A stretch of DNA of 60,069 bases, counting the filler, from Asterionella formosa (lineage: Eukaryota), in NCBI GenBank assembly GCA_002256025.1. It is 9 parts of 9 records of this genome, joined end to end, with 100 filler letters (N's around TTAATTAATTAA, not from the genome) between each part and the next. Parts side by side here need not be neighbours in the genome. Positions count along the whole stretch, not along the records: positions 26,778 to 33,361 come from NKIB01012666.1; 8 more parts are not named here. The stretch is one strand, 5' to 3'. Shown here piece after piece: positions 1-60,069 of this stretch. Under the pieces are notes generated by a model. It made no database searches, was not told the origin of the DNA, and was given only the letters and a program-made list of their open reading frames with translations. The translations under genes were made by a program, and so were the position numbers. How positions within the stretch are numbered: position 1 is the stretch's first letter; every line of letters starts with the position of its first letter.

Positions 1-50
1 TATGTATGTACATGTGACGTGAAGTCGACGAAGCGAAGTATCTGCGTATA

Positions 51-275
51 GTACCTGGTACCAGGTACCAGGTACAACTCCGTACCTGGAGCAACTTCAT
101 GCCGTAAACAGGTAACAGGTACCCGGTACATCTGGTACCAGGTACCCTGGTGCTACATGGCAAGTGGACATCCATACCGGTAATCGAACATTTAGCCATG
201 TCCACGATCGACGTTGTACCAGGTAACTTCTGTGCACCAGGTGCTCCAAGTAGTGTACCTGGTACCAGGTACCGG
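51..275. repeat. GTACCTG/GTACCAG (GGTACC-rich) palindromic simple-repeat cluster
   Basis: Repeated GTACCTGGTACCAGGTAC-type units in both orientations. Confidence 0.75.
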
Positions 276-733
276 TAGATGCTCCATCTATGCACTGGCG
301 TGGCCCGCTGCTCAACGCCTTTCCCAACGATACTAAAATGTACTTGCTACCCTTGTACCGGTATTCATTCTACATACACCACAGGATAGGATTAAATTAA
401 CCATACCTTTTGCTGGAGACTGCTGGCTGCATACCGGTAATCCTGTGGATGGTGATAAGAATACAGCATTGTCTCACTCGTAGTAAATTGCAGGAAATTA
501 CTACGGAATTATACCGGTATACTGGTAGTTCATATGTTACATGTACTGGAATTATTTATGTAGCGCAACAAAGCAAACGCTAAAATACCTGTATACCGGT
601 ATGTCAAGCGAGGAAGATCCAACAACATCATCATCATTGCTTATTTGTTCATTGGATATTATCTAGAATCTCCATTTAGCCCAAATAAAAGGTTATCACT
701 CTTGCCTTTTTCATCCATTACCTTACGCGTATC

Positions 734-3700
734 ATGGCAGCAACTGTTTCCTATACCCCCGGGCCTCATGAGCAGGTGAGCGTAGAGAAATTGATTTAGA
801 AATGAATGAGAAGCGGACAGGACGCTCTGGGAAGGGAGGCTTCCAGAACAAACGAATGACATGAGTTGTCTGTACAGGTAGTTTGGCACTTCTCGGCGAT
901 TTTCGACGAAATGGATAGAAGCGAGTGTGCTAGGCTTGCATCTCCCTTTCTGAAATGAATCATTCTACACATGTGCTAACTTTGGTGTGCTTCACTCCCA
1001 TGTAGGCGTACTATCAGGGGTTGTTTCAAATGGCCGATTCGACCCGAAGCGGCAACATTACTGGTGGAGACGCAGTCTCCTTCTTCTCTCGATCCAAACT
1101 GCAAGTCGATACTCTGAAGAATATTTGGACAGTGGCCGATCAACCTGCCACTACCACTTTGGACCATAGAAAGTTTGCTGTCGCCATTCGTCTGATCCAG
1201 CTTGCTCAGAACGGTCAGAAGGCTCAAGGAGCAACGCTTGCTGCACCTCCAGGTGTGGCTCTTCGCCCAGCCTTTTTCGAAGGAATCACCGGTGTCGCCC
1301 TTCCAGCTCCTCCTGTAGAAACGCCAACTCTAGCCCATCCACCCACTCAGCAACAGCAGGTGCCTCCGGTTGCTGGACCACCTAGATCACCGATGCCACA
1401 GTATGCTCAACCCCAGCCCCCGCAACATGCACAGCCATCGCCGTCGCCATGTCAGCGAACACCCAAGCCACAACATGCAGCTTCACCATTGGCACACCAG
1501 CAGATGCAAGTACCGATTCCTCCTATGTCTGCTCCTGCACCCCCTGTTATGTCCACCGCATTGACGCCCCAGGATCCATACACATTGACGCCCCAAGAAC
1601 AACAGCGCTACGAGGCGCTTTTCCCTCAGTATCAAAAACCAGATGGATTCATTTATGGAACCGAAGCGGTTGCTCTTTTTTCGAAGTCTGGCTTGTCAAC
1701 AGAAAACTTGCGTGATATTTGGAACATGGTTGACATTGATCCTGTTGATAACAGACTGGACAAATTGGAGTTTGCAATGGCGATGCACTTGATTGTCTGC
1801 ATTTCTAAGAAAAATTTGCCATGCCCATCCAAATTGCCATACTCCTTGAAAGTCTTGAAACTTGCCGCTAGCGAGACTTCCTCAGCACCAGCACCGGAAC
1901 CACTACCAATTATGCCGACACTTAATCACTCGGTGCCACCTTCTCCTGTGAGGATGAGCGTCCCACCTCCACTTACCCGGACGCAAGTACAGACAATGGA
2001 CATTTCAGATGCGTTTGAAGGATTAAATGCTGGAAGTACTTTGCCCCCTATTGCTGGGTTCGGGGGCTTCGGTGGCACTCCATCGTATGTCCATGGTGCC
2101 CCGGAACCTACCCGAGCCCCCGTTGTTGAGACAGTGGATGATGAACCTTTGCCCTCACCCACTATGAGAGGAATGTCCACTTTTGAATCTGGTTCTGGAG
2201 CTTCTGCTGTCATCACTCCGCCGGAACCTCCCAAGACAACTCAACAACTTGCAGCGAACTACAACTTAGGCGATACTCACGCGGAGCTCGGCAAGCTCCA
2301 GGTGATTCTTCAAAAGCTCCAGGCTGAAAATATTTCGCTGAAGGCTCAAGTTGGCGCCATGACTGAAGAAGAGAAGGATGTACAAAGGCAGATTGGAGCT
2401 ACCGTTGAAGAAATTGCGAAACTCTCGAGTGACCTTACTATTCTTAGAGCTCAAGTTCTCTCCGCAAAGTCGAAACTTCTCGAATCCACTTCTGAATTAC
2501 AAGCAGGAAAGCAAAAGATAGGGTGAGTTCATCATTTAACAAGTGCTGAATTTTGTTTTTATATTCCCATCTCACAATTCCTTTCTCTTTCAAGAGTTCT
2601 GACTGATTTGATCTCCGAAACGAGGGCTACAAAAGATGCCATATTAACTGCTGATCATGATATCAACGACGCGATATCACACCCAGTGTCAAGCGTTGCA
2701 CCTGTTTCATCGAACAACTACGAGCAAAATTTGTTCGGATATGATTTGGCTCCAGCACCAATGGCTGATTCTGGCGGTAGTTTTGGATCTGGACCACCAG
2801 CTCCTGCCAGTTATGAGGAGCCAGCGGATATGTGGGGTGCTCCGGGTCAAACTTCAACGCCAAGATCTGCCCCTTTTATGCCATCCATTCCAGCGCCACC
2901 ATTTGAAAGTGGGACGACCTTGTCCCAAGTGCCAAGTTACGAAGAGGATGGCTTAATGGGAGGTCTGTTGGGAAGTGCTTCTGGAAGCCTTGCACCCACC
3001 CCAAATAACTATAATGTCAGCGCTCCTCCGGTTACGACGACCCTTTCCAGTGAAGACGTTGGAACTTTGAAGAGTCAAGCCTTGGCTGCTGAACATGCCG
3101 TTCGTCAATCTGAAGAAATGTACCTCACTCTCCATAACGAAGCGGAGAAGCTACGACAATCGGCTGATGCGGCAGAAGCCGAAGCCCAGGCCTTACAGGA
3201 GAAGGCGTCGAAACTGGGTCGTGGACTTGGTGGCAAGAAGAAGAAGGCCATAAAGGAAGCAGAAGTCGCCTCGGCCGATGCTGCCGAAAAGCGCAAACAT
3301 TTCATGGAGTTACAAGGACAGGCCGATAACGCTGAACGTAATATTCCTGAGATGAAACGAAAAGCTGAGCAATTACGTCAACAGTTTGAAGAAGCCGAAT
3401 TAGAATTCGCCTCTGCCGAATCAGTCAAGTGGAGTCAACCTTCGGTTCCCGCTCCCTCGGGTGGAAATGCACTTGAGGTCCCGGTTCACAAATCCTCTGG
3501 AGGTTACCCTAACTATGGGTTGGACTCGAGCACCGCGGCTCACGCGTTTGGAAAAGCAGTTACTGGTTTCGGCAACGGGATGCAAATAACAGACTACAGT
3601 GGAGGGTTTGGGGCACCACCACCAAATTATGGTGGTGGATTCGGAGCTGGCCTGATGCCTGAGGTGTCTTCTGGTGGAGGTGGTATCCCAACACCTCCTC

Positions 3701-3771
3701 GAGTCGCCTCTCCAGCACATGATCCATACGGTAGCCTTGAGTCCAGCGATCCTTACAGCAATCCTTTCTGA
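734..3771 (+). CDS. EH-domain (Eps15/Ede1/Pan1-like) endocytic adaptor; 3 exons 734-775, 1006-2522, 2595-3771
   Basis: Two EH domains (LKNIWTVAD...FAVAIRLI; LRDIWNMVD...EFAMAMHLI), Pro-rich linkers, coiled coils and a C-terminal NPF. Introns 776-1005 (GTGAGC...GCTAAC...TAG) and 2523-2594 (GTGAGT...AAG) join the ORFs in frame (PHEQ|AYYQGLF; KIG|VLTDL). Confidence 0.88.
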
Positions 3772-3961
3772 GCTGTTCTGGGTAATTTCTTTGAAACTGG
3801 CTTTTTCTTTCCTTTTTGAAATTATATTAGAGCCTATTAGCTTACTATACTAAAGTTTTAGTACATCCAGCTTCGTTTTCTTGCTGCTTCATCTTCATCA
3901 CTAACAAGCAACACACAGTTGATTTCTTGAAAGAAACAAAAATTCCAACGTTTGCGATTGT

Positions 3962-6232
3962 CTACCGATCTAAAACTGCATAAATCTCTTTTGCTATGGC
4001 CTTCGCCTTGGCACCATGAGGTGAAGCTGCCATTTCCACCCTCCCAATCATACCAAGCTCGATTGCAGCTGCCTTGGCTTCTAGTCCTATCATCAGGACT
4101 GTTCCCAGCGCTACCAAGACGCGAATCATGGCTTCTCCGTCGTACAACTTGGCCTCCAGGGCAGAATTGAGTTGCGAGACGAGGTTTCGCTGTGCTGAGA
4201 CATTGGGTACGTCTGCGTGGGAGTTCAAGTATGATGCAAGATTAAAAAACACTGTCGCTATCGATAGTCGAATATTCTTGTTTCCCGAGTTCAGGCACGT
4301 TTCAGTGTATTGGAGGATCTTATCCATATTTGCAGCTGCAGCTTCCAACGCACCCGATCCTCCCTTGAAGCAGTTGGCAACCAATCGAAGCGTCAACATT
4401 GGGACAGCAACGGCTGTTGTTCCTTCCAATTCTCTCTCGCATTGTTTGAATGACAATGTCAACATGGTATCCCAGTAAGGGAAATTCTTTGCAGCATCTG
4501 GGTGCAGGACAGCTACCCTGGCTAAATCGAGAGCAGGAAATGCATCAGTTGGCGCCCAGGAAACCAAAATATCTTTGATAGCTCGCAGTCCTTCTATGGA
4601 CACATTACTAGAGTGGTATCGATTGGTGACCATTAGTGTCCTCATTAAAGACTGAATTGCTTCAAAATCCTGGTCCGATAGCTTGCCATTTTCTTTAAGT
4701 TTGGTGGCCATCTTGTCGAAGGACGTGGCCTTTGTCAATTCAAACGACTTGTAGAATCGAATGGGCAAGTGTTCGTACGTAACCGGAGCGACCACAGTGC
4801 TAATTGCATTGATCCCGATTGTGGGTGCCGATTGTCCAACACGCTGTTGAATATAGTTCCCGATCTGGGCCAAGTAATGCTGAGGCAAGACGTGTGCGTC
4901 GATAAATCGCTGCGCCGCCACAAATGGATTCTCACCAATGTTGTATCCAATTTTCAAATTAGCAACTCCACCGCCAGCTTGGTCAACTTCAATGGGGAAA
5001 ACATGATCATACTTGATTCCATCTATCGTGCCAGAATCCTCAGACGACCCGAGCACTTCGCCGACTTCAATCCATGTTCGCGACACCATACTCCATTGTG
5101 AGGCAATAGCCTTGCCTTGTTTTTGAAAGAGTTGGACTTGCCCTTCCGACTTGCCGTGTTGAAGAGCATTGAGCTCCCATTTTGGCAGTTGAGCTATTTC
5201 GTCTTCAGTCGGTCCCGTCGATTGCTTGTCAAGGGCGGCTACAAGCGAGCTGGTAAATTCCTCCCGAACATCCTTCGAGGCCATGCGATCACTCGATTGT
5301 GTAAAAACTCTCAATGTTCCGTCCTGACAACAAGTGGCCAAGTCATTTTCTGGCAACGAAACAACATTCCACACTGAAGTAGCATGGCGAATGATTTGGT
5401 AGTCCGCTCCGCTCCACACAATGACATGCCCATCTTCGGCAGAAGCCGCCAACATTTCGCCAACCTTGGTAATGGATAGCAGCATCGGTATATCTTGAGC
5501 AACGAACGATAACGTCGTTAGGCATTCACCTGTATCGATCGATCGTAGCTTAACGGTTCCGTCATTGGAAGACGAGGCCAACATCCCATTAGCAGTCATG
5601 CAGAGAGCACGAATGGGCCCGTCATGATCGTTTGCAACTTGGCTTATCATTCGCTTCTCTCCCGTCTTTATATTTACGCTCCAAATTCGAATGGTGTGAT
5701 TTGAAATGGAGTTATTCTGAGCAATACCAGCGGAGCCAGTGGCCAGGGATAGAATGGAACCTTCTCTGGAAATTCCCGCCACACAAACAGTGTTTTCATG
5801 GCCCTCCAGATTCGCCACCATGGCGTGCGTGGTAATGTCCCAAACTTTCGCTGTTCCGTCCCAAGATCCGCTGATGAGATAGTCTCCCCCCGCCCAGGAT
5901 AGACTCGTTGCTGCCTTGTCGTGTCCGGTCAATTCCGCGAGAAGTTGATGGGAATGCGAAAAAATGCGAACGACACCATCCCTGCATCCCGTCACGTAAA
6001 CCTTTTCATTGGAGAGTATCGCCGTCACGTCATGATCATGCTGGTATTCAATAGCCAAGATCTCTCCAGTAGGGACCGCGAACTCCCATAGAGATCCTCC
6101 TTGGGTTCCGGCAACCAAGCGGTAGGCCATCGAATCCGACGACGATGGCAACACACAGCAGCAGCGGATTGCTCGGCCGTCGCTGGAAAACGAGTGCGAC
6201 AGTTCCCAGTCGGCTTGCATCGAATGTAGCAT
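3962..6232 (-). CDS. PLAA: Phospholipase A2-activating protein / Doa1 / Ufd3 (WD40-PFU-PUL)
   Basis: WD40 repeats (SGSWDGTAKVWD), PFU signature (YDHVFPIEV...LKIGYNIGENPFVAAQRFI), PUL (FPALDLARV). ATG at 6232 or 6220. Confidence 0.93.
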   Translation of the reverse strand: MLHSMQADWELSHSFSSDGRAIRCCCVLPSSSDSMAYRLVAGTQGGSLWEFAVPTGEILAIEYQHDHDVTAILSNEKVYVTGCRDGVVRIFSHSHQLLAELTGHDKAATSLSWAGGDYLISGSWDGTAKVWDITTHAMVANLEGHENTVCVAGISREGSILSLATGSAGIAQNNSISNHTIRIWSVNIKTGEKRMISQVANDHDGPIRALCMTANGMLASSSNDGTVKLRSIDTGECLTTLSFVAQDIPMLLSITKVGEMLAASAEDGHVIVWSGADYQIIRHATSVWNVVSLPENDLATCCQDGTLRVFTQSSDRMASKDVREEFTSSLVAALDKQSTGPTEDEIAQLPKWELNALQHGKSEGQVQLFQKQGKAIASQWSMVSRTWIEVGEVLGSSEDSGTIDGIKYDHVFPIEVDQAGGGVANLKIGYNIGENPFVAAQRFIDAHVLPQHYLAQIGNYIQQRVGQSAPTIGINAISTVVAPVTYEHLPIRFYKSFELTKATSFDKMATKLKENGKLSDQDFEAIQSLMRTLMVTNRYHSSNVSIEGLRAIKDILVSWAPTDAFPALDLARVAVLHPDAAKNFPYWDTMLTLSFKQCERELEGTTAVAVPMLTLRLVANCFKGGSGALEAAAANMDKILQYTETCLNSGNKNIRLSIATVFFNLASYLNSHADVPNVSAQRNLVSQLNSALEAKLYDGEAMIRVLVALGTVLMIGLEAKAAAIELGMIGRVEMAASPHGAKAKAIAKEIYAVLDR

Positions 6233-6599
6233 TTGTGGCACACTTGTCAAGGAGTCGTGACGACCAACCGATCGTCAAGAATGTGAATGGTGCTGGGCAG
6301 TTGATGGAGTTATAAAGTAGTACAACCAAAATAATAATCGTTCTTAATTACAATAATTTATTCTCTAGTAATACCTTTGTCTCTCTATAGATTAACTGAT
6401 AATAAATAGCTAAGTACCGATAGACCAACTCGTCCCTCACATTACCGCTATTAGTCTACGACCACACAATTAACAATGATGACCAACGAGCGAACTGTTT
6501 CGAAAGATCATCTTAATTTGGGCGGCTCGGCCGAGGCAACCAATTTTAAAAGTTCATATCTGCCAACAGGCAGATACAAAACAGTACCAGGTACCTGGT

Positions 6600-6699
6600 N
6601 NNNNNNNNNNNNNNNNNNNNNNNNNNNNNNNNNNNNNNNNNNNTTAATTAATTAANNNNNNNNNNNNNNNNNNNNNNNNNNNNNNNNNNNNNNNNNNNN
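6600..6699. other. Artificial contig spacer (N44-TTAATTAATTAA-N44); also at 13296, 19991, 26678, 33362, 40046, 46723 and 53397
   Basis: Identical 100-nt linker with stops in all six frames; contig lengths fall from 6599 to 6573. Confidence 0.99.
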
Positions 6700-7641
6700 A
6701 TCGTGAAGGAGACTCGGAACGGTCGCGATACCCGCTTGTCATTCCGATGCTGCTTCTGTCGGGGGATCGCATGATTTTAATCCAGTTCTGCTTACGCAAT
6801 GCTGCCTCCTGATACTGCTGTTTGATTGATATTCGCGTTAAGCTATGATTGAATTCGCTGCAAAGGGCACCTCCGAACCAACAGCTCGATCTCGTCAGCG
6901 AAAAACCAGTGTTTTTGATTTGCAAAGTGGTACCGGTAGATGCAACATATATTCGATACAAAAAAGGAATGATAAATTTAGATACCGGAAGAAAAGGCAA
7001 AATCGCCAACCTGTTATCCTGTGATATCTATGAAATTGAACTCGTCGAGGATGCATACTGGTATACCGGTAGCTGGTAGTATACAAAAAATACTATGCAT
7101 TACCGTAACGGATACATTGAATTGCCCTTTCGATTTGTATTCCTTGTTGGGAGCCAATATCCTCTATGGTGTACTTTCATGATATCCTTGTGTACAAATA
7201 TACTTTTATTATATGGAAAATAGAGCGACTCCCGATTTGTAACTGTACATTAACACTGCTTAAACCAATGAGGATCCTGTGATCTCTAGATTCTACACAG
7301 GTCCAGTATGCTTGGCTTCTGCATTGTTGGCAACGGACCCATTTGCATAAAATCAAAACTCAAATCGGAACCTCATTATACACCAAGAAGTTGACAAATG
7401 TCGCGCTTTTTCTTATTGCGATCCAGTACTGCCCTGGAATGACCGGTCAAGATCGTTCTCGCGCCATTCGTTTTCATATTATTCTGCTATAAAAATACTG
7501 TAAATTTCCGTTTAGACATTCCTCAGACTACATCTAGTCTTCGGACACCTGTCTACATCAAATGCCAAACAGACACATTCTGACACTCACCGGCCGATTT
7601 ATCAGATTCTGCTGCTGGTACCTCCTGGTACCAGGGTCCCT

Positions 7642-7731
7642 GCAAGTTGCGGTAATTTTGCTGAAACTAAAGATTTAGCTATCTTTATCAATGATTCAAA
7701 TGTTAGTTTAAGCAAAATGACCGCAACTTGC
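7642..7731. mobile_element. ~90-bp MITE-like element with 21-bp inverted repeats
   Basis: GCAAGTTGCGGTAATTTTGCT (7642-7662) vs AGCAAAATGACCGCAACTTGC (7711-7731), 1 mismatch; related copies at 59792-59859 and ~55912-56000. Confidence 0.7.
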
Positions 7732-8778
7732 TGGCACCCGGTACCAGCGCTAGCGAATTCAAGAGATAAGCATAAGCTCTGTCAGTCAACCCCCCGTTTT
7801 CCTCCCGAATTTGACTTTATCGAGAATTTGGGGGTAGGTATACCGGTAGTCAAAATTGAAACTCTATAAAAAATATTGAATAAGCAATTCCCGCTCCAGC
7901 TATCATCTTGCCATTTGGGTACATATTAGTAATTTTTAGGCTCTAAGTTATATTTATTTTAAGGGGCAATATGGGGCACATCGGATTTTTCGGCATTAAA
8001 ACTGCCGATTTTAGCATGACAACAGAATAACGATAATATTCAAAGAAATGGTACAACAAGCGTAAAACACACGAGAATGATTGTAACAACATGCAACATG
8101 CCAAAAGAGAAATAGAAAAAACTGTTTTGGGTTTGAAATGAAGTAAAGAATAGCAGTTTTAATGGAAACATATGCATTGTGACATTGTAGTACTTACACA
8201 GGCAATTGAATTTCCATCACCACACAATCAAAGACCGAAATAAGAAGGAAAGAAGCTGAACCCAATTTAGACCTGCATCGTTATGTAGCGTAGATGATCT
8301 GGTTGCTACAACCATACACATCGCTGTAGTAGCCTGACACAAGTTGCAGTCCTTCCGCCCACAGTCGTTCCTCCTACCAAACAACAACCCTGATCATAAT
8401 TCCATCTCAATCCATTCTGATTGAGTATGATCACCAGGCTGCTCCAGCACAAACGGGAATCCCTCTAGCTGAATATACATACTAGTAGCTTGTGATACAA
8501 ACTCGAAGTAGAAATGTAGCAAAGCGCATTAGTACAAGAAAGCATTGCTTGGCGGCAATATTGACATCATGGTAAACGACTATACAAATCAACAAATACG
8601 ATCAAGAACGGCATAATACCACATCTTCAAAGAGTATTCTGATTCCGACATTTTGGAGGCCGTTGAAAAGGCCAATATTGTCGAATTTTTGGACGATGAT
8701 TGTTCAACGTTGGCAGGGATTGAAGAAGAATTCAAAAACATAGGTATACTTTGTCATTTATCCAAAAAGTTATCTTTC

Positions 8779-8898
8779 GGCGAGAAAGTGCAAAAAGGAG
8801 CTTCGATTTTTTACTAGGCCGAATAAACCGTTTAGCCAAGTAAAATTCACTATTTTCAGCATAGAAAAAACCGAAGTTCTTTTCTGGAATTTCTCGCC
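8779..8898. repeat. Imperfect ~34-bp inverted repeat; dispersed copy of the element at 56388-56501
   Basis: 8770-8905 aligns by eye to the reverse complement of 56378-56515. Confidence 0.8.
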
Positions 8899-8989
8899 AG
8901 ATCCTATATCCTGACGATATGTAGCATTAACCTTTACCCCTACTTTGATCAATGACTGTACCCTGATACCAGTTTAAATATCTTTGAGC

Positions 8990-10005
8990 AACTTTGAATG
9001 ACTTTGAGCCGCTTAAAGTGTATACATAGATTTTTTCTAATTTTCCAGTTATGACCATTTTTAGAACGACAAAGCTGTCACTGATGTTGTGCCAGATACA
9101 ACATATCTAGTTGTCGATTAGGTCTTATGCTTTAGATATAATCAGATAAATGTGTCGGAAAGTAGCAATTGGCCCAAAAGTTGCAAAAACAAGATTATAC
9201 CATTCCGCTGGCATCTCCCGGAAATACACATATAAATGTGTAGGAAACTTAATATCTAATATATATTTAGTTGCGTTTAACCGCCATGGACCATGTACCA
9301 TAGCAGAAAATGAATCAACTAGTCACTCTTAGTAAATGCATGCAACGTTTCTTGAAGGCCAAAAAATGGAGCCATATTTTTATGGCAAAGACCGTAAATC
9401 ACAGTAGAAATTGATCCCGACACACCACAAAATGAAGCAAATCGTAGTCATCTCATTAACAATGATGAAAGCTACAGCAATAATACAGCCTCAACCATCC
9501 AAAAAGAACAAGGTGGTACCTAATTCTTTGGATAAGACTGTAGTATCACTTATTTTAGAAAATATAGTAATGGAATTAGAAACTTTGAAAGGCAAAAAAC
9601 AATGGCAAACTACCATATGGTGCAATATCGAATATTGTTGCAACGAAGGTGGCTACACTGGCTTAGTAGCTAACAAAACCTATGGTCCAGTACAGAATTT
9701 AAATCAGGCGGGAAAGGCAACTAATTTACTACTTCAATTACCTGCTATTATGAAACTAAATGATTCACAGTCTTTGGCAGGACATACCTCATCATTTTCT
9801 ACCCTGATGACAAATTCAAGTTTCAATATCCAACTCACGAAATGCAAGAGAGACTTATTCACCCAAAAGGAAAGGCGCCATGCTGCATTTGCTGTTGAAA
9901 AGGAAGGCATTGTTGATCTGTTGTTGAAAGCTTGCGATGAATCTTTGCCCATATCGCTACAAACCAAAAAGCTGTTGCTGAACAAGGTTGGGTCCATTGA
10001 ATTAC
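8990..10005 (+). mobile_element. Degenerate 5' part of a pogo-like DNA transposon
   Basis: Reverse-complement match to ~54860-55910. An alternative frame reads NGKLPYGAIS, matching NGNLPYGAIS at the transposase N-terminus at 43781-44068. Confidence 0.72.
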
Positions 10006-10630
10006 CGGTACACTTGAACGATGAGGATACAGCATACCAGTATTTATTTATTCCGACACTTATACAGTACCAGGTACCAATAGGTCTTTGGTGGTGCAAT
10101 GTGGTGGTGCAGCGACGATCAGCACAGAGTCATTTTGAAATATTATTGTTGCACATGTGCACCTATTCAATATTCCTCTCCAACATTGCATTATGCACAT
10201 CAGCACAGAAATTAAAACAACAAGGTCACCAAATGTGATGGTTAAAGTCGGTCACTGGTTGTTGCTATAGTTATCATGCTTTTTCTTTGATTTTACTAAC
10301 CAATTAACTTTACAATCAACCATTGCTACATCCGCAGCCTTTGGAGAATTTTGAGTGGAGGAACTGGTGATGGAGGCTGTGTGAAGTGTCTCTGTTGCCA
10401 TCACAATGATTCAGAAAGCATGTGATGATTGGCTTGAAAAATTTTACACCAAAGAGTCGTACCTTTTCAGTCACATCTGAGTCGAGGAGACGCTCCATTT
10501 TGCGTGCAAGATTCATAGAAGCAGCATATGTTATTCCAATTGTAATAACAGTGTTAGTAGAACTATTTTCCATTGAATCTTGATTCATTGTAGTAGCAGT
10601 AATACCGATACTATAATTACAGGTACCAGT

Positions 10631-11028
10631 TAAAAAATGTAAGCCACCGTTATTTTACTCCATCTTCCGACTGAAAAGATTGAGGTAATTTATCGATCGA
10701 AACCTGATGCAAGTACAAAGAGTATGTTAGACGAATCACTCAACTCAACGAATTAGCAATCAATTTTGATTCATCGTAAAGAGCCATGAAGATCTAATTT
10801 TTTCAAAAGTCATTAAGATTGTTGCATAGCGGTGGCTTACAGTGCATATTTTTCTATTCATACATGAAAATATTTTCCCCCAAACAGTGATTATTTTTAC
10901 TCCGTTTATACTACAGAAATTGTTTTCGCATTAATTTACCTGTTAGGCGTGTTACAGTACTAGCGGTATGCTTTTTGCACTTGCATCATCAGTTCAAAAG
11001 TCGTTGTAGCGGTAGGTTACAGTTTTTA
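10631..11028. repeat. MITE-like segment with TGTAAGCCACCG inverted motifs
   Basis: TAAAAAATGTAAGCCACCGTTA at 10631 vs TAGCGGTAGGTTACAGTTTTTA ending ~11028; internal inverted copy TAGCGGTGGCTTACA at ~10827. Confidence 0.5.
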
Positions 11029-12502
11029 AGTATCTAACTAGAAGTAGCAGTATTTGTTGAAGATATGAGCTGATTTATTGATTCTTATGTACAACTCATT
11101 TCCTAAGTTGACATCAAAGTATACAATAGGTGTTAGTCGAGTTCTCTCATTATTGAGTTCTGATATATTTGATGTAACCCTAACCCTATATATATCTGTA
11201 TCGATGTGTGGCATGTACTTGAATAATAGTATAAGAACCTCGTCCACGATCATCCAAAGTAGTAGGATTATCCAATAGTATTAAAATCTCGTCACCCACT
11301 TTGTAATCATAAGATCGACGACGGAAATCAACACAACGTAAACGTTTGTCAATTATCACTTGTCGACGTTGATGTAGTATCAATTGTAAATCTGTAATCA
11401 AAGGAATATTTAATATCATATCACGTTGAAAAACCCATGCGCCTGGTGAAATACGTAATATACTATGAATAGTAGCTCGAGCTGCATAAGATGCAGTTGC
11501 AAAACACGTATCAACAATATTTTGGGCTTGAAATTCATTCATTGGAGAATGAGCCTTTAATACAACTCGTAGACTATTACTGATAGATTGATGTAAACGT
11601 TCACAGATAGCATTTGCTTGTGGATTCTTGACTGTAGCAGTCACATCTTTAATTCCATTCAACAAAAACATGTGTAAGAAAGGAGCACCAGTAAATTCAC
11701 CTCCATTGTCATATATACAACGTTCTAGATGGGGATATCTGGCTAACCAATCATTTTCAAATTTCATTGCAATATATTCTGATGTTTTGTTATTGATACA
11801 TGAAATTTTTGCCAAATTGGTAACTGTATCAATACAAGGTAGAGCACGAAATTCAATTGCTTGAGTAGCCAGCCACTATTATCTTCCATGGACCAATTAG
11901 ATCTACTGAGACTTCTGACCATGGTAATAACAATGCATTCCTGGGTGGAAGTTCACCAAAACCAGTACCAGGTAATTTTGTACGCTGACATGCTTCACAT
12001 ACTCTTACAATATGTTCCACTCTTGCTTTCAATGTAGGGTGATAAAAATGTGTAGCAATTGTAGCATTTAATCTTGTCATAATAACATGAGCTAACATCT
12101 GATGACACCAATTAATAATAGGATCCAATAATGATGTAGGAATAGCAATACGTCAAGTATCTCCTGGATTCTTCACAAAACATATTAAAAATATATCATG
12201 AAAATTGATAGAAGGAAATTTTAACGGATGTGTTTGTTGATTGAGAATCAATTTTATATCCAGCAATTGTCTATCATGAATTAAATTATAATCCAGAGGA
12301 TATTGAATATTGTCTGTCAACATTGGATGATTAAGGAAACAGGTAGTAAGCAAAGGTTCTTCATCTAATTCAATTGAAAAGGTAAAAATAGATGTTGATG
12401 CTGGAGATTTCGGTCCCATATCATCCCCCACCAAAGACTCAAGCCTCATGAGGCGAGAGATAGAATCTGCAATAGCATTGTCAGTCCCTTTCACATAGTG
12501 AA
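11029..12502 (-). mobile_element. Ty3/Gypsy fragment: RNase H end, integrase (zinc finger + rve core) fused to a partial LTR
   Basis: HQMLAH...CEAC zinc finger, VSVDLIGPW, IYDNGGEF, NPQANAICERLH; frameshifts and stops. 11029-11210 matches the LTR at 16107-16301. Confidence 0.92.
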
Positions 12503-12849
12503 TTCTCTTGATGGTAGATAGAGGTTTCTTTCAAGTGCTGCATTGCTGCAGAAACACCTGTAGGTAGGCATTGGGATGTTGGCTCCCAACTATAGGGTAT
12601 CTGATTCAGTGGTCCAAGAGTTAATTTTGTCATTGGGGTTGGTTCTAGGTTCACCATGATACATATATTGATGCTCTGTGCAAGCCAATCAACAGGATAT
12701 TCAATTGCTACTACATGAACATGTCTCCAAAACTTAAATATTAGCTTGCAATGTACTTATTGAAAATGCAATGAAAGATTACCTATCAAATTATCACTGT
12801 ATACAAACAAAGACCTTCAGCTAATCCACAAGACAAGTGTAGGAAAAGC

Positions 12850-13295
12850 TTAGCGAAGCCCACCAAAGTAGTTGAGCCAAGCCAGAAGAGATTTAGAAAT
12901 AAAGGACAGAAGGATAAATGCAATTTCTCCTTCGATGTAGTCTTCGAACCTCCCTTTCTTTGCACTTTGCAAATATAACAGCAGAGCGAAGGTACCATCG
13001 AGTGCAAAGATAATGAAAATAATAAACCAGACAAAAGATGGAGGATTGCCTCGTATGACAGAAGTAAAAAAGAAACAAAAGATGATTGCCCAGCTAGCCA
13101 GGTGTGGAACACAAGCCACTGCAAAAGGAAACCAATTTTGTTTGTATCCGTCTGCTCGGGCTTGGGCATTGACGGATTCATGGCAGCCGCCCAACAACAT
13201 GGTGGTAGCTGTCAAGCAGAAAATGGAAAATAAAGTGGAAATGTCTGTCACACCGGAAAGCTGAGCTATCATGATGCGCATCAAGGAAGCCGAAA
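12850..13295 (-). CDS. Heliorhodopsin, C-terminal part (helices C-G); 5' end cut by contig end
   Basis: SASLM...AQLSGVTD (helix C), WFPF, PPSFVW, YLQ...G+FEDYIEGE, LLSFISKSLLAW (SxxxK retinal lysine, codon 12892-12894). Confidence 0.9.
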
Positions 13296-13395
13296 NNNNN
13301 NNNNNNNNNNNNNNNNNNNNNNNNNNNNNNNNNNNNNNNTTAATTAATTAANNNNNNNNNNNNNNNNNNNNNNNNNNNNNNNNNNNNNNNNNNNN

Positions 13396-13747
13396 CAGGC
13401 ATCTTGCTGTTTGACGAGGACGGAGGCTCTTCCATTCCCATGATTTCTGCAAACATACTCATTAGTGCCTTCACTTCTTGTTCACTGCAAGGCTTTTGAG
13501 CCGAAGCGGCAGCGGTGGCAGCGCTCAGATCCCCCGATTGCGCCAGGGCAGCCAAATCCAGAGAACCAAAGGAGAGAGAAGCGGAGTTGTTGCGTTTGTT
13601 ATGTTTTGCCTTTTGCGCGAGTTGCGAAAAGTAATGGGCAGCTATGTCAGGTGGAATCGGGGGAGGAAATCCCTGCTGCTGCTGTAGTTGCTGCTGCTGT
13701 TGCTGCGGCTTACGAGGAGTAGTCTTCTTTTTGGAACCCTTGGACAT
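13396..13747 (-). CDS. 5' fragment of an unknown protein with polyQ
   Basis: ORF MSKGSKKK...QQQQQQ...EQEVKALMSMFAEIMG is open to the contig end. Confidence 0.65.
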
Positions 13748-14208
13748 TATCGCGTGTAGTGCAGTGAAATACAAGCAATGCACTGATGTACCATGAAGCA
13801 AGGTTCTTCTAAACGAACCCCGACGGTTGTTTCGTGCTACACTTTGTTTCCTTCAATTCAACGCTTTCACTGAACTTCCTGTGATAGGGTTGTTGAATGA
13901 TGATTCAGCTCAAATTGCGCAGTAGTTCAGGAATAGAACGAGAACAGCGACCTTTATGCAAAGAACAAGAACACCCTGCTTGGCGAAGAAAATACACCGG
14001 CGTTGTTGGTGTGCAGTCAATACTAAATGATTTGAGTACAATAAGCAATATATACTATTCACGTGTAGAGTGCACCAATTCCGTACTACCGGTAGTCATG
14101 TATTGTTGGGTTTGAACGATCGTCAGGGAGCCAAGAATTCGTCGTCACCATGCTACTGACCTACTGAGTACTGGGACTAGATACGGTAATAATGCGTGCT
14201 CATGGTGC

Positions 14209-14790
14209 TGGTACCTAGTACGTGGTACCAGGTACGTATTACCCTCATACCAGGTACACTACATATCACCTCCTGCCTTCCAAGAAAGTTGCTGTTAGAG
14301 ACGGTTCTTACTATAAGGAAAAAATAGCTAATTTTCTATTTTATCGCAACTGGCACAGGTATCACGGTTCCACACCGTTGCGCGCCATCACTTCCTGCGA
14401 CCCTAAAAAGATAGTAGTCTACCTGGTAGGAACCTGAAAATCGTAGGAGTCTAAGCTAACCCGGAGAATGCAGCCATCACCGGAATGATTATTTTCAAAC
14501 AGGCGAGGGAGTAGAAGTACCTGGTACCTGGTACCAGGTGCCAGGGTACCAGACCGTATTAATCAAGAACTGCTGCCTGGCGGGGCTGACGTTCGCTTGT
14601 TGTTCAGCATACGTATCTGGTACCAGTACAGGCTACCTGGCACTACCTGGTACCAGGTACCAGGTACCTCTGACCCCGGTCGTACATATGGTACCAGGTA
14701 CCCCCCTACCACCGGGAGTCGTAACAACCTCGTGTAAAAGGTACCTGCTACCGTGGTAGCTGGTACCTGGTAGCTTGTGCCAGGTACCTG
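14209..14790. repeat. GGTACC/ACCTGGT simple-repeat cluster
   Basis: Many GTACCTG/GTACCAG units, for example 14517-14550 and 14645-14668. Confidence 0.7.
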
Positions 14791-14904
14791 AGGTTAGGCC
14801 ACTTGCTTACTGGTCGGGAAATCTTATGCATGGTGATCACCACTTAGTGACGTACTAGGTTTTTTTGCTAATTTTTAAAAAAATAAGGAAACGTCAAGAA
14901 AACA

Positions 14905-15030
14905 CAGCAATGACCAAGGCAATTGAGGGGTGGCCAGAAGCAAAAGTAAGCAAGTCTCGCCTATGCTGCTTTATTCTCTCCAAACTCAAAATCAAATCCT
15001 TTTCTGGCCAAAGTGATGAAACAACCTATC
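14905..15030 (+). repeat. Dispersed repeat shared with ~48535-48665 (reverse strand)
   Basis: Shared TGCTTTATTCTCTCCAAACTC...CCTTTTC.GGCCAAAGTGATGAAA.AACC. Confidence 0.7.
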
Positions 15031-16106
15031 TTAATCAACAGTTTTCAGAGTTGTTGGGATTGGAAATTCGTAACTGCCAGCATCATCATTCTCTAGCAAT
15101 GACCCGACATAACTATTATAGACTACCAGTGTGTATTTACAGTACATACGCATGTTATGTATGCATGTATACTATACACTATACACTACATCTGCCAACC
15201 GTTGACTATGCATAATGAAGATATTACTACTGTAGTAGTAGTATACCAATCCTGATGTTATTTACCGGTATACTGGTACCTGTACTGTATTGACTGTTGA
15301 CTAGGAGTACAAATATGGTACCTGCCTTCGCAGCGACCTTTTCTTCCATTAATGCCAATTGACCGGAAAAAGTAGTTGTAGATGCAGAATGTGCAGACGT
15401 GGCGTCGCTACCACCAAAACTAGAAGGACCAAAGCCAGAAATTTTGGCAGCGATGCGCTTGTCCAAACTATCCACCTGATTCTCCCCAAAGTATAATGAA
15501 GACAATAGTATTCCGGTACCAGGGTACTTACTGGTACTAGCTAGGTAAACAATTTTGAAATCTCATGACCATCACGCTTCCATCATTCCCATCTCACAAT
15601 GACTCCATTTTGCGGCGTCTATTCAAGCAATCAAATCTAAGCTAATAATAACTTCTTTCACATCATTTGCTTTGATTAATCATGTCATTGTTTAGTCGTC
15701 TTTGTAGTCGTTGTACAGGTACTGTGAAAGTGTGAAATCTGCTGATAGCATCGTCGTTTTAACTGTGAATCTAGTATAAATTAATCATTAAAAAGTGCGT
15801 GATTGGCAATTTCAATTTTCGTTGTCAATATTAGAGTTATTAGAACTATTCGTTTTTGATTGAATTTTGTATATTGTGCTTAATATATGTACCCAATAGC
15901 AAAGCATTGTTCTTATTTTTCATGGATATTTTTCTTAATTTCGTCATGGTCAAGGCTGAGACAACATGATGCACCATGCATACTGCAGCCGCTCATGATG
16001 ACGATTACACAGTCAATTCATACTACCAGTGCCATACCGGTAAATATATTATAGTATATAGAAAAGGATCGAAAAATCTAAGCTAAATTATTATATAGGT
16101 ACCAGG

Positions 16107-16301
16107 TGAAGTATCTAACTAGAAGTAGTAGTATTTGTTGAATATATGAGCTTATTAATTAATCCTTCTGTACAACTCATTTCCTGAACTGACATCAAAG
16201 TATAGAATGGGTGTTAGTCAAGTTCTCTCATTATTGAATTCCGATATATTTGATATAACCCTAACCCTATATACATCTGTATCGATGTGCAGGATTGCTC
16301 A
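16107..16301 (-). repeat. 195-bp 3' LTR (TG...CA) of a Gypsy element, preceded by a polypurine tract
   Basis: Minus strand: integrase tail RRIKPFHR*, purine tract GTGGGAGAG (16310-16302), then TGAGCAATC...GATACTTCA. Partial copies at 11029 and 31144. Confidence 0.88.
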
Positions 16302-19300
16302 CTCTCCCACACTTGAGGGAAAACTTTTTACCTATGAAAAGGTTTGATACGACGAATATAAATTCGTTCTGTAATATGCATAGTAGCAATACGCCAAGTA
16401 TCTCCTGGATTCTTCACAAAACATATTAAAATTATTTCATGAAAATTGATAGAAGAAATTTTTTTAATGGATGTGTTTGCTGATTGAGAATCAATTGTAT
16501 ATCCAGAAATTGTCTATCATGCATTAAATTATAATCCAGAGGATATTGAATATTGTCTGTCAAGATGGGATGAATAAGTAAACATGTAAGCAAAGGTTCA
16601 TCATCTAATTCAATTGAAAAAGTAGAAGTGGAAGTTGATGTGGGAGAATTCGTTCCAATATCAATATCATCCCCCACCAAAGACTCAAGCCTCGGGAGGC
16701 GAGAGATGGAATCTGCAATTGCATTGTCAGTCCCTTTCACGTAGTGAAAAGTAGGATGATATTCTTCAATGTAAAGTCTCCATCGTAGAACACGTTGAGT
16801 ATGTAAAGTATTATAAATAAGATTTCGATGATCAGTGTGAACATGTAGAACTGCGCCCAATAACATAGAGCGAAATTCTTTGAAAGTTTCTACCACAGAA
16901 AGTAATTCTTTTTCAAAATAGTAGTATAATTCTTTTGAGCAGCAGATAATTTGCGAGAATAATAAGCAACTGGGAGATCATTTTGCATAATGACCGACCC
17001 TTATTGATAATCAGAGGCATCAGTAAAGATATGAAAAGGAAGATTATGGTCAGGATAACGCATGAGTGTATCTGCAGCTAGCAATTCTTTCATTTCTTCA
17101 AAAGCTTGTTGATGGATAGGTAACCAGACAAATGGACTAGTTCCAATTAAATCAGTAAGTGGTCCAAGAACATGAGATCGTCTAGGAAACATGTCTCGAT
17201 AGTAAGTAACAGCACCGAGAAATGATCGAACTTGTTTAAGATTGGTAGGTGAAGACATATTTATCAATGCTCGGACCTTTTTAGACCAAGGTTTCAGTCC
17301 ATTAGGAGTTAACCAATAGCCTAACCAATCTGTCTCTTGGACGGCCCATTCATACTTGGATGGATTAATTGTAAAACCATTTGCCTGTAAACGATGTAAA
17401 ATAGTGTCCAATAAATGAAGGTGATACGAAAAATTCATTGAAAAACAACCCACATCATCAATATAAATTTCCACATCATCTAAATCACTAAGGATCTGTT
17501 CCATAGTTTCTTGTGCAATATCAGATGATTATTGTTTCACCCCCATAGGGAGACGTAAATATTTATATAAACCAAACGGAGTGGAAATAACGCACAAGTT
17601 TTGACTCTCCACATCTAACGCAAAAGTATAGTATTGCATGGAAACATCCAATTTGGTGAAAAATACATATCCAGCACGTTAAGTGAGAATAGTTTGTATT
17701 CGAGGCAAAGGGTATATATTGCGATTGATGACTTTATTGAGTTCACGAAAATCTGATACCCATCGGATACTTCCATCCTTTTTTGTAATAATAAAGATGG
17801 GAGATGCCCATTTAGAAGCACCACATTTTTGTAGGACTCCAACATCCCATAATCGTTGTAATTCTGTTTTGAAAACTTCTAAATGAATATAAGCGACCGG
17901 ATATTCTCGTTGATGACGAGGGACAGCAATTGATAATAATTCCAAATGTACCTGTTTATGAGGATAGACTTTTAATTTGCCATCAAATAATGTTTGATAT
18001 TTAACCAATATAGCTTGTAAACATGATCGTTGTATTGTTGTCAAATGTATCTGTTTATCCACCACTGTATCAATATTTACGTAATTATATTCAGCAGCTT
18101 TAATTTCCAGCGCATATGAAGATTCCACAATCATAGGTGCATCAAAATATAATAATACATCTCGTAAACGTTCTCCATCATCAAAGAATGTGAGAGGATG
18201 CATAGGAACAATCATATCCATACAGGACACGTTGTTATTTACGAAATCAATGGTTAAACCAACTTGACGGAGGAAATCACGTCCTAAAATAACATCAAAT
18301 GTGCATAGACCATTAAAGACTTGACACTTTTGTTGTAAAATATGAGCGGATCGATTAAATTCTGGTAAAATCAGGTCATATAGCATGACACTGGCATGAG
18401 ATGAATAATTACCAGCTATGGTATGTATTAATTGGGAAGTCTCCTCAGACAAAGAAATACCTTGAGGCATAACCCGTTCATGGTGTATTAAGGATAACGA
18501 TCCTCCACTACTCGTAGTATTTTATGTATCGGTATATTATCCACCAATTTTGGCGCTAAAAGGGACATCGGAATCAAATCAATTGATGTTTATATATCCT
18601 TAGAAGAAAACAGGAAACCGGAATTGGTCCCTGATATGTATGTGGAACATCATGTCGATCAATACAGTTATATATATCCCGCGTTACAGCAACAGCAGTA
18701 TCCATAGTGTATTCAACCTGTCAGTAAACAATTTTATTCAGGTGATGACTAACGTGAGATATACTCAACGAGTCATTATAAATAGCATCGCTATTATCGC
18801 ACATATCTCTGTGATGGCGATCAGCAATCTGCTGTTGTGTAGTAGGGACAAAAGTCACTATCTGACCAGCAGGAGCGAGGGTTCGTGACCACTGAAATTT
18901 CCTGGGCAGATGTATTCTCGGTAGGATCGGCACGTGGCGCGGTACTCCAACCAGATGGATGAGTATTATGACCCCATGCATTTGTCAGTATGGTAGCTTT
19001 CCGTAGGATTACTGTGTGAACCGCCTCCACGACCACCAAAATGTCCTGGTCTACCAAAACTGGAACGGCCATGTCCATTATGACGACCAGCCATGCGACC
19101 TGCTCGACCACCTTGAGTACGAGGATTCTGAAAACAATTGCCCCAAGCATGTGCACCCTTAGGATGTACCGGGCAAGGACCACGATAATCATGGTAACGT
19201 ACGACTCGCTTGTAGAGCTTGATGACGAACAGTCGCCTGATGATCCCATGCGCGTCCGGCTGCATTGAAAATAGCACGCGCTCTTCCACGACCACTTGGA

Positions 19301-19607
19301 GTAAAATTATCGTTGTAGAATTGACGACTGACACGCTCGTTTTCTTGACGCATCACACGATTGCCTTCGGCAATACGAAGACAATTTTGTGTGATTGTTT
19401 GGAAACTGTTCTTGGGAAGATGCTTGTTTCGGTCCTTAAACGATTGTTGACTCTCGAAGTAAGCGAGAACCGAGCGAATCGATTGGTCTGAAGTCTTCGC
19501 ATGATTTAATTCAAACTCTTGTTGCCACTCATGGGGCATAGAACGGATAATGATAATCCGTATATCTTCTTTTGACAATCCGTTTTGATCTTCTGGATGA
19601 GGCATCA
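16107..19607 (-). mobile_element. Degenerate Ty3/Gypsy retrotransposon (gag-PR-RT-RH, integrase core deleted)
   Basis: Gag knuckle CPVHPKGAHAWGNC, protease region (FDVILGRDFL), RT (DFRELNK, YIDD), RNase H ([15 protein letters not shown]); multiple frameshifts. Confidence 0.95.
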
Positions 19608-19990
19608 TCTGCAAATGAAAAGTATCATGCATATAGGATCAAGGGTATTGTACGCTAAGTGGCACAGGATTTTCGTGTATATGATAATTTTTGGATCAAA
19701 AATATGATCAAGGTATCTTGTAACTATGATGATTTATTCATATTTTACCAACCTTGAAGTATAATGATAATAAGAACATTATCATCACACACTGTATATA
19801 AACTGATCAACAACATTTCCCATCAATATCATAAACCTTCTCATATTATTTTCACTTCTCGTGATCGCCCGATGTAAATTATAACTACAATGTATCCTAA
19901 AACCAGCTACAATGTATATAAAGTGATCAACAACATTTCCCATCAATATCATAAACCTTCTCATATTATTTTCACTTCTCGTGATCGCCC
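19608..19990. repeat. AT-rich dispersed repeat truncating gag; internal 120-bp-period duplication
   Basis: Reverse-complement match to ~47322-47570; 19793-19870 is repeated at 19913-19990. Confidence 0.8.
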
Positions 19991-20704
19991 NNNNNNNNNN
20001 NNNNNNNNNNNNNNNNNNNNNNNNNNNNNNNNNNTTAATTAATTAANNNNNNNNNNNNNNNNNNNNNNNNNNNNNNNNNNNNNNNNNNNNATACCTTTGA
20101 TCATAGTAACATATTGATCATATGATGAACAGTGTCGTTGATGAGAAAATTAAAGATCAAAATTTCTTTTCAAGAATCAGGATCAATTGATCTTAAAAAT
20201 ATGATCAAATGATCCTAAACACATGAGCATATTCAGTTTCCGCTGCACTATTGTGGTATTTCCATGATAGAAATAATTCCCAGCAAGTATACAGTACTAC
20301 CGGTAGTAGGCCATATGAATTTTGGTCAATATGTCTATAAACATAAATGTATGATTTCGACCATTTGAAAAATTGGTGATGACTCCCATTTATTAGCTAA
20401 GGGGCTTAATTAAATCAGCCACTTACTTGTAGGTACAAGAATTGACACAAAACAAATTGAAAAAATTCAACAGGTCGTCGAAAACTATGAACTAATCATG
20501 CATTGTATATATTTGAATTATGTATAATCAAAATTGATATTAGTATACACAGGATGTGCCGTATAATGAGCGTGTTTAAAACTATGCAAATGTTCAACTA
20601 CTATATATACATTTAAACTTTTTACAAATCTTTATATACATGTATTCATGGCTGAAACATTTGAAATCATGTTTTCATGTTGCTTGTCATGCATACACTT
20701 TGCT

Positions 20705-20951
20705 CCTGAAATGAAGGATTATCACACATGATGACGCAGAAAACGAAAGTGATAATACAGCACAATGTTACTTGCGGCTTAGAAGAGAAGGGCGGAATCA
20801 ATTGATGGTAAGAAGTCAAGAGCCTTTCATGTTCCTTGTCACGCATCCACTTACTGAAATGAAGGATCTCAAGCAACACATGATGCGAAAAACTGAAGTG
20901 ACAATACAGCACGATAAGAATGAGTGAATATGATGGAGAAGGGCGGAATCA
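20705..20951 (+). repeat. Degenerate tandem duplication (~150-bp period)
   Basis: CTGAAATGAAGGAT...ACACATGATG...AATACAGCAC...GAGAAGGGCGGAATCAA occurs twice. Confidence 0.65.
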
Positions 20952-21753
20952 ACAAGCTGTGCATAGTAGCATCACGGTTTATCAAGAGCAAATGCCAAGA
21001 TGATCAATTGCTGGGATTAAAAATACGGAATGACTCGTTCCCTTTCAGTGATTCAATAGCTCCTTTTCGATTTGGTGGCTGGCCAACCATCAATGTGGAC
21101 AAAAGAAATTGGTAAGTGCTGCCTATCAGCCATCTTTGGATCAATCTACAACTGTTAGAAAAACTGACACATATGTGTTGCTTATTTCAGGATAATGGTA
21201 GACAAACAGTATTTGTAAGTTACAAAGAGCAGTGTTGGAGCCCATTTATTGATCGATACTTGGCTTCTCATTCAATCTTCAACTGACACATTCTTTTACA
21301 GAAATATGCATCAGTTACTTCCTCAATTTTTGGTAAGTCAAGATAGAAGCGAAATGCATGTTGTTGTGTAAGCAAAACACTAACAGGTAACAATGAATTG
21401 CTTCTCTTTGTTAGTATGGCTGATTGGAACAACGAAACGGATTCAATAGTAATAGGAAAAAGAGTGAATGCAAACTCAGATCTGTCAGGAGTGAATGAAA
21501 CAAAGCAGGGGAACAACAGCAAGGCAACCAGTACAACAACCTTCAGAATTGGATTGGGGGAATGTGGAAGTAAAAGCTGAAGCACCAATCATTGCGATGA
21601 GAGCATTGTAGAACATTCTGTAGCCACTTAAGATATAGAAACATAAAACCATTTTTAAATATAGTTCTAAATTTCGATCAAATTTCATCCTATTTTAGAC
21701 ATTAATATCGATGTCCTCCTTGGGTAGCAGTCTATATAGTAAACAATAAAGCA

Positions 21754-22330
21754 TTGATCTCAAGAATAACAAAATGGAAACATAGGGGACCATCTATCAC
21801 TCTTAGTCCGGATCATGATCTGATACAGGCAGCAATGACCATATCACTCAAACATCGGATTGACCTACTACAAGTATACCATGTTCGCTCTCATCAAGAT
21901 GAGGAGGAGGAATACGCCAACCTCCCATGGGAGGCAAAGCTAAATGTCGATTGTGACACTCTAGCGGCCCTGGCAAGGAAGTGCGCTTGGTGCATGAGCA
22001 GAAAACCAAAATCATATCAACTTCCTCCAGGTCATCGCCGGGCAACACTGCAACTGGGATTGACATGGGTGATGACGAGTGACCTACCCACAGCAATCAA
22101 AGAAGAGGTATACCGTTCTGAAATGGAGGGTTTTATTATGGAAAGGACAGCATGGCATTCGAGGGAAATATTTGACATGGTGGATTGGAAAGCCAGAGCT
22201 CGAGCGGGCCAGCAAATCAAGGGCGCCATACGCACATCAATATTCAAACTCGAATTTAATATATTTGCGACAATGAAAAACGAAGACAAAACGGGCACTT
22301 CAACGATGGTAGATGTCCTCAGTGCTTATT
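21754..22330 (+). pseudogene. Non-LTR retrotransposon RNase H / C-terminal relic
   Basis: PDHDLI...HVRSHQD...LPWEAKLNVDCDTLA and FDMVDW motifs typical of RNase H-bearing stramenopile LINEs; no RT domain present. Confidence 0.75.
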
Positions 22331-23355
22331 CTGTCATTAGAATCATTGCTGACAAATTATGGAAAGAGATGGTCCTATTAGTATGATTGAACAATCATAC
22401 TTACAATATAAACTGATCATATTTATACCCATAAAAGTATCATGTAGTGAAAATGCTGTGCTACCACTTGGCATACAATACCCTGATCCTACATACATGA
22501 TACTTTTAATTTGCAGGCCACAAACTGTCCTCAAGTACTAATAAGCGGCTTAGATGTACATTAATGTCAGTAAAATTCACATGCTTTTGCCTTGTGGTTG
22601 ATTTGATGATACATGATTGATTGTATGTCCAGTAATGAGCTACTAGTATCTGCCATTGAACGATTTTCAAGCTGACTTCATGATCCCAATGAGCACTTCA
22701 GCTTGGCATCATGCAAGAACATGATAGAGCTGCAAGGACTATCAACAGCACAAAGCTGATCATACAAAAGGCAAATTGCTACAATTTCAGCTGCACATCT
22801 ACTTTTGTTATGATGCCTCCCTTAGTAGAATGTCTGGATTTGTTGTTGATTCCTTCCAATTGTAATTCTTCAAATGGGCAAGTCCTTCTTGGTCATAAGC
22901 CTTAGATTGGAAAACCCAGAACTGGAATAGAAAGCCACACCCAATTCAGAAAACATCATGGGGCATCCCCAGGAATGCCAATGACAGTAATTGCCCGTTA
23001 TTTGGTTGTCATTTTTGATGATATTTTCGAACCAGTCCAGCCTAGTACCGGTATGGTTTGAAGCAAGTGTAGTTTGGGCATGTACCCAAAACAGGTTCCT
23101 TTGCTTCTGTGTTTTGAACAATTTTGACCCCAAATTACAATTCCAAATTGGGGTAGTTTGGTTTCCCTATAATTTCGTTTTCTGTAAAGACAACAACGGC
23201 ATCAGATGCATTGCGTTTGGAAAAAGTCACCCTCGGTCTTTGTGCCTCTTTTATGATCACGGAAATCATGTGTCATCGCGTTTCCCCGCTTGGCTGGGTT
23301 CTTGCGGGCTTTTTACGCATAAATTATAAACAAAGCAAAACGAAATCGTCAGATC

Positions 23356-25133
23356 ATGGTGACAGCTACGGGCAACACGGTTGCTTCCTCAAGGAGTGAT
23401 ACGAGTGCTTCTCCAGCATCTCTGCAACAAAATGCTCCCAGTGCGCAGCATGCTTCACCGAGGTACAACTATTGGTTGGCATTTTTCACCTTCAGTTTGA
23501 TTATGGTTAATTCATCAATTGCAGCAGTAAGTCATTCCCTGCGACATCGTAAAATTCCATTTATTATTTGTTGGTCTCGAAGGTTTCGGGTGGGTACCTT
23601 CGTACATTCTATCACTCAGACCACTCATATGTGTATTCCCTGTTTGAAACAAAGATTGACAGAGTCCAGGTCTCCAATCGAGGCGTGGCGAATCAAAAAT
23701 GGGCCGTCAGCTGCTCCATGATTTCGTTTCTGGTTAGCTTGATTGTAGTCATTGTCCACTCATCGCCCATCGGTAAAATTTTATTTGTCGGCTCCAAATC
23801 GGAAGGCACCATTTGCTTCGTTATGGTTATGTTATGGAGTGCTTTAGTCGCTGTCATTTGTGATGTTTCCAATGGATTGGCGGTAGATGAGAGAGGAAGT
23901 GTAACTTTTGGGAACTTATATTACTTTGGATGGGCCGGCTTCGCCTGCGCTATATTGCTCTTTATAAATTTCATGAAAACTGTTCATTCCTTTGATGCCA
24001 GAGAAGAATTGACAAGGCGCGGCGATCGATTGAATTTGTGGGTGGCAACTTTGACGTGCGGTTTGGTCTTGATGAGCAGTGCTGCCAATTTGTATGACTT
24101 TTACTGCGAAACAGACAAAACGGGAAAGATATTCTGCAATCGATCCCTCTTGGCGATCCTAATGGGAAGCTCGGCTGCTATTGGGAGCATTGTTGTGATT
24201 GGCATCAAGTCCGCCACGGGCACTTCGCCCTTTGGATTGGAATTTTCCATTGCCATCTTGTTGTTTTTGGCCAATTGTTTCTCGTTGGGGCTAGTCACTA
24301 ACGAAGATGGGCCCGGGGCGAAAATCGGAAATTTATTTTATTTCTCTTGGTTTTCCTTGATCTTTTCGTTTCTATTGGTGGCTTCCTGTTATGAGCACTA
24401 TTCAGCGTCAATGGAAACAGCCGCGAAGGAACTCGAACTGTTTGACAAATTCAACTCTAGAGAATATACAGAAGGCGAAGGATTCAGCAAGGCACTTTAT
24501 GATGGCGAATATTCTAGAAATCCCAAAGGTACTTATGATGACGATTCATCTGTTGCAAGCGGCTATCCGTCGAAACGACAGGGTGGCTACTTCGACGACC
24601 AATCTGTCGCGAGCGGCTACCCGTCTAAAGAAAAGAGAAGTTACTATGACGATCCTTCATTGGCTAAGGGTTATCTTCAGAAGTCAAAGGTCGGTAGTTA
24701 TTATGAAGATGATCCTTCAGTTGCAAGCGGGTATCCTCAGAAACCCAAGCGTGGTGGTTACTATGGTGACGATCAAAAGGTCGTGAGGGAATATCCTCAG
24801 AAGCCCAAAAGTTACTACGATGACGATCCTTCAGTTGCAAGCGGGTATCCTCAGAAACCTAAGAGTGGTGGTTATTATGATGATGATTCCTCAGTCCTCA
24901 GCGAATATCCTCAGAAACCCAAAGGTGGCGGCCACTACGATGATGATCTTTCAGTTGCGAGCGGGTATCCTCAGAAAGCTAAGAGTGGTGGTTATTATGA
25001 TGATGATCCCTCAGTTGCAAGTGGTTATCCTCAGAAGCCTAAGAGTAGTGGATATTATGATGATGATCCCTCAGTTGCAAGTGATTATCCTCAAAAGCCT
25101 AAGAGTGGTGATTATTATGATGACGATCTCTAA
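23356..25133 (+). CDS. Multi-pass membrane protein (duplicated GNLYYFxW module) with Tyr/Asp-rich repeat tail; intron 23527 to 23654 or 23669
   Basis: About 8 hydrophobic segments with GNLYYFGW and GNLFYFSW; GTAAGT donor at 23527 with two in-frame AG acceptors. Confidence 0.8.
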
Positions 25134-25200
25134 GTTGCAAGCAGGTATCCACAATCGATGCACAACAGCCAGTACGACGACGAACCATCTGTTGTCAGCG
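24530..25200 (+). repeat. Coding minisatellite, ~60-bp unit (GGYYDDDPSVASGYPQKPKS), about 11 copies
   Basis: Directly visible GATGAT...TCAGTTGCAAGCGGGTATCCTCAGAA units. Confidence 0.92.
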
Positions 25201-25447
25201 ACTATTATTCAAGGTAGCCCAAACCTAACTAAGACGTGCAGAATTCGTAGAATGAGGATGGCGACCATCCACAAAAACCAATGTCGTCGTTGTATTTCGC
25301 GCTGCTCGATGGTGGATAAGATTTCTATGTAATTCCGCTCGTGGCAGTAATTGTATAACAGTGCTTTATTATTTCATACAGACTCTTCTCATACGAATTC
25401 TTCCATGCAATTTGGTTTCTCCCGAGTTTAGCAATTGGCTTACGCGT

Positions 25448-26369
25448 TTATTCCTCCGCCTCGGCCTCTTTCATGTATTTTTCTACTGTCCAGCGAAAGA
25501 CAGGGTTGGATTTGGCGTCTTGCAACATCTTATTGAATTCATCGGAGTGCAACCCGTGCTTCTTAACAATTTCTTCTGCTTGTAAAGGAAAGGCCTCAAC
25601 GACGGCTCGAACTCTAGGGTTCAAAAACGGAAGGACAGCTGGGTCGCTAAGATTGACGCCTTGGGGAAGCTTATCGACGCGAAGCCTTCTAGTCAACTTT
25701 GCCATTTGCTCGCCTCTGAGAGCTTCAATTTCTTGGATAGATTCACAAAACATTTGAACCCGCTGACGCCGAGTAGCTTTGAGGAGCGACTCCGAAGCCG
25801 GATCTTCAATAATCGGAATGCGGTTCATTTCTACGGCGGCAGCCATGCGGTAAAGGTAAGCTTGCTCCATAACCTGACATATTTTGTTAGACTTAAATGA
25901 TTCTGACCAAAGCAAAGTAAGCCTCGACGTATTGATGGATACTTACTTTGTCTTTGAGATTAGGATCTTGGTTCACTTGACGTCCAAGCTGGTTGAATTG
26001 ACTGACCGACATTCCAAGCGCCTCTACAATCTTGCTTGAGTTTAAAACGTATTCAGCATTCGCTCGTTTCTCGTCTTCTGTTTCAGTCTCCTTCTTGCCA
26101 AACTTGGGTTTTCGACCGACTGCTTTCTCTTTCATTTTGCGCAAGCCCTCCGTCGCGGCCAAACAGGCGGCATATCTATCATACTGAGAATCTTCCGGAC
26201 CAAACAAGGTTGGCATAAGTTCTGGCCCCTTGCCGGCGATAAGTGGGATTTCAGTCATGAATTCCGCTCCACCTCTGGTTTGATGCAGCCATCGAAAAGA
26301 ATATGGTATTACCATCGGGGAGGCTTGTGATGATCCCAGTAGAACCAGGAAAGCGAAGCGACGGATCAT
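25448..26369 (-). CDS. Signal-peptide protein with two DUF4168-like helical repeats; intron 25874-25946
   Basis: Hydrophobic N-terminus followed by TRGG; IVEALGMSVSQFNQLG...DPNLK and IVKKHGLHSDEFNKML...NPVFR. GTAAGT...CTAAC...CAG intron joins KDK|VMEQ. Confidence 0.75.
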
Positions 26370-26777
26370 TCTATCGGTCCATAAAGTTGGTATTAATTTT
26401 GATGTGTTGCTTTGTTAGTGGCCAAATTCTTGAGGACTGCTTCCAAAATGTGCGTCTGTTTTAGGATCGTCGACTAGGTAGCAGGTACCTGGTAGAGTAC
26501 CCGGTAGCAGCACTGGCATCGGTAGTCTAACTGTTACCTGCTAACCAGGTATTGTATTGTTAAAGTGAGCTCATCTACGTACCGGTCGGTACTTTGGACT
26601 CCGAGTCAAACGATTCGAATGAGTCAACTTTGATATACCAAGCTCTCATCAACCACATTTCATTGTCCTGGACCCCCNNNNNNNNNNNNNNNNNNNNNNN
26701 NNNNNNNNNNNNNNNNNNNNNTTAATTAATTAANNNNNNNNNNNNNNNNNNNNNNNNNNNNNNNNNNNNNNNNNNNN

Positions 26778-27010
26778 TTCCAATGTCAGGTCCGAAAATT
26801 CTCTTGGCAATCTTGATATCATTGGTTATCACTGGATTGGTTTTGATCGTATCCATGCGAATTATTGCCTTGAAACTGTTAATCGGTTGATGGCATGCAT
26901 GCCCAAGGCATGAAATAGATCACGAGCTCGCTTGGCTCTCTCAACTTGACGTTCAGTGTAGAATGTTTTGTTTTCTTCAACTATTTTTAACATTAGAGCA
27001 TTCTCAACCT
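26778..27010 (-). mobile_element. Ty1/Copia (CoDi-type) pre-integrase fragment
   Basis: VEENKTFYTERQVERAKRARDLFHALG, then after a frameshift FKAIIRMDTIKTNPV...IAKRIFGPDIG. Confidence 0.8.
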
Positions 27011-27883
27011 TAATGAACAATCTAAATTCTGTTTGAGTTTGAAATCTGCAGAATTGAGGTCTTACCAGGAGCAGCATATCTGAAGTTAGGAAATATACCT
27101 CGCCTCTTGTTTTATTTTATAACAAAGGCAAGATTTTAACTTGTTCATATTATATGGATCAAAAGCTAATTTTAGCTCCTTTTTTGAACATGTATATGTA
27201 GGTACAAAATGGCTATACCGGTAAGTTTCAGTCCGCATGAAGGTTGCGGCCCCGCAGTTACTAATTGCGAGGTCCGTTATTTCCCAAAAAGTTTTATGAT
27301 GTATGTCAATCCACACATCACGTACCAGTAAAAAAATAGTTAAAGGTAAAATTAGCTTTCACCATTACGACCACTTTGCATATGCTTAGATACTGTCATT
27401 GCTCGACTTAGGGGCATGATCTATATGCAGATAGTATGGTAAGGACCCCATTTCTGGAGAGAAGTGGCAGTTACGTATCATAGATTCGTAACTACCGCAA
27501 AAATAGTCAAAAAAGGGGCTACAAAGCTTTTCAAAAAATCTACGATACATAACTGCTACTTCTCTCCAGAAGTTAACTCCTGACGTTATAGGGTATACGG
27601 CTATCTATTATAATCGTCATGAAACCCCGTAGATGTAGAGCAATCCCCTTCCAAAAAGTCGACCCGATCGGCTTTTTCAACAGTAGCCAAAATACTGGAA
27701 TCGGAGTTTGTACGTGCGAAAACGTTCTTGTAAACATAGGAGTCTTGCATAGGTATATTTGACTGTATAATTCTCTGTCCAAAAAGACTCCATGGTAAGT
27801 TCCCGCATCACTTAACATATTCTGATTGGTTGAATTGAATTTACTCGCCTGCTCCATACTGGTCTTGTAAAATTACGCCAGCC

Positions 27884-28862
27884 TCACTTGAACCATATAC
27901 CGGTATTAGACTCATCTGTAAAATCAGGATTACCAGTAGTTTCATGTACAAGTTCAACACGAGGAGCTGCTTGCATTTTGCTGTTGTTGTATTGACATCG
28001 TGCATTTGTCCTTCTCAAATGATCGGCATGTCCGCAATGTTTGCATTTCTTGGGAGCGGGAGATTGCACATCCAGAGTTAGACATACCTCTTCGTTCATT
28101 GCCTCTCTCATTGATTTTTCTGTTGCAACTACTTCAGCTTCGCCTACTCGTTGCTCCAGATTATTAAACCTTCCCTTCCTGTTCCAGTAGCCGATTAGCA
28201 AAGGTAAGGAAAGGGACGAGCATATTATATCAGCGTCAACCGGACTCATTCCTGCTTCGTGACAACCAAGAACAAACATGTTATTGATTTCAAAGTGTTC
28301 TGATTGATTGCCTTTCTCATAATTTCCTTCTTTGTTTTTGCAAATTACAGGTTCAATATACTTTCTTTCATCACATTGCGCACAGGCAGGTAATTGAAAT
28401 TCGGCTAGCAATGCCAAGAAATGGACTAACATTGTCGGCAACAATCAGCCTTGTTATCTGTGAAGGAGATTCCGATGACTCTGTGCTGTCAATGAAACTA
28501 TCATGGCTTTCAACGAATTGATTGTATTTATCTTCTATTGATCTTTTTACTTGACATTTTTGGATAAGGAATGTTTGTAAATCTGCCATTCCTTGTTTGT
28601 ATGCAATATTATACGCTTGCAATCTCAACTTTTCACTGCATTTACTACAGCTACTGTTGCTCTCTATAAACTGCTGCAATGATTCTGCAGACACTAAACG
28701 ATGTCCGCTCAGATTCATTACGGGTGGTGTGATTTCTGTTGTATCTGAAATTTTCTTCGTTTCGTCAAACCAAATGGTTTCATCAGGCGCCTCTTTGCGT
28801 GTGCGCCGTCCTTTGCCACCATTTGCAATCAAGGAACGGAGACGGGTACCTGAACCTTTCAT
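27884..28862 (-). pseudogene. Frameshifted N-terminal part of a Kolobok / 'Mutator-like' transposase
   Basis: GHRLVS...CSKC, GIASRISITC, then FEINNMFVLGCHEAG...ICSSLSLP...SMREAMNEE in the next frame; no intact catalytic core is visible. Confidence 0.7.
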
Positions 28863-29052
28863 ATTTCTGAAACTAGTAATGATGTTATAAATTTTCTTTA
28901 ATTTTTTAATGCCAACGATTGTTGAAAGGTTTGAATATTTATTGATGGTTTTTAATGTTATAAAGGCTGAGAATATTTTCAGCAATGCGATGACAATGAC
29001 TAGCAAGTTCAAATATAAACAAACTTATAAAATTAATAGATGACACTAACAG

Positions 29053-29450
29053 TCATTTGCTACTATGCTTAAACGTTTTAGATACTGGTTGGAAACCAGT
29101 GTAGTCTTCTTTGTGATCCTTATTCTTGAGAAGCGAACGAACCCCCTTCAGGCAACAATCTTGAAGTTCCTTACGGATGCCTTTCCCAAGTGAGCCACAG
29201 AATGTCTTGACCAGAAACTTGTATATAAGGTTTCTTCCTTGGCCCGGCGGGATAACATCTTCGTCAAGTCGAAGCTGAACCAAGTCTGCTTCCATGTATT
29301 GTTCAACTAACTCTTCCATCTCGTCCCATCGACATTGACACTCTGGGCATGCAAAGTCACGCACAGCATTCGTAGAAGATGCGATTCCCACAGCCTGCAA
29401 CTTCAGATTTGACAATGTCACGATCAATACAAGTGGGGCACGGAACATGA
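29053..29450 (-). CDS. P2X7 cytoplasmic-ballast-like (KolX-like) accessory ORF; 5' end uncertain
   Basis: CPECQC...RNLIYKFLVKTFCGSLGKGIRKELQDCCLKGVRSLL...YTGF resembles the R..AY......G.LG.G.R...P.C....IR......YTGF motif. Confidence 0.7.
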
Positions 29451-30721
29451 TTGTATTGATGACTACCAGTACATGCTCGAGGTATAATATATAGTGGCTA
29501 GTATATACATGTGCTCTGGTGGGGAGTAAAATTATATCTACATTGAGCAAGGTAGATATAACATAAACGTCTTCATTCGTTTTGAAATGGAACTCTATCA
29601 ATGTGGCGCCATTTTCTACTTAGTTTAAATATTCAGGGAGATACTTGCATCCTTGGGAATACACAGAAAAAATTCCCTGTTCCACACCGTTTTTACAACC
29701 CTATCGATTTTTTCTCCAAACTAGGGTTAAGCCCAGGGCCGCAACCTTAAACTAGTATTTTGATTGGTATGCATGTATACCGGCATACCCGGTAGTATTT
29801 GATTACATACTTTACATATTATTAGTCTACTCCGTACGAGGTTATCTATCTGTCCAATATAACTTGCAAAGATTATGGGAACACTCAGTGCCAAGCAGCT
29901 TATTTTAGGATGAATTACGTAGACTACATACCATCTTTCTACATGAGGGTCGGCTTACTCGAAAAATGCCTTTTTATCAGTTATTTAGACGTGAGTATAA
30001 ACTTGCAATCACTCAAGAAATTATTAGCATTTAAATAAACTAATCGAAACCAATTTAACATACATGTATTCATTGAGTACGTCTACATTTCATCGCCAAA
30101 TGTTGTTTTACATTGGCCAGCCACTCAAATATTTGCAGGAAATGGAATAGCGCAACTATGATATTTATAATATGAAGAGAATAACAGTTTTTCCATACAC
30201 TCTCTACGGTTGTTTCATTTACATTGACCATACAGCTGTATATTTAATGGTTCCAATGATCAAAACGAGCAAATCATCATTATCTTCCTTCGCATCGCTC
30301 ATCACCACTTTCGTGACCTCTTTCGTGGTTGCACAATCCACAATTAAAGTCAAGTTGCCGTTGTTCTACTGTTATGACCTACTTCTAATGAATGTTGAGA
30401 ATATTATGTGGTTCGGAGAAAAATGGGTCCTCATACATCCGCATTTTTCTCGAGATGGCCAGTAGGGAAAATCGAAAAGCCCAAAAAGAATTTTTTTTGA
30501 TACATAGTTGACAATTTTAATTTTTCTCTCTCTATATATATAATATACAATATATCTGTAGCTTAGGCCAAGCCACACAATAAGAATGCAATTAACCCGG
30601 GGAAAATCGTAAGAGTCTAACTTGCCCAGGATAAACTTTGAGAATCGATGCAACTTTTAATAAGAGCTCCGAAATCCATTACCAACATACTAGAAAAGGG
30701 TTTAGATAGGTAGCAAAGCAT

Positions 30722-31248
30722 TCATTGAAGTTGACGTTGAAAACTCTCGTTTGGTAAACAATCACCTAGCCACAAAACCATCGCTTCATCAAAACTATCA
30801 TAGGATTGATCTTCTGGTTGTACCTCCACATTTAACCATTTCGATAAGGCAATGTCGGTCAAACACCTTTTAAAATAGTAGGAAAAGGTATCTTCAGGGG
30901 TAAAGCACATGTGTTAGCCATGTCACGAAATTGACTCACCCCAATCCACAATGCTTCCACAAAGCTTCCATCAATAATATCTTGATCGAACGATTCAAGC
31001 CTTCCACCGGTTAGAGCAACTCGAAATGTCTTAGTCTTGATGGTCGATTGATTGTAATCTTTGATCAAAATAATGACAGAAACCCTTGTTGAATACATTA
31101 CCATGTTTGTTCTATTCTAATTGGACTCTTTTTGAATTCAAAGTGAAGTATCTAACTAGAAGTAGTAGTATTTGTTGAATATATGAGCTTACTGGTTGAT
31201 CTTAATGTACAACTTGTTCTCTTAACTGACACCAAAGTATGCAATAGG
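30722..31248 (-). mobile_element. Gypsy 5' LTR remnant (31144-31248) followed by a decayed gag N-terminus
   Basis: The LTR end matches 16107 onward. ATG at 31104, then gag-like helical peptides (FSYYFKRCLTDIALSKW...SFDEAM..WL...NESFQRQL). Confidence 0.7.
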
Positions 31249-31820
31249 TTTTGGATCTGTTCTTATCATTCTGTCACTGGTCGTCATTGGTGTATCATCG
31301 CCGCAGTAAGATCCAAAAATGGTGGTTTGTATCATATTTTTGTATCACCAACGGTTTTTTTGGTCTGATCACCGATACTGGGAGACTCGTCAACATGTTG
31401 TTGTCAACACATTGAACATGTTGATGATTGGCTATTTCTCCATCAAAATGGCAAACGAGTCGCTGTGCCTTTGCGGTCAAAAAATATCTTTGTAAAAACG
31501 ATGCAATAGAAAAAGAAATATAGATACAATAGTATCTTTAAAATTGAATAAGAAATTACGAATCTACAATGTAGAAGAACATTCGTCAATTTCTAGGAAT
31601 GCTAAGCAATAGAACTATTGATTTGTTACAGCAACGAATAAAGCTATGACTGCTAATACGACTACAACAATACTATCATATGACAAAAGTGCTTTCAAAA
31701 GTGGTGTGAGGCTAGACTTTGAAATATAGACGCCATTGGATCAATCGATTGCACCAGTGGTGTTTTCATGTTGCACTGTGTTGCTGATGTTGATTTTCCC
31801 ATCCACAAAATAAATTATAT

Positions 31821-31970
31821 AGTTGGCGCTAGCGTGTGTACAGTTATTTTGTCAGTGGCAATGGACGTGATACATAGCGATCAACAGCTGTATCACTGAT
31901 AAAAAGTTGGCGCTAGCGTGTTTACAGTTATTTTGTCAGTGGCAATGGACGTGATACATAGCGATCAACA
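31821..31970 (+). repeat. 66-bp direct repeat, period 84
   Basis: 31821-31886 and 31905-31970 differ at one base. Confidence 0.9.
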
Positions 31971-32544
31971 ACGGCTGGTGTATTACTTATACTACAGCCA
32001 GCATTGGTCAGGAGTCCTAAAACTGTATCAGTGATACACCCATGAAACACTAGGGTACTGGTACCAGTAGCATTTACACACAGGCTTTGTTACATGATAT
32101 GAAATTTGTTATTATATTCCGGTTATTTTTATTTAGGCTATGCATATGCAGCCATATTACTGCTCAGATATATTTAGATGTTCGTAGCTGGCCTGTCACT
32201 GCTAACAATCCCTGTTACTCCATGATACACTGTGATACAAACTATAGTTAGGGTCGTTCTTATCATTTTTTTTCGTGTATCACGGAATTTGAATTTTTTT
32301 GAAAATGTATCAGCAACGGTAACTCGATTTGAACTGAATTTCATTCATTCCAAAAGTGTCACTGTATCACTAATTTGTGATCACATTGTATCATGGAGTA
32401 AAATGAATCTTCAACGGCAACTGGCTGGCGAAGATCATGTGTATATCCCTCCGGAATATAATGATGGTCTTGATATCAAGCAACAACAAAATATAATTAC
32501 CGGGAAACTAAATATAATATTAAAAACACACATTTGCATGAATC

Positions 32545-33361
32545 ATGTCGTCGCCATTTGATTTACTTGATGATAATGACGATGACAGTAGTGATCTTGA
32601 TTTCTTCTTCCTCTGTCATTTAGCTAAGGAAGCAGAGGAAAAAGAACACTCATCCAAACGACAAAGGCGACGCTGTAAACGGCAGCTTCAGTCATCTGAA
32701 CGACGACGACAACGAAGGCACAAGTGGCACCACGAAAGAATCTCCTGGCAATCACATGTCGAGAAACTCAATCACGAGATTGCTTTCGAGAAGACATACA
32801 GAATGTCACACAGAGCATTCAAAAAACTCACCTCCATGCTGGAAATTCAGATTGCAGGGAATTATTCCAAATGTGGCACTTCTGAGCCCATAATTCCCGA
32901 AATTGTGGTAGCCATTGGTTTGCGATGGCTGGCTGGTGGCAGTTACATCGACATTCGTCATGCCTACGGTTGTAGCATTGCTTCACTTTATCGATGTCGT
33001 GATTTGTTCATTGATGCTGTACTAAACTGTGGAGAACTCGAAATTGTTTTTCCAAAAGAAAAAGAAGAATTTATCAAATTGGCTTCCAGCTTTGAATGCA
33101 AAAGCTCAGAGGGCATGATGAGAGGATGTGTTGGTGCTATTGACGGCTTCCTAGCCACCATCAACCGCCCGACTATAGTTGAAAGTGGCAACAACCCTGG
33201 TTCATTTTTTTCCGGTCACTACATGACTTATGGAATCAATGTCCAGGCTGTTTGTGATGCTGACTCAAGATTTATTTATTTTGGTGTAATTGCACCGGGA
33301 AAATGCAGTGACCAAGTAGCTTTTGAACGAACTTCCATTTTCGATCGAGTTGCAGCATTCA
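32545..33361 (+). mobile_element. PIF/Harbinger (HARBI1-like, DDE_Tnp_4) transposase, 3' end cut by contig end
   Basis: FEKTYRMS..AF..L, LRWLAGGSY.DI, GCVGAIDG, GINVQAVCD...RF, APGKCSD. Confidence 0.92.
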
Positions 33362-33494
33362 NNNNNNNNNNNNNNNNNNNNNNNNNNNNNNNNNNNNNNN
33401 NNNNNTTAATTAATTAANNNNNNNNNNNNNNNNNNNNNNNNNNNNNNNNNNNNNNNNNNNNTCTGTCTCACTGCTTGTGCGAGAAGGAATTACC

Positions 33495-35159
33495 ATGGTG
33501 GTCCTTGCTTCCAATTCAAGTCCCACGAGCCGACGAAAGCGACCGTGGACAGTGCTCGCTTTGCTGGTTCTCCCCTCAGCTGCTCTTACAACTCCGGTCC
33601 ATGATAGAACTTCTGATGGAAGTGCCTTGCATCCTGAACAACACGCAGCAGCAGAACCAGAGCAGCAGCAGCAGCGACTGACTTCACCAGAACGACTGCC
33701 CCCGGTTCGGAAGCAACAGCTCTCGCCCGAGTCCTACACAAGGACCGCAACTTCGACAAGCAAGCAGGAGTCTGTTGAGGACAAGAAATACCAAGACTTT
33801 TTGCTGTGGTGCCATCAACTCTTGGGCATTGACACATTGCTGCAAGTCCAATCCTTTACCTATCCAAACTACATGCAAGCACACTATGTCAACCATTGGG
33901 CCCTGCTAGAAGAAGCGGACGAAGACGAAGTCGCAGTGGAACAGCTGGAACGCATTTCGGTGCGGGGATTGGCAGCCAAGCGAGATATTGCCATTGGTGA
34001 AGTTGTTATTTCAATACCTTTGCATGCTATTATTTCGGTACCAACCACGATTGACCATGATCCGGTGCTTTCCAGAGTCATGGGAAAGAAGGAACGAGAT
34101 CGCTTTGGCTGGAACGACGAATATTTTCAATTGCCATTGTTGACGGTAGCCATCCTACATCATGTGCATACACTGGGACCGCAATCTCCCATATCACGCT
34201 ATATCCAAATATTGACGTCGACTGCCATGGATCACATGCCCATCTTGTGGAATCGGACTAGGTTAAAACAAGAAACGACAGAGGGAGTGTACACTATTGC
34301 CCGCGGAATTCAGAAGGATATCGAGGAGATGTACGATGCTGTAGTTCCCATCTTATTACGAGAGCACCCAACAGTATTTACTGCATCTGTATTGACACTG
34401 CAAGAATTTACTTGGGCTTTTGCTTTGGTCAATTCACGACATTGGCATTTACCAGTTCCGGAAGACATGGTTCCTGTAAAAAATCAGCATCGACAAGATG
34501 AATTTATTACAGCAGTGCGGAACAACGAAGAGACTCATTTATCTCCACCTGCGAACAAGCCAACCGAAGAATGGGTATCGAACAATCAACATGGAAACGA
34601 TGATGCTGTCATGAACACCTCGATTACTAGTAAATCGCCAGGCCACTCCTTCTTGGCTCCATTGGCAGACTTGTTGAATTTTGGACCACCATGTACGAGG
34701 GGGAAATATTCCGCTGATGCATTTGAACTTGTAGCAACGTGTAACTACCAAAAGGGCCAGGAAGTTACATTTTGGTATTCAGATGATTGCGACGATGTGA
34801 TGATTGCCAATTATGGATTTTCGCATCCCATAATACCTTCCTGTATGATTCGAGACAAAAAGTCGAGTCGTTACAAGGAACGAATTCAAGCTTTGGAATT
34901 GGAAGTTGATCATGCCTACGATGATCTCGAAAAGTTGGATCGTGAATTGGAACGCGTGGAAAAATTGTTGAAACAATGTCATTGTGAGGAAGATCATCAT
35001 GAAACGATGACATCTTCCAGGAAGCGAGCTGTGGCCACCACAAAATTGCGTCAGGAAGCGAGAAGTATAACTGCTACCATTAGTAGTAAGGAGGAGGAAG
35101 ACGGTCAACGACATGGGGTTCGGCGTCCATGGCGATCTGATAAGAAATCGGATTTGTAA
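33495..35159 (+). CDS. SET-domain lysine methyltransferase (LSMT/SETD3/SETD6-like) with an N-terminal hydrophobic segment
   Basis: RGLAAKRDI..GEVVISIP, FTWAFALVNSR, LAPLADLLN, GQEVTFWY, NYGF; C-terminal coiled coil. Confidence 0.85.
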   Translation: MVVLASNSSPTSRRKRPWTVLALLVLPSAALTTPVHDRTSDGSALHPEQHAAAEPEQQQQRLTSPERLPPVRKQQLSPESYTRTATSTSKQESVEDKKYQDFLLWCHQLLGIDTLLQVQSFTYPNYMQAHYVNHWALLEEADEDEVAVEQLERISVRGLAAKRDIAIGEVVISIPLHAIISVPTTIDHDPVLSRVMGKKERDRFGWNDEYFQLPLLTVAILHHVHTLGPQSPISRYIQILTSTAMDHMPILWNRTRLKQETTEGVYTIARGIQKDIEEMYDAVVPILLREHPTVFTASVLTLQEFTWAFALVNSRHWHLPVPEDMVPVKNQHRQDEFITAVRNNEETHLSPPANKPTEEWVSNNQHGNDDAVMNTSITSKSPGHSFLAPLADLLNFGPPCTRGKYSADAFELVATCNYQKGQEVTFWYSDDCDDVMIANYGFSHPIIPSCMIRDKKSSRYKERIQALELEVDHAYDDLEKLDRELERVEKLLKQCHCEEDHHETMTSSRKRAVATTKLRQEARSITATISSKEEEDGQRHGVRRPWRSDKKSDL

Positions 35160-37046
35160 TTGTAGTTGAGTTTCGTTGAAGATCAGACGAGACAGTTGAT
35201 AATTTTTGCCGGTGTAGATTGATATTAAGTGTATGGATTACACGTCCACTCAATATTAGCACGAACAATTGTAGAGATGAAGCGAGCTTTGTATGAGAAC
35301 CGAAACGATTACAAGGAAATGGGTTGAAACAAGTTTCTATATTCCCACTTTGATCTAGTCATATGTGAATTTCTTTTGATGAATCTAAACTAGGATATGC
35401 AGCTCTTCTTTGCTGAACTACACCAACTTGAGATCCCCCAACAGAAGTCGTAAATATAAAATTGAGCAAGTGTGCCAATTGGAAAACCAGAATCGTGCGT
35501 AACAACAGGATCAAAAAGGGCTTGAAATGAAAATTAGTGCAATAGTATTCTTGCTGTGAATCATGCCAGCCATAATTAGAATGATCCAAACCTAGGAAAT
35601 ATAGGTCGTCCAGTCTTGAATACTCCAGGAAGGGTACCAGTTGCCATTCTTGTTAAATGCCTTCTGGGTAGTTTGGAGCAAAATTCGGCAACTAGAGCTC
35701 CTTCGTCATAGGATTGGCGCACTGCATCATCTTGCGCGAAAAAAGCATCATAAAATGGAGAGCCACCCATGAGGGTGATGCTTCGAATTCTAGAACTACG
35801 AGGCATACTCCTGCTGTTGCTGGAGTTTGAAAGTGAATGTTAGATTGAGCTTATTTGTTTTTATATTATGAGTTGCTCATGATTTTTTCTTTTTAAAATG
35901 ATTCTGCCGGTAGTCTAGTCTATCATCAGACTCCGAGCAGTACATCGCGTGCGCACTTACATATGTATGAAGGCTAGCGATGTTCCATCGAAGCCTCTAG
36001 AGGCCCAGAAGGCAGAATCCTTGTCATATGTTTATACCAGCTATCATGTACTCGTTTGGGATCATGGATCTATGTATGTTGTACTCCTATAGACTATGCT
36101 GCGTACCTGGTACTACGGTACTGATACCTGTAGCTGTATTCCTACCGGTACATTCTTTAACTTCCAGGTCCAGGAACACCATCATCGGAAAGAACAGTTT
36201 CGAATTTCCTGGATGATCGCCATGGTGGTACATACATGTATTATAGCGGCCATCTTTAGCAAAATGCAACTTACATGAGGCCCAATTTTTCTTCGAACCA
36301 TCTATTCTCTACATACATGCAAAGTAGGACATAACAGTAGCACTATGGTAACTTGCCTTCGATTCTTATGGAATGCGCAACTGCGAAAGTGGCGATGATG
36401 GGAAGGAAGAAAACAATGGTAGTACACTCATTTTGATGATTGGAACCATTATATGTCTGGTGGTTTGGTACATGTAATTGCAACAATTGTAGAATGTATT
36501 AGTATGAAACTTCATGCACTCTATTCATGTTGTAATTAACATAGTGACATGTTGTATTCGGTTTTCTGCAAAAATTTGAGTGGCTGGTACATGTAAAACA
36601 GCATATGGTGATATGTACATGTATGCTATTAAATTGGGTTTGATCCAGCAATAAATCATGGAGATAGATTGTCACTGCAGTCGAGTACCATTTTGTTTCC
36701 TCGTCTGATTTTCTATTTTAGCCATTTTGCAATTAATAGATAGAGGTATATCAATCTAAACATCATGGTCGACTAAATTCATAGCATGTAGTACGTACTT
36801 ACTAACGGTACTGGTGATTACCAGTAGCAATATTATGTTGCAAGGTTAGTGTATACGCAGTCAACTGAAAATCAAAACGTATGTAGGAATAGGTTCTATG
36901 CCTACCGGAATTTTTATTTGATACTATCCTGGGTATGTAGACATTTATTTCAGCCATAGCTATGTAGTAGAATATATGGAGGTTAGTGTACAGTGTACAG
37001 GTAAAAGCATAAAATTTTGCACGACACAGTCGAAATTAGCTAAACC

Positions 37047-37784
37047 ATGGTGAAGGAAACACCAGCCACCGTAGCGACCTCATCCACATCCTGGATTCTG
37101 GAATCCTTGGAGAAAAACCCACCTCCAGAACCTCTACCTCCTGGTTGGATCCTTCGAAAATCACGAGCACAGCCGGGAATTGTCTATTACTATCATCAAG
37201 ATTCAGGCGAATCGAGATGGGACCAACCCATTTTGTATGAGGCCGAAACTGTAACAGCGAAAGCAACAACCAAGAAGGAAGAATCATCGGAATCTTCTGA
37301 ACCAGAAGCAGAAATGACTGAAGAAACTTTTGCGACAGATTTAGTAACGAAACAAGAATTAGAAGAGAACGAAAAAGAACCAAAAGCGTCCCCAGCAACA
37401 AAACGCCAAAAGACTTCATCTTCAAGCCCGAAAGAAATCAGGGTCTTACACATCCTCAAGAAGCACAAGGACTCACGAAGACCTAGCTCTTGGCGAGTGC
37501 CACATATTACAGCGTCAAAAGAGGAGGCCACTCTGGAACTCCAGGAGTTACTGGAGGTTATTCAGGAATCCCCGACAGGAGATGAGCAGAGGGCAACATT
37601 TGAAGAATTGGCTCGAACGGAAAGTGATTGCACTTCCGCAAAACGAGGAGGTGATCTAGGATTCTTTGGAAAGCGTAAAATGCAACCTACTTTTGAGGAA
37701 GCCTCGTTTGCTTTGGAAATTGGACAATTGAGTGGAATAATCGAATCCAGCAGTGGAGTTCATGTTATTTTGAGAATAGGGTAG
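37047..37784 (+). CDS. PIN1: Pin1-type peptidyl-prolyl isomerase (WW + parvulin)
   Basis: WW domain LPPGW...YYY...SRWDQP; parvulin HILKKHKDSRRPSSWR, SDCTSAKRGGDLGFF, SGVHVILR. Confidence 0.95.
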   Translation: MVKETPATVATSSTSWILESLEKNPPPEPLPPGWILRKSRAQPGIVYYYHQDSGESRWDQPILYEAETVTAKATTKKEESSESSEPEAEMTEETFATDLVTKQELEENEKEPKASPATKRQKTSSSSPKEIRVLHILKKHKDSRRPSSWRVPHITASKEEATLELQELLEVIQESPTGDEQRATFEELARTESDCTSAKRGGDLGFFGKRKMQPTFEEASFALEIGQLSGIIESSSGVHVILRIG

Positions 37785-38085
37785 ATCTGCCGCTTGTTCT
37801 AAAAGCGCTTCGATAGACGAATAAGGCCGCCTAAATATTTCTCGATCCAAATAGGATTACTTTTAGAAAATCATCAGTAGAATTTTTATTATTGTAATCC
37901 GAGGGAAGAAAAATTTTGCGGCCCACAGTCACAGTTTACGCGAACTGTTAGACTATACCGGTAGTCGATCAGTATCCTAGTACCACGACCATAGCTACAG
38001 TAATGCTAGACTACTCGCATGAAAGAGGGAGAAAATATTTGACATTATTATAGAATAAATAAATGCATTCTGCAGTGTATTGCTT

Positions 38086-40019
38086 TTATAGATTTCTCCA
38101 AGCCTGACTCATCATTTCATCCGGAAGGACCAATTCATGTCGAAAGACTCCCGATTGATGAAAATCTGTCGAATAGGGCACGTCAACAAATGACAAGGCA
38201 TTCCTTGGAACTCCCTCACGTTCCAAAGTATGCATAAAGTTGTTGTCGTCACCATAAATGTCTATAGCAACGTCATACACAATGGTGTCACCTTCGTGTC
38301 GTCGATTTCGGACGACACAATACAACCCTTTTTCGGTAATGCTCCAACCATCGAAGTCTTGAAAGATGTTTTTCCAGTGAACTCTCTGAAGCAAAGGATG
38401 TGCCCGAACCAAAATATTAGATGGGTAAGGATCAAGTGTTTGTTCTGCTTTGGTACGAATGATACTGTTCGCCAACTGTTCGTTCCAAACTTCAGCTGGA
38501 GCATAGTTTTTCCACTCATCGGACGGTTTCCACTTCTTAACATGCTCAGTCCATGCTTCTTCCCAAGCATCACCATAATCCAAGAAAATTTCTTCTCCTT
38601 CTTCAATGTCACGAGTTACAATATAGTCAAAGGCAAGTTGAACTTTGTAGCTACCCATGAGTTCCAAAGGATCCATATTGAGAATGCTGGAATTATGCGA
38701 TAATTCTCCATCCTTGGCCCATACAATCTTAACATTGGCTCTTGTTTGATTGTGATTAATGTACGATACTCCCACACCATAGGGACACAACAACATTGTT
38801 GATTCATCATGACCCCAACAATAATTCAATAGAAGTTGATCTCCAACCTTTTCCCGCAAGTTCCGTTTCCATCTTCCGGATGGATTGTTTGGATCTGGTT
38901 CAATCTTGTACATTGTGATAAAGTTTTCACGATCAGGAATATGAAGCAATGGCGATCCCGTAAGAACTTGTCCACGATTCAAGTGTCGTGTCGCAAACGC
39001 CCCTCGGCCAGCATGAGGAATGGTCGATGGTCCATGGCGAATGTGATCCAAACATCGACCAGTCGCCTGCAATTCCGCGATGGATTTTAGCGCAGAGGGC
39101 TGATAAAGAGATCGAATCCCATCTGTGGCAGCTTGCACGGCATTTTCGTATGTACGAGGCAACGCATTGGATGTTCTGGATTCCCATGGTACCGAGTTGA
39201 CAAGGGTCCAAAGATCCCGGCCCATGGAGGTAGTCATTCCTTCGGTCAGGGAATGAAAATTTTGACACAATTGTTCCGCCGCCGTATGATGCTGACGTAG
39301 TGGAATCAACCCAAAGGTCCTTGGACGAGACTCAAACCCTGAATATATGCAGACATAGTAGTGGTCACCATAGGAAGGAGTTAGCACATGGCTCCACCGA
39401 GATCCAGAACAACGATCACAACAAAAAGTGACCATGACTTACACCAATCCCCATAAAACTTGAACAGCTCTCCACCCTTCGGGACAAATTCTAACACTCT
39501 CGTCGTCCCATTGTGATACGGTGAAATGGCCCCCGTTCCGGGAGATGTGTATCGATGCAAGCCAGCTTCGTCCCACAATGGCACAGATTTTCCTACATTA
39601 ATGAGTGCCAAATGGCAATTGATCGCGCAGTCCAATCCGGGACAAAATGCTTCAATGTCGGCATCGTCGGTATCTTGCGCCATTCCCATGACGCCGCCTT
39701 CCCATTGATAATCTGCAAAGGGACTAAAGTAGTCTTGTGTATCCAAATGCCACGACACATCGACAATGGGAATGGCAATGTCTCCAGGCCCCACGGCATC
39801 ACCAGGAGCCATGTCATGACCGACGAATATGCCCAATCCAGCGCCTGGAATGGTGGATTCCGCCAGGAAAAGTCCGCAAGTTGCGGATTCGTCGTCATTT
39901 CGACAGCTTCCATCAGCCGTGTCATTGCAGGATTCTGCATCATCCTGTGCCAATGAGGACGCGACCAGAGACAGTAGAAGGACCGCTGTCAGCGTGGGGG
40001 CAAGGACGAAGCATTTCAT
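38086..40019 (-). CDS. Secreted/ER protein with two SET-like domains; intron 39339-39442
   Basis: Signal peptide; ESTIPGAGLGIF...AINCH...GELFKFYG and STIPHAGRGAFA...YINH...GEEIFLDYG. GTAAGT...CTAAC...CAG intron gives YGDWWFESR. Confidence 0.87.
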
Positions 40020-40680
40020 CTTAATTTTAGATGAAAGAATACCTANNNNNNNNNNNNNNNNNNNNNNNNNNNNNNNNNNNNNNNNNNNNTTAATTAATTA
40101 ANNNNNNNNNNNNNNNNNNNNNNNNNNNNNNNNNNNNNNNNNNNNCGAACTACCTTGTTAATGATTTCCCGTTCCATTCGGGATCGATGGCCATCTTGAA
40201 GCTGTTGAAATAGTCCCATTGGGTCACTATTCTATCCCTATATTTATATGAAGAACTAGATATATTGCTGGTCGTTCAAGGCAAGGAACATTAAGTCTAC
40301 AGATAGTGGTATTTGAGATAATTACCGGAATAAGATGATGTTGGTAATCAAATGACACCATATATCTATTACGCACACACTGCTTGATCTGTTGATACTT
40401 TTACCGTGTTACTGGTAGACCTAAAGTTGAAACAGATAAGTCAAATGAATCTTGTATGTATCTCCAAAATCTGCCCAGTCATGACCTTTTGAGGTTATCA
40501 TGAACACGAATGAATCTTTACTAATATGGGAAATCAATATTTTGAGTCATGTCATGAACATGAGTCAATTTTCTCATACATGACTTAAAAAAATTTTGTT
40601 TGTTTGTTTTGCTAACAGTTAATTCTATCATCTCACTTTATTTGGAATTACCAGTAGATTAATTATTTCAACAACAAACA

Positions 40681-41220
40681 ATGGCTGCAAATCATACTGC
40701 GATTGCCATATTTACAAGTGATTATCATGGAGAACCCATCATTGACTCCAACATATACTGGAATCACCAGCTCCATAATCTGACTGAGCTTGGTTTGGAA
40801 ACGTTGGAGACTAACACCAGCAAATTGCCTGGATTCCGGCTACCAACAGATTGGGCAACACTTACATGTGTCAATCGAGATAAGGTAGTTGCAACAGCCA
40901 TAGTACAACACATTAATGCTGGGAATGGACAATTCTATCAATACAACAATGAATTAAAAACATGGGGGATGCCAATTGAGGAGGAGGATGCAATTGCACA
41001 TGCCATTATTCCTCTTACTTTTAAAACTATGGAAGGGAGTGAAGCACATGTGAAGAAATGGAAAGATTACATTAAAACTCATCGGGATATTGGCCTGATC
41101 ACCATGTTCTGGTTTCATAAAACACCAGCTCACGACAGGATTTTACCAAAGTATGACAGAAATCACGTTGTAGTAGTGTTTTCAGGCTCAATTATACTTA
41201 TACTTTTGCCTGGGTCCTAA
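40681..41220 (+). CDS. Hypothetical 179-aa ORF
   Basis: ATG in an ACAAACA context and an open frame in AT-rich DNA; no recognisable domain. Confidence 0.35.
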   Translation: MAANHTAIAIFTSDYHGEPIIDSNIYWNHQLHNLTELGLETLETNTSKLPGFRLPTDWATLTCVNRDKVVATAIVQHINAGNGQFYQYNNELKTWGMPIEEEDAIAHAIIPLTFKTMEGSEAHVKKWKDYIKTHRDIGLITMFWFHKTPAHDRILPKYDRNHVVVVFSGSIILILLPGS

Positions 41221-41310
41221 AGGTGTAGTAGTCTTTTTAGGCACAAACTTATACTTTTGCTTGGGTTCTAAAGGTGTCGTAATCTTTTCAGGCACAAACT
41301 TATACTGTTG
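41195..41310. repeat. 51-bp tandem repeat (~2.3 copies)
   Basis: ACTTATACTTTTGC.TGGGT.CTAAAGGTGT.GTA.TCTTTT.AGGCACAA is repeated. Confidence 0.8.
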
Positions 41311-42107
41311 CCGGATTCCACAACATGATGGACAACTCCAACGATCCGGATCTTTTAGAATCTTTCTAAACTCATCTGCTTCGATTTCATAACCAAATCT
41401 CTGGTTGTTAGACATTGCAGGTATGTAGAACTTTGGTCATTGAGATTATGAAAGAGATCAACAGAAAGGACAAGATATGCATTAGTGACAGCAGACAAAG
41501 CGATTGTAGGAAACTCGCTTTACTTCATGTGACTAACCTCGTCGTTACGCCGCATACTCATGCACTTGTACATGCCAGGTCCCGTCGCCTCCCGTTTAAA
41601 TAATCTGAAATTTTTCATTCTTAAGTTCTTGCTTTGACAAGAAGAACGAAGAAATTGTGAAATTTTGTCGATGATGAACAAAGAAATCCATCACAAAAAG
41701 AAAACGAGGAAGAAGATAATGAAAAGACATGAAATTGAAAGTACGACCGGTAAAACTGCAAGTACGGTGGGGTAAACGCACAGTACCAGTAAAGAACTGC
41801 TGTGACCCTCTGAGTTCTCCTATTCGTTTGATTAGTTCGACTAAACCTTTTCCATGCCTTGCGAGAATCAAACTTCCAGGTCTTGTTAACCAAAGGAGTC
41901 AGCAGGTTGTGGATCTGTCGGTATTCTCATTGAAGGTCGAGGTACTGAGATACGAACCCTTTTATGTGGACAAAATTTGCCGGTAATGGGTCACAGCAGT
42001 ACTTAAATTTTATCTATAATTGTATATAATTTTATATACCATTATGATCACGGATTACACCGTTTGGTTTTCGCAAAATCATTTGTAAGCATCATCGCAT
42101 CGAATAT

Positions 42108-44068
42108 TTATATCACGATCACACACAAATGCATCCAGCCACATAAAATGCTTGTGCCTATCAACACCACTGCAATATCGCCCTCATCCCTACTAAGCTC
42201 CTGCCCTTCCACAAGCACAAGAGGCTGAATTGGATATGGAGAATCCTTTTCTCCACAGCAACAAGTCTCCAAGTATCTTGCCAACAAGTTCTGTCTAGTT
42301 GTTGGAAGCGGCGCATCGCCGTTGCGCTTGTACCATGTCACCATTGTTTTCAGTTCAGCTACGTTGTAGCTTCCAGCTTCCTTTCCAGTCTCTCTGATGG
42401 CCTGTACCTTCTGTGACAATTCAAAAAACCGTTGATTCAATTTCTGCTCCTTGTTTTGTTCCTGGATTTCATGCCAGCGTTTGATTTCCAGCATATGCTC
42501 AAAAAGCGGTGGTCCTAGATAAGTGTTTCCAACAGCAAAGTGCAGTCCTGCGGTCATTCGTTTGTGTGTGTAGATTGCTGCTTGTGATGTTTGTTTTCTT
42601 TTCCTGGCATGTATCCATTCAGCAAAGGGATCAAGTCCTTGAACCCAACCAATCTCCAACTGTTTTGCGGCGAAAATAATTGCACACATTACAGGGTAAC
42701 CGTCAGCAGCAGTGAATCCTAACACAGTGAAATGGGCATCCTTGAGAGCACTTCGTTGTTTTGGTCTTCCAGCTGCATTGACCAAAAACTTTTCACCCCC
42801 AATCTGTCCATCCTTTGTCTGACTGGTGTTGCTTCCAACTTCGTCAACAAAAAGCAGCTTGTCTGGTCTTGTCAATTTATATTTTGTTTGCAATCCAAAT
42901 GCCTCCCCTTCAGTTTCAACCACATCACCTTCCTTGTCGAACCACACTTCCTGCTCCAGCTCCTCAGCAATCTTTCCCATCACCATCTCCTTGTAAATTT
43001 CGGCATACATTGCTTCGAAGTTCTGATAGGTACACCAGTCCGCACGTTTTCTGTCAAACTTAACACCTTTTTTGCCTTGACATTCAGCCCATTTCGCTTC
43101 ATGAATCCTCGCCAGTACCCCTTTCCCATCTCCTTCGTTGACTGCTGCTCATCCTTAAATGAAGTACAATGCTTACGACGCCAGATTTGAATGTTTTCAA
43201 ATATCGACTTTCCATTTACAAGTGAATTTGCAAGTTGCAGTCCCTCTTGGCATGTGATGGGCGAACGCATTTTACCCAACTGATCAATGAGCTCCACAAT
43301 GTAAGGTTCCACTTCAAGCATAGGTGAGATGCGAGCTGTGTTTGTTCCTTGATTCTTTTTCTTTTTGCACGACCAAGCGCCTCCTTTTCTCTCAATATTA
43401 TACAGGTAAGTGTATTTCTCTTCTCTCGTAATTCTTCTCCTCCTCCTTTTACTTTTTCCTCTTCTCTCGACCTCATTTATTCTGCTGCCGAATTGGAAAT
43501 ACATTCTTTCACTTTTTCTGCCATGATGGAGCTGGCTACTGCAGTTGTTCCCTTTGGACGACCACCATAGTAGGGCAGGGTTGTAGTGGCAGAAATGGTG
43601 CTGCTGCTTTCAGTTGATGCAGTAGTAGTGCTGGCAGGAGGCAAACTAGAAGTTGCGGACATAATCATAGTAGTAATGGAAGAATGATGATGATTTTTTC
43701 TGCTATAGCTGTAATTTTCTACACCTTCCATTGTCAGCATAGATATTTCGCTTTCTTGTGATTCTTCATGCACATCCTCCTCAGCAGGCTGTTTGTCCAT
43801 GCTGGTAGCTACTGGTGCCACCAGATAACCTCATTTTACTTAGAATGTATTTCACTTTCTGTGTAGTCACCCATGGGACAAGTTCTTGTATATCGTGCAC
43901 AGCACGAGAAATTGCGCCATATGGTAGATTTCCATTATTGTTCGCTTTCAACACTTCCATATTTGTAGAAATGTTCAATAGGCAATGTTCAATCATCCTT
44001 GCTTTGTTTGTGCTGCTAATAGGCTGAGCCGCCTTGCCCGAAGGCACAGTCGATTTCTTTTTTGCCAT
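42108..44068 (-). mobile_element. pogo-like (IS630-Tc1-mariner) transposase pseudogene
   Basis: GGRPKGTT, CENP-B-like HTH (GYWRGFMKRN), LLFVDEVG, HFTVLGFTAADG.PVMCAIIF; several frameshifts and the remaining catalytic residues appear deleted. Confidence 0.85.
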
Positions 44069-44506
44069 AGTTTGGTTGCATATTATGAGCTAAAAATTGC
44101 ATAGTGGTATGTACACATTTCCTTCCAAGTGTATGGGTGAAAGAGCGCAAGTTTACGATTCTCAAGTTACTTAAACACTATCAAGTGACAAGGATAAGGA
44201 TATGACAGGAATCATACAACAAATAAATCGAAGGCGATAATTTTTTATTCAGCTGCGAATATCATATAACAATGAGTCCTCAAAACATGGGGTAATCGTT
44301 CTGGAATATTTTCGTCGATCGCACTTTTCAACCGATATTTTAGGAAAAACAAATTGCTATGGCTGGAATCATCCTCAGAGTACATATAGTAGCCACCGTA
44401 GCCCTAGTATGATAGATAATTAGCATAGGGAATATTTTATGGATAAATATATTCATGCATGAGTTTACGTAATGTTGACAAGCATATAACAACATCAGCG
44501 ATCGCT

Positions 44507-46722
44507 TTATTCATCTACATTCATTACAAACTTGTAATCGAAGTCCAAGGCACATCGATGTGTCTTCATCTTCTTTATAAGGTTGTCGATTTCGACAGGG
44601 TCATGCTTGGAGCGCTGCTTTTGCAGTTCTGGTTCAAATAAGCCAGAATCAAGAGCATGGTAAGCCAACATGTACTGGCGAGCTCGTCGAGAAAATTTCC
44701 TTATTCGGGCTCCTGTAATCACTTCAGCTGACAAACATGTTCTAACACTTGCCATGAAATTCGATTTCCCCTTCTTTTCCTTCAGTGCCAGGTTCCGGTA
44801 TGTGCCTTTGGCACACGCCCACATGTATTCCACACCTTCCCCAGCTATCTCAGCATGGCATTTTGGAGATAGCATTACTTCCACTCCAAGTTTGGTCCCA
44901 ATATATTGCATCATGCCTTGCTCATTCAAGAAGTCAGAACACAAGGACATAAGATGTCGAAGACTAGTGTTGCACTCTATTAGGCCAAATGAATCTTTTC
45001 GACCAGTAAGTGTGTAGCTATTCAACTTTGTTCCATCAATTAATCCCCTTTCCCAAAGCACTTGAACTAATCCCTTCGATTTTCCTTCCCAACCTTCCTT
45101 GACCCTTGAAATTTGTGTCGATGTTGGCACTTGATATTGTGGACAGAGGAACACCAGATCGCTTTTATTCTTCCCTTTAGTATTGGCTCCCTTAGCAGCA
45201 AGATCGAATATTAATTGGGCACGACTTCTTTGAATTTCTTTGGGTACTCCAATGATGGTATCATGTCGACTTGCTTCTTGTTCAGCAGGAGTCATCCAAC
45301 ATGGGCCCACATCATCAGGTTGGAATGTGAGGTGCTGTGTTTGACCAGGCTGTAATTTTCTTTGAAAGGGGCCAAGGAATCCTGCTTCTTGTTCAATGAT
45401 TGTAGATCGCATGGGCAACCCCTTTCCACCAAAGGTTTTTTTCATCCTGATTGAACTCAATCCAGCAGGTCTATGTTTGCTGTGTCCACTTGAATGGTCA
45501 AATAGATAAACAAACTTATAGTGTAGATGCATCACTTTTAGTACATCAATTTTGTCTTCGAATTGACACACCATGTGATTGTAATTCCAGTAGCCATCTC
45601 GATTTTCTCCATTATCAAAGTAGACCAAGAATGGAGAATTCTTTTTGGCAATGGCTTCTTTTTTTGGTCTCATGTACGTCAATTGCAGCTTCCTCATCTG
45701 CATAACTTGCTCCAAGTCTATTGGCATTGACCGTTGTAAGAATATAGTCATCGATTTCTCTTATCAAGCCATGCTCTTGAGTGATAAATGAACTGATCAT
45801 TACTCCAGAACCCTCATCTTTTGGTAGTAGGGGTCTCTCGCCATTCGGACCTGTCCACATCTTGGAATTCAACAAGAATTGTTTGAATATTGCTTCATCC
45901 TTTCCAACAATCATAGCAGTTTGCTCGTCATTTTTCTTTCGCACACTACAATTGCCTCCCATTGGAAGATCCGGTGAGGTATTAAAGTTGTCTGCATGAT
46001 ATTCTACCATAGAGGTTCCATCATGGTCACTGTAATGAAATCCAGTATTCTTGACAACTAAACCTTGTGACTCTAGAAGTTTAGATTTTTCTGCTGTAAA
46101 ATGTACCCACCTTGAAGCATTAACCTCTTTCTTGAAGTATTCAGCAATGAAAATTCGACGGTAGGCTAAGGTGTCTGTCTTCTCATGACCATCGACAAAG
46201 TAATGTTTCCTTCGAGTCTCATACTTGAATCCAACTGCGTGCATCCACCTTGCAATTGTACAAATTGAGATCTTTGTCAAACCATAGGTCAGAAGGAACT
46301 GTTCTCTGCTGTTGTTTAATTCACTGTCCTCAACAACTCCTGGTCTTGCTGGTAAGTCTTCATAGACGTCGCAATCATCAGGAACATCTACACCCAAACT
46401 CGCAACCAATGTTGGTACCAGATGTTCATGAACATATTCATACATTTTTTCCACAGACAAGTCATTTAAATTGGCGATCCCAAATTTCTTGAATGCATTC
46501 ATGGCATCAGGATTTGATTGGAAGAATGGAGGGATCTTATCCTTTTTGATTGGCGACTTACAGAAAGCATCTTGTAAATTGTATGCCAGTTGCCGATGCC
46601 ACCTTCCAAGAGTCCTCACATTGGAGTAGGCTTCTAATCCAAGATCATTCATAACTCCAATTGAATATTGGAGGCACTGCTGCCAGGTCCATCTGGTTTC
46701 CCCAATTTCCTTCTGAACAAAC
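44507..46722 (-). mobile_element. IS630-Tc1-mariner transposase with a long catalytic-domain insertion (Sagan-like), one frameshift near 45650
   Basis: YFVDGHE, KDEAIF, RPLLPKDEG.GVMIS, DGYW, LFDHSSGH, KGLVQVLWERG, SPKCHAEIAGEGVEYMW. Confidence 0.85.
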
Positions 46723-47321
46723 NNNNNNNNNNNNNNNNNNNNNNNNNNNNNNNNNNNNNNNNNNNNTTAATTAATTAANNNNNNNNNNNNNNNNNNNNNN
46801 NNNNNNNNNNNNNNNNNNNNNNTTGCTTTGATTCGTGTTAAGTGAAGCAAGACGATACGATGGATTTTCGTGATGTTGTGTCAGTGTAACATGACTAGCG
46901 AACAAGTCATTCCTTCACATTGTTACTGTAACTGCATAGGACAATAAAACAAATCAAACAACGGAATAGTCGGCAAGTTCAGAGTGTCACTAACAGCAAG
47001 GATAGAGACAAGACATTAAGCAAGCACTGCATAGCACAAGATTCAGAATAGAGGAAGGAAAGGGCAAGATAGGAACAATATACATTGAGCCAAGTAGAGA
47101 GAGAAATATTGGGTCGCTGGCCTGTAGAATTATAGACAGCATTGCTAAATTTGATAGTTAAATTACGATCCATTTCAATCTATTTTGAATAATGCTTGTT
47201 GTGATTAGAATTATGATCATGTTTAAGATAGTTATACGATGAAACAAAATTCACATGATGGCATAGAGTTGAGCTGATTTTAGGATGCATTGTATTAATA
47301 ATTTACATTTGGCAATCACAA

Positions 47322-47570
47322 TAAGTGAAAATAAATGAGAAGGTTTATGATATTGATAAGAAATGTTGTTGATCAGTTGATACACATTGTGTGATAATAA
47401 TGTTCTTATTATTATACTTCAAGTTTGGTAAAATATTAATAAATCATAAATAGGATACATGATTGATCATAGTTTTGATCCAAAAATTATCATATGTATG
47501 AAAATCCTGTGCCACTTAGTAGCGTACAATACCCTTGATCCTATATGCATGATAAATTTTATTTGCAGAC
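47322..47570. repeat. Second copy of the AT-rich repeat at 19608-19860
   Basis: Reverse-complement match including AGCGTACAATACCCTTGATCCTATATGCATGATA. Confidence 0.8.
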
Positions 47571-47611
47571 GAGAAAGATTGGGTTTTTGAATAAGGTATT
47601 TTTATTCGGCA

Positions 47612-48275
47612 ATGCTTTCACTGCCTGGAACAGTCCCGACAGAAATTGGACTCCTGTCAAGTCTTACTCAGCTTGGGTTGCACAGCAATAAATTCACAAA
47701 TACAGGATCTACCAATTTTCGCATAGACAAGTCGGCAACCTTCTTGGGACCTGTCATGAAGAGTTATCTAATAGTTTTTGATTTGCAAAATATATAGAAA
47801 TTTAATTTTGCCTGATTACTATAAATCATGGCTTGTTTTGTGGATTTGCAACTCTCTCAGAGGTTTGGAACCTCGTCTCTGGTAAACATTTTTTGATAGT
47901 CCTCTCTGATGTTTGACATTTAGTCATCCTGAAAATGCTCACTGGGGTTTCTTATACATTGGCAGTCGATACATGATTCTGTTAGTTTCATGATGACAAT
48001 TCCTATCGATTTCTCAACGTCCTATTGGGGGAGGAAACAAGGATAAGCCTACAATTGTTATCAGACCTGCTGGGATTAATCACAATTCAATGAAGGTGTC
48101 CAGTCATTTGAATCCACCAGATTGCACAGCATGGCAAGATTTGGATGTGATTTGCTTGAATTTCCTGTTTGGAAGTATATCATATACTAACATGACTTGT
48201 GATCTCACAGAAATTACGTTCACTACTAATCGCTATGCTGGGCCAATTCAACTCTTGTCAAGATTTCAAACTTAG
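47612..48275 (+). pseudogene. Leucine-rich-repeat gene relic
   Basis: GTVPTEIGLLSSLTQLGLHSNKFT plus further decayed LRR-like peptides (NFLFGSI, NRYAGPI) among stops. Confidence 0.55.
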
Positions 48276-49838
48276 AATGAAATATGTTCCCAAAGAAGGT
48301 GACTCAAAAAATGTCAGCAGGACCCAGTTATCAGTTTCAGCAAAGGTATCACAACTTCAACTCAGCACACTGGCACATAATGTGGTGCAAATATATTTGA
48401 TAAAGGAAATAACCAGTTTAGGTCATGTAGAATCAATATGCATATTAACAACAGAAGGATCATGTCAACTTCTCTTGGAATATGGTTTGCACACCAGCCA
48501 GCATTTTCTAATTGATATAGCACTGTACATTATTGGTTTTTTCATCACTTTGGCCGGAAAAGGAAAATGATTTGGAGTTTGGAGAGAATAAAGCAATGGA
48601 AGCATTACTTGCTTTAGTATTGCATACTTTTGCTTTGGGCCGCCCTTTTGATGCACTGGTCATTTGCTTGGACGTTTCCCAAATAATTAGCACAAAACCT
48701 GCGTCAATAAGTCATGATACACTCGAATCAGAGATGACTTGATGACGTTCTTTATTTATAATGAAGATCTTAAGCGCCCCATCCTGCGTCGTGGTGTCCA
48801 TTTCAGCAAAATGACCCCAGGTTACTGAATGCGCATGAGTAATTCCCGTATTTTCATTCAGATGTTTAATAATGACCATTGTCGAGCAATAGTGGTCTCA
48901 AAATTACACAAACCCGACACAGCATGTACCGGTCCAAACATAGTCAGAGTAGCGGCAAACGAGAAAGATAAATAATATGGATGGCTAATTTCTGTACATA
49001 TCATACTGGGTACCTGGTACCGGCAGTTTAGTTCTGTGACCATCAATGGGAAAATGACCATTCAAGAGACATTCTACGACATAAGTCGCAGCGACATCTT
49101 GGATTTGAGATGGATGGGTACCACAACGACCAGCTGGTATACTATTCAACGAATTAACAGAATAGGAGTACCACATGAGAAATGACTGTCTCGAAATCTC
49201 TATGGATCATGATAAAGCTACTGGTAAAATGCTCTACATACAATGTTTCGGTATTATTAAATGGTTTCATTCGCGTCAGGGAATCCGTGACAGGCATGAA
49301 AGGATGTTTGAAACGGTCATAATTGCGATTATTTAGAAGCAATTCCCGCTCCCAACAGAATGGGCTCCACTGATCATGGTCAACGCTTCGCGAACTCACA
49401 AAATGCATAGCATAAAATTTCTATCCATTCTTTCATACTTTAACACCCATTATAGAAGGTCAATTTTCAAAATGAACCCTTATCCAATCTCGTATTGGCA
49501 GGAGCAAGAAGTCAATGTTTTGTCGAAACCACGAAGAGCATCAACTGTAAGTGACATCACAAGCAAAGCAGACAGCATAACTGCTTCATTCGCTGCGAAA
49601 TTTTCGTTTCTTCCGATGAGTTTGTTCTTCCCAAATCTATGCTCGGTTATAATATATCAACGCTTAAGTCATTGGTTTTTGATCACTTGAAGCATGGAAA
49701 CAGAATGTTTGTCTCCGTTCAACTAATTATTTCCATTGAATGATGGTTGGTGACTAGTATAGGCTTGTCATGCGAAGCGCCAACAACAAGTTTCCTATCG
49801 ATTCTCACTGATGATTCTGAATTCAAACAACCTATACT

Positions 49839-52496
49839 ATGCAGGGTGATGTACGGCTTAATGAAAAGTCAAGAAGCCATGTAGGCAAGATACATGTGGA
49901 AACCTCGGCATTTCAACGATGCACTGAGCCCTCCAAAACTCATCCGAAACTTTCTCGCTCCATGGGGCATAAAGGATCAACCATGAAGGAAGGAGCAACG
50001 CTTGATACGTTGACTACTATGGGGAAATCGATAGATGTGCTCCATCCTCACCTCACTTTGATGGACAAATCTACTAATCCTCAAAATATCAATCGATTTG
50101 TACTAGATGCACAACTGGGGGTCATTGTCAACAATTCAAACATTCCACGACCTCCCCTGTATCGGACAACTTCCACAGGAATGCTTCCATTGAATTCATT
50201 CAGGGAATTGAAATCAACCGATCGCACTTCTGCTTCGACTGAAGATGATTTGTCGAGTAGTTCTGATCGAAATACCTGTAATGTGACTCCTCGCCGGCAC
50301 TCTCATGGTGACTTTCATGTTTGTCATGCTCCAAGACGGTTTTCCAATCAGTTTCACCGACGCATCTCCAACCAGTTTCAAAACTACTTTATTCCTTCCA
50401 AACGACGAACTTCTAACATGTCGATTGTCAGTGATATGACTCTACCCAATCAAGAGACCCCAACAATTCCAAAGGATCCTTACAATCTCTCCAAAAGCAA
50501 ATCGTTGTACTTTCAAGATGTTTTGTGCACCAACAATCCTCATCAAGCCTTAGAGTTTCCTCCTCTCTATTTTGTGCTTCGCCACTCCCCAAAACTGTTG
50601 GATTTATTTCGTTCCATATATAATTGCCGCTGGAACATGTCGTACATACTTCAACGCCGTCTTTGCTGCAGTAAAATGCTCGGCAAGGCTGGCGTCGTTT
50701 CTACATGGGGCGAGCTTATTTTGGTGCTTCCATTCTTTGCTCTTATTGTAGCTGGAACCTTCTTTTCCTTTTTTGATAAATCAGTAAGCATGTCTGGTCA
50801 CATGGCGAGGACACCACTCATTTTCTGTTTCGTAACAGCCATGCGCAACTCATTCTTGACATTGCTTTTCGGTATTCCTATTGATCGTGCCCTGTGGTAT
50901 CATAAGCTTTCGGCAAGACTTGCCTATGTCAATGGAATTCTTCATACATATGTGGCCTTCGTGCATCCAACTGTTGTTCAGAATACGGGCGCATTTCCAC
51001 CAAGCACATTGAAAGGCAATGACACCAACTTTGCAGCATTCTTGTTTTCGGATCAAGTAAACTCGGGAGGAACAATGTTGATTGTGTTTATGACACTCAT
51101 GATGATAACAGCCATGCCTTGGATTCGTCACCGCATCTTTGAACTTTTTCACTTCTGTCACGTGATATTTGCATTATCAATGATCATTTGCGCTTTATTC
51201 CATACAGGCAAACTCGTTCCAATCTTGGCTGCATCGACTTGGGGCTTGGACTTGTTTATCCGCAAGGTATACATGCCATTGTTTCGAAACCCAAGGTGTG
51301 CTAACATTCGCATCATTTCTGATTCAGTTATTGAACTATGCTTCCCCAAGACTGACGGTTTTGATTACAACCCTGGTCAGTATATCTATCTTGCCGTGCC
51401 GGAGTTGAGCATCTTTGAATGGCATCCATTCAGCTTATCCAGTTGTCCAGGACAGAAGATTGTAACCTTGCATATTCGCAAGTGCGGAAGTTGGACATCT
51501 GATCTGTATTCCCTTGCCAAGGAGAAGACTCAGATCAAAGTCCTAATGGAAGGCCCATATGGCTCGGTTGGGGTTGATCTCCTCAGCGATCTCTACAAGA
51601 TGGTAATGCTATTTGCTGGAGGGATTGGTGTAACTCCCATGCAAGCTATTTGCAACCATCTCATGTCTGAGCAGAGTATCGGAAAACGTGAATTGAAGAA
51701 GCTGTCCTTCATTTGGGTCGAGCGAGATCCCGTAGTGATGAAAGGAGTGGATGTGGTGCGGTGCACAAGCAACGTTTACTATAGCTCATCCTGTCACCTC
51801 AATCGTCAAAACAGCAAGCAAAATCACAAAGGTGATGCAGCAGCAGAGGTCGAAAGCGATCATACTATAGGGATTGCATCGACGCTTCTTAGCATGGTTG
51901 CTACAAGCAATGTCACTGATGAAGAGTTCGAGCAGCAATATCCCAGTGAGGAATTTGCTGATCTGGATAATGCATTTGATGAAAATGATTGCACTTCCCT
52001 CCATAATGACAGCAACGGTTCATTCCTGTCCCAGATTCGTGCTTGGCGCAGACTATCCACCTCCACCTCACAAGTTTCAAAGGCAGTAGAACTAGACTCT
52101 GACATTGAACAAGGTATTGTTAGTGAAAATGACACGAATACTTGTGCATATGATGTCGATGACGAAGAAACGCTTGTTCGGAAGGCATACAACATGGGCA
52201 TAATTGCCGATGACCATCAGGTTGATGGTTACCAAGCCCTTGACCTTCAAGTGTACTTGACAGGCAAACTGGATGCAAATAGCATGGTTGCGCAACTACC
52301 CTTTGTCCACCTTAATCGACCCGATGTGAAGAAATTGTTTGCAGATATGCGATCAGATGCGATTTCCAATGGAGAGAAGCATGTGGCTGTTTGCATTTGT
52401 GCTCCTGCAAGGCTGGTGAAAATCTGTCGGAAAGCATGCGTAAAGTACAGTGACAGAAAGGTTCAGTTTGACTTTCACGAGGAAATCTTTGGCTGA
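49839..52496 (+). CDS. NADPH oxidase / ferric reductase-like flavocytochrome (no EF hands)
   Basis: Heme His pairs (WYHKL...GILH; FCHV...LFH), PGQYIYL, EWHPFSLSS, EGPYG, FAGGIGVTP, C-terminal FDFHEEIF; true start codon uncertain. Confidence 0.92.
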   Translation: MQGDVRLNEKSRSHVGKIHVETSAFQRCTEPSKTHPKLSRSMGHKGSTMKEGATLDTLTTMGKSIDVLHPHLTLMDKSTNPQNINRFVLDAQLGVIVNNSNIPRPPLYRTTSTGMLPLNSFRELKSTDRTSASTEDDLSSSSDRNTCNVTPRRHSHGDFHVCHAPRRFSNQFHRRISNQFQNYFIPSKRRTSNMSIVSDMTLPNQETPTIPKDPYNLSKSKSLYFQDVLCTNNPHQALEFPPLYFVLRHSPKLLDLFRSIYNCRWNMSYILQRRLCCSKMLGKAGVVSTWGELILVLPFFALIVAGTFFSFFDKSVSMSGHMARTPLIFCFVTAMRNSFLTLLFGIPIDRALWYHKLSARLAYVNGILHTYVAFVHPTVVQNTGAFPPSTLKGNDTNFAAFLFSDQVNSGGTMLIVFMTLMMITAMPWIRHRIFELFHFCHVIFALSMIICALFHTGKLVPILAASTWGLDLFIRKVYMPLFRNPRCANIRIISDSVIELCFPKTDGFDYNPGQYIYLAVPELSIFEWHPFSLSSCPGQKIVTLHIRKCGSWTSDLYSLAKEKTQIKVLMEGPYGSVGVDLLSDLYKMVMLFAGGIGVTPMQAICNHLMSEQSIGKRELKKLSFIWVERDPVVMKGVDVVRCTSNVYYSSSCHLNRQNSKQNHKGDAAAEVESDHTIGIASTLLSMVATSNVTDEEFEQQYPSEEFADLDNAFDENDCTSLHNDSNGSFLSQIRAWRRLSTSTSQVSKAVELDSDIEQGIVSENDTNTCAYDVDDEETLVRKAYNMGIIADDHQVDGYQALDLQVYLTGKLDANSMVAQLPFVHLNRPDVKKLFADMRSDAISNGEKHVAVCICAPARLVKICRKACVKYSDRKVQFDFHEEIFG

Positions 52497-52632
52497 TGGA
52501 TAGGTCTAAACATATCTAACATGCTTCTTTCTGAACATTTTCTTTTCCAACCGCGCTAGTAAGTATTTGCCCGATTAGTTGTGTGCAAGCAGAAACGCAG
52601 AAACTAAACTTGATAATGATAAATACGCTTCT

Positions 52633-53396
52633 TCAACCGAATGTATCTGGCCGCTTCTCTTCCCACTCTCGAATTTCCTTTATTTTGGCGACGTTTTCGA
52701 TACTGGCCTTTATCCTTGGACAAAGTTGGTAGGAGTTCTGAAGCAAGGAGGGATCCGCACCATCAAAAAAGTTGTTGGGAGACCCCGTCATGAGGCTCAC
52801 GTGATGACTAGTTAGCATGGAGTACACTACCACATCCGCCATTGACACTCGGTTCCCAACCAACCATACAGAGGTGGAGGATAGTCCAATTACTTTTTCC
52901 AGTTGTGCACATGCCACTACCAAATCTTGTTCCAGAAAGCGCTTCTTAGAAAGGAACTGGTTGTTGCTATTACTGTTTTGTTTGACTTTGAACCATTTTG
53001 CTTTAATATCTCGTACACATTCATAAATGATATCAATTTTGGCTCGTTCCCATTCATTGGTTCCAAATAGATCATGTCGATGAGCCAAGAATCTCATTAT
53101 AGAATGAGATTGTCCAACTTGCATGATTTGTAATTCAGAATTCTGATGACTGTTACTCAATCCTACTACTTGTAGGATTGGTAGCTGTCCCATGTTGGCA
53201 TCAAAGGTTCCTTGTTCCTTGTGCTGTAGGAACATGGTATCGATACCAAATCCCTTGGCACTTGCTGTCATGGGATATCGAATGTCATGATATGGTTCTT
53301 TACACAATGCCAACATGTATCGAATGGGTTCAGCAGCACCTCGCAGATTAAAGTATAAAAGACGATACGTTGGTGATGTGGATGCAACTTCCGGTA
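52633..53396 (-). CDS. Glutathione S-transferase (sigma-like), 5' end cut by contig end
   Basis: YRLLYFNLRGAAEPIRYML, GQLPIL, GQSHSIMRFLA, WLVGNRVSMADV. Confidence 0.92.
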
Positions 53397-53496
53397 NNNN
53401 NNNNNNNNNNNNNNNNNNNNNNNNNNNNNNNNNNNNNNNNTTAATTAATTAANNNNNNNNNNNNNNNNNNNNNNNNNNNNNNNNNNNNNNNNNNNN

Positions 53497-53589
53497 GAAA
53501 CAGCACGCATTAACGAGACTGCAGTTGACATGGCCATGGCTGGAGATGATGCCGACGATGACATTGGTATTGATTTCGATGATATCTAG
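53497..53589 (+). CDS. EIF1A: 3' end of translation initiation factor eIF1A
   Basis: ETARINETAVDMAMAGDDADDDIGIDFDDI* matches the eIF1A acidic tail (A+INET...FDDI). Confidence 0.75.
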   Translation, partial: ETARINETAVDMAMAGDDADDDIGIDFDDI

Positions 53590-54029
53590 ACTAGATAATA
53601 GTTCCAGATGCCGCTGCTGCTGCGTGGCTTTTGGATGTTATTATGATTAATGATTCCTTTCCCAAATGTCACCTTTTATAAAGGATGCTCTATACTCAAC
53701 TTTGCTTATAGCTGGCGAACAAAACTCATCTGGACGCTGCGAATCACCTAGATTTCCCAATTGTCTACGACCCTGGAAAAGATTGTTTTATTTGAACCTA
53801 CCATACGGTACGAAGATAAAATCAAGGTACCTCGTGGAAGTACCTGGTACCAAGCCACGTTATTATATCGTTTTCAGACTAATTCTAGAATTCTGCTAAA
53901 ATCGATCCCCTCTTTCGCCCTTTGGCACGATATTAGTTAGTTCATTAAGCTACATGAGGATTGAATCATTTTTTACTTGAGCATATATTAACTGAGATCT
54001 ATCCATTTTAAAAGTGACAAAACTGGTCG

Positions 54030-55910
54030 AAGTGGCTCAAAGCCATTGATTAAAATTTTATCATACATGAAGTAATTTTTATAGGCGACAATTAGAAAAT
54101 ATTATATCGTTTGCATGTTTTTTCGCAGTAGTTGCATCGTTCTTCTACTGGTGGTGTTCCCATTTTATCTTGTCAGTTCCATCAAAGACTCCTCGCATTT
54201 TTTCGCAGTAGTCATTGCATTGCTTGTTATTAGACTGGTTTTCCTCCCATCATATCTTGTCATGTAATAGGAGTGACCAAAGGGTGAGGAAGTGGCACCA
54301 TTGCAGTTGCAACTGGTACTTCAGTGTTGCCATGCATCATGATGTCATGGTATCTGGTAAGTAGAAGTTGCTTTGTTGTTGGTAATGGATGATCGCCTGC
54401 TTGCTTGTACCATGCTGCCACTGTTTTCGCTTGCACCACTGTCCACTCTGCGAGATCTGATCACATAAACCTTGTTTGCTAGCGCTATGTGTGAATCTAT
54501 TTTCTTATTCTCTTGCTCACTCTGCACTTCTTCCGCATGCCTCTTCCTTTTCAGCTGGTCATCGACCACTTCAGGACCCAACAAGTATCTGCCTGCAGCG
54601 ACATGATACCGACTATGTATTGTTCATTGCTTGCAATTGCCCTTAGTGCTGTTTCTTTTTGTTGGCGTGCAAGTGTTTCCAGATATATTCCGTTTCTAGC
54701 ATCCTTATGATTGCGATACTGTACAACATGATCAAAAAGGGTTCCAGTGAATCCTTGGCACAAGTTTAGTCCTCATGGGGGAATGAAAGAGACTGGTTGA
54801 TTATTGTTTGCTTCTGTTTGCAGATTTCATACTTGTCAGTTGAATTTCCGGATGGAGCTACAATCTGTTTTCCAATGGACCCAACCTTGTTCAGCAACAC
54901 CTTTTTGGTTTGTAGCGATATGGGTAAAGTATTCATCCCAAGCTTTCAACTCCAGAGCCAGATCAACAATGTCATCCTTTTCAATAGCATATGTAGCATG
55001 GCGCCTTTCCCTTTGGGTGAGTAATTCTCTCTTGCATCTCGTGAGTTGGATATTTAAACTTGAATTTGTTTGTCAGGGTAAAAATTGATGAGGTATATCC
55101 TGCCAATGACTGTGAATTATTTAGTGTCATAGTAAGATGTAATTGTACTAGTGAATTAGTTGCCTTTCCCGCCTGATTTAGCTTCTGCAAATGGTATTGG
55201 ACTATAGGTTTTGTAAGCCAAGCCAGTGCAGCCGCCTTCGATGGAACAATACTCGATATTGTATCATATGGTAGTTTGCCATTGTTATTTGCCTTTCAAG
55301 TTTCTAATTCCATAGCTATATATTTTTTTAAATGAGTGACACTACAGTCTTATCCAACGAATTAGGCATCACCTTGTACTTTTTGGATGGTTGAGGCTGT
55401 TATCTTGCTGTAGGTTTCATCGTTGTTAATGAGATGACTGCGATTTGATTCATTTTGTGGTGTGTCGGAAGCAATTTCCGATGTGAATTACGGTCTCTGA
55501 CATAAAAATATGGCTCCATTTTTTGGCCTCTAGAAATATTGCATTCATTTAATAAGAGTGACTAATTGATTCATTTTTTGCTATTTTACATTGTCCATGC
55601 TGGCGGTAAAACGCAACTTAATATATATTAGATATTACGTTTTCTACGCAAATGAATATTTGTATTTCCGGGAGATGCCGACTCAATGGTATAATATTGT
55701 TTTTGCCCCTTTTTGGCCGATCGCTACTTTCCGACATATTTATCTGATTATCTAAAACACAAAAGACCTAATCGACAACTATATATGTTGTATCCGGCGC
55801 AACATCAGGAACTACTTTGTCGTACTAAAAATAGTCATAGCTGGAAAATTAGAAATAATCTATGTAAACATAGTGAACAATATATCGTTAAGTGGCTCAA
55901 AGCCATTTTT
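54030..55910 (-). mobile_element. Internally deleted pogo-like transposon
   Basis: The 5' part matches 8990-10005. The 3' part encodes KTVAAWYKQAGDHPLPTTKQLLLTRY, matching KTMVTWYKRNGDAPLPTTRQNLLARY at 42108-43010. Confidence 0.78.
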
Positions 55911-56168
55911 AACGGTATTTTGCTTACTAAATAAACAATTTAATATGGGATAAAAATAGGTAAACTTTCAGTTTCAGCACAATAACCGCAATTTTCAGGT
56001 ATGGCCACAGACAATCGTGTCGTCATTACATACAAAAGATAATGAATAGCTAGTCTATTTATCATATCTAGTATACCGGTATGTCATACAAGTAACAGGT
56101 AGACCACGTGACTGCTGCAGAGCATACAACTTAATCCGGTACCTGGAAGTTGCGGTCATTTTTCTTAA

Positions 56169-56520
56169 GGTTACTGCATTTCAATCCTAGGTTAGAGGTA
56201 GGATTAAAAAATTATATTGATTCAGACTAATCAAACACGTACTTTTGAGGTTTAAAATAATTATGTATATTGCTACTTGGAGCTTTCAACATTGGACACC
56301 CTTTCCATATGCTTAGATACAGTCATTGAACGAAGTAGTGGTATAGCTAGGTCTACTCTACATAATGTCAGTACATAGGATCTGGCCAGAAACTGCAGAA
56401 AGGAACTTCGGTTTTTTAACTATGTTGAAAATAGTGGATTTTACCAAGCCAAATCGTTTATTTGGCCTAGCAAAAAACCGAAGTTCCTTTCTGCAGTTTC
56501 TCGCCGAAAGTTAACTACTG
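56169..56520. mobile_element. Terminal fragment of a second Kolobok-like element with a perfect 30-bp inverted repeat
   Basis: TTAA|GGTTAC start; CATATGCTTAGATACAGTCATTG shared with 27379-27401; inverted repeat 56388-56417 / 56472-56501. Confidence 0.65.
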
Positions 56521-56816
56521 GGGCTATATGAAGAAAAAATGTGTGCTATATGAAGATTAACTATGTACTTAGTTCTTCTTCAACTCCTGCCGACGTTTTA
56601 CTCCTATCATATATACACACCAGCTACCCAGGCACTGCTGGCTGGTAGGGTCTACCTGCTGGCCCCATACTTCTAGATCATGTGTCCGACATTATCCACT
56701 CCTAGTACATCCTAGAGTTACAACATACACGGTAAAATGATGCTGCTAAGTATTTTTGACTTCCGGTATGTAGTACTGTATATACCGATACTGGTAGATA
56801 AATTAATATCATTCGA

Positions 56817-58079
56817 AGCTGCTTCCACTCAATTACCAACTTGTTCGACTGCCTTTTCCTGCAAATATTTCTCTCTCTCCTCCTTCTCGATAGTTTGTTG
56901 ATTCGAATTTTTTGTTCCAACTCATCTTTAGGCCGTTGCTAACCGTGGACCAAAACCAAAACCCAGAACCAAAATTTTGGTTTGGCTTTGGTCAGACAGA
57001 AGAAAAAGTAATGCTAACGGTTTTGGGGAAAACCTAAACGTTGTCAGCCACCCATCAACTGTAACGTAGGAAGACAAAAATATAATACAAAATACATTTT
57101 TTAAACTATATTACTTTTTAAAATAAAACAGTATGATTATTCCTACGTGGGAATTAGTGAAATTTTGCAGCAATTGTTGGCTCAGTGAAAATGTTCTCGG
57201 AGTATGGTGACTGGGCGCCGGTGGTGGAAAAAACGATATGACGATGACAATCCAACTGTTCTTAACAGATAAATAGTGAATTATAAATCATTTTTTCTTT
57301 TGGGCCTGATCCCTTGTAGACAATGGAGCATTGTATAACAGCGCATAGTACAAATAAGACGCGTTTGAATGCGACAACATGGCATCGAGATATCGTCTTT
57401 GTCATGCAGCCAACTTGCTCATGATTTTCCGATTTACTGTATCTGCTATATCTGAACAAATGCACTAGTTACAATTAAGATTAATTACTATTCATAGCTA
57501 CTATTCGATTCTATTTGACCAGTTTACAATAAGTAATGGTCGTCATCGATTTGTTGTTGCTGACACATTGACGATGAATGATGACTATCGGTAAGTATAC
57601 CTTTATTGTTACAAGCAAGGTCAAGAGTCCAGGGTACATATACAGTAAAGTAATACATGTTTGCAATATACACTGACTCTATGTTGATAATAATTGGGTT
57701 TATGCTTGCTACATTCTAAGTAGTCAACACAGAATCCTACATTTAGGTAACTTTCGAAATAAGTTACCTAAATGTAATGCGTTCATGTAACTTATTGGGA
57801 TATGGGCACAGAATCCCCTAAACGCAATTCATTTGTGTTGAGTTTTTCACTCCCAATAACATCGTTTTATATAACTTGGCCTCTACCTCAAAATTCATTT
57901 GCTCCTAGCTGTTTGTCATTCCCCTGGTTTCAAGCAATGCGCGCTTCATGCACATCCCCCTGTTTGCCTTATAGCTACTACTTCGACTCAATTACCAACT
58001 TGTTCGATTTCCTTTTCCTGCAAACATTTCTCTCACTCCTCCTTGATAATTTAATGATTTGAGTTTTTCTGTTCCAACT
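56817..58079 (+). repeat. Degenerate ~105-bp direct repeat pair (56817-56922 and ~57973-58079)
   Basis: Shared ACTCAATTACCAACTTGTTCGA...CCTTTTCCTGCAAA.ATTTCTCTC...TGTTCCAACT. Confidence 0.75.
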
Positions 58080-58153
58080 GAAATTTAGAGGCATAGTTAG
58101 GATTTTCGAGTTGGTGCTATGTAGTATGATTCCTTTCCCCCCTCTGGGTCCCC

Positions 58154-58760
58154 TTATCTGCAGTTGAGTTTACGCCTTGCTTCGCCAGCCATTGTCATCT
58201 TACGGCTTGTTCCATTGTGGGCTGTGAGCCATAGCGTGTCCTTGTTCCTGTCCTGCCATTGTCGAGTTAGAAGTGAACACGTGGGTGTGGTTTCCCTCGG
58301 GATTCCCCGGTGGATGGAAAAAAGTGGTCTGGTTATGATCTTTTGACTCACTAACTTGGTGAATTCGGCGACTTGTTTGCGCACATACGTGAGGAATGCA
58401 TCCAACTTCCTCCATCCAATGAGCATTAGTACCATGTAGTTTGGAACACTGGAGAGGATCATCGCCATTGCGGCGGAGCTGCAGATAGAATAGCGTCCTA
58501 TTGCATTGGGTTCGCGTCCGAGCTGTGCTGTTTCCAACTCTTGAGCTTGTTAGCAAAGCTTATTCGCCCGCAAGTTCTATTCGTAGTCAGCAAGTTCTAG
58601 GTGTAGAATGATTCCTATTTGTTCTCCAAAGCTAGAATGCGGCTTACTGAACCGGTCGATCAGGCAGCAAATCCCCTGAGTCGTGTTCAGAGTTTCATGC
58701 TGCAAATCGTCATCGGTCTATAAGAGTAACGCTTTCCTAAATTTCTTAGTAAGGAATATC
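58154..58760 (-). pseudogene. Tyrosine recombinase relic (DIRS/Ngaro-like retroelement)
   Basis: IGRYSICSSAAMAM...MLIGWRKLDAFLTYVRKQ is a decayed form of IGTHSIRSGAAMAM...GRWSSDAF..YIR.Q. Confidence 0.78.
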
Positions 58761-58892
58761 ATTTTCATCGAAAGCTGGCCTATCTTGTCCGGCAGGCATG
58801 GGACGAATCATTGGGAGTGAATTGTAACTGAAATAGATTACATAAAACGTGCGCTACCAGACCTTCCTGGATTACCAGGTAGTATCTGTCAA

Positions 58893-59769
58893 CAGTCAAA
58901 ACTGCTTAAGACCACTATAACGGGGTAATCTTACATTTTGTACTACAAACTTTTTCAATTTTAGAGATACAACAATATTTACTACGAAGAATTCTTTTTT
59001 ATGCATGTACAAATATGAGGTCCTAACGCCTGATCGATATTGTGTTCCAGTTGAGGAGATAATCGAGTCACAAAACGTTGAGTGAGGCACATCGGAAGAA
59101 AATAAATGACCTCATTGAGCTGGGCCGACATTTTATGATTATATATAATACGATCAAAAATATTATAATCCAAATATTATAGCTTGCTTTAACGCTTTTC
59201 TTTGGTTGGATTATTATTATTATGGCGCGATTCTGTGCGCAATCCCAGTTTAAATAGTACGCACACTAGTTTGCACCATAGCAATGAAGTGATTTTGTAC
59301 TGGCTATTACAATAGTATGCAACCTGAAATGCTCTGGAGACGACCATCACAGCTATGCTGGTCAATCAATTGTTGTCCAACATTCACAGAAGAGGGACTT
59401 GCTGCAACGCGTGGAAGCTCATAGCTTCGAAGTTGACAGTATGCTCGAGATACAGAGCGGAATCCTAGAGTAAAATAGAATGGTAATTGCCTTCATGATT
59501 TGGATGAGTAAAAGTTACTTAAGAGTGTTTCAGTACCTATCAAAGCTGCCCCCTCGCGCTTAAACAGCTTTTACCCTCAGCTCATCAACGATTTAGAAGA
59601 AGGCTTGGTGATGGAGGAGTGATTATTTGTTCTCAAAATCTTGCTACATCAGGTGACCAAAGGAAAAAGAGAAAATATGGAAAACGAGGTAATATTTTGT
59701 CAGCTGAACATTTTTCTAATTTTAGTCCCAAAACGGGGTAATTTAGTGGTCTTAAGCAGTTTTTGACTG
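58893..59769. mobile_element. 877-bp non-autonomous Tc1/mariner-type element with CAGT...ACTG TIRs
   Basis: CAGTCAAAACTGCTTAAGACCACTA vs TAGTGGTCTTAAGCAGTTTTTGACTG (1 indel); AACGGGGTAAT inside both ends; TA target duplication not preserved. Confidence 0.8.
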
Positions 59770-59791
59770 GTACCAGGGGTACCAGGTACCA

Positions 59792-59859
59792 GCAATTTGC
59801 GGTCATTTGGCTTAAATAAACATTTTACTTTTCGTTTCAGCACAATTACCGCAGCTTAC
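59792..59859. mobile_element. Copy of the small MITE at 7642-7731, embedded in GGTACC repeats
   Basis: GCAATTTGCGGTCATTTGGCT ... AGCACAATTACCGCAGCTTAC. Confidence 0.6.
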
Positions 59860-60069
59860 AGGTACCAGGTACCGGTTACCGGTACCTGGTACCTGATACC
59901 TCTAGAATGCTATAGACTGACATGATACCGCTATGTTAGACAATGCATTAGGCCCACAAATGAGCAACGACCGGAACAACCCAGTATTGCTGAACTCTCC
60001 CCGGTAGTCTAATGAGCTGAAATCAAGGGTACCAGGTACTTATCATTCGCCGATGTGCTGCCCTTCGAT

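Follow-up and report, generated by a model that had tools for sequence, protein, structure and literature searches.

A probable, internally deleted Kolobok-superfamily transposon copy and its intact two-gene relatives outside animals, with a small cysteine-rich accessory protein

In the account by Kojima and Bao (2022; PMC9587614), Kolobok transposons are defined by a TTAA target duplication, RR...YY ends and a C/DxxH signature in the transposase, and the Kol0 lineage has KolX as a second protein. Almost all Kolobok transposases have a zinc motif between C/DxxH and the catalytic E that MuDR, P and hAT lack, while the 5'-RR...YY-3' termini separate Kolobok from piggyBac. KolX shows clear similarity to P2X7 residues 476–595; because its identity with the P2X7 ballast fold has already been published there, in animals, that identity is no discovery of the present work. 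The same paper mentions piggyBac families that encode a protein like the KolX C-terminus and, citing its ref. 9, Kolobok families in the diatom Fragilariopsis cylindrus and in further protists. The presence of a Kolobok element in the alga considered here is therefore ordinary, since non-animal members are already known. The ballast domain, or ZCD, has been found in Metazoa only, and R546 and R578 are its GDP-contact residues kept beyond deuterostomes (Rump et al., 2020; PMC7016195).

The window analyzed here is a stretch of DNA of 60,069 bases. We conclude that the span 27242–29746 is very probably an old, non-autonomous and internally deleted copy of a high-copy Kolobok-superfamily family of cut-and-paste DNA transposons, whose host is an uncultured alga, mostly of freshwater samples. 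The span is bounded by an exact inverted repeat, GGTTGCGGCCC, at 27242..27252 on the plus strand (the element's 3' end as the genes are read) and at 29736..29746 on the minus strand (the 5' end). With up to one mismatch allowed, these are the only two matches in the window. In a repeat search the pair extends to 13 nt including the adjoining AA/TT, with 100% complementarity (AAGGTTGCGGCCC / GGGCCGCAACCTT). The termini read GGTTGCGGCCC...GGGCCGCAACC, and their GG...CC ends are of the 5'-RR...YY-3' type described for Kolobok. At least two matches to the 11-mer, again with one mismatch allowed, occurred in 8 of 100 shuffles, so the repeat alone is weak evidence. The pair is validated by independent contig-depth data. 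A second sequence, GCAGTTAC, was considered as a subterminal binding repeat and rejected, as its 56 matches against 35.5 expected window-wide are too little concentrated in the element.

The unit is a mobile, multi-copy element with its boundaries at the terminal repeats. We aligned 19,708 contigs of run X1 to 4 kb at a likeness of at least 80%. Summed contig depth, which is not copy number and to which other organisms may contribute, came to 1,411 in the unique flank on the left (27068–27201) and 168,815 in the bin with the left repeat, a step up of about 100-fold or more. It was 0.17–1.4 million across 27202–27871, 18–85 thousand across the coding interior and 609,745 at 29614–29747, the final bin ahead of the right repeat, and it dropped about 50-fold, to 11,116, just past that repeat. 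One contig of 188 nt, with a depth of 1,033, bridges the unique flank to the repeat exactly. Loose contig ends are concentrated at 27240 (36 contigs) and at 29750 (11 contigs, run X6), and the flanks at these ends are diverse, with a consensus agreement of 0.41 and 0.43.

The flanking bases are those of a TTAA target. On the right, TTAA is present at 29747..29750, and other copies match through 29750 and diverge beyond. On the left, TGAA at 27238..27241 has one base mutated and is TTAA at the same place in other copies; the loose-end consensus just before 27240 ends in TT, which together with the matched AA restores TTAA. The right end of L005, an intact relative on a metagenome contig, reads ...GGAACC followed by TTAA (GGTTCC on the opposite strand). 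The duplication was thus seen at the right flanks of the window copy and of L005 and in the loose-end consensus, which comprises 30 letters at the low overall agreement just given (0.41, 0.43) and is not a count copy by copy. A clean duplication is not found in every copy, because the left end of L005 is damaged, with the terminal GGT and TTAA missing, and L002, a sister copy, has a shorter 5' end with GTTA in front.

Within these boundaries lies a dead copy, with frameshifts in both genes, no start left in the small gene and the DDE core of the transposase deleted. All parts described here lie on the minus strand. A small cysteine-rich accessory pseudogene occupies 29056..29455, with an ORF at 29448..29056 that ends ...GSLGKGIRKELQDCC...YTGF; its native start is gone, a frameshift lies near 29358–29363, and the LPDCC of the family has become LQDCC. 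Downstream, the transposase N-terminus begins with MKGSGTRLRS at 28386..28862 in frame -2 and aligns with residues 1–66 of P0031. The reading frame is split between -2 (28862..28386) and -3 (28420..27884), with the frameshift near 28386–28392, and the relative P0031 runs uninterrupted across the break. The segment 28067..28420, in frame -3, corresponds to residues 151–270 of an intact 791-aa transposase (46% identity, E 8.9e-26) and matches PF20700 weakly; the entire DDE core that should follow is gone. An internal deletion instead joins the N-terminal part directly to a C-terminal remnant at 27884..28066, which carries the zinc knuckle KKCKHCGHADHLRRTNARC and to which P0037 and P0053 align. 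Further on, a remnant coding for an acidic tail (...TVEKADRVDFLEGDCSTSTGF..., 27607..27798) was recovered by tblastn of L005 4212–4418 (45% identity, E 1.9e-13); it sits within the highest-depth part of the element, and in intact relatives the tail segment is conserved 3' of the transposase ORF. Last comes a long subterminal hairpin at 27439..27584, with 48-nt arms that are 81% complementary and a folding energy of -67.4 kcal/mol (z -9.7). L005 has a hairpin at the same relative position (z -10.8), and an Rfam scan of the window returned no match. All four features that the initial annotation had seen in the sequence are confirmed by these results, namely the exact 11-bp repeats with GG...CC ends, the TGAA and TTAA flanks, the frameshifted transposase N-terminus and, upstream on the same strand, the small cysteine-rich ORF; the Kolobok features that it had named (RR...YY ends, TTAA duplication, KolX) agree with PMC9587614. 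Its description of a transposon moving a gene does not apply to this copy, which is dead and internally deleted.

Intact members of the family are about 3.9 kb long and carry two tandem genes on the same strand, the first encoding a small protein of 146–152 aa. In L005, positions 1167–1625 encode a protein of 152 aa and 1812–4187 the 791-aa transposase; L004, likewise from a metagenome contig, has the same pair, with the 152-aa cysteine-rich gene first and the 791-aa DDE transposase next. The tandem two-gene layout with the small gene upstream, proposed earlier from the decayed copy, is therefore exact in both. The exact 791-aa sequence recurs on 24 contigs, its cluster at 90% comprising 159 members, and exact variants of the 152-aa protein are found on 58, 22 and 13 contigs. 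Given identical copies on so many contigs, the intact family was probably active recently.

The intact transposase was reached only through the neighboring small gene. A HMMER search with the window transposase remnant against 1.84 billion representatives gave 26 matches, all of 282 aa or less, which fall into one N-terminal and one C-terminal set, and none of 588 candidates was a longer form of the window ORF. For the subfamily to which the window copy belongs, searches from this remnant found no intact, autonomous member. Its sister copies are 94–97% (L001, L003 and L006) or 91–93% (L002) identical to the window copy at the DNA level, and L001, L003 and L006 carry internal deletions that differ from its own. 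Comparison between subfamilies gives a dN of 0.32 for the small gene, with synonymous sites saturated, and of 0.39 for a portion of the transposase core; the small gene is under purifying selection. We also considered whether the two ORFs are read through as a fusion. In L005, L001 and L003 both lie in the same frame, but in-frame stops interrupt the spacer, four in L005 (including the stop of the small gene itself) and eight in L001, and the idea was rejected. Another candidate member, L008, was discarded as a false positive, being a bacterial-looking contig with only LLKNKDPK in common.

Searched against Pfam, the 791-aa protein matches PF20700 (E 3.8e-43, 148 bits), the sole family at E ≤0.1. 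By eye, its motifs are D308, CxxC...HxC at 347–366, DDD at 403–405, DPSH at 455–458, H517..C530 and NE at 581–582, from which the catalytic residues are assigned by pattern as candidates. The putative zinc motif before the catalytic E reads HLFGCHDYCSETWCP at 517–531 in L005 and HHLFDSHEHCNPEWCP in L006 and L003; as a pattern match, its variable first ligands and fixed later C resemble the Kolobok motif described in PMC9587614. The window's own subfamily (L006, L003) retains DPSH, the zinc motif and NEAMNNAV. With TTAA targets, GG...CC ends, DxxH and a zinc motif before E, the family fits Kolobok.

The only family match of the transposase carries the Pfam name 'Mutator-like transposase'. Taken at its word, this name would make the element a MULE, and the C/DxxH signature is indeed common to Kolobok and MuDR (PMC9587614). 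We consider this reading very unlikely. MuDR and MULE elements make target duplications of 8–10 bp, whereas the flanks here are the 4-bp TTAA, and the nine bases flanking the window copy on the left do not correspond to the nine on the right. Moreover, between DxxH and E there is a zinc motif, which PMC9587614 reports as absent from MuDR, and neither a classical MULE family nor DBD_Tnp_Mut or SWIM appears in Pfam at E ≤0.1. A piggyBac origin, which would share the TTAA targeting and could draw on the small protein's likeness to the ballast consensus in its C-terminal part only, is harder still to sustain and in our judgment extremely improbable: the transposase matches PF20700, no piggyBac transposase family appears at E ≤0.1, and the GG...CC termini are of the RR...YY kind that distinguishes Kolobok (PMC9587614).

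In the mechanism proposed for this family, the transposase would bind the GGTT.C... termini, cut the element out and integrate it at TTAA, with duplication of the four target bases. With a frameshifted transposase gene that lacks the whole catalytic core and a frameshifted accessory gene without a start, the copy in the window would be immobile by itself and could have moved in trans only, as could the far more numerous short derivatives with the same ends. The small protein may play a part as well.

The initial annotation had likened the small protein to the P2X7 ballast. Part of this comparison stands: 9–10 of the 18 published consensus positions match, all confined to the last ~48 residues. 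From RNLIYKF to LPDCC...VR, the residues equivalent to R546, Y550, L569, P570, C572, C573 and R578 align in an ungapped register, V replaces I577, and Y-T-G follows after an insertion of two residues. In the published ballast, R546, R578 and Y550 are conserved, R546 and Y550 upstream of motif 3; all three have equivalents in this register. In shuffle tests, the score of 10 reached by P0004 and P0007 was not attained in 20,000 shuffles of either, and a score of 9 was attained in 2 of 20,000 for the window ORF and 3 of 20,000 for the L005 protein. The published cysteine motifs are reproduced unevenly. Motif 3, (L/I/V)PSC(C/S)x3IRx2(F/Y)Px5Y(S/T)G, corresponds to LPDCCLKGVRSLLKNKDxKExYTG in the family, with 8 of 12 specified positions in agreement (L, P, C, C, R, Y, T and G); V stands for I, the S, F/Y and P are lost, the spacer is seven residues rather than the published five, and the window copy has Q for P. 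Motif 1, PxWCxCx2C, is approximated by I-F-C-E-C-C-D-F-x-C, with F for W, no P, and three to four residues between CxC and the next C. Motif 2, LCCRx3GxCITT(S/T), is missing: after CPECQCRW the sequence continues DEMEELVEQY..., with no C until FCG/LPDCC. The string LG.G.R, given in the initial annotation as part of a ballast motif, is absent from the published consensus.

Homology to the ballast emerged from none of the searches. No P2X7-type family was found in Pfam at E ≤10 for any of 20 small-protein family members. The Pfam family of the P2X7 C-terminus, presumed to be among the models searched, gave no match to the window ORF (E ≤1) or the L005 protein (E ≤0.1). A single-sequence search of the PDB with the small protein returned no sequence at E ≤10, and a profile search returned nine, with a best E of 0.19 and no P2X7 among them. 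When a profile was run against 5.8 billion proteins, 39 of 1,132 candidates were retained, which belong to the same closed family only and include none with a Pfam domain. In the ESM Atlas, the best matches were RING-type clusters for the whole protein (≤0.87) and RNHCP for the C-terminal part (0.77), against a lead level of 0.9. Structure prediction, proposed earlier as a check, was carried out with AlphaFold2 and gave models too poor to compare, with a mean pLDDT of 41.1 for the full-length protein (16 sequences) and 51.9 for its last 88 aa (32 sequences); these low-confidence models place helices across both motif-bearing segments. Prediction of a complex between the 791-aa transposase and the 152-aa protein, with the alignment unused, scored 0.00 in both runs and is evidence neither way.

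Two explanations of these data can be given. We lean slightly towards a small protein with no kinship to KolX or to the P2X7 ballast, a lineage-specific zinc-finger accessory of RING-like or treble-clef type whose C-terminal likeness is due to chance or convergence. The absence of any P2X7 link in the Pfam, PDB and 5.8-billion-protein searches points this way, as do the RING-type and RNHCP matches in the Atlas, the lack of LCCRx3GxC, the loose approximation of PxWCxCx2C by FCECCDFxC, and a six-frame null of the window in which two unrelated positions likewise score 9 of 18. Against it stand the seven equivalent residues, in gapless register from P570, which include both GDP-contact residues kept beyond deuterostomes (PMC7016195); the rarity of such scores among the shuffles; and the six-frame null, which never reaches 10. 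The location of the gene argues in the same direction. It seems to occupy the position of KolX in Kol0 elements, within a KolX-bearing superfamily. We keep as a tentative possibility, short of an even chance, that the protein is a true homologue of KolX and the ballast (ZCD), though an extremely divergent one, in a non-animal Kolobok. The cysteine-rich protein probably binds zinc. The choice between the two touches the ballast comparison only and leaves the assignment of the transposon unaffected.

As a dead Kolobok-type copy of a family very abundant in the alga, the window element is in itself routine annotation. L004 and L005, however, represent a two-gene Kolobok-type family outside animals, with an accessory protein that is under purifying selection and has no detectable family. 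Were this protein a remote relative of KolX and the ballast, the origin of the ballast would shift from a metazoan invention to an ancient transposon accessory, and the published Metazoa-only view (Rump et al., 2020) would be overturned. The ballast would then be a Kolobok accessory module that either predates animals or moved between kingdoms with the transposon. Its minimal conserved core would be R546...Y550...LPxCC...R578...YTG, a pointer to the residues around which the fold is built, and the N-terminal cysteine cluster could be remodeled freely. A compact algal version of 150 aa could also suit biochemical work on the function of KolX.

Among described systems, the Kol0 lineage (type Kolobok-1_XT, with a transposase and KolX) is alike in its TTAA targets, RR...YY ends and DxxH with a zinc motif before E, and in having a second gene for a small protein inside the terminal repeats; the C-terminus of that protein here resembles the ballast consensus. 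Kol0 is reported from animals only (PMC9587614), whereas the host here is an alga-like protist. In contrast to KolX, the accessory protein does not match the P2X7 C-terminal family, cysteine motif 2 is missing from it and its N-terminal cysteine cluster is a different one, CPTC-x12-C-x5-CxCC-x3-4-CxxCxC; set beside Kol0, the transposase has an additional CxxC...HxC motif past the first D. For the Kolobok families described from F. cylindrus and other protists, no mention of a second gene was seen in PMC9587614. The piggyBac families with a protein like the KolX C-terminus share TTAA with the present element but differ in transposase family and termini. The P2X7 ballast/ZCD/Nanor group (PMC7016195) is unlike the accessory protein in that W559, A549, I/V568 and F/Y581-P582 are lost here, two residues are inserted ahead of YTG, motif 1 is approximate, motif 2 is missing and no sequence-family match is seen. 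It is alike in that the accessory is a small stand-alone cysteine-rich protein, with exactly spaced equivalents of R546, Y550, P570, C572, C573 and R578 and an end that reads Y-T-G-F/Y.

The window copy is bounded by an exact pair of the 11-mer GGTTGCGGCCC, at 27242–27252 on the plus strand and 29736–29746 on the minus strand, which are the terminal inverted repeats (TIRs) described in the initial annotation. These are the only two copies in the whole window, and no third site was found there with one mismatch permitted. In a repeat search the inverted repeat is 13 nt long and exact, once the neighboring AA/TT is counted. The flanks also read as annotated, TGAA on the left (27238–27241) and TTAA on the right (29747–29750). 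Because 8 of 100 shuffled controls contained at least two GGTTGCGGCCC matches at one mismatch, the inverted repeat by itself is weak evidence, and we therefore sought independent evidence of mobility. A second TIR-like word is located about 55 nt inward from the 5′ end (29688–29700, TAGGGTTGT), with counterparts TTAGGGTTGCC and TTAGGTTGCG at 897–911 of L005, an intact relative on a metagenome contig, and at about 55–75 of the sister copy L002. The L002 copy seems in fact to terminate at this inner word, a possible subterminal repeat for transposase binding.

The stretch is present in public algae, freshwater, lake and riverine metagenome runs (20 rows from 14 studies), and 5 of these rows contain half or more of the sampled words. 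Contigs from four runs (X1, X4, X6 and X14) were aligned to window 26800–30800 at a likeness of at least 80%, 19,708 of them from X1. Summed depth, which is not a copy number and is used here for relative abundance only, rises in X1 from 1,411 over the unique left flank (27068–27201) to 168,815 in the left-TIR bin and 0.6–1.4 million in the 3′ subterminal part (27336–27871); it is 18–85 thousand over the coding interior (27872–29479), 609,745 in the last bin before the right edge (29614–29747) and 11,116 in the bin after 29747. The steps at the element edges recur in X4 and X6; coverage of X14 is too thin for clear steps. Compared with the unique flank, abundance is higher by a factor of hundreds at the termini and of tens in the interior, as is typical when short non-autonomous derivatives dominate a family. 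The depth peak, up to 1.4 million in X1, coincides with an acidic segment and a hairpin and is 2–8 times that of the termini-bearing bins; this part may also move about as a short element of its own, or more subfamilies may have it in common.

The junction between the unique flank and the TIR is spanned exactly by one 188-nt contig (depth 1,033). Loose contig ends cluster at 27240 (n = 36, X1) and 29750 (n = 11, X6), and the agreement of their flank consensus is low (0.41 and 0.43), indicating many different insertion sites. On the left, the consensus finishes in TT immediately ahead of the matched AA; on the right, contig matches extend through the whole TTAA. The flanks of other copies are thus TTAA, and the TGAA of the window copy is TTAA with one base mutated.

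Among 37 candidates, the small Cys-rich ORF has 30 relatives at E up to 0.01, none with a Pfam domain; the intact ones are 139–152 aa long. An alignment-based scan of metagenome contigs returned eight loci, including L008, which was rejected as a false positive. In L004 (3,784 bp) and L005 (5,472 bp), a 152-aa ORF is followed, after 186 nt, by a 791-aa ORF on the same strand; the proposed tandem layout, with the small gene upstream, is thus seen intact. The inverted repeat of L005 is 20 nt long, exact and 3,890 nt apart. Its right end is CTAGGGGTTCAAATGCAGGAACC followed by TTAA, and the left end has lost its final three bases and the TTAA. Read in gene orientation, TTAA is followed by GGTTGCGGCCCTGGGCTTAACCCTAG in the window and by GGTTCCTGCATTTGAACCCCTAG in L005, and the two ends have GGTT.C...AACCCTAG in common. 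The identical 791-aa sequence occurs on 24 contigs (159 members in the 90% cluster), and exact 152-aa variants occur on 58, 22 and 13 contigs; such exact copies on many contigs suggest that the L005-type subfamily was recently active. A second remnant, of the L005 subfamily, is located at window 8638–8950 (plus strand). Its acidic tail segment shares 74% identity with that of L005 over 34 aa and is followed by a subterminal hairpin region, with no TIR beyond. Both subfamilies are therefore present in this data set. A 65-nt stretch at 56281–56344, 80% identical to element positions 27354–27417, probably derives from a related short element as a fragment of it.

The 791-aa protein matches one Pfam family at E up to 0.1, PF20700 (E 3.8e-43, residues 145–409), whose name, ‘Mutator-like transposase’, would place the element among the MULEs. 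Target-site duplications of MULEs are 8–10 bp, whereas here they are TTAA, and this assignment does not fit. Nor does piggyBac, as its transposase family is not matched by the 791-aa protein. No papers mentioning PF20700 were found in a literature search. In PMC9587614, Kolobok is characterized by TTAA duplications and a DDD/E transposase bearing a C/DxxH signature, and is separated from piggyBac by its 5′-RR...YY-3′ termini. A zinc finger between C/DxxH and the catalytic E is described there for almost all Kolobok lineages and as missing from MuDR, P and hAT; a few lineages have a second CCHC finger downstream of the first D. By pattern only, the 791-aa protein contains D308, CNVC...HVC (347–366), DDD (403–405), DPSH (455–458), HLFGCHDYCSETWCP (517–531) and QINEAMNN with E582. 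L006 and L003, sister copies from the window’s own subfamily, keep DPSH, NEAMNN and the zinc motif as HHLFDSHEHCNPEWCP. With TTAA, GG...CC ends and this motif set, the element appears to fit Kolobok as the paper defines it, the ‘Mutator-like’ Pfam name being the caveat.

In the window copy, the small ORF (29448..29056, minus strand) is located, as annotated, upstream of two overlapping transposase-like ORFs on the same strand (29012..28371 and 28444..27884). The transposase starts in frame −2 at MKGSG (28862) and switches to frame −3 at about 28386; its relative P0031 passes this point uninterrupted, confirming the reported N-terminal frameshift. The frame −3 segment corresponds only to residues 151–270 of the intact protein (46% identity), after which the sequence passes directly to the region of the C-terminal zinc knuckle, where P0037 and P0053 align. 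Thus, the whole D308–E582 core is deleted. The small gene is without its native start, about 105–111 nt of L001/L002 being missing at ~29459, has a frameshift near 29358–29363, and reads LQDCC where the family has LPDCC. The window copy is dead. Sister copies are 94–97% (L001, L003, L006) or 91–93% (L002) identical to it in DNA, and L001, L003 and L006 have internal deletions other than that of the window copy (residues ~132–428 in L001 and L006, ~128–494 in L003). These data confirm a feature of an ordinary kind, a Kolobok-type family member that is decayed and non-autonomous.

Both subfamilies carry an acidic segment after the transposase ORF, ...TVEKAD.V.FL..D.ST..GF... (window 27798–27607 versus L005 4212–4418, 45% identity, E 1.9e-13). 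Beyond it is a long hairpin, at window 27439–27584 (−67.4 kcal/mol, z −9.7) and L005 4415–4617 (−78 kcal/mol, z −10.8). In L005 the segment is in the frame of the transposase with stops between, and may be a spliced exon; a candidate 33-nt GT...AG mini-intron is found at 4180–4212. The small gene and transposase ORF share one frame in L005 (1167/1812), L001 (175/805) and L003 (1/523), as does the L005 acidic segment (4212). The spacers (186 and about 183 nt) are multiples of three; because they contain several stops, the shared frame is probably coincidence.

Long ORFs in the window encode ordinary eukaryotic proteins (EH domain, PLAA-type WD40/PFU/PUL, SET, Pin1-type rotamase, NADPH-oxidase-type ferric reductase and GST). 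RNA markers pointing to a taxon were not found in the window, and the diatom host of the initial annotation is possible on these data. PMC9587614 already lists Kolobok from the diatom Fragilariopsis cylindrus. Eight linkers, N44-TTAATTAATTAA-N44, recur about 6.69 kb apart between nine ~6.6-kb pieces (6600–6699, 13296–13395, 19991–20090, 26678–26777, 33362–33461, 40046–40145, 46723–46822 and 53397–53496). Neighboring pieces therefore need not adjoin in the genome, and the real context of the element is only 26778–33361. Highly repeated DNA is found on both sides of the element in the same runs (26800–27067, 29882–30149 and 30552–30800), where summed depth is 100–270 thousand, compared with about 1,400 in the unique flank; the neighborhood is repeat-rich. 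The same piece holds an ORF of another transposon superfamily, DDE_Tnp_4 (Harbinger/PIF-type; 32545–33417, plus strand, E 4.6e-09), which runs into the artificial linker. At 25448–26369 (minus strand), two side-by-side ORFs each contain DUF4168 (E 9e-13 and 8e-10).

The initial annotation had also likened the small protein to the P2X7 ballast. PMC9587614 reports ‘clear sequence similarity’ between KolX, the second protein of Kol0-lineage elements, and P2X7 residues 476–595, and considers that the ballast domain likely came from KolX. The KolX-ballast link is thus already published and not new; a literature search found no other paper joining Kolobok and ballast. No P2X7-type Pfam family was matched by the window ORF (E up to 1), the L005 protein (E up to 0.1) or any of 20 small-protein family members (E up to 10). 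A single sequence gave no PDB match, and a profile gave nine weak ones (best E 0.19), with P2X7 not among them. When 5.8 billion proteins were searched with a profile, 39 of 1,132 candidates matched; all belong to the same family, and none of them has a Pfam domain. The Atlas search was negative (best scores 0.87 and 0.77), and AlphaFold2 models had mean pLDDT of 41 and 52.

The small protein was also compared with the ballast consensus of Rump et al. (2020; PMC7016195). Scored on 18 published position constraints with 20,000 shuffles per protein, the relatives P0004 and P0007 each reach 10 (equaled by no shuffle), and the window ORF and L005 protein reach 9 (equaled by 2 and 3 shuffles). In a real-sequence null, the six-frame translation of the window (~120,000 positions), two unrelated sites reach 9 and none 10. 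This match, post hoc and local, is suggestive. With the P of LPDCC set as P570 and no gaps introduced, the register gives R546, Y550, L569, P570, C572, C573 and R578; R546 and R578 are described in PMC7016195 as the two GDP-contact residues kept beyond deuterostomes. Compared with the ballast motifs given there, motif 1 (PxWCxCx2C) is approximated as FCECCDFxC, motif 2 (LCCRx3GxC...) is absent, and in motif 3 V replaces I577 and Y-T-G follows only after a two-residue insertion. By these defining motifs, the small protein cannot be classified as a member of the ballast/ZCD group. True homology to ballast/KolX seems possible, falling somewhat short of probable, and we treat the ballast reading as a lead, not a result. 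The small gene itself is real: between subfamilies its dN is 0.32 with saturated synonymous sites, a constraint equal to that on part of the transposase core (dN 0.39). The two-gene layout outside animals is mildly new, as is the orphan accessory protein.
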